A program made the position numbers and the translations under genes. Shown here piece after piece: positions 1-64,000 of a DNA stretch of 64,000 bases. The stretch's first letter is position 1. Each line of letters begins with the position of its first letter. Location: contig CATNEN010000003.1 of the NCBI GenBank assembly GCA_950097015.1, positions 13,826,001-13,890,000 of the forward strand, written 5' to 3'. The stretch comes from Macrostomum hystrix (taxonomy: Eukaryota; Animalia; Platyhelminthes). The notes under the pieces are model-generated. The model did no database searches, was not told the DNA's origin, and was given only the letters and a program-made list of their open reading frames with translations.

Positions 1-334
1 AATAGGCAACTCCGAACATGTTCTTTGTTCCGAGAACATGTTCTTTTAAATTAATAAGGCTACTTAATGTATATTAATGAATTAATAACATGAAGAAAAA
101 ACTATGCCTTCCTTGGCATGAGGTCAACAAACAAGACAGAGTTAAACCATACTATGTCTAGTATGGTTTAACACACACACACACATGGTTTACCTCTGTC
201 TTGTTTTTTGACCTCATGCCAAGGAAGGCATAGTTTTTTCTTCATGTTATTAATTCATTAATATACATTAAGTAGCCTTATTAATTTAAAAGAACATGTT
301 CTCGGAACAAAGAACATGTTCGGAGTTGCCTATT
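1..334. mobile_element. Long near-perfect palindrome (foldback/MITE-like), probably truncated by the window start
   Basis: 1-150 is the reverse complement of 185-334 with about 2 mismatches (aataggcaactccgaacatg... / ...catgttcggagttgcctatt). The centre has an inner hairpin gttaaaccatacta-tgtc-tagtatggtttaac (141-172) and a (CA)n tract. Confidence 0.75.
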
Positions 335-1450
335 AGGCGACCGTCGCGCATGTTCGATTACCGTTTCTTAGACCCTATCTCTGTCAACACGGGTGAAATT
401 ACTGAAGTTTCTCGCACACTATGCGTAATACCATTTATCGGCCAAATTGTTCTTACTTTATATTTAATATAAGTAATTGAATTTTACGTGAAAATAATCA
501 TCCTCTAGAAAATAAAAGTTATTTAATGTTCTCTTTGTTATGTGTAATGTTTCCAAAATTTTCCGGTGGAACACTCTTCACTATATAAATATACAAGCAG
601 GCGGAAGGAAATTTATCAACCTTTCTCCGCAAATAACTGTTAACTACTTTATACGAGGATACACAGCCTCGCTCTTTCTTATTTTGAGAAGACTCCTCTT
701 CTACAATATAACATTCATAAAGAGACGAGAGTAGTTCAGTTACTTTTAACCTCGGCTGCGCGATGCTACGTACACAATATACAATTTGGCTCAACTGAGA
801 CGCTGAAGTGGTAGATTTTTTTCTATCTTATTAATCCTTATTTTTTATTAATATTGTTTTTTTTAATGAAGTCAACAAATATAAGATTGAACGAAGATGA
901 GGGATGCTGAAGTTTAATTACTTTTGTTCCGTTTCTGCTTTATTATTTTTTAGCTCTGTAACTACGTGTTTATTCTCAATCTACTTTGTACAAGTCTATG
1001 AACTGAACTAGCAACGAGATAAATGGATTGATTGCACTGAATAACACTGATTGCGATTTATCTGAAAATCTGCTAATAAGAACCTCATAGTGCATGAACG
1101 GCAACCTCTTGACAGAAGTCAAAGGTGGCCGATTGAGAAGCACCCTATATTACTTGTGCGGTTTTGCCCAAACCCTGAAATAGTTGATTATAAATAAGTT
1201 TTAATCGAAAGAAACGGGAAAACAGTTATAAAAATTTTTATATTACAAGCGTATAAACATGCTTTTAAATATAAAGTCACAGTAGTTAAGAGCGATGAGT
1301 GCAATATAAACTTGTGTTAGCACTGATCATACTGACCAATCAAATATATTTTGTGTTTCCAAATATGCGCACATAATTATTACATTTATGCAATACAAAT
1401 TTGAAGTATAGGATTATTACTATTGCGTCATAGTTCGTTGTCATAGTACC

Positions 1451-1851
1451 CAGTGGCGCAACCAGGTTTTGCCTTAGGGGGGGCGGTCTTTGCGTACATT
1501 GCCCTTTGCGTACATTGCCTCGCGGGTCGAAGGGGGGGCACCAGGTGGAGCGCGCTGTTTCGCGGTTTTCGCCCATCATTCCTGGGCCAATTTCAAGGGA
1601 CGGTAGGGTAGGGCCCAGACGATTTAAAAGGTTTAAAAAATCCGAACGCACGCACGATTATAATGAAAGCTTGAAAATTAATATATTACCAGTGGTCTTG
1701 GACTTGGTCTTTGGTGTATGTACGTTGGACTTGGGGGACAGGGAATGAGATAAGGTAATAAATTAAGAAGCGTCTTGGCTTGCCCTTTGCGTACATTGCC
1801 CGCGGGCCGAAGGGGGGCGGCCGCCACCCCGCCCCCCTGGTTGCGCCACTG
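1451..1851. mobile_element. Non-autonomous hAT-type MITE
   Basis: 16-bp TIRs cagtggcgcaaccagg / cctggttgcgccactg; perfect 8-bp TSD atagtacc at 1443-1450 and 1852-1859; internal direct repeat tgccctttgcgtacattgcc. Confidence 0.9.
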
Positions 1852-2289
1852 ATAGTACCTTAAAAACTGATAAAGAAAACAAAATATAATCTTGATTGTA
1901 TACGAAAAAATATTGCGTATCAATTATCTGTCCAGTCAAATAGACAATACAAAAACATGTAACACCATAATTACCGAATATATATATAAAACGAACGCAT
2001 ATTATTAGTTTTTTTGTTTCGTTTTGGCGATAATGTAAATAAATAAACAAATCCATATAGTTTTATATAAAACTCGAATGAGGCAAGGTCTTAGCTATCT
2101 TTATGAAGAGGTTTGAATCTGAAGAAAGCATAATTACACAAAGTAAAATAATTTGGTTTTTGGCGAATTAAAAAATGGGCTTCGGGATGGTAAAACACAA
2201 TAATATTTCCTGAAGATTCAGAAGGAAGGCTTATAATCTTAATAATAAGGATCTGGGACGATATAATCCCAATATGAAAATCTCGTAGT

Positions 2290-2600
2290 ATTTTAAATCT
2301 AATCTGAGGATACAATATGAGATCCTTCAGCTGGATTTGAGGATTTAAGGCGATTATAATCCCAATCTGATGATTTGGGAAGATAAAAATCCCAATTAGG
2401 ATTTAGGAGGGATATAATATTTAGTCTGAGGATTTATCTGAGGATGAGGATTTTAGAGAATTTTAATCCAAAATCTAAGAATTTAGGATTAACGATAGTA
2501 ATATAAATATGAGGATTTGGGAAGATTAAAATCCCACTGAGGATTTAGAAGGGATATAATCCCTAATCTGAGGATTTTTTAGATGTCTGAGGATAAAAGG
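2290..2600. repeat. Degenerate tandem repeat (tgaggattt/aatccc motifs)
   Basis: Recurrent tgaggattt...ataatccc units visible by eye. Confidence 0.6.
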
Positions 2601-3629
2601 CCTTTAAAATTAAATTGTCGCACTTTTATTGCATATTTTGTGTTACGCAAGCATACCTGATGCAAGAAACAGAATTAAATCTTATTAGGTGTGCTTCAAA
2701 AGCTGCGAATTTATCAGAAATTCAATAAGGGCGCATTTCAGAGTTTTCTATTAAAATCATGAACTCATTTCAGGTTATTTTCAGGTCTGGAGCGATTCTT
2801 AATGCTTAGCTTGTAACTCCTAACAATATAGAAGTTTTCTAAAGTAATTTTCCATGCAATAATTAGAAAATCTTTGGCAAAAGATAAATAGCGAAACACT
2901 AAACTCGAATGAATAAAAAGAGAAAGTTTTGAGAACTTTACAAAGCCTCTATTTGGCAGACAATATACATCTATTGTAGAGTAAGTTGCGCATACTATAA
3001 ACTTAAATAATGCATCGCAACTATGGAAAATATAAATCAATATGTATCGGTCATTTTTGTTAACCTTTCTAGTTTATTTACAGTAGCGTAGATAATATAT
3101 TCGTGAAATTTTCTTTAGAAAATCAATCATGGAAACTCATTAGTTTAGGAAGGATCATTAAAAGTTAATTTAAAAAAATACTTTGGACAGTTTAAGAGCA
3201 TACTTGATTGGTATTGACAGAGAAAATTGAGAACTTAAAAAATTAGCAACTAAGACGTTAGGCCTAAAACAAAACAACACAATGGAGATTAACCTAATAT
3301 ATATCTTTATCACAAACACATTTATCAATGATTAGGGATAATCATCACTTTGATCTGATAAATTATGTTATAGAAGTTAACCAAACAACTGTACACTGAG
3401 AGTGATATGTGATATTTGCGCATAGACGTGTCATACAATGTAGTTGGCTGACGTGGAAACTGTCTTCGGGGTGCCTGCAATTATTCATTTTTCGATTAAG
3501 GATTTCAAATTTATTAGTATTCAATCCCTACATCTAATATATAGCGCTAATTTGAAAGATCGTTAATCCGTAATCCACTAATCTTTACAAAAGCAGCTGT
3601 TAATTATTAATCCATCAGTTTGTTGTTTA

Positions 3630-4140
3630 ACTAGCCTATAATCCTTAATTTATCAGTCTGTTCCTCAGCTAGCCTATAATCCTTAATCCATCAGTCTGTT
3701 CCTCGGCTAGCCAATAATCCTTAATCCACCAGTCTGTTCCTCGGCTAGCCAATAATCCTTAATCCACCAGTCTGTTCCTCAGCTAGCCAATAATCCTTAA
3801 TCCAGCAGTCTGTTCCTCGGCTAGCCAATAATCCTTAATCCACCAGTCTGTTCCTCGGCTAGCCAATAATCCTTAATCCACCAGTCTGTTCCTCGGCTAG
3901 CCAATAATCCTTAATCCACCAGTCTGTTCCTCAGCTAGCCAATAATCCTTAATCCACCAGTCTGTTCCTCGGCTAGCCAATAATCCTTAATCCACCAGTC
4001 TGTTCCTCAGCTAGCCAATAATCCTTAATCCACCAGTCTGTTCCTCAGCTAGCCAATAATCCTTAATCCACCAGTCCGTTCCTCAGCTAGCCAATAATCC
4101 TTAATCCACCAGTCTGTTCCTCAGCTAGCAGATAGTCTTT
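3630..4140. repeat. 38-bp minisatellite
   Basis: Unit ctagccaataatccttaatccaccagtctgttcctc(a/g)g, about 13 copies; more diverged copies to ~4390. Confidence 0.95.
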
Positions 4141-4390
4141 AATCAATCAGTCTGTTCCTTACATGATTTTACGGTTGATATTGCACCTATATATTATATT
4201 ATATTATAATATTATATTGCCGATAATAACTAGCCAATAATACTTAATTCATCTATGTGCTCTTTAACTAGTCGATAATCAGTAATCCATCAGTCTGTTC
4301 TTTAACTAGCCGATAATCATTAATCCACCAGTCTATGTTTCAGTTAGCCATTAATCCTCATAATATAATAGTCCGATCCTCAAGTAGCCT

Positions 4391-7300
4391 TTAATACCTC
4401 ATGCTATTTAATCCATCGGCATGAAACTTACCTGTGCCACCAGATATGACGTGATCGCTAACAACATGACCATTGTAACCGCTTTCCTCACCAACACCGC
4501 TATCTGGTTTGTGATGACTCTGCATAGGTTTCGGTGTGGCTTTGGCTGCACTGGAAACAGGCTGATTGGTTGTAACAATCGAAACACTGCTTTGTTCAGT
4601 TCCGTTGCTAATTCCGTTTCCTCTGCCGGAGTGTTGATGATTTGAATAGCGGACAGTGGCATTTGTTGCGGCAAAAGCTGCGCCGTTAGTGACTAAACTA
4701 ACGCTAGACTGATAGACGCTGCCTAATACGATAACCTCTTCGTTGAATTTTAACAAAGATGGCGACACAGGGCCGAACAGTATGTAGCAGCAGTTGGAGG
4801 CGCCACTGCCTTGATCAAACGGATTTATTAAATCTGGGTGGCGCCTCTGATTAAAGCTGCCTTTTATCTGTAAAGTTCAGTGAAATTAAAATTTAGCTAT
4901 TAATTGACAAGCAGACATCAGCCAATCAGAAGAGACTTAGGAGGAGGCAAATAACAAAGTAATAGAAAATTTTTGGCCAATCAAAATGGATCTGGAGCTT
5001 AGACAGAAAAATATCAGTAAAATAGTTTGCTAGCCAATAGAAAACATTTTAGGGGTAAGAAAGAAAATTTAAGATCCCTCTGGGAAATTGCCCCGATAAC
5101 TTCACCCGAAAATTTTTGGTCAAACGCGATCAAATGGCGTACGAGTATTTCGACCATGTAAAAACTATCGTGTTTGAATCGGGTTTGCGTTAGGAAATGT
5201 AGCGGAATCGTAAATTTCACCCGATTCAAATGTGATAACATGTCCGAATTTAATTCGATTTAAGGTTGATGATCGGGTTCGATAACAAAACGATTCACTT
5301 CCGATTCAGACTCGCTTTTCGATACGATAATCGCCCAGTTATCGCATTTGTTACCGGGCGAGTTATTGGGAGAGAAAAATTGGACTACAGAATCAATCCA
5401 CTTCTGTTTCAAACTCGATTTTTCACGCGATTATGGTCCAGTTATTGAGTGAGATAAACCCATTTTCTTCTAATTTCTTTTTTCTGTAGACTTTACTTAA
5501 TTTCTAAACGAAAAAATTGCACTTTAATATACATGTAGCTTTTTGCAGACCATTTGATCCTTCGAGCATTCGATTTAATCCACACTGGCAAAATCCAAGC
5601 GTTTCAGGCCGATTTTCAAGTTGTCTATGGCCAAAAGTATGACCATAGAGCAATCGATTTGATAATTCGGACACGCATTTAGTCCCGCCCCATAGATTTA
5701 ATATTTTATTTGAAGGATCAAATCGATTGCTCTATGGCAGGGGTCGGCAAACTTATTAGCTAGCGGGCCAAAGAGAGAACCTAAAATATCATATTGGGCC
5801 GCATTGACTGTAGAAATATGAGACAGGGGAGAGACACGAGGCAGGCGAGAGATGAGACATGGGAGAGACAAGACAATGGAGAGATAAGAAACGGGAGCGA
5901 TAAGACACGGAAGAGATGAGACAGGGGAGAGACGAGACAGGGGATAAATAAGACAGGGGATAGATGAAACAGGGGAGAGATGAGACAGGGGAGAGATAAG
6001 ACAGGGGATAGATGAGACAGGGGAGAGATGAGACAATGGAGAGATAAGAAACGGGAGAGATAAGGAACAGGAGAGATGAGACAGGGGAGAGACGAGACAG
6101 GGGATAAATAAGACAGGGGATAGATGAAACAGGGGAGAGATGAGACAGGGGAGAGATAAGACAGGGGATAAATAAGACAGGGGATAGATGAAACAGGGGA
6201 GAGATGAGACAGGGGAGAGATAAGACAGGGGATAAATAAGACAGGGGATAGATGAAACAGGGGAGAGATGAGACAGGGGAGAGATAAGACAGGGGATAAA
6301 TAAGACAGGGGATAGATGAAACAGGGGAGAGATGAGACAGGGGAGAGATAAGACAGGGGATAGATGAGACAGGGGAGAGATGAGACAGGGGAGAGATGAG
6401 ACAATGGAGAGATAAGAAACGGGAGAGATAAGGAACAGGAGAGATAAGACAGGGGAGAGACGAGACAGGGGAGAAATAAGACAGGGGATAGATGAAACAG
6501 GGGAGAGATAAGACAGGGGATAGATGAGACAGGGGAGAGATGAGACAATGGAGAGATAAGAAACGGGAGAGATAAGGAACAGGAGAGATAAGACAGGGGA
6601 GAGACGAGACAGGGGAGAAATAAGACAGGGGATAGATGAAACAGGGGAGAGATAAGACAGGGGAGAGATAAGACAGGGGATAGATGAAACAGGGGAGAGA
6701 TAAGACAGGGGAGAGATAAGACAGGGGAGAGATGAGACAGGGGAGAGATGAGACAGGGGAGAGATGAGACAATGGAGAGATAAGAAACGGGAGAGATAAG
6801 GAACAGGAGAGATAAGACAGGGGAGAGACGAGACAGGGGAGAAATAAGACAGGGGATAGATGAAACAGGGGAGAGATAAGACAGGGGATAGATGAGACAG
6901 GGGAGAGATGAGACAATGGAGAGATAAGAAACGGGAGAGATAAGGAACAGGAGAGATAAGACAGGGGAGAGACGAGACAGGGGAGAAATAAGACAGGGGA
7001 TAGATGAAACAGGGGAGAGATAAGACAGGGGAGAGATAAGACAGGGGATAGATGAAACAGGGGAGAGATAAGACAGGGGAGAGATAAGACAGGGGAGAGA
7101 TGAGACAGGATACTAGGTGTCGGAAGGGGGCAACGGGCCGGATTTGGGAGCTTCGAGGGCCGCATCTGGCCCGCGGGCCGGAGTTTGCCGACCCCTGCTC
7201 TATGGTCATAAGGGTAGGAAATGCTTTTGCTTCGGCTTCGCGCACTCGTGCCTTTGCCATTGACGCACTCATCGGCGTGGAGGAAGCATTCAGTCCTGAA

Positions 7301-9450
7301 CACCACTCCTTAACGGGTGATTTAATTAACAGAAAACATTTAGGTAGATAATTGTTATCGTGTCGCATTATCGTTTTTACGCATAATTATCGAGTGTAAA
7401 TCGGAAATTTCGCTCGATAAATTTCAAAGTCGATAACGCACAAGTTATCGGGTCTGTTATCAGGTGTCTCACCCGATTTTCCGATTTTCCGAACACGATA
7501 ATTGCAATCGAATAGAACCTGATTCGCAAGTTATCGGGTGAATTTCACACAGGGAAAACAGGCTAGCGAATGAGAATAAAGCTGAAGCTCGTACACTAGC
7601 CAATAGAAACTGAGAATATGTAAATGTAAAAAAATACCAGATAAGCGACTCACATCCTCATTTGTAGAGGTCTCCCGACAAATTAGCAGAGTGTGAAAAC
7701 CGCCAAGGCCCACAACGGACCAGATAGAGAAAAAAGCCACTAATATAGTTAGCATAGTAAATGGAGGAATTCAGTTTGGTCATGGTTAAGGAAAATAAAT
7801 ATAGCATGACTTTAAAATCAAGTTTAAACCTAGAAGACAATAAAAGCGACAATTCTTTTTAACAAAAGGATATCTTGTAGGTGAGTCTTTCATTGCCAGT
7901 AGAAAATCCTTGTGTTTGTTGGCGACTAAAATGGAACGCAGAAATGGATTGTAATATAAATAATAAATAAAAAATTCTACTTATTGGGCCAAATTTGCAG
8001 CCGACAGCGCAGCCGCAGCTATTGCGCGCCGCATCTGAAGGCTGCGTACTGCTGTTCAGTCCATGGACTGGGGGACGCCACACCCATCCTCAATTATCCC
8101 AGCTGATGCTGGTACCCATTTAACAGCTGGGTGAACTAAAACACTGCAGAGTTAAGTGTCTTGCTAAAGAACAAAAATTGTTCCTGTTGAGTCGGGAATC
8201 GAACCCCTAACCTTCAAGTCGTGAGTCCGCCGGTTAACCACTAGGCTACAACTCAGTAAAGAACAATACAGGGTAAAGGGTTTATGTATAAAGGAAAGCG
8301 AAAACAAAATTTGCAAGCAAGTATAACGAACAGACTTACGCAACACCAGATTAACGATACCGATGATCATAACGTAGAAGCAATAGACAGACAGGCTAAC
8401 AAGGAACAGATAGAAATAGCGATAATTTCTTCTGCCAACACAGTTTCCAACCCACGGGCAGTGATGATCGAAGCGGTCGACGCAATTGTCGCACGTTGAA
8501 CAATGGCTAGCACGCGGAGGGCGCCAGATTTTGCAAGTGAAGCAGTACTTCAGCTTGAACGATCGGCCATTGATTTGGACGTCTTTTAGTCGCACAGGTG
8601 GACGATAATTGCCTTCTCGGTCTGCTTTGGGACCTTCTGCGGGAGGGTCAGAATTCCTCAAATGGTCAGCTGACCTGCAGACATTCACTAGGATTAGCCT
8701 CTTTGATCTGCCGACATTTAATAGGACTAGCCCCTTTGATCTGCCGACATTTAATAGGACTAGCCCCTTTGATCTGCCGACATTTAATAGGACTAGCCCC
8801 TTTGATCTGCCGAAATTTAATAGGACTAGCCCCTTTGATCTGCCGACATTTAATAGGACTAGCCCCTTTGATCTGCCGACATTTAATAGGACTAGCCTCT
8901 TTGATCTGCCGACATTTAATAGGACTAGCCCCTTTGATCTGCCGACATTTAATAGGACTAGCCCCTTTGATCTGCCGACATTTAATAGGACTAGCCTCTT
9001 TGATCTGCCGACATTTAATAGGACTAGCCTCTTTGAGCTGATCATAGACTCAAAGCTGATCATAGACTCAAAGCTGATCAAGGACTCAAAACTGATCAAA
9101 GACTTGTAGAGTCCCAGCTGTTCATATCATAGACAAACCAATAACTTACCTAGTTCCGCTTCAATCCAAGCAGCCTCATCTTGTGTGCCTCTTGGTATGA
9201 TACCAGGATCGCTAAATGTAGTCCTCAAAAGGCAGCAAAGTACAAAGATGAATTGAATAGCGGCAGCAACTGGCACAGCTGGCGATAAGTTCAGAGCCAA
9301 TATTCTACAGTCGAATGCAAAGAACAGGCCAGAACTAATCACTATTAGTGCTAATGTTAGATAGAAAATTGACAGACTATTAGCTGAGATACAATGTCCG
9401 CCACAGGTGACCTTACTCTTGCCCTGATAAAGCTCCCATCCTTTGGGCAT
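4391..9450 (-). CDS. DHHC palmitoyltransferase, ZDHHC9/14/18 (Erf2/approximated) subfamily, ~420 aa
   Basis: Coding exons 9450-9150, 8669-8340, 7925-7874, 7756-7654, 4867-4391 join in frame (1263 nt). Motifs: [60 protein letters not shown]...[15 protein letters not shown]...STNEDIKGSF...NPF. Intron 7873-7757 is AT-AC; the others are GT-AG. Confidence 0.93.
5738..7197. mobile_element. hAT (Charlie-like) non-autonomous element inflated by an internal minisatellite
   Basis: TIRs caggggtcggcaaact / agtttgccgacccctg; 8-bp TSD ctctatgg at 5730-5737 and 7198-7205; subterminal ggcccgcgggccg motif. Confidence 0.9.
5815..7108. repeat. ~17-bp purine-rich minisatellite with higher-order structure
   Basis: Unit ~gagacaggggagagat(g/a) with recurring variant blocks (aatggagagataagaaacggg); it generates the stop-free ORFs in all three minus frames. 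Confidence 0.95.
7757..7873 (-). other. U12-type (minor spliceosome) AT-AC intron
   Basis: Minus strand: 5' site ATATCCTTTT, branch point TTCCTTAAC (7793-7785), 3' end ...CATTTAC. Removal gives in-frame [15 protein letters not shown] matching the ZDHHC9/14 subfamily. Confidence 0.88.
7960..8254 (-). mobile_element. tRNA-derived SINE (CORE-like body), family A
   Basis: Minus strand: A box tagcctagtgg, B box ggttcgattcc, then ttagcaagacacttaactct...cacccagctgttaaatgggtacc; second copy at ~60790-61005. Confidence 0.8.
8686..9105. repeat. 33-bp minisatellite followed by an 18-bp repeat (ZDHHC intron 1)
   Basis: Unit ggactagcccctttgatctgccgacatttaata, ~10.5 copies; then ctgatcatagactcaaag, ~4 copies. 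Confidence 0.95.
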
Positions 9451-11354
9451 GACAGTAATTTAATTTGTTTATTTTATTTGCTAATAGCCTATCGATTGAT
9501 CAGTTAAGATTTAAGCTGGGCTGAGCAAAAGATGGTCTTGATTGAGACTTCTCTGAAAAGATGATTAAAATAGCATATTAGTTAAATATGAATTTGAAAA
9601 TTGTAAGTTTAAACAGTTACTGTTACTTTAGTAGGCTTCATAATAGAAATGAGCTTTAGCTTCTAAGTCTAATTAGTAAAATTAGTCGTTTGTTTACAAG
9701 TTTTAGTCAATTAAAATTAATTTAATAATAATAAAATGTGGGACTATCTAGACAGCATTCTGCACACTCAAGTACTGAGTTGCTAATTGAACCCTTAACT
9801 TTCAAGGGGCTTTTAGTTGTAGCTAATTATACAACCACTGGCTCCCAGTTTAACTATCAAAATTGAACTTAGCTACAAAAAAACGGAATCATCCAATATG
9901 CTTAATTTATACTCAGTTCCATAGCCCAAACAAATGTTGGCATATAAAACTTTTTGAGTTGCAGCCTGATATTACTAGCATGTATTGCCACAGTACAGCA
10001 CCAATAACATTTAGATAATTGTCATAGTACTGTGGCAATAAGGCCTACATATTTACACTGAAGACTAGACCAATGTGTTCTTGCATTTTCTACAGTAATG
10101 CCATGACAATAAGGCCTGAATACACATGCTGAGTAAATTAAGCATAAAATCAAATATTAGCTAGTATCCATTAGTATAAAGAAGTAAAAAACATTTATAA
10201 TAAAAGACATACTACCAAAATTCAAATTTGGCCTTAAGGGGAATCAAAATAAGCAATATATTGTAGCAGACCTCTCAGCTCTCTCTCTATTTGTTGGATT
10301 TGGGATTGGCGAGCTGAGTATTTGGGGGGGATGGTAGTGTAAGTTATGAGGGTGAGAATAGGTATTTTCCACACTGTTTCGCTTATACCCAAGGAAGCGC
10401 TAATGCCCGAGCGGCAAGACACTAGCTACAAAAATGGGAGAAGAATCAACTGTTGCTGGCACGAGGGCTTAGGTCACTGATCTGGGGCACACAGTCTGTG
10501 GTGCATATTAGGATGGATCAAAGTTGCCTGGTGAAGGTGGATTTCAGATAGACTTCAGGTGGACTTTTAGATGGGATTTTAGATGGGATTTTAGATGGGA
10601 TTTTGGGGTCTCAAAGGGGTCATATAATAGGGTGGATTTGGGTGACGAAGGCCAATGAGAGAACTTTAGGAGAGGATAGCAGGTAAAGGGATTTAACAGT
10701 TTTACTCCTATTAGGAAAATAACTAAGGGAACTCAGTTTATTTAATAGCAAAACAGGGAAAGAGGTAGGAAGTGGAATTGCATATATTTCGTATAGGTTG
10801 TATCAAATGTAGAGCAAAACTTTGAGAATGTATAGAATGTAAAGCAGGTAAATATAGCATTATATTATTCTCAGTATATATATATCAAAATTGGGGTGGG
10901 TGCATGTCCCACTTGAGTGCGCATTCAACGAAAAAAGAGCGCTGCGTGAGGTTATGACAAATAGCTAGCATGTGAGAAAAAGTGGCGGGAATTAAAAATA
11001 AAAAGTGTCCTAACTATTCACTGCCTCAATATATATATATTTTTATGTTCTTAAATTTTCCCAACTCTATAGACAAACTAGAACTAGAAGTAAAAAGTTC
11101 TTAATAAAACTTTAATTGGCTCTAATATTTAGCTATAAAAAGAAAGTTTTTTTAATTATATTTATTTCACAATTTCTATTTTTGGTAAAATAAACTTCAT
11201 ACAAATGTCCTCTGCTATAAAGAAAAGAAAAAATGTTGTCCACTATGACTTTTATCCTTACAAAATAAAGGATCATATTGATTGTTCTAAAAAAGTTTAT
11301 TTTTGGGAATGTGGTACTCTCTGCAAGTATCAATATGATTCTATCAAATTAAAT

Positions 11355-11634
11355 CATACATGCACAACACCCGGCTGACCCGGCCGAACTGGCCGGGTGA
11401 AATGAGGGCCAAGCAAGGTAAGTCGCAAAAACCAATCGACCAAGCACAAAAAAATCAAAGGGGGACCAAGGGACAAAAAAGGAAGGCGTGAAGAAAAGGA
11501 AAAAGGGGAGAGAAAAAGAGAGCAAATGAGAGCAAACTAAGTCGTAAATAGAGCAATGAAACAAAGTAAGTCGCAAATGAGAGCAAATACTAAGTCGCAA
11601 GGCCAGCTAAGATTTGGGAGGTTGCGCATGTATG
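11355..11634. mobile_element. MITE with CATA termini, copy 1
   Basis: TIRs catacatgc(a/g)caac / gttgcgcatgtatg; flanked by a 9-bp direct repeat aaattaaat (11346-11354, 11635-11643); highly similar copy at 14630-14906. Confidence 0.85.
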
Positions 11635-11969
11635 AAATTAAATGCTATATTAAAAATTATGTTATGCATTGTACTCTTTAGCTAACTCACCACTTTGTAT
11701 TCATAATTTAGCAAGTGGTCTCTCTCTTATGCATAGCTTGGCATCACTGCACACAAATTGTAAGCTATATACAAATCTGTTAAAGTTAAGCAAAGAACTA
11801 AAAAACTGCTAAATTAATATTCCATCTGCAACTGGCATGTACATCGACATAATAGCAGTGCTTAATTTCTTAGAAATCAAAGTTCAAGTATTAATGTTTA
11901 ATTTGTTTAAGAAAGAAAACAACATTTTCAAAATAATTACAAATAAAAAATTCAACTTTCTACTTGGGA

Positions 11970-12650
11970 AGTGCTTAGGCCTATTCCCACGGTCCCATGC
12001 TGATAATTTCAATTTTATCCACACGGATCTGTGCCAATAATTTTCTGCTTATCCACATGGCAGCTTGTATGAATAGGTCTACTTTCAAGTCCATACCTAT
12101 TCTACTCTGAGCATAAGGCCTTTGCTCCAGAGTATAGTGTATAGTATACACTATCAATGCATAGTGTAAAAGAATAACAATGATGTATAATATGTGTGAC
12201 GAGTTTGGTGCTGACTAGAATTCTGCTGGTTGACTTGTATGATTTTCTTTGATAGACTTCTTACTTTGTTGTAATTCAAAACAACTTGAATGAAAACATG
12301 TAACGATGACAAAATATTTAGTAAGTTGTTATTACAATAATTAAAAAGGATAAAAATAATGTCGGTTAATGTATGTGTAGGTCGAAATGTAGAACACTGT
12401 CGTAACACACTGGCAACTTTGTTGATCTATTGGCTTGAGGGTTCAACAGAACATTGAAACCCGAAAGGGTCTCGTTTCAGAGAACAGAACAGTGTGGATA
12501 ATATTGAAATTAACCGCACGGCATATTTATATAAAGAGTTTTAGACCTATTCATACAAGCTGCCATGTGGACAAGCAGAAAATTATCGTAATGGATCCAT
12601 GTGGATAAAATTGAAATTATCGGTACAGGATCCTGGGAATAAGCCCTGCC
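11970..12650. mobile_element. Two arms of a foldback MITE family (same family as 14046-14243)
   Basis: ttcccacggtcccatgctgataatttcaattttatccacacggatc...gcagcttgtatgaataggtct at ~11984-12080, and its reverse complement at ~12541-12646. Confidence 0.65.
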
Positions 12651-14045
12651 TTCTACTTGTGCAAGCTGATAATATGATAGAGCTATTTCTATGGTGAAAC
12701 TCTTGCATTTGAAAGTTTTGAATGATGTTGCAGTTCTATGTCTATGGCCAATTTGTTGTGGACATGGTAGTGCATGCATGGCTGATGAAGACAAATACAA
12801 TAAAAAGTAAACACTGTAAATACAAAAAAAAATAAATAAAAAGGCCTTAGTCAAGTCTTAAAAGCAAAACAACAAGAGATAAATAATGGGACCGAATGTA
12901 ATTATGATAAAATACTGACTCCATTATGACATTTTGAGAGATAGTAGTGTTTAAATTCTTCTGTAAATTAAATGCTTATCTTAAGCTTAAGTAAGTAGGG
13001 CCTAGGTTACTTAAGAGGTTATTGCATCATGCATTTAATTTAAGTTTAGAATTTAAGAACTTGAGAAAAACTATTGTGACACAAAAATACTTGAACTAAT
13101 AAAAAGCAAAAAAAAGTAAAGCAATATGTATTGCCAATTCTTAAACTAAGCAAAAAAATATCTGCTGCGTCTCTGCGTCAACAAAATGTAGCTGATTTCG
13201 AAGAAATCAAATATTTAAAGATTTTTTATAGTTTTTAACACAATATTAGAAATTTAGTTAGTAAAAATATGATATAAGAGCCTAGTTTTACGCATCACAG
13301 CAGAATTTTATTGTAAAATTCTTTATGTTCTTTGTTTTGATAATTTAACTTTATAATATTAATAAAAATTATATTTCAAACATGTTGTCAACTTACTAAC
13401 AATACAAGCTTTATCGCAGCTCTCTGTTGTGTTAGGCCTATCGTAGTTTGTCACATCGAAACGAATTACGTAGTTTTTTAGTTTTTGCGTCTTTCTAAAT
13501 ACTATAGTACATTTGGCACAAGTATCCTTTAGGATATCGATCGTAGTTACCAAATTAAAAGGTAATTGTAACGGAACTGCCTAGTGCCAATTTTGTGTCT
13601 TTGTAATTTGATGATGCGACCAACAACGTATTCGTCTAAAAAACCACGGAACTATTTGTTAGGGTAGACCTAGCTGCGTATGCATCATTAATTTTACAAG
13701 GATAACAATCAAAAGTAGTTTGACTTGTTATTGTACTAGTTATTGGCCTAGCCTAGTTTATTTTCAAGGGTATGGCCCTACTCCTTGGCCTAGACTCGGC
13801 CCAGGGTCAGGTCTAACTGTCTAGCAGTTCAATGCATTTATTTTAACACTAATCGATTGTAGTTTGTTGTTATCATAATCAATAATATGAGATATGGGCT
13901 TATGGAATTAATAGAATATATTTTATAATGCTTTTTCCAACTGCATAGTATAGAATTTGGGTTTTGTGTATAATATGTCCAAATTATAAATGAAATAGAA
14001 TGGCACTTCAATGGAGTCAGAAAGAATTAATATATTGAATTTTGG

Positions 14046-14243
14046 CAGAGCTTATTCCCACAGTCCCATGCCAATAACTTCAATTTTATCTACACGGATC
14101 CGTGCCAATAATTTTCTACTTATCCACACGGCAGCTTGTATGATAGGTCTACAAGCTGCCATGTGGATGAGCAGAAAATTATCAGCATGGATCAGTGTGG
14201 ATAAAATTGGAATTATCGGCATAGGACCATGGTAATAAGCACT
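14046..14243. mobile_element. Palindromic foldback MITE
   Basis: gcttattcccacagtcccatgccaataacttcaattttatc...gcagcttgta / tacaagctgc...gataaaattggaattatcggcataggaccatggtaataagc; more fragments at 15001-15045 and 15170-15340. Confidence 0.75.
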
Positions 14244-14629
14244 TCCTTGAATTTTAGCCTAAATGTAGGCCATTTTTGAGTACCCCAATATTCTTCCATG
14301 GGTTCCAGACTAGGCCTATCTTCCTTGATACTCAGCAGCGGCTGCATGGCAGAAAAAATTTTTCATGGGGGCACCAGCACTTCTAAGACATGGGACCAAT
14401 TCGGCCTAAAGATTTTTCTATTTCTTTTTAAAATCATGTCAGCACAATTTTTCCTTGGATATAGCCATTTTACTACACTATTGCCAGATGTGGTGCCAGA
14501 TTCTTCTTTGCTAATGCCACTCATAACACTGGAATTTCTTGCTTTGCTGGGACCATTTAGCCAATAAAGTATAGATAAAATTAAGTTGATAATAAACTTT
14601 TACAAAAATTAAAGAATGTTAATTATTGT

Positions 14630-14906
14630 CATACGCAACACCCGGCCGACCTGGCCGAACTGGCTGGGTGAAACGAGGGCCAAGCAAGGTAAGTCGCAAA
14701 AACCAATCAACCAAGCGCAAAAAAATCAAAGGGGGGACCAAGGGACAAAAAAGGAAGGCGTGAAGAAAAGGAAAAAGGGGAGAGAAAAAGAGAGCAAATA
14801 AGAGCAAACTAAGTCGTAAATAGAGCAATGAAACAAACTAAGTCGCAAATGAGAGCAAAAACTAAGTCGCAAGGCCGGCTAAGATTTGGGAGGTTGCGCA
14901 TGTATG
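14630..14906. mobile_element. MITE with CATA termini, copy 2
   Basis: Same sequence as 11355-11634 (left TIR has a small deletion); 8-bp TSD attattgt at 14622-14629 and 14907-14914. Confidence 0.85.
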
Positions 14907-15404
14907 ATTATTGTAGTAATGGCTTTTTCAGATAAGAAATAGTAACTAAAAATTCTAAGCAATTGGAACTATTTTGTCCTTATGTAGTTTAGTTTATAGC
15001 AGTGCTTATTCCCATGGTCCTGTGCCGATAATTTTCTGCTTATCAGCATCATACATGCGCATGTTCTGGAAAACATTTATGGCCAGTTGTATATAGTACA
15101 TGAAAATTGCTACACAGTTCCTGTAGAATATGTGCTTTTAGTTCTTTAAGTTATCAGCAAAACAATCTGCAGTGTGGATAGGCAGAGAATTATCAGCATG
15201 GATCCATGTGGATAAAATTGAAATTAACGGCTCGGCATACATAAAGAGTTGTATTCATATTCATACAAGCTGCTGTGTGGATAAGCAGAAAATTATTGGC
15301 CCCAATCTGTGTGGATAAAATTGAAAGTATTGGCACTGGATATTGTTTGCTCTACTTTTTAATAACATTAGCAACTCAATTACTAAAGTTCATCAGTGTG
15401 TGTG

Positions 15405-15650
15405 TGAGCTGTTATAAACCCCAATGTGTGTCAGCTGTTATAAACCCCAATGTGTGTCAGCTGTTATACCCAAATGTGTGTCAGCTGTTATAAACCCTAC
15501 TGTTTATCAGCTGTTATAAACCCAAATGTGTGTCAGCTGTTATAAACCCTACTGTTTATCAGCTGGTATAAACCCTACTGTTTATCAGCTGTTATAAACC
15601 CAACTGTCTGTCAGCAGTTTCAAATACTACTGTTTGTCAGCTGTTACTGA
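15405..15650. repeat. ~25-bp minisatellite
   Basis: Unit cagctgttataaaccc(caa/tac)tgtgtgt. Confidence 0.85.
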
Positions 15651-15824
15651 CTTGTCACTTGATAATATGGCGGCTTATAAAAGTTAAGAGGTATAATAAA
15701 AATATCATAAAATTAATAATAAAATTAAAGTAAACAGCTATTTGTATAGTAAACAGTGTGAATATATTTAACTGTAAATTTAAAAGTAAGTGCATCATAT
15801 ATTAATTTCAAGCTGCTACCTGAA

Positions 15825-17926
15825 ATGTCGTCTAGCAGCGGCAGCAGTTTCTACAATGACAGTCATTCAATAGGCCTACTGCAACTGCCGGATCTGGTTC
15901 TAGACAAGATATTTGGCTATTTAAGCTACGCCACTGTCAGCCAAATGCGTCTGCTGTCGCGTTGCGCCAATCAGTTATGTGAGTATCGATTAAATCGCGG
16001 CTTCTACAAAATGGAACGCTCCCTACAGGACAGTCAACGATTTGTTAAATCTAAACTGCCTAGGCGCGAGTCGGAGCGTAAACTGCATCCATTTAGTAGG
16101 CATAGCGAGATTCTATCGGCTGTGGATACGAGGGTAAGCTACTAGTCAGATGGCATTGTTAATTCCGACTACTTACTAGTTTTTTTAATTCCGCCTTTAA
16201 ATGTTTCCAGTTCCGTATTTCCAAGTGCACCTTTGGTACAGAAATATCAGTTTTTATTTGAAAATTAAAAACCCAGTTAAAGGAAAAATCTTAAATCCTG
16301 GGATTAAGCTAAAAATCTTCTCAGATCCTTATAATGGAGTCGAAATCCACCCAATTCCTCACTTGAAGATAAAAATCTTCCTAAACCCTCAGTTTGGGAA
16401 CAAAATCCTCCCAAATCCTCAGTTCGAGATTAAAATCCTCCCAAATCCTCAGTTTGGGGTCAAAATCATCCAAAATCCTCAGTTTCGGGTCAAAATCATC
16501 CAAAATCCTCAGTTTGGGGTCAAAATCGTCCCAAATCCTCAGTTCGGGATCAAATCCTCCCAAATCCTCAGTTCGGGATCAAAATCCTCACTTTGAAGTC
16601 AAAATCCTCAATTTGACATCCAAATCCTCCCAAATCATCGGTTCCAGATCAAAATCCTTCCATCCTTAGTTTAGGGATCAAAATTCTCCTAAATCCTCAG
16701 TTTGGGATCTAAATCCTTCCAAATCGTCACGTTAGGGTAAAAATCCTCCCAAACTCCAGTTGGAAGTCGAATCCCTAATCCCTGCTCTCAAATCCCTCGG
16801 TTGGGTCCGAAATCCTGAGGTTTCTTTGAAAATCCTTCCAAATCCTCTAGTTGGGGCTGAATACTTAGGTTGGGATAACATTTTTCCCTGATCATTGGAA
16901 GTCAGTACTTATTTTGTGATCAGGAGTACTTAAATTTGTGCTTGAAAAAATATTGATATGCTAAATATCAATATGTGATATCACTAAAGTTGATTATCCG
17001 CATTTACCCGCCAGGTTTCCCTACTGGGCATGACCTATGTAAAGCACATGCAGTTTGGCCGCTGCTGTTTCATTCCCGGTCGAGTCTTGGACGAATTATT
17101 TCGCATTTTGCGCACAGTTCGAGGTACAACTGAGCCTCCTAGGGCGCATGAACTGTTGCGAGAATTGCGCGATCTGTCTAGCATGGCTATGGAACACTTC
17201 GAAGAACAAATTGAACCCCTAGTGAAAATTGATGCTGCTGCTGCAGCCACTGCTGTTGCTGCTGCTGCTGCTGCTGCTGCAGTTAACCAGCAATCCTCTG
17301 CTGCCGCTGCATCATCGTCTTCTTCGGCTAATCTGAGCGATAGGACAATCTATCCACTGCCTAGTGCTTCTAATATGCCATCTACGGCGGCTTGCTCAGC
17401 CTCAGCCTCCTTGTTATCCCTCATGGCTGCTGCTGGAGATCAACGCCAGCTGTCTCGTCTGGCCGCTGCCGCCGCCGCAGCGGCAACCGCCGCAGCGGCA
17501 ACCGCCGCCACCGTCGCAATACCGACAAATCCTAATTTAACAACGACGTCAGAATCTGTGACGGCTGCGTCTGATATTAGCGACGATCGACAATGCGTTC
17601 AACGCCTACTAACGGAATTGATTAGTTTGAAAGCTACGGTAGCTTCTAATAGTGCGGCTATGAAACTGTTGCGCGGTAGCCTAGCTGCTCACGAGCGATC
17701 CAGTAAACTCATTATTGGCCAGTTACAGTCTAGAGTCTTTCAATTGGAGCAGAAATTGGCAAGAGTTGATGGCGAATCATTAATTCAACTAGAAGCGACA
17801 GCAGCAACAGCAGCAGCAGAAACAACCAATGCCAATTGCAGCAGTAGTACATCTAACAGGAAACGCCTGCTACTGAAAGAGCAAGAAAAAAAGGAATGCG
17901 ACGATAAAAGGCGTAGGAAGATGTAA
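15825..17926 (+). CDS. FBXO28: F-box only protein 28 homolog, ~406 aa
   Basis: Exons 15825-16133 and 17015-17926 (GT-AG, phase 0). F-box LLQLPDLVLDKIFGYL; FBXO28 signatures KLPRRESER, ILSAVDTRVSLLGMTY, CCFIPGRVLDE, RAHELLRELRDLSSMAMEHF; poly-Ala tracts, coiled coil, basic C-terminus. Confidence 0.92.
16300..16860. repeat. ~30-bp degenerate minisatellite in the FBXO28 intron
   Basis: Unit ~caaaatcctcccaaatcctcagtttggggt. Confidence 0.85.
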
Positions 17927-18438
17927 AGATTTAGAGTATAAGCAATGTTAAAGACTCGCAAAATGACTGCCGCATAGTGATTATCAAACGCATGAGTACT
18001 TTCACATAAGAAATTAAACATATATCTTGATATTTGTTAGTTTTCAAGTTCCGTTTGTCATTGAAATAACAGCATGCAAATTTAACAACTGTCTGTTTTT
18101 CATTGTTAAATACAAATGTATAAGCAAATTGTATATTGTATATCCTTTTTTCAAACATAATATATTTGGTCATTGTTGTGCTCAGCAGTAGTAGTTTCAA
18201 TTATTGAAAACTGTCATGTTTAATTTACTTATTTACTTATTACTTGTTTACTAGAAATATTGTGTTTTAGTCAGCACAACTAAAATACTACTAGCGTTCG
18301 GTAAAAAACTATTTTTTTAAATTTAATAGTTTTGTAAGACATATAGCAAAAGTGATTCCTTTAAATTTAACAAAGCCTGTTATTATGTTTCTAAATCTAT
18401 TACTATGCTTATCTATTAATTTATCCAACTAATTACAG

Positions 18439-20825
18439 GCTGTCGTAACCAAGAAGGAGCACCTGTACAAGATCCTCGTTATTGGGGATTTGGGAACAGG
18501 CAAGACTTCCATTGTGAAACGTTATGTGCACAACTTTTTCTCGCAAAACTACAAAGCCACTATTGGAGTGGATTTTGCTCTGAAAGTGCTTGACTGGGAC
18601 GAACGAACTAAAGTTAGACTGCAGCTCTGGGACATTGCTGGTAAGTGTCATATCATATTATCATATTATATATTATAAGTCTTATTATCCATCCACCTCA
18701 TCTTCAGATCCTCAGGCCTTATTATCCATCCACCTCATCTTTAGATCCTCAGGCCTTATTATCCATCCACCTCACCTTCAGATCCTCAGGCCTTATTATC
18801 CATCCACCTCACCTTCAGATCCTCAGGTCTTATTATCCATCCACCTCACCTTCAGATCCTCAGGCCTTATTATCCATCCACCTCACCTTCAGATCCTCAG
18901 GTCTTATTATCCATCCACCTCACCTTCAGATCCTCAGGTCTTATTATCCATCCACCTCACCTTCAGATCCTCAGGTCTTATTATCCATCCACCTCACCTT
19001 TAGATCCTCAGGCCTTATTATCCATCCACCTCACCTTCAGATCCTCAGGACTTATTATCCATCCATCTCACCTTCAGATCCTCAGGTCTTATTATCCACC
19101 CACCTCACCTTCAGATCCTCAGGTCTTATTATCCATCCATCTCATCTTCAGATCCTCAGGCCTTATTATCAATCCACCTCATCTTCAGATCCTCAGGCCT
19201 TATTATCCATCCACCTCACCTTCAGATCCTCAGGCCTTATTATCCATCCATCTCACCTTCAGATCCTCAGGCCTTATTATCCATCCACCTCATCTTCAGA
19301 TCCTCAGGCCTTATTATCCATCCACCTCATCTTCAGATCCTCAGGCCTTATTATCAATCCACCTCACCTTCAGATCCTCAGGCCTTATTATCAATCCATC
19401 TCACCTTCAGATCCTCAGGTCTTATTATCCATCCACCTCACCTTCAGATCCTCAGGCCTTATTATCCATCCATCTCACCTTCAGATCCTCAGGCCTTATT
19501 ATCCATCCACCTCATCTTCAGATCCTCAGGTCTTATTATCCATCCACCTCACCTTCAGATCCTCAGGTCTTATTATCCATCCACCTCACCTTCAGATCCT
19601 CAGGCCTTATTATCCATCCACCTCACCTTCAGATCCTCAGGCCTTATTATCCATCCATCTCACCTTCAGATCCTCATGTCTTATTATCCACCCACCTCAC
19701 CTTCAGATCCTCAGGCCTTATTATCCATCCCCCTCACCTTCAGATCCTCAGGCCTTATTATACACCTACTTCATCTTCAGATCCTCAGGTCTTTTTTTAC
19801 ATCCAACTCACCATTTGATCACCTGTCGATTCTTATAAAAATGCATTTTATTGCGGATAATTTCAGGCCAGGAACGCTTTGGTCAGATGACTCGCGTCTA
19901 CTACAAAGAGGCAGTTGGCGCTTTTGTAGTTTTCGATCTGACTCGCAATTCTTCATTCGAAGCTGTGCCAAAATGGAAGAGCGATTTAGATAACAAACTT
20001 GTGCTAGCCGATGGTAGTAATATTCCTTGCGTACTACTGGCCAATAAGGTGAGTAGTAGTACTGACATTTTTTCGGTAGTTTGTATGCTTTAATTTATTT
20101 TGCAGATTTGAAACAGTGTTGTTAATTGTTTTTTTTTCAGTGCGACTGCGTCAAAGACGGCTTAGTTCAAAGCAGTCGAAGCCAGATGGACGAATTTGCC
20201 AGAGATAAAGGCTTTCTAGCCTGGTTTGAAACATCCGCCAAGGATAATATTGGCATAGAAGATGCCGCCAACTCTCTGGTTAGAAAGGTCAGTGGTCTCA
20301 TCACCTGAACAATGAACTTCAACACACTGAACTTCTAGCCCCTAAACTTCCTCCCCTGAATTTCTAGCCCCTAAACTTTCTCCCCTGAGGCCTGAACTTC
20401 TATCGCCTGAACTTCTTCCCTGAACTTCTACCGCCTGAAGTTATTTCCCTGAACTTCTACCCCTAGAATTCTACCCCTAAACTTCTACTTCTGAACTAAT
20501 CTTACTAAACTGTTAGTGCTTCCACTGAACTGTCACCCCTGAACTTCTTATATCCAAATAATTGTTATCTTTGTGATTATTCTAAAAATCTAAAGACCAG
20601 GTCTTTGACTGCCACCTTCAAGTCAACAAAAATACAATACACCCTATTCTAATCTTCATCTTCCAGATTCTGGAGAACAGCGAAAAGATGCTGAACGATC
20701 GCGAAGACGAACTACGCGGCATGCGTCTTGACGATGGACAGGGCGGCGGCGACGCCGCCCGCAATGGCCAATCTGGCGACGCTTCAGGTGCCAACGGAGG
20801 CAGTGGTAAACGATCCTGTTGCTAA
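18439..20825 (+). CDS. RAB32: Rab32/Rab38-family small GTPase (start codon not in this exon)
   Basis: Exons 18439-18640, 19867-20048, 20141-20287, 20667-20825. KEHLYKILVIGDLGTGKTS, YKATIGVDFALK, WDIAGQERFG (Rab32/38-specific I), LLANK, FETSAK, C-terminal CC prenylation motif. Confidence 0.93.
18680..19790. repeat. 37-bp minisatellite filling Rab32 intron 1
   Basis: Unit cttattatccatccacctcaccttcagatcctcagg(c/t), ~30 copies. Confidence 0.95.
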
Positions 20826-21952
20826 GGCAACGGCAATAAGACAGATCAATTATTGCAATGTCAGGAATATTCTATGCTATCTAATGCGGGCTTACTAGGG
20901 TGCTCTGTGTGGTCTTTTTTGAAAACATTTTGCATACATTTTCCTAATATAACTTGCAACTAGGAAGATTGCCTAGAGAATTTCTTATCGTACGAAGTAG
21001 CTTACCGAGTTTTGGGTTAGATATTACTATATAGCTCATTTTTTCAATTTATTCTACTTTCCAATTCGTTCAATTCCTGCTGTCTTCCATTCCATACAAT
21101 TTTTCAAATCTTCATGATTAATCTCTGACATAATTTTCATATCTTTTTTTAATTGAACTGTCTGTTGAGCATAATATTATACTGTATAATGTAGATTGTG
21201 ATTATAATTTGTTTAGTTTTTTTCATTCAAATCGATGCATCTGAATTAGGATACTATTAGTACTAGTAGTATATTGCGGTCTATGGGCACAAATATAATT
21301 TCAAATCATAAAATATCATTTTGATGCGTATACGAGCTAAATTTGTTAAGACGTGATTCTAATTGCATCTCAAGTAACCAGCCTTATTGAGCACATGTTA
21401 TTATTGTTACTTTTTTATTCAGAAATACTATGACTTGCAATTTTTTCTGACAATTTTTTTCTGTTGACATTGTGGCTTGACAATAATAAGGCGCTGATTT
21501 AAATTTGTTATGTTGTTCTAATATAATATTTAATCTTTTATTAGAACAATAAAGAATGGTGCTTCAAAATATTTCATTTCTAATTACATTTTTTAAATTC
21601 ATCTTTTTGTATCCTGTACTGTAAAATGCGAGTCAAATTATTTTGCTTCTGCTTTTTATATTGATTTAGATTTTTATAAATCTGGTGCTGTTGTAGTATT
21701 AAATAAAAAACTTTTATAAATGGTGATGCTTACAGCAACTTTCTGTTATTTTTGTTTGATTCTAGTCTATAGCGAAGATCTATAGCTTTTGCACTGTGAG
21801 TCCCAAGTTAAGCTGTCCATGGACCCTGTTAGTTTTAATGGACAAGTAGATGGCGTATGAAGTTGTTGTTTGTAGCTGTATAGATAATCAAATTTGCATT
21901 TTTTAATTTTCAGCCTCTTTTATCATTGAGTACTAAATAGTCTCATCTAGCA

Positions 21953-24900
21953 ATGATGCCAAGCCAAGGTAGTTATCATCGACAAAATGAGGCGGACATC
22001 ATTGCCGACATCGACGCCATTGTTGCTGTGGGCGCCGCGCCAACCAATCGCAGCGCTTCTATCGTCGCCACTAATCAAACGAATAATTTCTCAGCAATCT
22101 CAGTCAGTATGGACCGAAATGCGGGCAATAGTCCTGATTATCTTCAGAGTAAGCAGCCAACTATCGTAGGTGGCAGCATCGGCGGTCGCGGACGTGACGG
22201 CGATGTTGACAGTCTTCTAGAGGTGGTCAGCGCTCGAACTAATTCTAGAGTTCCTCTACTACTAGGCTGGGCCCAACTAGTCCTGGGATTGATTGGCTGC
22301 GCGATCGGCCTATCAGACGCAGGATATCGATCGGGAAATGGAGGCGCCGACGGTTTAGACTTCAACGATGATGGCAGCGGTGGGATTAGAAATAATGGCA
22401 CGTTAATTGGCGGCCGAGCTGTTGTGATGGTGTTTCACGTGCCTCGAATGGCTAGACCGTTTGATGTCACCGCTGCGTTTGGATTCCCTTTGTGGTGCTC
22501 GGTTTCGGTGAGGTTAATTTGTTATCTGAATTGACTCCAAGGGTAGGATGCTCGGGTAGAAAATCATATAAGAGCTTAACAGTCAAACTCTAATTCTATT
22601 CCAGATGATTATATCTAGCATATTGGCACTGTGGTATTCAAAAACCTCTTTGCAACGCTTGGTGAGTTTACCTGATGTGATGTGATGTTATTTACACATT
22701 TCTACTCATAGTAGGCTGTAACGTAAGTAACTCTGCATCTCTCCACAGCTGTATCTGTATCGTTTGTACTCTCTGTTGAATCTTGGTCTACTCTGTCTGG
22801 GCCTAATTCTGCTGGTTGTGTCCTGGGTGTCGCAATCGCATCCAGGTAGCGGACCTGCTGGTACAGCGAATTGGCCTATACGACTTTTGCAAGCGTTGAA
22901 CGCTGTACTATTAATTGTTAGCTGGCTATTAGTACTGGCTTGTGTATTGTGCGACTTTTGTATCGGCAAAAATCTACTGCAAGTGTTGGGCATCTTTGTC
23001 AGCACGGTGTGTAGAAAATCTCAGCGCGATTCCTTCTCCGAATTGAAGCGTAGCAACAATTCCTTGAATGTAAGTTTTGACTGATTTTATAATTTACTAG
23101 TGTAAATAGTGTTTTGCTTTTGTACGCATTTTAATATGAAAAATGTAACAAAACACGACAGTTTAATCATGCTTTACCCCCAATCTATCTTATCTTTTTG
23201 CCCGTTTATCTTTCTAACCTCTCGTCTATCTTTCTAACCTCTCGTCTATCTTTCTAACCTCTCGTCTATCTTCCTAACCTCTCGTCCATCTTCCTAACCT
23301 CTCGTCTATCTTCCTAACCCCCATTTATCTTCCTAACCTCTCGTCTATCTTCCTAACCCCCATTTATCTTTCTAACCTCTCGTCTATCTTCCTAACCACC
23401 ATTTATCTTCCTAACCTCTCGTCTATCTTTCTAACCTCTCGTCTATCTTTCTAACCTCTCGTCTATCTTCCTAACCCACATTTATCTTCCTAACCTCTCG
23501 TCTATCTTTCTAACCTCTCGTCTATCTTTCTAACCTCTCGTCTATCTTCCTAACCCACATTTATCTTCCTAACCTCTCGTCTATCTTTCTAACCTCTCGT
23601 CTATCTTTCTAACCTCTCGTCTATCTTTCTAACCTCTCGTCTACCTTTCTAACCTCTCGTCTATCTTTCTAACCTCTCGTCTATCTTTTTAACCTCTCGT
23701 CTATCTTTTTAACCTCTCGTCTATCTTTCTAACCTCCCGGTTATCTCTCTATCCTCCCGTCTATCTTTCTAACCTCTCGTCTATCTTTCTAACCTCTCGT
23801 CTACCTTTTTAACTCCCATTTATCTTTCTAACCTCTCGTCTATCTTCCTAACCCACATTTATCTTCCTAACCTCTCGTCTATCTTTTTAACCTCTCGTCT
23901 ACCTTTCTAACCTCTCATCTATCTTTCTAACCTCTCGTCTATATTTTTAACCTCTCGTCTATCTTTTTAACCTCTCATCAATCTTTCTAACCTCCCGGTT
24001 ATCTCTCTATCCTCCCGTCTATCTTTCTTCCCTCTCGTCTATCCTTCTATACCCCGTCTATCTTTCTATACCCCGTCTATCTAAACAGAAATATAAGAAT
24101 ATTTTATTCTCCTTTATCTCAATCTACATATCTTGATACCTTAATTGTTTATTTGTCTATTTGTGCCCTTTGACTACTTTTTTTCTAAGTATCAAAATCT
24201 TCACTATGTTTTTTTAAATATTATAACAAGTAGTATAAAATAGTGATTATAGCCGTATTGATCACACATTTATGTCACTATATTCAAATTGATTTAGTTT
24301 TTGTAGAATGATTATAGTTTCTGAATGTCTGATTCTGGCTATATTCAAATTGATTAATTAACCTTGCTTTGTTGCTTTCTGTTATTAGTGATGTTAATGA
24401 ATTGATTAAATCATGCAGTAATATTCGTTTGTTTAATATTACTAATTAATTACAGGTACAACACAGACCTTCGGCTTCTAACAATAGAAGTTGAATTTGA
24501 AGACTGTTCAAAATAAATACCTAGACAAACTTGTAAATATTTTGCTTATTACCGGGTGTTGTAAAAATTATTTTATTTATTAGAACAATTCCTAACTTTC
24601 GCTTATTTGTGTTGTGTCTAACCACAATCAGTATTGCGAATTGTATTGCATGTCTTCTACCGTGCTTACTAATAATGAATGAAGGTCTAACAATGGTATA
24701 TCAAATAGTTAACGGAAAATCTGGCTTGTGTTTCATTTAGCTATAATTCCACAGTACCTTAAAAACTTATTCGATGCAATATGCAACACTTTTTGCTTAA
24801 CTTCTAACCTTTAATTGCACTTTTCTGTTCCTATCTAACCAGGTTTGTTTAATTAGCTACAAATTATATCAGACCCTCTGGTTGGGATTAATATTTTACG

Positions 24901-26529
24901 AGATCCTCAGGGTTTTGGATTAAGATATTATTTAGTTACGATTAACACCTCAGATCCTCAGATTGGGATTAGCAACGTATCAGATCCTAATGTTAGGATT
25001 AACACCTGAGATCCTCATGTTAGGATTAACACCTCAGATCCTAATGTTAGGATTAACACCTCAGATCCTCATGTTAGGATTAACACCTCAGATCCTCATG
25101 TTAGGATTAACACCTCAGATCCTCATGTTAGGATTAACACCTCAGATCCTCATGTTAGGATTAACACCTCAGATCCTCATGTTAGGATTAACACCTCAGA
25201 TCCTCGTGTTAGGATTAACACCTCAGATCCTCATGTTAGGATTAACACCTCAGATCCTCATGTTAGGATTAACACCTCAGATCCTCATGTTAGGATTAAC
25301 ACCTCAGATCCTCATGTTAGGATTAACACCTCAGATCCTCATGTTAGGATTAACACCTCAGATCCTCATGTTAGGATTAACACCTCAGATCCTCATGTTA
25401 GGATTAACACCTCAGATCCTCATGTTAGGATTAACACCTCAGATCCTCATGTTAGGATTAACACCTCAGATCCTTATGTTAGGATTAACACCTCAGATCC
25501 TCATGTTAGGATTAACACCTCAGATCCTCGTGTTAGGATTAACACCTGAGATCCTCATGTTAGGATTAACACCTCAGATCCTCATGTTAGGATTAACACC
25601 TCAGATCCTCATGTTAGGATTAACACCTCAGATCCTCATGTTAGGATTAACACCTCAGATCCTCATGTTAGGATTAACACCTGAGATCCTCGTGTTAGGA
25701 TTAACACCTCAGATCCTCATGTTAGGATTAACACCTGAGATCCTCGTGTTAGGATTAACGACGTATTAGATCCTCATGTTAGGATTAGCACTGTGCCAGA
25801 TTCTTAGTTTGGTATAAATTAATAATAATAATAACTATTAAAACAGTGGTCAATCTTTATACTGATGTCTTATGATAATAATATAATAATAATTGCAGGA
25901 GGGCTGCGGGCAATGGCACATCCTTTGATGACACTAGACCCGCACCCAGCGAGGAGGCAATTCTGCCCATTTCGCTGACTCCTGAGCACACACGCACCAC
26001 ACAGATACTGTACGCAGGCACACGCTCACACAGGTGTGTACATCTGCCCTGACTTTCTCATCGTCAGGCAGTGTACACTCTCACTGTGCCTTGGAGGTTG
26101 GCCCTCAAGGGCGTAATTGCACTACAAGCCCCCAAGTCTTCTCTCCGCGGCTGCGCCCCAAATGAATGTGGCCTCGCCGTGGAATCGAACTCGGGGACCT
26201 TGGCGCGAGAGGCAAACGCGTTAACCGCTCTGCCACCGAGCCTTGTTATTAATTATTAATTACGGGTCTAGTACCCATATAAAAACTTTAACAATGGCAA
26301 AATCTAATTCATAAGCGTTCTAAGCGTTTTCATCCCTTTTCAAACAATCATTTAGCATCCGGCCTGTCATTACAAGCGCGGCATTGCAAGCATCGGTGTC
26401 GGTGGTGTCAGCGGAGTTGTCGGCAACAGCGGTAGCGGCAGTCGGCCCTTGTTGAAGTTGGTAATGTTGCGCTCTAGTTCACCTACTAATAGTAGCGACG
26501 ATTGTCAATCGGAGGAGGAAATATTTTAA
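21953..26529 (+). CDS. Four-pass membrane protein, CD20/MS4A/sarcospan-like, with two candidate terminal exons
   Basis: Exons 21953-22507, 22605-22661, 22749-23069 (all phase 0, GT-AG), then either 24456-24494 or 26356-26529. Four hydrophobic segments: LLLGWAQLVLGLIGCAIG; FGFPLWCSVSMIISSILALW; LLNLGLLCLGLILLVVSWV; ALNAVLLIVSWLLVLACVLC. Confidence 0.7.
23200..24082. repeat. 20-bp pyrimidine-rich minisatellite
   Basis: Unit tctttctaacctctcgtcta, >40 copies. Confidence 0.95.
24940..25790. repeat. 27-bp minisatellite
   Basis: Unit cagatcctcatgttaggattaacacct, ~30 near-identical copies. Confidence 0.97.
25875..26242 (-). mobile_element. tRNA-derived SINE, family B, apparently full length
   Basis: Minus strand begins ggctcggtggcagagcggttaacgcg (A box) ... 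gagttcgattcc (B box), ~300 nt GC-rich body, (ATT)n tail at ~25875-25893. Confidence 0.8.
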
Positions 26530-28324
26530 AATCAGTAATTCATATAGGAAGCAATAATTATTAAATCTATAGTAACTAATTCTTATAGTGTTTAGTAGTA
26601 TTAGTTAAAATCACAAAGTTTTATGACTGTATTGCACTGGCTTGATTTTTGTGTTTATCGTTAAATATTTTTTAGTATTGTGTCATAAATTTTCTTTTTT
26701 AAACTAAATTAGGATATTCGCTGGCTTTGTTTCCTACATTAGTCTAGTCAAAGGTTCTTTTGTTTGCTTTATAAAATAGCGACTATTTAAAATATTTCGT
26801 TTTTTATCTTGCTAGTAATGTAAAGTAAAGTCATGCTAAACTCTTAATCTAAGGTTTTTTATATTTGATGACGAAATTTTATGGACTGCAAAAACCCATT
26901 ACGTGCTACTTACAGTTTGCGCAGTAAGTAGCTTGTACGCGTTTTTCATTTTACTCATATTTCCGCGTGAAAATAGTCATCCGTCGTGTTTTTGTATCTC
27001 TTTATTTCTTATTTTCGACCGAGAAACTTTTCCTATGCATAATTTTGTAAAATGCAAATAAAAATCAATAATATAAGCAATTATTTTATGCATTGTTGTA
27101 TCATTTTCGTTTGGTATTTTTTTACGCAAAGTGTTCAATTTTAAGTATCTTTCTCTCTCTCTCGCTTCTGATTTACAATATTATCGGTTACTGTCCTAAA
27201 TTGTGTTTTCATTGCCAAACTGGCTTTAATATTGTGCAAAAATAAATATTAGTGAGCAGGTAATATCCATTGCTGTGCCCATGTTTTCACATTTAGCTTC
27301 TGTGCAATCCTGGTAGTTTTTGTCTATATTTTTAGTACACATTTTTTGTTTTGTTCTTTCATTCGACCGAAGATATTTTTTAATTCTGTTGAAGTGTTTT
27401 TCTAGTTGTTTAGTTTAAATTTGAACTACTGTACTCGTTTCATACTACTAAAGAACGGTTAGTCAGTAGGTAAATCTGGCTTGAGGCAAGGTTGAATTCC
27501 AAATGTACTTTAATCGATAACTTTCTCTAGTTCTATCACTGTGTTTCTGGATCTTTCATTTTCAGCCGTTTTTTTTGTAAACATTTCAATTTTAACCCGT
27601 GTGTATTTTCTAAGCAATTATAAAACTGTTTGTGTCTGTTTTGTTTTTGCATCTTCAGTTTTAATTTCGATCAACTTTATCGATCCGACGCACTCACAAA
27701 AATGCTTACTGTCCACATTGCACAAACTTTGACACGGTTATTTTAATGTTATCGAAATTGATTGCAATAGCTTATTATTTATACGCGAGCGTACTTCTGT
27801 TATATGCTGAATTATCTGGAAAATAAATTGCATATTACATTTGTTTCGTTTGTTTTATTTACTGTGCTTGGCAAAGACAAGCTGTTTTCATTGTTTCTTA
27901 CTATGCTACGACTGTATAGAAAATAGATCGATACTTCCGCTACTGGAACACTTCTTCTAGAACACTTCTTCTAGAACACTTCAGCTTCTGGAACACTTCT
28001 TCTAGAACACTTCAGCTTCTGGAACACTTCTTCTAGAACACTTCAGCTTCTGGAACACTTCTTCTAAAAGCTCATTTTATATCTTTTAAGTTATTATAAC
28101 AATTTCCAAATGTAACTACGTTGATCAAAATATTTTGTGTTCGCATCTTGTTGTAAAAGAATATGCCCTTTTGCGTTTAATCTTTATTTAAAAAGTAATT
28201 AGTCAATATTTTATTGCAGAAAACCATAGAAACGCTAAACAAGCTTGCAACAAAAGTTAGGGGAAAACGATAAGCTTTTGTGAGCAAACAAGCAAAGCTC
28301 ATCGCATACAAAAGAAAACTTACA

Positions 28325-31300
28325 ATGAGCTCCGGTGTTGGCAACAATGGGCATGACATTGTGACCGCAGTCCCATCCACCTCACTTAACTGGGAACTAT
28401 TGGCCGGCCTGCGTTTAGACGCCAGCCAATCACAGCGACACAAGGCTACCGTCTATTTTGAAGAGTTGCGCAACCAACCAAACGGTTGGCTAGTGTGCGC
28501 CAGATTATTGTTGGAATCTAATTCTACTGGGGGACTGCAGCATCAGCAGGCAGCCGCCGGAATCGATGACAATGTCAAGTACTTCTGCTTGCAGGTAATA
28601 CTCTACTCTCTCACTAATCCTCACTCTACTCTCCCCAATTTTCACTCTACTCTCCCTCCCCAATCTTCACTCTACTCTCTCCCCAATCTTCACTCTACTC
28701 TCTCTCTTCAATCTTCACTATACTCTCTCTCCTCAATCTTCACTCTACTCTCTCTCCCCAATCTTCACTCTACTCTCTCCCCAATCTCCACTCTACTCTC
28801 TCACCAATCCTCACTCTACTCTCCCCAATCTTCACTCTACTCTCTCTCCTCAATCTTCACTCTACTCTCTCTGCTCAATCTTCACTCTACTCTCCACAAT
28901 CTTCACTCTACTCTCTCTCCTCAATCTTCACTCTACTCTCCTCAATCTTCACTCTACTCTCTCTCCTCAATCTTCACTCTACTCTCCACAATCTTCACTC
29001 TACTCTCTCTCGCCAATCTTCACTCTACTCTCTCTCCACAATCTTCACTTTACTCTCTCCCCAATCTTCACTCTACTCTCTTCACAATCTTCACTCTACT
29101 CTCTACGTATCTTCTATATGTGTTGGTGTACACTTATTGAAAACTGAAAATTCTCATGCCAATTCCAAGGTAATCGAACACTACCTGCGCGGTGGTTACA
29201 AAGACAACAGCGGACCTGAGCAGCACGCTCAGGTCAGGCAGTTTCTCTCCGGTTGGTCAGGAAATTTTATCAACGGCAACGCCGAAGAGAAGACATTTGT
29301 GCGCAATAAAGTGGCGCAATTGTATTCTCTGGCGTTTGTTGTGGATTATCCGCAGAGATGGCCCAGCTTTATTGAAGATCTGACCGCCACGCTAGCCTAT
29401 GGAGATAGGTTAGTGACCTCGTTCTGTTTTGAGACTAAGCCAGTAGCGTATAAAGAGGAGGCAATGTGAGATTAGGACTGATATCTTAGGATAATAAAGA
29501 CTGATTAGGATAAAGACCGGTTAGGATAAATACCGGTTAGGATAAAGACCGGTTAGGATAAAAATCGGTTAGGATAAAGACCGGTTAGTATAAAGACCGG
29601 TTAGGATAAAGACCGTTTAGGATAAAAACCGGTAAGGATAAAGACCGGGAAAGATAAAACAGAGCCATGGGAGGATAAAGACCGGTAAGGATAAAGACCG
29701 GGAAAGATAAAACGGAGACATGGGAGGATAAAGACCGGTGAGTCCAGAGACCAGAGGGGATAAAGACCGGTAACGACCGTTTCTTATTGTCACAATTGTC
29801 TAAAAAAAGAAGAAAAAACCAAAACTTTCAGAGCCGTGGACCTATTTCTGCGCATCCTCCTGGCCATCGATGGTGACGTAGTCGATCGCGAGATACCGCA
29901 CACGGCCGAAGAGAACATTCGCAATGCAGCCATCAAAGATCGAATGCGTGAGACCTGTTTTGTGCCGCCAAATGCCATCGGGGCCTATCCGAATAGTAGA
30001 TCGGCTTCTACCCAGTTAGATGACGTCTGGTATTGGATTTTAACGTCTGGCCGAGTTCGCAGCGATCTAGTCTGCCTCTGTCTAGACGTTGTGGCACTGT
30101 ACGCATCCTGGATCGATATCAGCTTATTGGCTAATCAACGCTATGCGGATGTGTTTCTAGCGTTAATGAATCAGTCGCTATGCCGTGAATCTGTGTGCGC
30201 CTGTCTAAGCGCCCTAGTTGCTAAGGGCATGCCGCCAGAGTCCAAAATAGAATTAGTTGAATCCTATGCCGAACTGTTGCGCGGCACCGGATTGATGGAG
30301 CCAACGGATGACGAATCTAGCGATTATCTATCTAGCCTGGGTAAACTAATTGGCTCGCTTGGATTGCAGCTGGTGCGCTGCTATGCTAAATTGTATCCGC
30401 CTAATCAACAGATAGAACCGCCGCAACAATTGGAACAGCGGCAACGGCTGATTCGATGCATTGAAGCTAAGCTGCCATTGGCTATTCGGTTGCTTGGTGA
30501 GGCTTATTATTATTAGTTACTGATTAATTAATATGCAAAAGTTCCATTTAAATTGCAAGTATTTGCTTTTGTTCATAAAAACAGCCCTTTTTAGGGACGA
30601 TTTCACAACGAATATACGCTGTACGCAATACTCTACTGACAATAGAACGCGTAACATAGGACGGTTATTTAGAAAAATTAATAAATATTACTTATTTATT
30701 AAAGACAGTGATTAAACCTCCTTATAGCACCCACCACCTCACAACACCCGTTAAAAACGATGTACTTCTGTCTTGACCGCAGCGTTCTTTAGATAAAATG
30801 TACTTTTGAAACGGCCCTTTTTAGGGTTATTTTTGTCTGTTCCTATATTATTCGACGAACACTTATTAATTCAACAGGCAACGAAGACGACGACGTTTCG
30901 CACTCTGTGCTAGACTTCTGTCAAGAATACGTCGGCCTATTAAAATCGATGCGCTGCGGATTAAACGCTTCTGCGTCGGCTGAACGGCCTCGCTCGGACG
31001 CCATTGAAAATGGCGACTGTTGGATTCGTCAGCTACTTGGCACAGTGATCGCCAAACTGCAACTGGACGAATCGTACGACGCCGAGTCGCCAGGCGAAGA
31101 GGAGGCTATGTTTGACGAATATAGGCGAGATTTGAAAATTCTATTCGGCAATTTAGTTGCACTGGACGGGCCTATGGTGTTGTCAACCTGTTCCCAATTT
31201 GTGGCACACCTGCTGCCTAATTGGCAATCGGTTGGGCCGGCTCGTACTGAGGTTGCCGTCTACCTTTTGCACCTGTTGGGCGAGTTTTTGCCGGTTAGTG

Positions 31301-34300
31301 TACTTTTGCTATAGTCTGGATTCTGATCAAATTTGGACAATTGTATCGCTTTTTTTTCTTTGGGTTATAACGCGTAAAGTGTCCAATTTGAGGGAAAATG
31401 TGTAAAGAAAGGAATGTTAATGGAAAAATAGGGGAAGAGAATGGGAAAATAGGGGAAAAGAATGGGAAAATTGGGGAAGAGAATGGGAAAATTGGGGAAA
31501 TGAATGGGAAAATAGGGGAAGAGAATGGGAAAATTGGGGAAATGAATGGGAAAATAGGGGAAGAGAATGGGAAAATTGGGGAAATGAATGGGAAAATAGG
31601 GGAAGAGAATGGGAAAATTGGGGAAGAGAATGGGAAAATAGGGGAAGAGAATGGGAAAATAGGGGAAGAGAATGGGAAAATTGGGGAAATGAATGGGAAA
31701 ATAGGGGAAGAGAATGGGAAAATAGGGGAAGAGAATGGGAAAATAGGGGAAGAGAATGGGAAAATTGGGGAAGAGAATGGGAAAATTGGGGAAATGAATG
31801 GGAAAATAGGGGAAGAGAATGGGAAAATTGGGGAAATGAATGGGAAAATAGGGGAAACTAATTGGAAAGGGAGAAAGTAGATGAAAGTTCCGAGTTCAGA
31901 AAGTAGATAAAAGTAGAAATTAGAAAGTAGGCAAAGCTAATGGGAACATAGGGGCAGATAGGAAAACATGGAGGAAAATGGAGAATTGATATTTTATATA
32001 ATCAGTTTGGGAAGACAAATCAAAGAGTGTCAGTTTAAGTAGGAATTTTCTTCTATTACTTCTTTTTCAGCCAAGCAAATCAGGCGATCATTTCGTTAGC
32101 GGCAACGGTAACAATAGTAACTCCGGCGGCAATGAGCAATCGACTCTATTTACTGAGATGCTAGTCAACCTAGTGACTAGCCAGGTGTCCCGATGTCCAC
32201 ATCCGCTGGTGTCGTTGCGCTATTTCGAAACCGTTGTTCGATACGAAAAGTTTTTTGTGCACAATACGCAATTTGTGCCTGAAGTCTTAGTGAGTGACAT
32301 TTTTTAGAGTTTTTTTCACGGATTGTATTTCTTGCTGCAGTTACTAATTAGATTTTAGGATTAGAAACTTCAGGGGATTTGATTTTAGGATTAGAAACTT
32401 CAGGGGATTTGATTTTAGGATTAGAAACTTCAGGGGATTTGATTTTAGGATTAGAAACTTCAGGGGATTTGATTTTAGGATTAGAAACTTCAGGGGATTT
32501 GATTTTAGGATTAGAAACTTCAGGGGATTTGATTTTAGGATTAGAAACTTCAGGGGATTTGATTTTAGGATTAGAAACTTCAGTGGATTTGATTTTAGGA
32601 TTAGAAACTTCAGGGGATTTGATGTTAGGATTGCAAAATTCAGGGGATTTGATTTTAGGATTAGAAACTTCAGGGGATTTGATTTTAGGATTGCAAAATT
32701 CAGGGGATTTGATTTGAAGGATGGAATAATTCATGGGATTTCAATGTACACCTTGTAGGATTGAATAATTCAGGAAATTTGAGTTTAAGCATGGGAGAGT
32801 TCATGGGATTTGAGTTTAAGGATAATTTAATGGATTGCTTGGAAATAATCTCCTTCAATAACAGATGTCCTTCCTAGACGAGCGAGGCCTTCAGAGTCCA
32901 AATCTGATGGTGCGATCTCGTGTTAGCTATCTGCTGTCTCGATTTGTCAAATGTCACAAGTGAGTATTTGTCCTTCTTGGATTGTTGTTATTAATTATAC
33001 TATACATTTAGGATTTCTTTAAAATGCTAGAATCAGTTAAAAAGCTACTATCCTAAAATGCTACTAGCAGTAGAAAGACCGTGTTCTCGATTTTCATGGC
33101 GATTGGTTGAATATTTTGGGAGAATAAAAAAATAAATGCCTGAATTACTTGATTGCTAATATTCAGGCATCAGTTGCGTGGCTATACAGAGGAGATACTA
33201 GCCAAACTGCAGTCTCTCCTGAGGCCGCGACATGTCAGTCTGTCAGCTTCTACTCCAACTAGCGACAATGCCGGCGATGCAGCTGTCAATCAACCAATCA
33301 GCGATGCTGGCGACGACGATAATCCGCCGCTAGCGCCGTCTGATCAGATGTTCCTTTTTGAATCGGCCGCCCTATTGATTGTGTCTAGCAGTGCTGAGCC
33401 GCAGCAGAAAAGGGCTCTATTTGAAGCTATGCTGAGTCCATTGTTGCAGCAGGTAAATTGCTTGAGTTTTCTTAACTACTTTACTTCAATGTTTTTACAG
33501 TAAATCGGATTCTAGAAACACACAATAGGCATCCGTTTGGCTGTTAGGATATTATAATGCAAATCCCATCACTGTTGCACTAACGGAGCTTTGTTGATGA
33601 TGACTGAGCTGTAGTCTTTGTTGGTGATGACGGAGCTGTAGTCTTTGTTGGTGATGACGGAGCTGTAGTCTTTGTTGGTGATGACGGAGCTGTAGTCTTT
33701 GTTGGTGATGACGGAGCTGTAGTCTTTGTTGGTGATGACGGAGCTGTAGTCTTTGTTGGTGATGACGGAGCTGTAGTCTTTGTTGGTGATGACGGAGCTG
33801 TGCTCCTGTAGTCTTTGTTGGTGATGACAGAGCTGTGCTCCTGTAGTCTTTGTTGGTGATGAAGGAGCTGTGCTGCTGTAGTCTTTGTTGGTGATGACTG
33901 AGCTGTAGCCCTCTCTCCGCGGCTTAACGCCAAATTACTGTGTTTGTACCATAGAACATTCGCTTCTTGTCTTGTCATGCCAAATAACGACCTAATTTCA
34001 CCCGCCGTCGCTAGGTAAGCCGCCTAGTAACCGAGCTTCCACAGCAACCAGACGAGGCTAGCCAATTAGCTTACGCCGAATGCGCCAAATGCAACATTGA
34101 ATTTGTCTCCCGCGCCTCCAAAGCGTTCAGCGTCGGCGCCACCATGGCCGACAACGGCTGCGCTGAGCCGTTCGCTCAGCTAACCGGAGCTTTCCTGGAA
34201 GCGCTGGGCCTGCCAGACTGGGTTGCCGGGCGAGGCAGGATTTGCACAGCGGTTCGCGGCTACCTGCATCGCATGGTCATCTGTTTGGATGCCGGAGTAC

Positions 34301-37300
34301 TGCCTTACATACCAATGGCTGCTCAGCAGTTGTTGAGATCACCCGATGCTCAGGTTTGTTGAAAATTCGCCACCTGTGGACAGTTATTGATAAAATTATT
34401 TCTCTGTGACGCATTTATATTAATTGCGGTCATAATCTGTACTATGAGCATTTTAGTTCGATATTTAGGTCATTAGCTTTGTCTATGAGAATTTTAGTTC
34501 GATAATTAGGTCATTAGCTGTGGCTATAGGTATTTTTAGTTCGATATTTAGGTCATGAGTCATAGGCTGTGAATCTAGTTAAGGTAATAAATTGTCCATA
34601 TCATAATATATTTATTAAGGCATTAGCAGTCTTCCAACTTGACACCATAAACTTGTCAGGATCTGCACGATTTCTACGCTCTACTTGGCCAGCTAGTGCC
34701 GAAATTCAAGTCCGAATTGTTGCCATTCCTGGCTAGCTTGCTGCCTCCGCTGATGCAGGCGACTATGACCGCTCTTGGTCAGCTGGGCGCTCAGCCGTCT
34801 CGCGATCCTGGCTCAGCTGGTCCATTGCGCAAAGCTTATCTAGCATTCCTGGCCTGCCTGTGCTCAAATCAGTTGGCTGCTGCGATTCTTTGCCAACCGT
34901 ATGACTGTCTGCGGTGTGCCCTGGCCAGCCTGACTGGCGTGGTTGCGCCCGATGGCTCGTTGGCAGACGATGCCGCAACTTGTCGAGCCGCTATTGGCTG
35001 CGCTAAAGGTTTAGCTTTAGCTACGTCTGATTCTGATTGGCCAGCCGGTGCTAGCGTTGGAAGACAGGCTTTTTTAGCCGAATTTCTATTGGCCAGTCTT
35101 CGAGCGCCAATCGGAAGCGTCGATTTGAGAGAGGCGCAGACTGCACTGTTTTTAAACGATTTGGGCGCTTTTCTTGTTGCTCTAAAACAGTCAGCGGTGA
35201 GTAATTTCTTTGACAACACACCCACCACCCCATAACACCCACCCCAAAATACCATCCACCCAAAGCACCCACCACCGCATAGCTCAACTCCATTACACCC
35301 ACCACCCCATAGCACAACCCCATTCCCGTGTGGCCATCTGATCAGGTTTTTCGCCCGGTAGGCGATCGGGATTTTTGCCCGGTTTGTAATACATTTTTTC
35401 CTATCTAAAAACCCGAAAATCCTCGGGAAAGTGGTCTCGAAAACGGACGAAGACGGCAGTTTCGTCTGGTTGTTCGTCAGGAATTTCGTAGAGGACATCA
35501 GGTATTTTCTCGGGTTTCTCTTCGGCTACTCAAACTGATGAGTACCCTGAATAAAACCCGACAAATGACCGGATGAAAGTGCAATAGCAGAACCCGGCAA
35601 ATAACCGGGGCAAAATCAGACTAAAACCTAACGAAAGCGACACGACGACCCAACCGGACGAATATCCGGAGCAAAATCAGACAAAAACCTAACGAAAGCG
35701 ACACGACGACCCAACCGGACGAATATCCGGAGCAAAATCAGACTAAAACCTAACGAAAGCGACACGACGACCCAACCGGACGAATATCCGGAGCAAAATC
35801 AGACTAAAACCTAACGAAAGCGACACGACGACCCAACCGGACGAATATCCGGAGCAAAATCAGACTAAAACCTAACGAAAGCGACACGACGACCCAACCG
35901 GACGAATATCCGGAGCAAAATCAGACAAAAACCTAACGAAAGCGACACGACGACCCAACCGGACGAATATCCGGAGCAAAATCAGACAAAAACCTAACGA
36001 AAGCGACACGACGACCCAACCGGACGAATATCCGGAGCAAAATCAGACTAAAACCTAACGAAAGCGACACGACGACCCAACCGGACGAATATCCGGAGCA
36101 AAATCAGACTAAAACCTAACGAAAGCGACACGACGACCCAACCGGACGAATATCTGGAGCAAAATCAGACTAAAACCTAACGAAAGCGACACGACGATCA
36201 AACCGGACGAAAAACCCTGCATCCTTATCGAATTGTGTCTACTCTCGGAAATATGTAGTGCCGACTTAGTAAAACATGTACAGTGCGCTTCTGTCAACGG
36301 ATACCGTGAAGAGTAAAGAAGTAAGACGATTGTCAGTTAGTGTTTATACAAACTATGTAACGTTCCATCTTGCAATTCATCAAACTGTTCCAAATCACCT
36401 ACAAGATCAATATACTCCTCTGTTTTTTTATTCCAAAGATATTGTCGAATACAGTCAGTAGGCGCATAGTCGCTAGTCATCTAGGCGCATAAATGCGGGA
36501 ATTTAAAATCACTTCTGACTGGCCAAAAGTATGTTCAGAAAGTCGCCGCAGCTGACTGTGCCGTCCATGGCGCTCTGATCGTCGTCCCCCTCCAGATGCC
36601 GCATTTCGACCTCTCTGGCATCTCCGGCGTCACCGTCGTCATAGGCGTCATTGGCGTCAGATGCAGCTGTTGTATTCGAGAGGGTTGGCTGACAGACTTC
36701 GCGGCTCTGAGCAGAGTCAGCGGAGTCTATAATGACGACTGTTGTGGCCTTCGGCTTTGGCGGTTTCGGCTGCTTCCACTGGGGGGGAGGAGCGGAGCGC
36801 GTTGGGAGTTCCAGTCTCTGCCGCGCAGTCGCAGTGCATTGCGTGAACGCCTGACTTAGACTGTCGGCAGTGCACTGCACCCCGGCGTTCGCGAGCCACA
36901 CACGTACTGCAGCCAATTTTCCCGGGTTTGCGGGTGAAGATGTGGCCTGACCGGGCGCCTTGCGCCCGGACAGTGTGCAGCAGGCGAACTCCCTGTCCGT
37001 GAAGACGGCACGCAGGGCAGCTCGGAGAAATGCCAGCGTCACAGACTTTCGGAGTGCAGTAAGTTTTGCGTCCTCGCCATCCTGTTTGGCTGGCACTTTT
37101 TTGTAGGCTTCTAGCCGATCTTCCGCATCGTGCCGCTTATTCAAAGCTACCTTAACGAAGCCCTGCTGCTCAGAGAATGGCACAAGAGAAGCAGCTGTTA
37201 GGTCAACGTTCGGCGTGGCGGCGTCGCAGGCATCTTTCAGAGCGCGCGTCTGCGCTGCGGACAAGCTCTGCGTTACAGTGAAGGACATGGCGTCCTGCCT

Positions 37301-40300
37301 GGAATCGCTGGCGTCGCCGTCATCACCGCCATCGGCGTCATTGGTGTCAGATGCAGCTTTTGTACTCGAGCGGGCCGGCTGAGAGACTTCGCGGGCATTC
37401 TGGGAAAGCAGCTCTGACCCCTGAATAAGCAGCGAGTTGCACTGCTGCATACTGCTGACCAGCAGCACGTTACAATGCTGCTCGTCCTCCAGTTGGCGTA
37501 AAAGCGTCCGCTCCATACGATTCGCGACACGAAGCTGCTCCGTTAATAGTCGGACGCTTTCTCGCTGATTCGTTTCTTCAACTGTGCTGTGCTGTAACTG
37601 GCACCCTAAAAAAGTATGCGGTGGTTCAAACAAAAAGGCACTATACCCGACCTGAAAGTGCAGAAGTAACGACCAACAATTGATGGCACTCACGCAGGGT
37701 GTCTTTAAGCGACGACTGTCGCTCGTTCTCTATAGCAAACGTCCGGCAGGATGCACAGGCACGTGGAAGTTCCGATGGCTGAGCGTGTACGTTTCCTAGG
37801 ACCGCTGTGCCGGTCGCGATGCTTCTGGAAGCGAACGGCCCACGTACTAGTGTCCCGAGCCATTTTTTCGCGGCCGTCCTGTGCGCCTTAGCGACGACAA
37901 TTAAGACTTCGCTGCCGACATCGACGTTACTCGGGCACTCGCGTTTGCGTCCAACAATGTCATCGCGCGTGCTGACAACTTCTGTTTTTTCAAAATAGTT
38001 GGAGTACTTAAAAATAAAGAATTGCGGTACCGCTTCACGTTCGTAGGGCACCATGTGTTGCTGTATGAAAACGTCGTCCCGTTGGGTGCCCTCTGCGTCA
38101 GCAGACGAAGAAGGGCCCGAAGTCTGTGCAGCAGACATGGTGTCAGTATCTTCGATGGCTGACAATAGCGGATCCTGCAGTCGACGTGATTTCTCGGCAG
38201 TACGACCGAGAAATTGACTCAATGACTCATCGTCATCAGTCACAGCTTTGCGCTTCTTTCCACCGGACTTACTCGACGGCGCCTTTGTTGGAGCTGATTT
38301 GGAGGTCGGCTTCGACTTCGACTTTGAAGTGGACGTGGAATTTGATTTCGACTTGCCGACTACGGCAGTAGTCTTCTTTGCTGTGCCCATTAGGATTAGA
38401 GCAGCTGAAAAAGGTGAGTTTTTGTGTCAATACTGTGTTCTGTGTTCACATGGGTGAAATGTAATTGTACTCGTACGTTACTTTAACTAGGCCTGGACTC
38501 AAGAGTAACAATTAAGGCTGTCGGTTTCCTCCTCAATCAAAAAGTCCGTACAAATTGTGCCGGCAACAAGGCCTTGTGTATTTATCAGCATATGCTGGTA
38601 TACATACAAACGTGCATGTCTAACGTCCATCATCTCAATGTCATCATCATCTCAATGTCATCATCATCTCAATGTCGTCATCATCTCAATGTCATCATCA
38701 TCTCAATGTCATCAATCCATCAATTGAGGCAGTCTCCAGTCCATCAATCGCAGTAGTCACTCGTATTCAGTGCGGGGTCTCGGTGACAGACCCTGAAGCG
38801 GCCTTCGACGCCACTTCCTCACTTTCAATTGATCCAACGGTACGGGAGGTGGTGATGGCAGCATTTCAATCGCGAAGAAGTTTGGCGCTTGCACGATCCG
38901 CCTGTGTCGGTGGCGGCCGTGCAGCGCTAAGCGGCGTGCTCGGCTAGTCGGCGACAGCTCCGCGTACCATGAGGCGCAGTCCGGGCAAGTTTGCGCAGGT
39001 AGTAGGCGTCGCTCGTCCCAACGCCTCGACTCAAATGACGGTGGAGCAGCCGGTGGTAGCCGGTTGTAGTCCTCCCACGTATACTTGGACTCAGCAGTGG
39101 CTCGCGCGCGGGTCGACGTTGGTGGCGGGCCGGGAGAGTGACCACCGATTGTGGTGTCGCTGCCGTCATCGGAGTCGACGTTGGCACGGGCATCCCCGTC
39201 AGCGATCATTCGGTCGAAAAGTTTTGGCCAGTCAATTATGGGGCGATCCGACATGATTTAAATCCAATGGGGTCAGTCTGAAAAGGGTTTTGACACCTAT
39301 AAGAATATTCTTATTCTTATGCATATGAACACAACAAAAAATGAAGTGAATATAGTATACAGAAGTAACACGTAAATAAGCTACATATGACTCATAAAGC
39401 ATCTCATCCAGATGCTTCTGGAAACCGGACTCAATTTTTTGGTTTAATTGCATCTACTATTACGTGCATATATATACATTTTTACAAAATCGCTAACAAT
39501 TAGAACGACTACTACAGTTTGTTAAAAAATAAAATAGAAATTTGATTATTTTTTTGCCAATCGTAAAGTAAGGAAAAAACGAAAGGAAAATACGTTTTAT
39601 GCTGGCAATCAGTTATCCTAGCCTGTCAATCAGTTATCCCAGCCTGTCAATCAGTTATCCCATTGCCACGGACGCCTACGAATAGCCCAACTGCGGATGG
39701 GCCCGCAGAGCTACTTTTGTGTCGGTGACGACACAGACGCCACGAAACTGTGGCAGCCCCACATGAATCGGGTCGCCGAGGTAGCTTAAGTCGCCGAAGG
39801 GATCGCATGCGAATACTCGGAAGTGCGCGAGTCGACAGCCTCGATTAGGTGACGTTGTGGCAACCTGTGCTAGTTCCTCCAGCGGGTCGAAGGCCGCGAG
39901 AACTGGCAGTACGAGCAGTCCGAGCCTAACCTGCTCACCTTGACATTCGATGGTTTGCACTCGGCAGAATCGGAAATCCGTCGTAGTGTCACCTTCGATG
40001 GCCACGAAGCCTGCCGCATCCTGACATCCGGGAGTGAAAATTCGTATTGTCCAACCGGATTTCAGAGTGGCACTGTGCCATCCGACTTGCCAGCGCTTCG
40101 GTCGACGAAGCACGACATCTGGAAGGGTGAGTACTTCTGTTCGACGGAATAATTCCTCTTCGTCTTGCTGATCCCCGTGCCCCATCAGTCGCGCTCGCGC
40201 TTGGATGGTGCCGATGTGGCGCTCCACCGCGCCAACCAGCTCGACGTCGGTGCGCCGCGTCCCATGCAGGCGTTTTTGCAGGCGCAAGTGCGTGCTTTCG

Positions 40301-43113
40301 AAAATTCCAGCCGATAGGCGGTGCGCAGAGCCGGCCAGATGGACGTATGTCAGCATGTGGCAGCACACCTGATGAGCATTATAGGTTAGTGCTCTTAAGG
40401 AGTACAACCTATACGGTTTGTCGTGGAAGTGGCGCAATGCAATCTCTACGTGCCGCAACTCAGACAGAGGCGCATAATCGGCAGTCATCCAGAACACTGC
40501 AGCGGAAAGAAGTAACAGATGCTGGTAGTGGGCGGGTGGTAGGACGGCTTCCAAAACGAGGGGGCCGTTGGCCATCAGCCACATTTCTAACTCGTGCCCA
40601 CGGAAATTGCGGAGGTCACTCAGTGGACGCACTTCATGGCGTTGGACGTTGATGGGCAGCCGGATGCGGAGCAGCGGCTCATCGACCTGATGTTGAAGCC
40701 GGTGCAGGTCCGGACAATTAGTTTCTCCTCGGTCCGGCTTCTCGGCCCGCACCAGGAATAATTGGTACATTATCATCCGGACCAGACCTAGGTGCAGCTG
40801 GTGGAGATAACACGGCGGATATCCGCGCATGAAGTCAAAGCCTGAGAGGCGTCCTAACGGAGAGTGGCCTCGGACACCCTATGTGTCTGTGTTCTGGTGC
40901 CGAGCACCTGCTAGGTGTTGCTCCGCTAATCTGCGCGTATCTGCCATGCTCCGCAGGACAGTTTGCAGACAACCTAGACGTCGAGCAGCATTCTGCATTG
41001 CTGGCGTTAAGCCGACGTCGAAGACACGCCCAGAGCCTGAAGGATGAAGACGCGTAGCAATGTAGCACTTCTCGCAGCCGTAGATAGCCGTGCATCGTCG
41101 CATGCGGAGCGCATCTACACGAGCCGGTGAGTCGAACATTGCTAGCAACGGATGGAAGCGTACCGTACGCTGAACTCCATCAGCGTCAGTGTACGTTACG
41201 CCCCGGATGCGTAAAGAAATCAGCGCGTCGACGACCACCGGAAGGAAAGCCGCTGAACTCACTTTGGTCTTAGCAGCCCAGAGCCCACAGATTATGACAT
41301 AGCGCAACTTGACATGATCGTGAACCTCGTTGATGCTTAAGTAGACTGGACACACCTCTACCTTGCTGGTTGACCGTGCTGGAAACCCATCAGAGCTCAG
41401 AGTATACGAGAGGTCGCTCTTAGCAACTAGGTTTATCGACTCCCGAAACTGTCTGTACAGGTGACTGTTGTAGAAATGGATGGTGTCTTCGTGCGGATTG
41501 AAGTCGGAAGGAAAAGTCAAATTATGCAGCAGTCCACATGACTCTATGTAAGTTCGGATCTGCTTTCTAATGTTGAAAACCCAGAAGTTTGCGACTCTCA
41601 TTGATCCGCAGTCACTGCGATGTCCACCGTTTTGACTGCAGTCTCCTCGGTAGTTTACGTAGCACTCGTTGCACACAGTGACGCATTTTGCGGAGCCGAT
41701 GTAACTCTGGGCGGACTTTAGCGTCCGCCACATAGTTCTTGCAGTGCGCGGAATTCAACTTCCCGGAACCAGACAATGCACAAGACGTAGAAGTCTGGTT
41801 ATTTTTTTACTTGGGATTCCAAGATCAATGGCGCACAGCTTTGATATGACACACAGCTTCACCAATGGTGCCCGTGATGGGTTCGCCGTTGTGCCACGGT
41901 AGCTGTAGCCAGGGATCAAGAACTGGCTGTTCCTGGCCATCGCTGTCGCTGGAGTCAAGTGACTCAGCGTCACTGCCGTCACTGGAGTCTGTGGGAAACG
42001 CGCGATAGTTTTTCTGTATCAACGGATATCGGGGCCGCATTTTGCAGATCCTCGATGCTACTCACCATGCTCAGAGGGCTCAGAGTCGGGTGTCTCTGTA
42101 CCGTCGCTGCCATTGCGGCCAGCGCTACGGACGCTACGCCTAGCGGGCCAATTCGGGGATGGGACTTTGCTTATACATTTTTGTAAAAGAGGAAATCAAC
42201 GTTGGAATCCCACAGTACCATGCAGCCTTCAGAAATGTGTGCGATGACAGCATTAAAATGACAATATTTTTATTCTCAGTTTACGTGAACTACGCTCGTA
42301 ATGTAACATATGAAGACGCTCATATGATATATATAAAGATGAGCGGAAAAAATACTGCAAGAGAACAAAACAGGAGCACATTACAGGACATACAATTACA
42401 AGAAAATCTTCATGTCAATTGTCAAGTATACACTGTGTCTCCCATACCATTTTCAACCCAATCCTGAATTAAAGGCTTTCATCAGCTCTTTTCTCCGGCT
42501 CTTGTCCGGTCGAAGAACCAGAGAAAGAACCGGGCAAAATTCCAGGCGGAAATGTTATTTCATCCGCTTTTACTCCGGATTTCCCTGCGTTACTAAACTG
42601 GTTCCAAACCTGGCGAAGGACCGGGTAAAAAACCAGATCACTCGTACGGTTTTTCCTCCGGAATTTTGCCTGGTTTAGAAAGGCAGAGAAAAACCGGATA
42701 AATTCGCCTGGTTTATGTTCTTCGCCTGGAAATGGGGCAAAAAACATAGCAAGCCAGAGCAAAACCGGGCGAAAAACCTGATCGGATGGCCACACGGGTT
42801 ACACGCACCACCCCATAGCACAACCCCAAAACACCCACCACCCCATAGCACAACCCCAAAATACCCACTACACACCAATCATTTGCAGCCAAGCGTGATT
42901 CTACCCTGCGTTCAGACTGCCATTCGCGCTTCGGCAGCTCAAGAACTGCTCAATCTGATTGGCCAATGCGACACAAACAATCACAAACCTGTGGCCAACT
43001 TTTTAAAAGTGAGTATTGTCTTTTTTTTCAAGAGAATAGCTATGAATCATTTAATTAATTCCACCTGTCCTTTTTCATTTCAGACCTATTATCACAGCAT
43101 AAAATCAGCATAG
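28325..43113 (+). CDS. XPOT: Exportin-T (tRNA exportin), ~1071 aa
   Basis: Exons 28325-28594, 29170-29408, 29832-30496, 30878-31293, 32071-32289, 32865-32959, 33167-33452, 34015-34353, 34660-35196, 42889-43008, 43084-43113 join in frame (3216 nt). Motifs VKYFCLQVIE, FVRNKVAQL...VDYPQRW, AIDGDVVDREI...IKDRMRE, YASWIDISL, GEEEAMFDEYR, YFETVVRYEKFF, FLDERGL...VRSRVSYL, YLHRMVICL. Confidence 0.93.
28598..29105. repeat. ~22-bp pyrimidine-rich minisatellite (XPOT intron 1)
   Basis: Unit caatcttcactctactctc(tc)n. Confidence 0.9.
29490..29775. repeat. 16-bp minisatellite (XPOT intron 2)
   Basis: Unit ggataaagaccggtta. Confidence 0.85.
31420..31860. repeat. 21-bp G/A-rich minisatellite (XPOT intron 4)
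   Basis: Unit gaatgggaaaat(a/t)ggggaa(ga/at), ~21 copies. Confidence 0.95.
32350..32715. repeat. 30-bp minisatellite (XPOT intron 5)
   Basis: Unit gattttaggattagaaacttcaggggattt, 12 copies; its degenerate tail (32700-32825) recurs inverted at ~44510-44695. Confidence 0.95.
33585..33908. repeat. 27-bp minisatellite (XPOT intron 7)
   Basis: Unit gagctgtagtctttgttggtgatgacg. Confidence 0.93.
35611..36210. repeat. 61-bp subterminal tandem repeat of the CACTA element
   Basis: Unit caaaatcagactaaaacctaacgaaagcgacacgacgacccaaccggacgaatatccggag, ~10 near-identical copies. Confidence 0.95.
36509..38390 (-). CDS. Transposon accessory protein, coiled coil plus C-terminal BEN-like domain, ~597 aa
   Basis: Exons 38390-37694 and 37605-36509 (GT-AG intron 37693-37606, phase 1, in frame). 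K/S-rich basic N-terminus, CxxC (CASC) plus coiled coil, BEN-like segment AFLRAALRAVFTDREFACCTLSG...NPGKLAAVRVWL...AFTQCTATAR. Confidence 0.72.
38628..38712. repeat. 17-bp tandem repeat between the element's genes
   Basis: catcatctcaatgtcat, 5 copies. Confidence 0.9.
38757..39254 (-). CDS. Transposon-borne CtIP/Sae2 C-terminal-domain-like protein, 165 aa
   Basis: Intact ATG-to-stop ORF with RRWDERRLLPAQTCPDCASWYAELSPTSRARRLALHGRHRHRRIVQAPNFFAIEMLP. This aligns by eye with the CtIP/RBBP8 SAE2 region (R..ERR.L....CxxC..YY..L......K.L...SRHR......TPENFW...FP). Confidence 0.75.
   Translation of the reverse strand: MSDRPIIDWPKLFDRMIADGDARANVDSDDGSDTTIGGHSPGPPPTSTRARATAESKYTWEDYNRLPPAAPPSFESRRWDERRLLPAQTCPDCASWYAELSPTSRARRLALHGRHRHRRIVQAPNFFAIEMLPSPPPVPLDQLKVRKWRRRPLQGLSPRPRTEYE
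39676..42040 (-). pseudogene. CACTA/EnSpm transposase disrupted by in-frame stops
   Basis: One reading frame (41982-39676) broken by TGA (41757-41755) and TAG (40881-40879). Transposase_21-type motifs LSSDGFP...CPVYLSINE...IICGLW...FDSPAR...YGCEKC; GVRGHSPL...FDFMRGYPPCYLHQLHLG; RPLSDLRNFRGHELEMWL...GP.VL; LY...TYNAH...H...G....SAGIFES. The N-terminal structure (possible intron or frameshift near 41830-42070) is uncertain. Confidence 0.85.
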
Positions 43114-43879
43114 CAGCAACTTCCCATTTTTGCGCTTACTTATTTGTTTCAAATATTTATCTTTCCTTAATCTTTCTCTCCAGTGTTCCCAAAGTTAGAT
43201 TCTTGTTCACCCAATTTCCAGTCAATTCTGTCACTAATTTAGCTTGATGAAACATATTTTTATTCAGTCAACTTTCCTTATCCAACTACTGGTCCTAAGT
43301 GAGTAGGTGCGAACGCGTTTTATTGTCGAATTTTATTTTTCAATCGGTCTTTGTTTTCCTAGATTATTAATTTCCATTTCAAAATCGCTGCATTTCTCGT
43401 CAATTGTCTTTTTTAATTAATAACAAACAGGCCTTCCAGCCAGCAATGAGAGTCCTGTGTGTTTCTGCACCTTCTGCTATTTTTATCCTAATGTATAACA
43501 TAGCAACAGTAAGTTATTCTCCAATTGGCATTTTAATACTTACATGCTACATGCTTATCATTGTGCTAAGAAATGGTTATCATAAAGTGCTATTAGCTCG
43601 TGTTAGGTTACAACTACATCTATAGTATGTTTGCTTTTAAAAAAATTGAAACCTCACTGCCACCTGTTTAAACTGCAAGTGTTTCGGTTGTCTTCCCGTA
43701 TTCGATGCTTTTGGCATTGATTAAACTTTACCTAATTTTACTGAGTGTAAAGCAGCGTAATAATCCCATACCTCTGTTATTGTCTGTCTCATTATCTTTA
43801 ATCGTGTCTCCCCTTTTCATTTCGTCTCAACAATCAGCACTACTCTCTCCTTACCTATCCCTCGTCTCTCCTCAAATGT

Positions 43880-44236
43880 CCCCTTCCTCTTTTTACCTTT
43901 CCCATCCTCCTCTCCTCTCCTCCCCTCTATTCCAACCCTATTCTCCCCTCCCCTCCTCTCCTTCCCTCTCCTCCCCTCTCTTCTCCCCTCTTCTCCTCTC
44001 CTCCCCTATCCTATCCTCTCCTATCCTCTCCTATCCTCTCCTATCCTCTCCTCTCCTATCCTCTCCTCTCCTATCCTCTCCTATCCTCTCCTATCCTCTC
44101 CTATCCTCTCCTCTCCTATCCTCTCCTCTCCTATCCTCTCCTATCCTCTCCTATCCTCTACTCTCCTCTTCTCTCCTCTCCATTCTTCTCCCCTCCTCTC
44201 CTTCTCTCTCATATCCTCTATTTCCTCTCCTCTCTT
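43880..44236. repeat. Polypyrimidine (cctct/cctat) microsatellite
   Basis: Essentially G-free CT-rich pentamer tract. Confidence 0.9.
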
Positions 44237-45584
44237 AATGCCTCTTGCCGTTTACTTGTTCTGCCGGTTCACTAGCCTCTCAATTTCCTTTGCCCAACAT
44301 TTTCTACTCCTCTGTGTTGATAATAAAATCAATAATTCCCCTGAATTATCCCTAAATCCAACAATAAAATCCTCCTAATCATCCCAAGATACAACCAAAT
44401 ACCATGTATTATCCCATTTTTCCATCAAATCCCATGAATTTTCTGATTCACCAATCAAACCGACTGAATTATCCTATTCAACAATCAGATCCCATCCTTA
44501 AAATCAATCCCATGAATTATTCCATCCTTCAAATCAAATCCCCTAAATTATCTCCATCATACAACCAAATCCCATGAATTACCTGATTTAACAATAAAAA
44601 ATCACATGAATTATCCAATCCTTAAACTCAAATCCCATGAACTCTCCGATGCTTAAACTCAAATTTCCTGAATTATTCAATCCTACAAAGTGTAAAATTT
44701 TAGGTTTTCGCCTTTCTTAAAGACTCAATAACCAATTAGTTGTCATTTTTAACAAAAAATTTACGTCTTTCGTTAACCTTTGCTCCTACACCGGCAATCA
44801 CATATTTCTATTTTCGCCCGCCTAATTCTAGGAAAATGTGATTTTTTACTTTATATCGCCATTCGTGCCAGTTGCTTTATGGCACGAAGTTACATTTCAT
44901 CATAATAAAACTTGTACACTATGATATTTTAGAAAAAACAAAAACTGTTAGTTTTGCTTTGCTCTCGTTAATATCTGCTTGACTTTGATATTTTTTCTTC
45001 TTCTTTTCGATTTGCCTTCTAGCTGTCACGGTGTGTGGGATTGGCATGTTTAGTTTAATTGTTTGTACAACGCCTTCTTGTGTAGTTTCTTGTTTATTTC
45101 GCTATCAAAAATTGATCTATGCAATTGAAAAAATCCTAAGTTAGGGACAGAAAGGTAACGCTAAGCTTTGAAGTTACTAATGCCCAATAATAGGTTCTAA
45201 AGTTGGTTCGCTAGCTGTCTTTGTGTCTATTTATATATTTCCTGTTTGTTGTTTCTCGCAATTTGACAGCTAGTAACCACGGTTGATTGTATTGATACCT
45301 GTTATAGTAAATTAAGTCGCTTTATTTGCAAAAGCTGCTTCAGGTATAAAGTTATTCAAAAAGCATCTGAGCTTGAAATTTGATTTCTGGTTCAGTCGTT
45401 GGTTTATATGCGCTAAATCAGCTGCTTTTTTAATATTGATTTTTTGCCTTTTCAAACACATTTGAGAAGGCTGCCCTATTTTGGACAGGAAAAAAATAAA
45501 ATTGCGAATTGCAAATTCTTCCGTGTTGTATTGCAAATTTTGTGTCTTTCGACTATTTTTTGCTTAAAAATACTTTCTATCAAC

Positions 45585-46070
45585 AAGCCACCAACCCCTT
45601 TATACCTTCTAACCCCCTATGTACACACTTAACGACCAACATGACACCAACCCCTATATTTTCTAACCCAAATGAACACACAAATGAGGCACGAAATCCT
45701 CTACCTTCTAACCCCAATGTAGCGACCAACGAGACACCGAGACAGCCTAGATATCTTCTAACCCTATTTTCTTATGTACTCACTTACCGACCAACGACCA
45801 ACAAGACACCAACCCCTTTATTTTCTAGCCCCCAATGTACACACTTACCATCCAACGACCAACTAGACACCAACCCCTCTATTTTCTAGCCCCCAATGTA
45901 CACACTTACCATCCAACGACCAACTAGACACCAACCCCTCTATTTTCTAGCCTCCGATGTACACACCTACTGACCAATTAGATACGAACACCTCTACCTT
46001 CTAATCCCAAATGTACACAATTAACGACCAACAGGACACCAACCCCACTATTTTTTACCCCAACGTACAC
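45585..46070. repeat. Degenerate ~59-bp tandem repeat
   Basis: Unit ~acaccaacccctctattttctagcccccaatgtacacacttaccatccaacgaccaactag. Confidence 0.8.
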
Positions 46071-46235
46071 GTAGTACCGATCAGTGAAAGACAATCTCTT
46101 CAGGCAGTTGTAACGCACCTCTCTAATCGCCTGCAACAAACAAACAAAAAATATTATTTCGTCTTGAAATTTCCAGCTCTCGTAAAGATTCTAAACGGCT
46201 AGATCAGTTTATTTTTATTGTCACTCCCAGTTGTC

Positions 46236-46952
46236 ATGGAAACAGCATCACCGGAATCTTCAATGCCGGCGCCCAACCGAGAACAGACCGACTGCGTCTC
46301 CAGAATCTTGTTGGCTAGTCGTCTGGCCGGAGGCTGTCGTCACTACGAGGTGCTCGGCGTTGCTATGGACGCCACAGCCCAGGAGGTGAAGCGAGCTTAC
46401 CGCAGATTGGCCCTGCTGTGCCACCCTGATAAGCACCAGGGTTCCGGTAGCGCTGCCGCCTCCGAAGCATTCAAAGCTCTGGTTGGAGCATTCGAAGTAC
46501 TGTCGGATCCAGCGAAGCGTCGCCAGTACGATCGTCAGGAGGCCAAGAGTCGGCGACAGCCCCGTTGCCATAGCAACCAAGCTGGAGCCTGTCACAATAA
46601 TAGCGCCAGTAACAACAATTATAGTGATACTGTTAGACATAATATGCGCTTTTATCCTCACTGTTGGGGTCGCCAGTTTCAACAACAGCAGCAGCAGCAG
46701 CAGCACTGCTACGACTATTCTCACTTTGTTCCAAGTTTTCACGCAGCTAGCGGTGGTGTCTTCTGGCAGTCGGCTTATTATCCATTCAACCATCCCGCTA
46801 GATTTTCGCCTCAGTTTGGCGGCTTTCAAACCTCTCAGCCGCATCAGCAATATCAGCAGCAACAGCAGCAGCATCAGTTTGGCTCGTTTAGCTATGGCCC
46901 GACATTTGTATTTGCCCATCAGGGCAATAACTATCCTTTTCAGTTTGTCTAA
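46236..46952 (+). CDS. J-domain (DnaJ/Hsp40 type C) protein with Q/F-rich low-complexity C-terminus, 238 aa, single coding exon
   Basis: HYEVLGVAMDATAQEVKRAYRRLALLCHPDK...AFKALVGAFEVLSDPAKRRQYD; intact HPD motif; splice acceptor (cccag, 46226-46230) 5 nt before the ATG. Confidence 0.85.
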   Translation: METASPESSMPAPNREQTDCVSRILLASRLAGGCRHYEVLGVAMDATAQEVKRAYRRLALLCHPDKHQGSGSAAASEAFKALVGAFEVLSDPAKRRQYDRQEAKSRRQPRCHSNQAGACHNNSASNNNYSDTVRHNMRFYPHCWGRQFQQQQQQQQHCYDYSHFVPSFHAASGGVFWQSAYYPFNHPARFSPQFGGFQTSQPHQQYQQQQQQHQFGSFSYGPTFVFAHQGNNYPFQFV

Positions 46953-49494
46953 TTTGCTTAGAATATACTTTTCTTAAAAGTATTAGCATACATAAATCAG
47001 CTTACAGCCGACTATACGTTCTTGTTAATTGGCCTACCTAGTAAAACACTACTGTAAGTAGTGGCTGTTTAAAAACTTTGCTTTATGATACCATGTTTTT
47101 CAGTTTCATTCCAAAGCAAAAATTATGTAGTTCAACGTGCAAATATATAATTCAGATTGCCCTTCTTGTATTTTAATTTCAAGCTTTCTTTTATTCTGTC
47201 CAGTAATGCAATTTTTCGCCGAAATTTAATTAGCAAGTTCTTAAAAGTTTATTAATTGTGCTGTCTTGGCTCATATGAAATAAATAAGCTATTTCAGACT
47301 TATATATTATTAACCTACTCGTTATACATACTTCAAAGTTTTTTTGTGCTCCCTGCGAGCGTATTAATTACTTAGTGATTATGTGTCAATAAAGTAGTAA
47401 CGATTTCCAATTGGCTTTGCTCTTCTGTTTTTGTATAGCTAGCAGGCCGAAACTTAAGGCTTTGAAACTTGGCTGTTTTAACGTGTTTTAAAAAGCTCTC
47501 AAAATTTGAATTCGCGCTGAAACTTATTTACGAGTATCGTTATTTAGAATATTCATAAATAATGAAACTTGATAAAAAGCTTCTAGCAGCTAATAAGATT
47601 TAAGTGCGAACTCAAATTTCTTTTTTGAATCTGTTTGTTTTGCAATGCAACGAAAATTGTTTATTTCTTTTGTTTGTTTCTTCTCCTCATATCTCTACTC
47701 TGCCACTGTGAGCTACACATAAACCGCTTCTTACTTTATCGATCCAAAGATGTTTTTTCTTTTCCCAATCGTCCAATCACTTTTCAGTAAAAGTTTTTTT
47801 ACTTTCACGCAATTTATTTTTCTGCAAGCATTTTTTCTGTTTACTTGTCTAGCTGTTTAGCTAGGAACTAGGACTAGCAGAGATAAAACGAAGGCGAGTT
47901 TTTTGCTGTCTATAGTTTTTCTTTTCTTTTAGCAGATAGGCAATAGTAAGTGTTCGTTATAAACATAAACTATACCCTATTCCATGGGGTGAAATTTTTT
48001 AGATGAACGAGCGGCTTAAGAGTGTACTTTAATAGTTTGTAATTCCGTGTTTTGTTCGTGTATTGCTCGTCGCTTTTTGCCGCCATTAAGTTTTTCTTGC
48101 AATTGTGTCTGCAGCTTATGTACGAGCGTATATTATGTCTAAATGGCTATCTTACTTTAATTACTTTTCCTTTTATCGAAGACTCCACCTACCGTTAATT
48201 ATTGTCGGAATTGTGTGTCTATTATAGGCACTCGATGGGCAAGGACCATTTACAAACGTTTTGTGGCACCATAATTGTGTTGTTGATAACTAGAACAAAT
48301 CCTTTGATAATTGTTCGTCCATTTTTGTGCCTGTGAAGTTAAAGTTAGTCGTAAAAATATTACTCGATAATAAACATTAAATCGTCAATCATGCACAATA
48401 AGGCGTTGAAAATTATTTCCGGGATGAGTTTGTTTCCACAAAAATTCTTATAACTTACTTATTTATCAATCCGCAGCTATATAACGTCTTGTATACCACT
48501 GAAACGCTACAGTTTTTAAAATGCATAAGGGTTAGTAAGTAGACATGGAGGCAGATTGACACTGACAAACTTCCGCCTCGCGAAATTTTCTCTAAATATC
48601 ATTTAAAATATAACGAAATTTAAGTTTCGTTACACAAAAATAACCATGAATACTGTATCTGTGTAAACAAATGAGTAACTGCAGTCTACGAAATATTACA
48701 AAGTACTTATATTCACAAACAACTGTTTTAGGATTTCACTGCAGCATAAATTTTAGGTATATCATTTTCGAAAAAAAACTTGAGATTTATACTATCCAGT
48801 GTAACTATCTAAGCGTTCATGGTAATACAAACAAATGAATTTCTGAATGACAATTCAGTGAAGCTAAACTTCTGAAAAACTAGAGCGATCCGTAAATATA
48901 TAAACTGATATTTGGGACTCTAAAGTAATCGGATTAGTGGCAGCTACAACATTTCCATTAACTCATCTTTTGTGGCTTTGGCGGCTTCAATGTGAAATAA
49001 AAGAACAATATAATTTAAACAAAACTTAAACTGCTTTAATTATTATTATGCTATTTGTTGTTTAGCATATACAATATAACATTTTAAACTCAAGAGACCA
49101 GTATTATTTTCTAATGTTTTTCATTCTTTGCTAAAGTTCAGTACGAATCAGCTGATAATTATAAATATATAAATATCTGTATGTACGTCAAATTGTTTCC
49201 TATACAAGCGAAACATTTATGGCTGTCCATGGGTTTTCTTATTAAATGGTTGGAATCGAAGACGAAGAGAGTAAGGAGTTAGGTGCATCGTTCGATCCAG
49301 ACTCTTTAAACCACTTAGTCGAAAACATTCTGCTGACTTTGTCACAGCTCAATACTGATTCAGACCCCCACCGTGAAACTGACGAAGAAAACCAAGAGGA
49401 AAGAAGCCGACAAAACTCGACATTTCCTCGCGAGGATAGCACAAATCGTACCCGTGTTAGTGAACCTTTTTCTTCTTCCAGGCGTGGCAACGCA

Positions 49495-52400
49495 ATGACT
49501 ATTTTGCCCAAGAAGAAGGCGCACAAAGAGAGAAACGATCAAAGAGAACATCGTCACCATGCCCATGGACATGGTGCCACCTCTTCGCAAGCTTCTGGTT
49601 ATTCAGAGTTTGGCCAGGAGTCAGTACGCGTCCCGCACTCAGATCTGGATCATCGCCCTGGAAACTTGGCTGAAATGATGCATGCTCATGGGCATGGACA
49701 CCTTCATGCTAACCCTTACCAACCTCAGCCAGCATCATTTTCTGAAATGCCAAGTGCTGATTCCTATAACAGGCAGCCCCTTGGAGACAGGGGTGCTACT
49801 TCAAGCTCTTCAATAGTTGGTCGTCATGAGTGGAATATGTCAATGGGCTCTAGAAAAGAAAGGCCAACAGCTCAGTTTGATTTAGAAACTGCTTGCCATG
49901 CAAAGAAAAGATGCTTGTCTCCTGGATTTGCTGAGAAAAAATTTCCACCTGCCAAACAAGGTGCAAACTGTAGTGGCCACCCTGCTCATCAAGGACTTTA
50001 TTCAACATCACAATCTCACTCAAAAGGACTGCTACCTGGCTCGTCAGCTCAAGAAGAACTATCTAACTCTGACGATAACAATAGTGAAGATGAATATTAT
50101 GGCAATATCACAAGAAAAAATATTGAGGTAAGATATTGATTTATAAGCCTACTTAAATGTTGTGGTATATAGTTATAGTTTTTATTATAATATCTAGCTT
50201 TATATTAATTTTAATGGGCTATTTTTTATAAGACTAGAAGCTTAGCCAATAAATTTAGCTCTATTAATGTAAAAGAGTTAAGGTAAATAGGCCCTATGCT
50301 CAAATTATATAGCAAGGTATTGTTTAAGTAGGCCTATGTAATTTAAGTTCTAGCTATAAAGCACAGTGCTTTAAAAAATTAAAAGTTAACTATAGCTAGT
50401 TTCTTTCATTTGTACTTTCTAATTACTAGGCTAAATTACTATTAAATTTATCCTTTTTAATAATAAGAATAAAATGATGTTGGTAACATTTTACCACACT
50501 CTTTATTCATATTAAAAACCTTATTGTGTAGTGGACTATGTTAAATTTACTACATTAATTTAAGAACCTTCATTTCCGGCTTGGACTATAGTCCAGTGTG
50601 GTAAAAACCACTAACTTCACTGCAGGGTAATGTGTTGACATTACAATGGGGTAAAGTTAGTGGTAAACTGTAAAATTTTGCTAACATATAAAATGAATAT
50701 TTTATAATTTTTCTTTAGCCCCAATGAAGTCTAAGCTAAATATAAATTGATCTGTTGTCTAAAGTATGATTAGCAAAAGTAGGAAACTATATTTATTTTG
50801 CATTGTGTTCTAGAAAAGATTGTGCCTATTTGGCTGGCCAGTTCTAAAAGAAGGTTAGAAAAAATGTGTTAATACATTTTTGATTCTCTTTAGGGTAATG
50901 TATCATCAACCGAACAGTGTATCTTCAAAACCAAACAAGAATTTTAATTCCTTCCTTGGTCTCATGTAAGACAAACAAGCTATTGTGTTTCACAGAACAA
51001 CTAATTTAAAAGTCAACGAAATTATCTATAAGCTGAGGCATAACATGCAATGAAGCATTAAAGGAAGGAAAGATATGGACATTTCAGTAGAAATTTTTAT
51101 CACAAAAGCAAACTTTTTAACATTTTATCAGCATGTACTTTAGACTAAGATTGTATGCGGTTGCTTTCCAATTAAATGACCATAAATGTAGTTATTTATA
51201 GAGCATGAAAAATGCTATCAAATGACATAATTCATGATAGTTCACTCCTTAAAATAAGATTAAACCACTCACTCAAATTGTAAAACTGAACATCAAATTC
51301 TTCGTTCAGTTTGAAGATACATGAAAATCATTGTTTCGGTTTTAGATGAAAAACATGAAAAACTTTTTTCCTATTTGACAAAATAGCAAAAGCATATACT
51401 TTTTAGAAAGTTATAAATGCTTTCTATAACTTGGCTTTTGATTTATAATCATATCTTAAATAGAAAATCTGAAGCTTAGGTTCAAAGTAAAAAAATCCAT
51501 ATTCTTGTTTGGTTGGTGATACATTACCCTATATTATAATAAAAAGTACAATGTAAGTTTTCATTAACACAGACTATTAAGTAGATCATAATGCCAGATT
51601 TAGTAAATTTATCCCTGATTAGATTAAAAAGCCACCATTGTCCTCGTTTGTTAACAATTGTGTGTATTTTTACATTTTTTATTTTCTAAACAGGATGAAG
51701 AAAAGTTTGCTCAGATGATGGAGAAAAAAGGCTGGTGCATCAAACAGATGGCTAGCGATGGCGCTTGCCTATTTCGCGCCGTGGCTGACCAGATCTATGG
51801 CGATCAGGAGATGCATGATGAGGTTAGTTTTGCTTCTTTAAGTTTACTTTTTATGAAATTTCCATGCGGCACATCCTGCTGTTTTAGATCAGAAGCATCG
51901 ACCCACCTGATCTTTAGGTTGGGGTCTGGACTTTTGTACCAGATCCTCACATTGGGATCAGCAACCTACCAGATCCTCAGTTTGGGATCAGCATTCTCAC
52001 TCTGAGTCTCACATCTTCCCTTATCCTCAGGTGCGCACCAACTGCCTGAACTACATGAGCAAGAATGAGGAGCACTTCTCTCAATACGTCACCGAGGACT
52101 TCGCCAAGTACATTGCTAGGAAGCGCAATATTCACTGCCATGGAAACCATCTGGAAATTCAAGCCCTGGCTGAAGTGTACAATCGGCCAATTGAGATCTA
52201 CTATTATGATATTGGTAAGGCTGCGTTGTCTACACATGAATGCAATAAATGGGATAATATAATCCAGTATACTAACCAAACTCCTGAAGATAATCCTCAC
52301 CGAATCCCTAAAGAAATTCCCATTGAACTCACGAGGAGAATCCTGATTAAACCCCTGAGGAGAAGCCTCACCAAACCTCTGAGTAGAATCCCCACAAAAG

Positions 52401-54583
52401 CCCTGAGGAGAATCCCCACCAAGCCCTGAGGAGAATCCCCACCAAACCTCTGAGTAGAATCCCCACCAAACCCCTGAAGAGAATCCCCACCAAACCCTGA
52501 AGAGAATCCCCACCAAACCTCTGAGTAGAATCCCCACCAAGCCCTGAGGAGAATCCCCACCAAGCCCTGGGGAGAATCCCCACCAAGCCCTGAGGAGAAT
52601 CCCCACCAAACCCCTGAAGAGAATCCCCATCCCCACCAAACCCTGAAGAGAATCCCCACCAAACCTCTGAGTAGAATCCCCACCAAGCCCTGAGGAGAAT
52701 CCCCACCAAGCCCTGAGGAGAATCCCCACCAAGCCCTGAAGAGAATCCCACACCAAACCCCTGAGGAGAATCCCTACCAAACCCCTGAGGAGAATCCCTA
52801 CCAAAACCTCTGAGTAGAATCCCCACCAAACCTCTGAGTAGAATCCCCACCAAGCCCTGAGGAGAATCCCCACCAAGCCCTGAGGAGAATCCCCACCAAA
52901 CCCTGAAAAGAATCCCCACCAAACCTCTGAGTAGAATCCCCACCAAGCCCTGAGGAGAATCCCTACCAAACCCCTGAGGAGAAGCCTCAACCAACCCCTG
53001 AGGAGAATCCCCACCAAACCCCTGAGGAGAATCCCTACCAAACCCCTGAGGAGAAGCCTCACCCAACCCCTGAGGAGAAGCCCCACAAAATCCCTGAAAA
53101 TAATCCCTGGATCCCCTCAAAACCCCTGAAGACCTAAATCCTATTTAGAAAATCCTAATCCCCACAAGATCCCGAATCCCCACCAAACCCCTGAGGGAAA
53201 TCGCCGCCATCCTCTATCTAAGAGCTTTTAATCCCTCACATCATGCCAAAAATACAATTTCGCCCAGAGCCTCGCAACGTGTTCCAAGGAGAGTACAAAA
53301 CAGATTATCCGCCAATCCGGCTCAGCTATCACGGCAGTGTGCATTACAATTCCATTCGGGAGCCTTACTCGGCCACTGTTGGCATCGGCCTAGGACTGCC
53401 CGAGTTTCAGCCGGGCCTAGCTGATAAACAGCTATTATCCGAGGCTATCAAACGATCGGAAGAGAATCAGATTGAAGAAGCCATGCTAAAGGATAAAATG
53501 CGCGACTCAGATTGGGATGTGATGCAGAGCCAGATTGAGAGCCAGATTGCTCAGGAGAGCTATAAGGATTATGTCAACTCTAGGCTCGGAGGTGAGGCTT
53601 TGCCTATTTGCTGTCAGAGAAATGAAAGATTTCAGTGACAGCAGACACCTTACAGTGATTGACAAATGGTAGATTTCAGTGATTGACAGCTGATAGATTT
53701 CAGTGATTGACAGCTGATAGATTTCTGTGATTGACAGCTGATAGATTTCAGTGATTGACAGTTGGTAGATTTCAGTGATTGACAGCTGGTAGATTTCAGT
53801 GATTGACAGCTGATAGATTTCAGTGATTGACAGCTGGTAGATTTCAGTGATTGACAGTTGGTAGATTTCAGTGATTGACAGCTGGTAGATTTCAGTGATT
53901 GACAGCTGATAGATTTCAGTGATTGACAGCTGGTAGATTTCAGTGATTGACAGTTGGTAGGTTTCAGTGATTGACAGCTGATAGATTTCAGTGATTGACA
54001 GCTGGTAGATTTCAGTGATTGACAGCTGGTAGATTTCAGTGATTGACAGCTGGTAGATTTCAGTGATTGACAGCTGGTAGATTTATTTGTAGACTTCAGT
54101 TATCGCAGTCACCATTCTCACTTGACTCTTGACATTGTTGCAGCTTCCAATGCTTCATCCACGGCCGCAGCCTGTGGTGGCGCATCTCCTGGCAGTGGTA
54201 AGCGAAGTCCTCGCTCCACAAAGCAACATCAGCAACAGCATCAGCAGCACCATCAGCATCCGGCTTTGCTGCCATTGTCTCCGCGCGGTTCGCCGCCAAT
54301 CGCTGCAGCGGCTGTTGAATCGTTAACAGCCGCGGCTTCCGTCACCGCGCCAGAATTTGATCCTGGTCTGGCTAGCGGCGGTGCATCGGCCGTTCCGGCT
54401 GCTAATCTAGTCGACTACCTGCCGGCGGAGATGTCAAACTGGGACGAGAACGCCATCCTGGCTAGGGCCCTGGCCGAATCCACTCTGCACTATTACGAAT
54501 CTATGCGGCGAGATCATAGTCGCCTAGGAGACAGCGGAGGTAACTACAACTCTAGCCAACCCGGCTGCTCGAAGCATAGCTAA
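49495..54583 (+). CDS. OTUD5: OTU deubiquitinase 5 (DUBA) homolog, ~586 aa
   Basis: Exons 49495-50127, 51694-51822, 52031-52214, 53268-53591, 54093-54583 join in frame. Conserved N-terminus MTILPKKK; NSEDEY; catalytic [20 protein letters not shown]; [18 protein letters not shown]; [14 protein letters not shown]; UIM-like ILARALAES. Confidence 0.92.
50893..51529. mobile_element. Tc1/mariner (pogo-like) MITE in OTUD5 intron 1
   Basis: ~25-bp TIRs gggtaatgtatca(t/c)caacc(g/a)aaca / tgtttggttggtgatacattaccc, flanked by TA on both sides. Confidence 0.75.
52330..53200. repeat. ~25-bp minisatellite (OTUD5 intron 3)
   Basis: Unit ccctgaggagaatccccaccaa(a/g). Confidence 0.95.
53650..54083. repeat. 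24-bp minisatellite (OTUD5 intron 4)
   Basis: Unit cagtgattgacagctg(g/a)tagattt, ~18 copies, running up to the acceptor site. Confidence 0.95.
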
Positions 54584-57500
54584 ACTGTTAAATCATCTGA
54601 GGGCCTGTGGGTATATTTTTCTAAGAAACTGTTAACTAATTAGATGACGAGGCATTTAGGTATTCGGATATACTTTTTTGGCTGGTCGTTTTTTCACCCT
54701 TTGCTCTACTGATTGAATAGAAAATATGGAATAATAAATCTGCAAGATTATTCCTTCACTTGTAGCTGTGGGCTTTCCTGTTTATTTCCTGTTAGGTTTT
54801 CTTCGCTTCTGTTTGTTTATTTGTTAATTATTTCATTTTTAAACTTGTCAACACTATTGAGTACGTACTGTGTCAGGTTTTGTTTTAATATTTTGCATTG
54901 CTGTCTAGTGTATGTGTCTTCTTAGTTTTATCTGCTGTTTAGATTGCAAATTTCTCTTTTATTTGTTGCTTTCAGAAACAATAGCTCGTGATTTTGTGTA
55001 TTTTAAGGCAAAACAAAAATCATTAATACACTTTTAGTACTATAAAAGTTTATATTTGCATGTCACCAGTAATTTGAGTGCCTCTGTAGCTTAAGTTAAA
55101 ATATCATGTATCAAAACTACTTTCAATATGTTTTCCTGAATTATTCAATCTTTTATTCTGGTTTTTTTTCTTTAAAAGCCTTTCGAACGTCGGTCTAGAT
55201 TTCTCGCATGTAAAAACAGCTTAAATTCGCGCCATGAATGTAGTTTATAATAGCTTACTAGTTTATCAGCCTTATTATTCAGTTTTAATATGTATGGGAA
55301 GAATAAGTACCTTAAAAATTAGAGGCATGAAAACATGATTATTTTTGTTATCTTTCGCGCGAGTTTGAACCATCACTCTAGTAAGTCGGGTAATATGAAA
55401 AACAACCCTTATTATATTTTGTTATACTCGTAAAAAGCTTTCACTTCAACCAATAGCAGAACACTATAGCTTAGTTCTTTTTATCCTTTGCGCCCGTCTG
55501 TTAATTACTTGTGTTGGTTTAGTTTTTTAATAATAAAACAACAAATATTTCTGCTATGTCTGCAATGTAATCAATTAAAGTTAGTTTACCTGTAGCCGAT
55601 GAACTGTGCAAACTAGAATTTTCGCTGATACGCTTTGCATACTACTGCCAGTAAGTTCACTAGATGTAGTTTTATTTCATTTTAAAGTTAATTTTGTCTC
55701 CCAGCATACTCATAATATACCCGGCCTACTGTAACACATTTAAATCCATACTGAATGAGCATCTCTGTTCTGTCAATATTGTTGTTAATATTAAAGTACT
55801 TATAGTATAATATAAACTTTATATACTTTTAGCAAATAAATTACTACACGTGCATTATTCTCAACTTTCACAAGCTCAGTTATTTATAATATTGTATTGT
55901 GTGTATTTATGTCGGACAAAAGTGTTTGTGCCTAAATAAATAATTGTTATCCCACAACACAATGGTCTCTAAGCTGTTTATATTTTCTTCCGGATAGGTA
56001 ACATTAATTGTTCTTTTTTTCTTTACTATTATTGTTCTTTTTTTTATGTTCTATTAGAATTTGTGTACTCCATGTGAAAAGGTGTATGCCTACTTTTATA
56101 TCGTACATAACTACTTTCTAGTGTGTTGCTATGCAAGAATTTTGTTTAATAGTAAATAAATCTACGCAACATTTTCCTGCAAAAATCTAAACATTGGTTG
56201 GATAGTTAGCTTGGTTGTTGGCCATGCTATTAATTATTTTCTGTTGGCTTCATAATAAGAAACTTATTTGTTCTTTAAATGACTACTTTTGCCCATATTT
56301 TTTCATGAATTTTTTAGTTTAATTGCATTGGTTCAGAAGAATGAGACTAGAAATTAAATCCTGTATCGAACAAATAATTTTAAGAACAAATAATAAGGCG
56401 TAGTGCAGCAAGGATGCCAGAGTCCACGATATCGCCAAAACCGTATCTATATGTTATAAAGCTGAGAGATTATATAAATTTTCAACCTGCGTAGGGGCCT
56501 TCCGTATGATAATAAAGTACAAAAAACAAAAATGCTCTGCACTTTTGAATGTAGATGTACCGTACCAGTGAAAAGGAAGTTTTGCACGATTACCACACTG
56601 CAAAATTTTAACTTATAGACCGCATCGAAATTAACGTAGCTTTAAAATGGCAAGGATATAATTACGAAATGAATTTACTATTATTTTTTTCTACATAATA
56701 ACATGATACAGTAGTACAGTTCTTGTTCTCGCCTAGTTTTGTTCACTTTCTATTTGAAGCTACAGGGAACGTAAAACGGCGAAGTTTATTGTGCTTTCCG
56801 TCTCGCAGCTAAATCATTTCTGCAACATTTTTCTGTTATTTGGTTTTTAAGTCACGGATTTATTGTTGCATTTTCCGGTATAAATCAGTTAACGATTATT
56901 TATTTGGTCAGCTGATTATGCAGGGCGTGAAATTTAAAGTTGATACAAGTTACCGCTCATTCGCAAATCTTTGTGCAACTGCTTGTCTAATCATGTGACT
57001 TAATCATGTGATCAAGAGGCAGTTATTGTAGTAGTCTTAAAAGCAAGTTTTAGGTTTCCATGCGCAGCTAAGCTTGTTCAGCTCTGGTTTTTTTCTGACC
57101 GATGTATTTCTTTTGCTGTATATATATATTTTGTTTTATACAATACAAGAAAGGACATGTACTTTAAACTTATATTCATAGGTTCTGTATGTATATGTAT
57201 ATGCATATTATTGTAATTTACTTTTTATATTACTGAGTATCATGTATCATGTGAGACTTTGTTACCCCTTCTATTTTTAATAAGTAACTTTAGCTAACCT
57301 TAAGTTAGCTACTAGAACAGGTTAGACCTAGGTCCATTGCTTTATTATACTTAATCAATATTTTAGCATTTATTTACTACTTTTTGCTTTTGCTTTGTGT
57401 AAACTTCTTCATAGGCCTATGGATATGTAGAAATAAATAATTAAAGTATGTTTTCTGGCATTTTATATAGTTCTTAGTTTTGCCTTTGGGTAGTTAATTG

Positions 57501-58199
57501 ACATTTAAAATTGTACATATGTAAATTTCTATTTGCTTAGCTGGCTATATTATTTAATTTGAATATTTTTAGGACTTTAATGGCAAAATAAAGGCATATT
57601 TATATAAAAATCTCAATTTGTCCTGATGAACATTATTGTTAAAAGCTATGAATTTTTTTTACAATTTTTATTTCTATTGACTGTTGGTGATGACTTTGGA
57701 CATCAGGTAAATTGGGTAGGCATAGCAACCCCCAAGTCTTGTCTCTTTGACTGTACCCTAATTTATGGGGCCTAATTTTATAATTAATAAATAGTATGAC
57801 CTTGATACAAGAGTTAGAAATAATAGCTAGCTATATGACTTTTTATTCCTAAGTTATTCATTCTTTAATATTACAACCTAAATTCTAATGCCTAATGCTT
57901 TTAGTATCTAAACTGCCATCAATAACCTGTTTGACACTATTAATTCAATAGCATCAAGTAGGAAATGAGACTTCAAAATGAATGCACCTATTTTAATTAC
58001 AATTCTATGTATAATTTGCAATCTATAATAGTTTTTTTCAAATTTTTTGTTTGAAAACTTATAATATAAGCTAGTTTTTAGATGCTAAATAGTTTCTAAT
58101 CTATAGGAAAGAGGGATGGCTAGTATTGCTTGGTAGAATAAAGGAAAGTTAGACTTGTAACTAAATCCTACATAAAAGTTCATTTGAGATGCTATAAAT

Positions 58200-59200
58200 A
58201 CTCCCCCTGAACAAGTAAGAAGAGTGACATTGTCATTAAAATAGACGCCTTTTATGGAGCGTTGTTGTATTGACAAAAATGGGTTGACAACAGGGTTTGA
58301 ATTGGCAGTCATTGAGCGCGTCTGAGGATCTGGCAGGCGAGCCGGTTTGATGCGTTCTATCGAGGCAACTTCAGGTTGCCATTGATCTCCAGGGTCATTG
58401 TGTTGGCGCAGCGGTGGATGACCTTGAAAGGACCCTGATATGGTGCTTCCAATGGTTTTCTCACACAATCTAATCGAAGCCAAGCAAATTCACAGGTCGA
58501 TAGGTCGGACGGAGGGTGAACTGGTCGATGCTGCATCCGTGGCAGTCGGTACGGGAAGAATAAACCGTGATGGCTTTGTGCGAGTTTTCGATTGTTGGAG
58601 TCGTCAGCAACGATTGGCCGAACAAGTGGCTGTTCATCGGTTACGGTGGAAAATGGAGAATTGCCAGTGTCATCCGGATAAATACGCAGACCAAAAAGAA
58701 CGACATTCAGTTGAGATAGCCATGAACGACCTCGTGCGCGAAGACTGGCTTTGAGAGAGAACGTTCTATCACCCCGTAAGGTTTAGGATTGTAAGCTGAC
58801 ATGCGAATGTGGTGAACACCGAGAAGTGTCACCAGGTCGGCCATCAGCTCAGAGCGAAACAATGTCCCTTGAGCAGTAACCAGGGTTAATGAATCTATAT
58901 GAATCTATAACGGTGAGAAGATAGTGACGCTGCGGTGTCGATAAGTCGTCGGGCTCCGGAGGTGGAAGTGGTCCCACTAAATCCATGTGGACAGTCGTAT
59001 AAAACGCTGTTTGAGGCACAGTAGGAAATGAACTGGGCGTTGAATGTGACGCCCAACTTTAGCGGCTTGGCACTGGAGACAAGTTATCCAATTCTGTACG
59101 TTTCAGATTTCATGCAGGGCCAAAAAACGATGGGCAACTAGGCGTAGTGTGGCCTTGACCCCGGCATGTGATTGGGTTGTGACGTCTCACAGTAAAGTGG
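58200..59200 (-). pseudogene. Decayed Ty3/Gypsy LTR-retrotransposon integrase fragment
   Basis: Minus-strand translation gives TTVHMDLVGPLP...HYLLTVID and LKASLRAR..SWLSQLNVVLFGLRIYP...SPF, interrupted by stops and frameshifts; GC-richer than flanks. Confidence 0.7.
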
Positions 59201-60789
59201 ACAGTCAGGTAGACCAATGTAATTTTTTATCATTTATATTTTCCCAAATCAAGTAAGATTATTACACTTTTAAGACTTTAGTTTCTGTTTGTGAACTTTT
59301 ATTGTTCACTTTTGCATCTAGAAGTTTTCTTAGCATTTTTTGTTTTATGTATTCTCTACGATCTTTTCTTAAACAATTAGGGTGAACTTTTACTATTTTA
59401 GGAAATTTGCACCGTTTGACACTTCAAGTTTTAACTATAGGTTTTGCTATAGGTTAGCATAAAGCTCTGGTTCTTACTGAATGAAGCCTAGATAACAAGG
59501 CAGAAGCATTGAGTGCATGCTCAAGGATTTCTTTGTGCTCGTGCGCATCAGCCAGGGGGCAGCGGGGTAAAGAGAAGACTGACAAAAAATCGTAGTGACA
59601 ACCAGTACTTAAGGATTCCTCCCATCGATCTTGTCTCCCACTCCACACGGAGAGAGAGAGACCGCTGCATAGGTTGCCTATCGGATTTTGAAGCTTAAAC
59701 TATTTGCAGTCCTTTTACTATCAGTGCCTAGCGTGTTGCACTATTAAGATAAGTTGTCTGTCCGTGCGTCAGTCTGTTTCTAGATTCGTTGACGCGTTGT
59801 TCGTTTCTTTTAGAAAGAAAAAAAAGTTATCCGAACACGAAGTACTATTGAGAAGCTGGCCTGATTTAGTATGCATAACACACTTGTCGGATTCTGTCTG
59901 GCATTTGTAAATCGCCTTTCTCAGTCTCCAATTTGTTATCTGTTTCTCCTAGTCTATCCACCCTCCAGCTAGCAGCACTAGATGCACAGAATCTGGTACA
60001 GGTCCTTTACCGATCGCCCAGTTCCTAGTGGATACGGCCTCGGCGCCGCTTCCTTCATTTTAATTGGATGCAGCCTTCGATCTCGTCGCGCATGTCTAGA
60101 AGTTTTTTTTTCTCTCTCTCCGAATTGTCGACTAAAAAGGAGCCTCCCTTTTTCTAGCTCGCCTTCTGTCTTTTCTCTCTCTGCAGGCTGTCTGTGCTTC
60201 GCCAATTTCTTTCGATTTCTCTAAAATAGATTTCTCCAAGTGAATGCTCCTTGACCTCATCTTCTGTCTGTCGTTTTTCTTGTTTTCTCTCTCTATTACT
60301 CACTTATATAGTTTTTCTACGCATAGAAAATTTACTTGTATAATAAGAGCAAAGTCTATTTTTAAATAGTAATCAGTACCATTTTATCACTACTTAATTA
60401 TAACGTAAGTTTTCTTGTCGCTTATTTATGCAGTTTTTGGCCTTTTAAACTTGCACTATTTTGGCAGTTTAGCATTTTGTATATTATTGTGCCTCAAAAG
60501 ACGCGATCTAAGTTTGATTGATCAATAAAATCCTGTCTGAGTTGAGTTAAAGGTGAGACTGGCCTTCAATAGAATAGTGGATCACTCCCACGGACCCGCA
60601 GCATGGGCCTTGAAGAGAGTCGACCTGTAGGCGCCATCTTCAGTGCCACACCGGCCTCGTCTGGACCAAAATCTGTCAGACGTCGGTCTGTGTCCTGGGG
60701 CAGCATTCACCGCTGCTCGCTGAACGAATGGGCTCGAGGTCATCACGGTGAGAACTTTATTTGGAGAAAATGATTATTCTATACAGATT

Positions 60790-61005
60790 CCGACTCACGA
60801 CTTTAAGGTCGGGGGTTCGATTCCCGACTTCACTAGAAAAATTTGTGTCCACTTAGCAAGACACTTAACTCTACAAGCTCGTAGATTGCTTCAGTTTACC
60901 CAGCTGTTACAACAGATACACAGTCTTAGCTGGGTAGTTGAGGGTGGGTGTAGCGTCCCCCCAGTCCATGGACTGAACAGCCGTACGCAGCTAGCAATCA
61001 ATTAT
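60790..61005 (+). mobile_element. tRNA-derived SINE, family A, truncated copy
   Basis: gactcacgactttaaggtcgggggttcgattcccgact...ttagcaagacacttaactct...cccagctgtt...gcgtccccccagtccatggactgaacagccgtacgcagc matches the reverse complement of 8040-8230. Confidence 0.8.
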
Positions 61006-62904
61006 TAAGCTGATCATAAACAGATCATAGTACGAGTGATATTTTCTATAACTTCGGCTGACAAGAATGAACTGCATGCCTGAACTTTGGTGTAGCAAAA
61101 TGTACTTTTCTTATCCGATGAAGTATTGATCTGTCGACTATTAGCTGAGTAGCATTCTGGTTGACTAGAAGGCTCCTAGAATTCTGTCCTTATATGTGAT
61201 AAATATTTTTTGGTTTTCCTATCTTGCCCCGGAGGCTAATAAAATCAATAATTAATTAAAATGAGTGCTCTCTTATAAGTCTAGATCTTTATTTGAAGAC
61301 TTTATTATTCAGCGCAATGCTAGTTATAATTATTACACTTTCAAAACAAATTTTCATATTTAAGTGCATAGATCGAAAGCATTACACATTATATCTTAAA
61401 GCTGAAGGTTTTGTTTGACGAAATCAACTAAATTCCTGCAGAGAAGCACTTTTCCAATTTGATTACAACTACAATGTAATTTTAACTAACATAATGGTTA
61501 AAACCGGAAGTCAGTGGGTTTATACGTGCTTTATGTATATACAAACCACTTTAGCACGCATATTTTAGAAAAAGCTGATTAAAAGAGTACACAATGACCT
61601 GTTCATGTGCTTGAAAACTCTCTAGCTCACTCTCTCTCTCTCTGTTATTGACAGCTTTTTGTGATTAATTTTTTTACTCGTTGATTTAATCTCCTCTGGT
61701 TATATTACGTTGTATAAGCAATCGCTCCTGACAGCTTCAGAAATGATCGAATCGTAACTAGCTACTCCCTCATGTGATGTCCTTTAGATTGAACGCTTGT
61801 TCGTTCATTACTTTCCGCTTTCGCTTGGTTGCGCTATCATTATTTTTCATCTTAATACAGTTTCTCTTCGAACCGATTCTCTGAAGAACCCTGAGAGCTG
61901 GTTTATTGGCTGGCCCACTTCGTTCCGTATCATTGAACAAGTTCATTTAACTTTTTCTTTTTCGGCAAAACTTACATTAGCGCGGTGTTCTCTGCCTTTG
62001 TACTCTTGTGCCTGAGCAGCTGTATGATTATAATTCTGGCCCTTATCGGCATGGGTGCGAATGTGTGTTTTTGCCGAGGGGGTGCTAGCTGCTAGTCCTT
62101 TATACTAAATTTCTATTATATTGCCAGTCAGTCTATTGACTTAGTTATTTGTTCTTCCATGGCCCTACTTGTTCTTACTTGTCAACGCTTGTCTAGAGTC
62201 GATATTATAGGGCCTATTCAAAGTGGATCGCGATTGAACTAATCCTTAGATTGAACAGATCCTCAGATCATCCGATCTTCAGAACTGATTACAAGATCCT
62301 GAGATTCTCACATCTAAATGATTCTCACGTTCTTTATAACCGAATTTCGGTAGAAATAACCATCTCGACTCTATAGATCAGGATGGCAAAGCCAAACGTA
62401 AAATATCCAATTTGTCCGTCTTTTATTTGATCCCATAAAATCCCCTATATTCACACGCATCTGCTCAGATTTTTATTGCATTATTTGATTTTCCTTCTAG
62501 TCAAAAGAAAATATTCCCATCGCCCTAATCCGAAGTCTTACAAAATATAATCCCCTCAACTGAGTGGGGAAATTTCCCCGAGAAGACGCTGAGAGGCTTC
62601 CATGTTCTAATCCAAAATAAGCCTAGGGAATTAAATTAATTCGCTGCTACCCGTGGAGGATCAGATATGTATCGGATTCCTATGTGAACTTGTTAGCTTT
62701 GCTGCAGTTCTGTCATTTCTTGTGAGCGCCTAGAGGCTTAATCTAATAGAATTTGATAGTGTCTCTCCTACAGCTAGTCCTGTTTAGCTAATTTAAAGCA
62801 ACAAAATTTCCACGGCGACGAAAAAATATAACCTGTCAAAATATCAGCATGTCTCTCATTATGTTTTACTGCTCTGCTTTTTCTCAACTACTTATCTACC
62901 CATA

Positions 62905-63510
62905 TTTCTCTCACCCCTCCTCCTTCTCACCTTCTCCCTCCTTCACCGCTCTTCCTAACACCCTTTTCCCCTCCTCTTTCCCTCCTCTTTCCCCTCCTCC
63001 TTCTCCCCTCCTCCTTCTCCTCTCCTTGTTCCTCCTCCTTCTCCCCTCCTCCTTCTCCCCTCCTTTTTCCTCCTCCTTCTCCCCTCCTCCTTCTCCCCTC
63101 CTTTTTCCTCCTCCTTCTTCCCTCCTCCTTCTCCCCTCCTTCTCCCCTCCTCCTTCTCCTCTCCTCCTTTTCCCCTCCTTCTCCCCTCCCCATTCTCCTC
63201 TCCTCCTTCTCCCCTCCTCCTTCTCCCCTCCTTTTTCCTCCTCCTTCTCCCCTCCTCCTTCTCCCCTCCTCCTTCTCCCCTCCTCCTTCTCCCCTCCTCC
63301 TTCTCCCCTCCTTTTTCCTCCTCCTTCTCCCCTCCTCCTTCTCCCCTCCTCCTTCTCCCCTCCTTTTTCCTCCTCCTTCTTCCCTCCTCCTTCTCCCCTC
63401 CTTCTCCCCTCCTCCTTCTCCTCTCCTCCTTTTCCCCTCCTTCTCCCCTCCCCATTCTCCTCTCCTCCTTCTCCCCTCCTCCTTCTCCCCTCCACTTCTC
63501 CCCTCCTCTT
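62905..63510. repeat. Polypyrimidine (CCT/CCTTCTCC) low-complexity tract
   Basis: ~600 bp of almost pure C/T, unit ~ctcctccttctccc. Confidence 0.95.
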
Positions 63511-64000
63511 GATTAATCGATGCAAAATGGTGTCATTTTATCCCGTCCCTTAGTACGTGCGTAATTTCCTATCTACAACTATCTAACTGAGAGGATTAAT
63601 GCCGAGATAGGGACTATATATGGCTGCAACACAAGCTAGGATAAACTTATCAATCGAAATCCAACAGATAGAAGAAGCATCCGATTATTGACTGCTTAGT
63701 TGTCTGCGAAAATTTTATTTAGCTTTGGTGCAAAAATTACTTAGGTCTCTCCTAAAATGCACAGAGAAAATCGGTTATTGTCTTCGGCAAACCCTATTTT
63801 TAAGCTTCTTTTTTCCCTAGCGCAAGCAGTTCTAAGGCCTGATAAGAAGTTATTAAATTATGATTCATCACACTTCTCACACCTTGTGTGCGTGTATGCC
63901 CGTAAGCTAAGTAACTCCTAAATTGAATAAATTTGTACCGTCATTTTTATGCCCTTATTGCATATTATTTCTGCGAAAGGGGATATTAAATAGCAGAGTG

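Follow-up and report, generated by a model that had tools for sequence, protein, structure and literature searches.

Helitrons carry RPA-like genes, and so provide a known case of host-derived replication and repair genes on a eukaryotic transposon. As with those genes and with Pack-CACTA elements (PMC6379663), the locus described here joins a captured host gene to a DNA transposon with which it travels; Pack-type captures, however, are usually fragments without lasting selection, whereas the gene at this locus, a homologue of a break-processing factor, is conserved across deep lineages. The maize En/Spm element (TnpD plus TnpA) is a multi-protein CACTA element with subterminal repeats (PMC1636069), features that it shares with the present element. 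Unlike En/Spm, the latter shows no TnpA homology, its termini are not CACTA, and its third gene comes from a DNA repair factor. With SmTRC1, the "TRC" element of Schistosoma mansoni (PMC1636069), it has in common CCC terminal inverted repeats (TIRs), a 2-bp duplication, a transposase probably related to Transposase_21, several co-oriented open reading frames (ORFs), and residence in a flatworm. For the accessory proteins of SmTRC1 no homologues are known; of those in the present element, one derives from CtIP and another is BEN-like, and the transposase here is too divergent for a direct match to PF02992.

The C-terminal region of CtIP, Sae2, and Ctp1 binds RAD50 and is required for cleavage by MRE11 (10.1101/2023.03.25.534200), and the same source cites a 15-aa C-terminal peptide of Ctp1 as sufficient to stimulate that cleavage (10.1101/2023.03.25.534200, citing Zdravkovic 2021). 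In addition, pS-x-pT motifs bind the FHA domain of Nbs1 (PMC8079451). The protein encoded by the transposon, here called mini-CtIP, has a tail homologous to the C termini of CtIP/RBBP8, Sae2, Ctp1, and COM-1, with the same motif order and invariants (R..R, CxxC, RHR, NF[W/F], and a basic RRxRP) and an upstream acidic S-x-T. It differs from that family in its length (165 aa versus about 300 to 1,300 aa), in having no CtIP_N coiled coil and no CDK site of the T847/S267 type, in an F for W substitution, and in being transposon-encoded and present in tens of copies, with the ORF studied here below Pfam detection. Two short regulators that act at the CtIP surface of RAD50, the Rif2 MIN and TRF2 iDDR motifs (10.1101/2023.03.25.534200), offer a model for modulation of the MRE11-RAD50-NBS1 complex (MRN) by a tail alone, but they are inhibitors, host-encoded, and unrelated in sequence to mini-CtIP. 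The host CtIP of Macrostomum (Mlig004387 in M. lignano; C39:3400481-3400912 plus upstream exons in the present genome) resembles mini-CtIP in features specific to this lineage, namely QAPNFFAIEMPP(S/T)P, ADYNRLP, DDEGSET, and a KRRxRPL end. It differs in being a single-copy, multi-exon gene with an N-terminal coiled-coil exon, a long middle region, no nearby transposase, and conservation between species.

The window, that is, the whole stretch of Macrostomum hystrix DNA that was analyzed (64,000 nucleotides; contig CATNEN010000003.1), contains the following features, in window coordinates.

35323..35324, repeated at 42799-42800, unstranded: 2-bp target-site duplication, TT on the plus strand.
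35325..42798: complete transposon of 7,474 bp, its genes encoded on the minus strand, seated in a host-gene intron.
35325..35359, unstranded: left terminal inverted repeat, beginning CCCGTGTGGCCATC; 35 nt, 97% complementary to 42764-42798.
35600..36211, unstranded: subterminal array in which a 61-nt unit is repeated 10 times in tandem (Tandem Repeats Finder).
36509..37693, minus strand: BEN-like ORF, 394 aa; a long N-terminal helix, then a putative BEN-like DNA-binding domain.
37641..38390, minus strand: orf249, 249 aa; a basic serine-rich N terminus and a conserved C-terminal half.
38757..39254, minus strand: mini-CtIP gene, 165 aa, ATG to TGA, no internal stop.
39255..39675, minus strand: AT-rich spacer 5' of mini-CtIP, GC 0.33 versus 0.61 in the ORF.
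39676..42040, minus strand: transposase gene, broken; ORFs 39676-40830, 40879-41733, and 41825-42040.
42764..42798, unstranded: right terminal inverted repeat, pairing with 35325-35359; also the terminus of L029.

The boundaries of the element are set by a second copy on another contig (L029), which is 95 to 99% identical to it; homology between the two starts and stops at 35325 and 42798, the termini are the same, and the flanks are unlike. Because two near-identical copies share their ends in unlike flanks, an assembly artifact is ruled out. Contigs from public sequencing runs also stop exactly at 42798 and then run on into other flanks, and base composition changes with the element (GC 0.50 to 0.55 versus 0.36 to 0.42 in the surrounding DNA). 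The dinucleotide flanking L029 is TT, as at the window copy, and TA flanks both L031 and L039, two complete elements of other lineages with related CCCGY..TGGC termini and with an intact transposase and an intact mini-CtIP inside CCC-type TIRs. Further TIR-bounded copies with the same gene layout, for which the original prediction suggested a search, are represented by L031, L039, and L029. An internally deleted derivative, in which about 36534 is joined to 42201, is abundant in the public contigs and is the product expected from interrupted gap repair. The subterminal array (period 61, 10.0 copies, 98% matches) is a candidate set of binding sites for an element protein.

The transposase gene in the window is interrupted by an in-frame TAG at 40879-40881, where contigs of another copy read TTG (40880 T>A), and by a shift of reading frame that falls between 41733 and 41825. 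Intact homologues are found at L031:1031-4027 (999 codons) and L039:1474-3807 (778 codons). None of these three transposases matched Pfam Transposase_21 (PF02992) directly, and a genome-wide search with that profile gave matches at other loci only. The only database relative is a sea urchin protein annotated as PF02992 (E 7.6e-24), which aligns at 26% identity over 490 aa spanning its PF02992 region and which on rescanning scored 26.3 bits for PF02992 versus a cutoff of 28.6; the nearest Atlas clusters of the transposase are likewise PF02992 (0.97 to 0.98). The sequences PPCYLHQL in the window and PPCFLHQL in L031 contain a CxxH motif and align with APDFMHCL of the sea urchin protein. Yuan and Wessler in 2011 reportedly assigned to the CACTA/CMC superfamily a C/DxxH motif that follows the second catalytic Asp. 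At the termini, the plant CACTA motif is absent, and four elements have CCCG... ends and a 2-bp duplication, the ends of the window element starting with CCCGTG; CCC ends with a 2-bp duplication have been described for animal CACTA-superfamily elements (PMC1636069). Judged from these sequence features, the transposase is most probably a divergent member of the CACTA superfamily and the element is of the animal "TRC" type. The CACTA label of the original prediction therefore survives for the superfamily, and not for the CCCGTG ends or for a direct Transposase_21 match. Our literature searches found no evidence for hairpin formation by CACTA-superfamily transposases.

Downstream of mini-CtIP, we treated the frames 37641-38390 and 36509-37693 separately throughout. 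The second of these, the BEN-like ORF, had no match to Pfam BEN (PF10523), and its profile had no sequence match in the PDB. With its AlphaFold model (core pLDDT 75 to 89), BEN domains made up 8 of the top 10 PDB matches (ranks 1 to 7 and 9), and the matches to Insv, BEND6, Bsg25A, and BANP had probabilities of 0.82 to 1.00 and TM scores of 0.48 to 0.63 on the target, with E values of only 0.04 to 0.5. The BEN-like core, at about residues 205 to 295, is conserved in 5 copies. The first frame, orf249, belongs to no Pfam family; 9 other copies conserve it at this location, L039 and L031 have it in one frame with the BEN ORF, and it probably forms an exon 5' to the rest of the BEN gene.

The mini-CtIP ORF is intact and lies inside the TIRs, as originally predicted, once its strand is corrected to minus; the plus-strand translation of 38757..39254 is riddled with stops. 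Its predicted placement between the transposase and the BEN gene, on the same strand as both, was confirmed and the order is kept across copies, and the AT-rich upstream region is the spacer at 39255..39675, which also holds a 21-nt repeat in three copies at 39602-39662. Both of the peptides quoted in the prediction, ERRLLPAQTCPDCASWYAEL and RRLALHGRHRHRRIVQAPNFF, are present. The N-terminal half of the protein contains an acidic SDT motif (residues 27 to 35) and a YNRLP motif (residues 63 to 67), and the tail contains CxxC (C90, C93), RHR (R114-H115-R116), and NFF (residues 125 to 127), followed by S-P (residues 134 to 135) and a basic RRRP tail (residues 149 to 152). Six columns, R77, R82, C90, C93, H115, and R116, are invariant across transposon copies, the host CtIP, and vertebrate and invertebrate CtIPs, and the C-terminal CxxC (C90-P-D-C93) and RHR columns are invariant, in this order, throughout an alignment of 19 sequences, vertebrate CtIPs among them. 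To this extent the motif order named in the prediction is kept; in place of the TPxxFW that it gave for the CtIP family, the window reads VQAPNFF. Rat CtIP reads TNTPENFW in this region and the host Macrostomum CtIP reads QAPNFF; absence of the CDK site (the equivalent of CtIP T847 and Sae2 S267) and an F replacing the W of NFW are common to the window protein and the host protein. In other lineages of the element this position reads D[PA][NQ]F[WF]. The idea that Asp replaces T847 as a phosphomimic in some lineages was rejected, because the alignment sets that Asp one column off.

The acidic motif reads DSDDGSDTT in the window, DDEGSET is common to the host CtIPs of two species, and the DDEGSET-type motif has been amplified 4 to 6 times in two element lineages. 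By its sequence, this S-D/E-T motif would be of the kind that docks CtIP, Ctp1, and MDC1 on the Nbs1 FHA domain. The proposal that the element captured only the C-terminal module was too narrow, as the acidic S-D/E-T motif and ADYNRLP of the host CtIP are also kept and some lineages align to the host protein over about 240 aa. The window ORF had no match to the CtIP_N coiled coil (PF10482), and other element lineages have a short N-terminal CxxC and a helix-like segment (MDHWTHAA.C..C...LR.E.RRLR); the start codon and an N-terminal motif are conserved between lineages. Mini-CtIP can accordingly be described, at the level of predicted protein, as keeping the CtIP tail (CxxC, RHR, NF[F/W], and a basic RRxRP end), the window lineage being without the N-terminal tetramerization coiled coil.

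A SAE2 profile match, also part of the original prediction, was obtained for the family and not for the window ORF by itself, which had no Pfam match at an E value of ≤1. Seven of 11 aligned paralogues matched PF08573 (SAE2), with a best E value of 7.9e-6, and a whole-genome search with the profile hit 8 places, all of them members of the mini-CtIP family, at up to 25.7 bits (curated cutoff, 19.8 bits). The M. lignano host CtIP likewise had no PF08573 match at an E value of ≤0.01, so we ascribe the failure of the window ORF to lineage divergence. A family profile built from more than 30 genomic paralogues of the window ORF gave 282 matches at an E value of ≤0.001 among 1.84 billion proteins, with the C termini of RBBP8/CtIP at E values of 1e-12 to 1e-10; the tails retrieved, from rat, gar, pipefish, hagfish, amphioxus, and a nemertean, belong to proteins that carry Pfam SAE2 and CtIP_N. 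In the reverse direction, nemertean CtIP matched only the mini-CtIP family and the host CtIP gene in the M. hystrix genome. The window ORF is 48% identical to M. lignano CtIP over 132 aa (E value of 2e-30). Sequence searches of the PDB with the window ORF and with the family profile found no relevant match, and no solved CtIP tail is in the PDB. Word-indexed protein searches found nothing with the family alignment, and a 299-aa family member used as query retrieved the host CtIP of M. lignano and no other protein; transposon-borne relatives are thus not visible in public protein sets by these searches, which is not proof of their absence. Literature searches found no report of a CACTA family with CtIP cargo, in agreement with the original prediction.

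Within the genome, the window ORF has at least 31 matches at 36 to 100% identity, most with open frames, and is thus no mere chance frame. The order of transposase, mini-CtIP, orf249, and BEN ORF is kept in copies with 36 to 66% transposase identity, and the position and orientation of mini-CtIP are fixed in every element lineage. Comparisons of mini-CtIP between lineages gave pN of 0.18 to 0.49 versus pS of 0.66 to 0.92, which points to purifying selection with a dN/dS ratio well below 1, a rough estimate given that dS is saturated. The expectation of selection across copies is therefore borne out between lineages, but recent copy pairs show relaxed constraint, with non-synonymous:synonymous counts of 7:4 and 7:0. 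The window copy is itself a decaying relic, with a broken transposase and three altered conserved positions in mini-CtIP. Identity to the window copy co-varies between transposase and mini-CtIP (Spearman 0.9, n = 9); for the comparison, observed tblastn residues were placed on L031 columns, with gaps left at breaks and nothing filled. Since the transposase tree lacks resolution at its deep nodes, we claim no more than this rank co-variation of identities.

As to origin, a separate multi-exon host CtIP (L033) lies at C39:3.40 Mb, with an N-terminal coiled-coil exon and no transposase nearby. It was compared exon by exon, and a genome-wide PF10482 search returned only weak coiled-coil noise. In the phylogeny with host CtIP, as the original prediction had proposed to build, Macrostomum CtIP groups with the transposon copies in a single clade (100/99), which places the capture of the gene within this lineage. 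In the unconstrained tree the host CtIP falls among the transposon copies, and an AU test does not reject a single transposon clade (p 0.22), so that one capture and several are both compatible. We conclude with high confidence that the window ORF is a gene in its own right, belonging to a divergent animal transposon of the CACTA superfamily (CMC/"TRC" type), that its ancestor was the C-terminal part of the host CtIP of the Macrostomum lineage, and that it has been carried throughout the diversification of the family in this genome.

Some observations bear on expression. A splice-acceptor-like ttttcag stands 22 nt before the mini-CtIP ATG, and a similar tttcag stands just before the ATG in L031. 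Such acceptor-like sites before accessory ORFs suggest that the element may form one spliced transcription unit, as in En/Spm. Contigs from public runs (only guessed to be RNA) cover the mini-CtIP ORF, but with sister-copy alleles, and show no splice joints. In none of the four runs did the host flank have any depth; this speaks against plain genomic DNA, without proof.

How might a transposon use such a protein? In the mechanism we propose, mini-CtIP would be produced from the element together with the transposase, would bind host MRN via the same surfaces as CtIP, and would turn on the MRE11 endonuclease at donor-site excision breaks, possibly at capped or protein-bound ends. Repair would then be steered to resection, with the sister or homologue as the template for copying, the element would be restored at the donor site, and its copy number would rise. 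In yeast without Mre11 or Sae2, excision of a hAT element (Ac/Ds) yielded zero revertants (PMC3299998). The overall best explanation, mini-CtIP as an MRN activator of CtIP descent, falls just short of an even chance in our judgment, and its action as an element-encoded MRN co-factor or activator at excision breaks is put forward tentatively, at somewhat less than that. The fuller version, in which a CDK-independent activator docks on Nbs1 via S-D/E-T motifs (amplified in some lineages) and on RAD50 via the tail, and forces resection and homologous gap repair at its own excision sites, is possible but rather doubtful. The roles raised in the original prediction (hairpin opening, a bias toward homologous recombination, or a decoy) are likewise hypothetical. 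CtIP needs its tetramerization domain in vivo, and the lack of such a domain in the window mini-CtIP is a point against an activator. The missing CDK site and the F for W also count against it, although the host CtIP has both features too.

The kept MRN-contact motifs would fit an inhibitor equally well. A tail-only protein might occupy the CtIP surfaces of RAD50 and NBS1 without tetramer-dependent DNA bridging, blocking resection or damping ATM signaling, so that fast end joining seals the breaks and the cell survives transposition. The window lineage, with its conserved contact motifs, no CtIP_N-like coiled coil, and no CDK-regulated threonine, could suit such a decoy, and short telomere-protein motifs inhibit MRN at the RAD50 site shared with CtIP (10.1101/2023.03.25.534200). 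We nevertheless regard it as unlikely, since the Ctp1 C-terminal peptide alone is cited in that source as stimulating MRE11 rather than blocking it, the N-terminal CxxC and helix-like segment of other lineages better suit an oligomeric activator, and end joining at the donor site yields no copy-number gain for the element. Less probable again is a transposition co-factor independent of MRN, whose CxxC/RHR region (DNA-binding in Ctp1) would bind or bridge ends or assemble the transpososome, much as TnpA aids TnpD in En/Spm. CACTA elements typically require a second element-encoded protein (PMC1636069 on TnpA/TnpD), RHR and CxxC are the most strictly conserved residues, and subterminal repeat arrays are present; yet the BEN-like DNA-binding protein of the element already suits that role, and features unrelated to DNA binding (the Nbs1-type S-D/E-T motif and the basic C-terminal tail) are conserved and even amplified.

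Two further explanations deny the gene any function for the transposon. A host gene fragment acquired Pack-style, without benefit to the element, would agree with known CACTA gene capture (PMC6379663), with the decay of the window copy and some others, and with public-run contigs over the ORF that carry sister-copy alleles and no splice joint. It is very unlikely, however, given open frames and all domain invariants kept across lineages with saturated synonymous sites, a position and orientation fixed in every lineage, and a start codon and N-terminal motif conserved between them. That these are ordinary host paralogues or an assembly artifact with no real transposon link we regard as refuted, with hardly any probability left to it: two near-identical copies on different contigs have identical TIRs and 2-bp duplications in unrelated flanks, TIRs also delimit complete elements in other lineages, and independent public-run contigs cross the element end into other flanks. 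Nor is the window ORF the only CtIP-like sequence of the genome, a possibility that the original prediction had left standing, as the separate host CtIP and the twin copy L029 demonstrate.

Copy-number gain by cut-and-paste transposons depends on host repair of the excision gap, and the choice of repair has so far been treated as the host's. A CtIP homologue kept under selection through the diversification of a transposon suggests that the element itself manipulates that choice; if the activator reading is true, conservative transposition would be turned into replicative gain. The mini-CtIP family offers a directly testable system, as well as a natural minimal CtIP tail for studies of MRN activation, and represents a new class of accessory gene to seek in other DNA transposons.

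The element that carries the mini-CtIP gene, a 165-codon ORF, is bounded by an inverted repeat, and every one of its large ORFs lies on the minus strand, in the order transposase pieces, 165-aa ORF, 249-aa ORF, and 394-aa ORF.

Features of the transposon in the window
35325-42798, genes on minus strand: transposon, 7,474 bp, bounded by a 35-nt inverted repeat, 97% complementary
35325-35359 and 42764-42798: terminal inverted repeats (TIRs), 35 nt, 97% complementary
41825-42040, 40879-41733, and 39676-40830, minus strand: transposase pieces (ORFs)
38757-39254, minus strand: mini-CtIP ORF, 165 codons, ATG to TGA
37641-38390, minus strand: orf249, a 249-aa ORF
36509-37693, minus strand: orf394, a 394-aa ORF

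The original prediction had placed an intact 165-aa ORF with an AT-rich upstream region inside the TIRs, between and co-oriented with a transposase and a BEN gene, and the ORF was recovered there: the quoted peptides are present, the frame is open on the minus strand and closed on the plus strand, and the upstream spacer has a GC content of 0.33 versus 0.61 for the ORF. A 17-nt repeat in five tandem copies (38628-38724) directly follows the mini-CtIP stop codon, a 21-nt repeat in three copies (39602-39662) sits at the far end of the upstream spacer, immediately past the transposase stop codon, and a 61-nt unit is repeated ten times in tandem close to the transposon's left end.

The transposon is a real, mobile element. 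It lies within a host-gene intron, the exon 5' of it (34696-35198) weakly matching Exportin-T, and its GC content is 0.50 to 0.55 versus 0.36 to 0.42 in the surrounding region. A twin copy on another contig (L029, contig C24) is 95 to 99% identical in all ORFs at the protein level and about 97% identical in DNA; homology between the two starts and stops exactly at the inverted repeats, the flanks are unrelated, and the same duplicated dinucleotide, AA when read in the direction of the genes, borders each copy. L031 (8.0 kb) and L039 (8.5 kb), which are more distantly related and have intact genes, have TIRs starting with CCCGC and are flanked by TA. Fourteen public runs from the same organism, with an RNA label that is only guessed, contain part of the stretch, and four of these were compared with 5,901 nt of the window. 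In contigs from all four, the match stops at 42798 and gives way to different flanking sequence, which marks additional insertions of this element end. Arrays of an approximately 30-nt satellite (ATTAGAAACTTCAGGGGATTTGATTTTAGG and variants) at 32350-32830 and 44390-44690, in inverted orientation and about 12 kb apart, bracket the host gene segment containing the transposon.

Neither the transposase pieces of the window nor their intact homologs (L031:1031-4027, 999 open codons; L039:1474-3807, 778 open codons) matched any Pfam family, and a genome-wide search with PF02992 (Transposase_21) gave matches at other loci only, none in the mini-CtIP-bearing family. Those direct matches, at C32:781912, C1:10067798, C24:3669607, C33:2052697, and others, belong to distinct families. 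The sole relative among 5.8 billion proteins was a sea-urchin protein annotated as PF02992 (E 7.6e-24). The 490 aligned residues take in the Transposase_21 region of the sea-urchin protein, blocks DG..F/WP, DAPA, and GC..C, and a CxxH motif that reads PPCYLHQL in the window transposase. On a Pfam rescan, the sea-urchin protein scored 26.3 bits against Transposase_21, just below the 28.6 cut-off, and the Atlas clusters closest to the transposase were Transposase_21 (0.97 to 0.98). On this indirect evidence the enzyme is probably a divergent CACTA/CMC-superfamily transposase. The name CACTA in the original prediction stands as regards the CCC termini and the 2-bp duplication, both being shared with animal members of the superfamily, including flatworm SmTRC1 (DeMarco et al., PMC1636069), but the terminal CACTA motif of plant elements is absent.

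The BEN gene of the original prediction fared less clearly. The 394-aa protein combines a long helix with a conserved core, and 8 of the 10 best PDB matches to its model were BEN domains (probability 0.82 to 1.00, with weak E-values), but no sequence match to BEN was found in Pfam or PDB. From the structural model, orf394 is likely a BEN gene, and orf249, which is conserved across copies, is probably part of the same gene.

The mini-CtIP ORF alone matched neither Pfam SAE2 (PF08573) nor any PDB entry; its homology to CtIP became visible through its relatives. At least 31 genomic matches to it were found, mostly open frames with 36 to 100% identity. PF08573 was matched by 7 of 11 aligned family members (best E 7.9e-6) and, over the whole genome, at eight places, every one a mini-CtIP family member. 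A profile of the 11 aligned tails, scored against 1.84 billion proteins, gave 282 matches at E<=0.001. The first two were close relatives, and the next were C-terminal ends of 500- to 1,300-aa proteins (E 1e-12 to 1e-10). The latter proteins contain Pfam SAE2 and CtIP_N and bear the name RBBP8/CtIP in species that include rat, gar, pipefish, and hagfish. When 19 sequences, vertebrate and invertebrate CtIPs among them, are aligned, the window ORF's residues R77, R82, C90, C93, H115, and R116 are invariant. AlphaFold models the protein as non-globular (pTM 0.33), with short helices between residues 60 and 150 predicted confidently, as would be expected for a partner-dependent tail. These comparisons identify the 165-aa ORF as a CtIP tail, as originally proposed.

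The best database match, Macrostomum lignano Mlig004387 (48% identity over 132 aa, E 2e-30), has an orthologue in this genome at C39:3400481-3400912. In an exon-by-exon comparison, identity is 73% for the tail exon and 55% for the N-terminal coiled-coil exon, with a further match in a middle exon. No transposase lies within 5 kb of this gene at locus L033, C39:3395700-3405699, and a genome search with a nemertean CtIP matched only host CtIP and the transposon copies. The host CtIP is a gene separate from the transposon copies, and mini-CtIP is not the only CtIP-like sequence in the genome. The Macrostomum protein is itself unusual: it is short (481-aa partial model in M. lignano), NFF replaces NFW, and it gave no Pfam SAE2 match at E<=0.01. 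The T847-type CDK site is absent from host CtIP and transposon proteins alike.

A maximum-likelihood tree of the tails unites the transposon copies and the two Macrostomum CtIPs in one clade (100/99) that excludes the CtIPs of all other animals; the gene was therefore captured from a Macrostomum-lineage CtIP. Within this clade, host CtIP is nested as the sister of the subgroup containing the window copy (89/93), and monophyly of the transposon copies was not rejected by an AU test (p 0.22); the tree appears compatible with one or more captures. The nearest outgroup is a compact CtIP-like metagenome protein (P0003, 315 aa, from a 1.6-kb contig) with an N-terminal coiled coil and an SAE2 tail (E 5e-9). 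The idea that the element captured only the tail module did not hold, as transposon genes and host CtIP also have in common the motif ADYNRLP and the acidic motif DDEGSET, and in one transposon lineage the alignment to the host protein extends over 241 aa.

The order and orientation of transposase, mini-CtIP, orf249, and orf394 are repeated in nine further copies, with transposases 36 to 66% identical to that of the window, and the closer a copy's transposase is to that of the window copy, the closer its mini-CtIP tends to be (Spearman 0.9 between the identities, n=9, points not independent). Between lineages, per-site differences were 0.18 to 0.49 at non-synonymous and 0.66 to 0.92 at synonymous sites, giving a nominal dN/dS of 0.05 to 0.39 with synonymous sites saturated. 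Recent copy pairs showed few, unconstrained changes (7:4, 7:0, 3:4), as expected after a copy's insertion. The start codon and N-terminal motif of mini-CtIP are kept between lineages, and two lineages have an acceptor-like tttcag ahead of the ATG, a hint of a spliced leader by analogy with En/Spm. Judged from these patterns, mini-CtIP is conserved cargo and no passenger. The acidic motif reads DSDDGSDTT in the window protein and four to six tandem DDEGSETQGP units in two other lineages. Short acidic units are tandemly amplified in the N-terminal halves of several copies (L019:1480-2427, L020:1492-2388, also L022 and L008), as DDEGSETQGP x6, DDDGSETQGPGECG x4, and different units in other lineages; these amplifications are of independent origin in several lineages and derive from the single DDEGSET motif of host CtIP. 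In L031, the mini-CtIP ORF is bracketed by an 89-nt, 99% complementary inverted duplication (4273-4361 and 5270-5358), missing from sister copies L030 and L032 and seen in one copy only.

The window copy is a recent relic, given its altered mini-CtIP positions and broken transposase. L132, W148, and Q154 of the window ORF are P, R, and R in the twin and the family consensus, and public contigs have the consensus alleles at 38860, 38813, and 38794. The transposase contains an in-frame TAG (40879-40881) and a frame change upstream of 41733; contigs from another copy, present in two runs, have TTG in place of the TAG (40880 T>A), and in a near-identical copy elsewhere the frame may be open at this codon. 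Contigs of the four runs cover most of the element, mini-CtIP ORF included, with the alleles of other copies; the host flank had zero depth in all four, and the contigs contained no splice joints.

By sequence comparison, the elements through which CtIP contacts MRE11-RAD50-NBS1 (MRN) are shown to be retained under selection in mini-CtIP. The tail of CtIP/Sae2/Ctp1 binds RAD50 and is needed for MRE11 cleavage (10.1101/2023.03.25.534200); the same report describes a 15-aa C-terminal Ctp1 peptide as enough to stimulate this cleavage. The FHA domain of Nbs1 is bound by pS-x-pT motifs, including human CtIP pSer-Glu-pThr and motifs of Ctp1 and MDC1 (PMC8079451). The main rival to an activating role is that mini-CtIP acts as a decoy that blocks CtIP; the retained binding motifs fit activator and decoy equally, so they do not distinguish the two. 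Literature searches for CtIP/Sae2 with transposons, Macrostomum with CACTA or CtIP, and transposon-encoded repair genes returned no report of such cargo, public protein sets held no transposon-borne relatives outside this genome, and no documentation of hairpin formation by the CACTA superfamily was found in the literature searched.

In yeast lacking Mre11 or Sae2, no revertants of Ac/Ds excision were recovered (PMC3299998). An internal-deletion derivative of the element, joining approximately 36534 to 42201, is abundant in the public contigs and is the kind of product made by interrupted gap repair. All four runs contain a contig in which the letters of 36505-36534 directly precede 42201, a gene-less derivative whose depth (up to 399x in run X10) far exceeds the 1-8x of the full element. 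The leading, tentative reading is that mini-CtIP is an element-encoded MRN co-factor that would act at excision breaks and tilt their repair toward resection and homologous recombination, restoring the donor copy.
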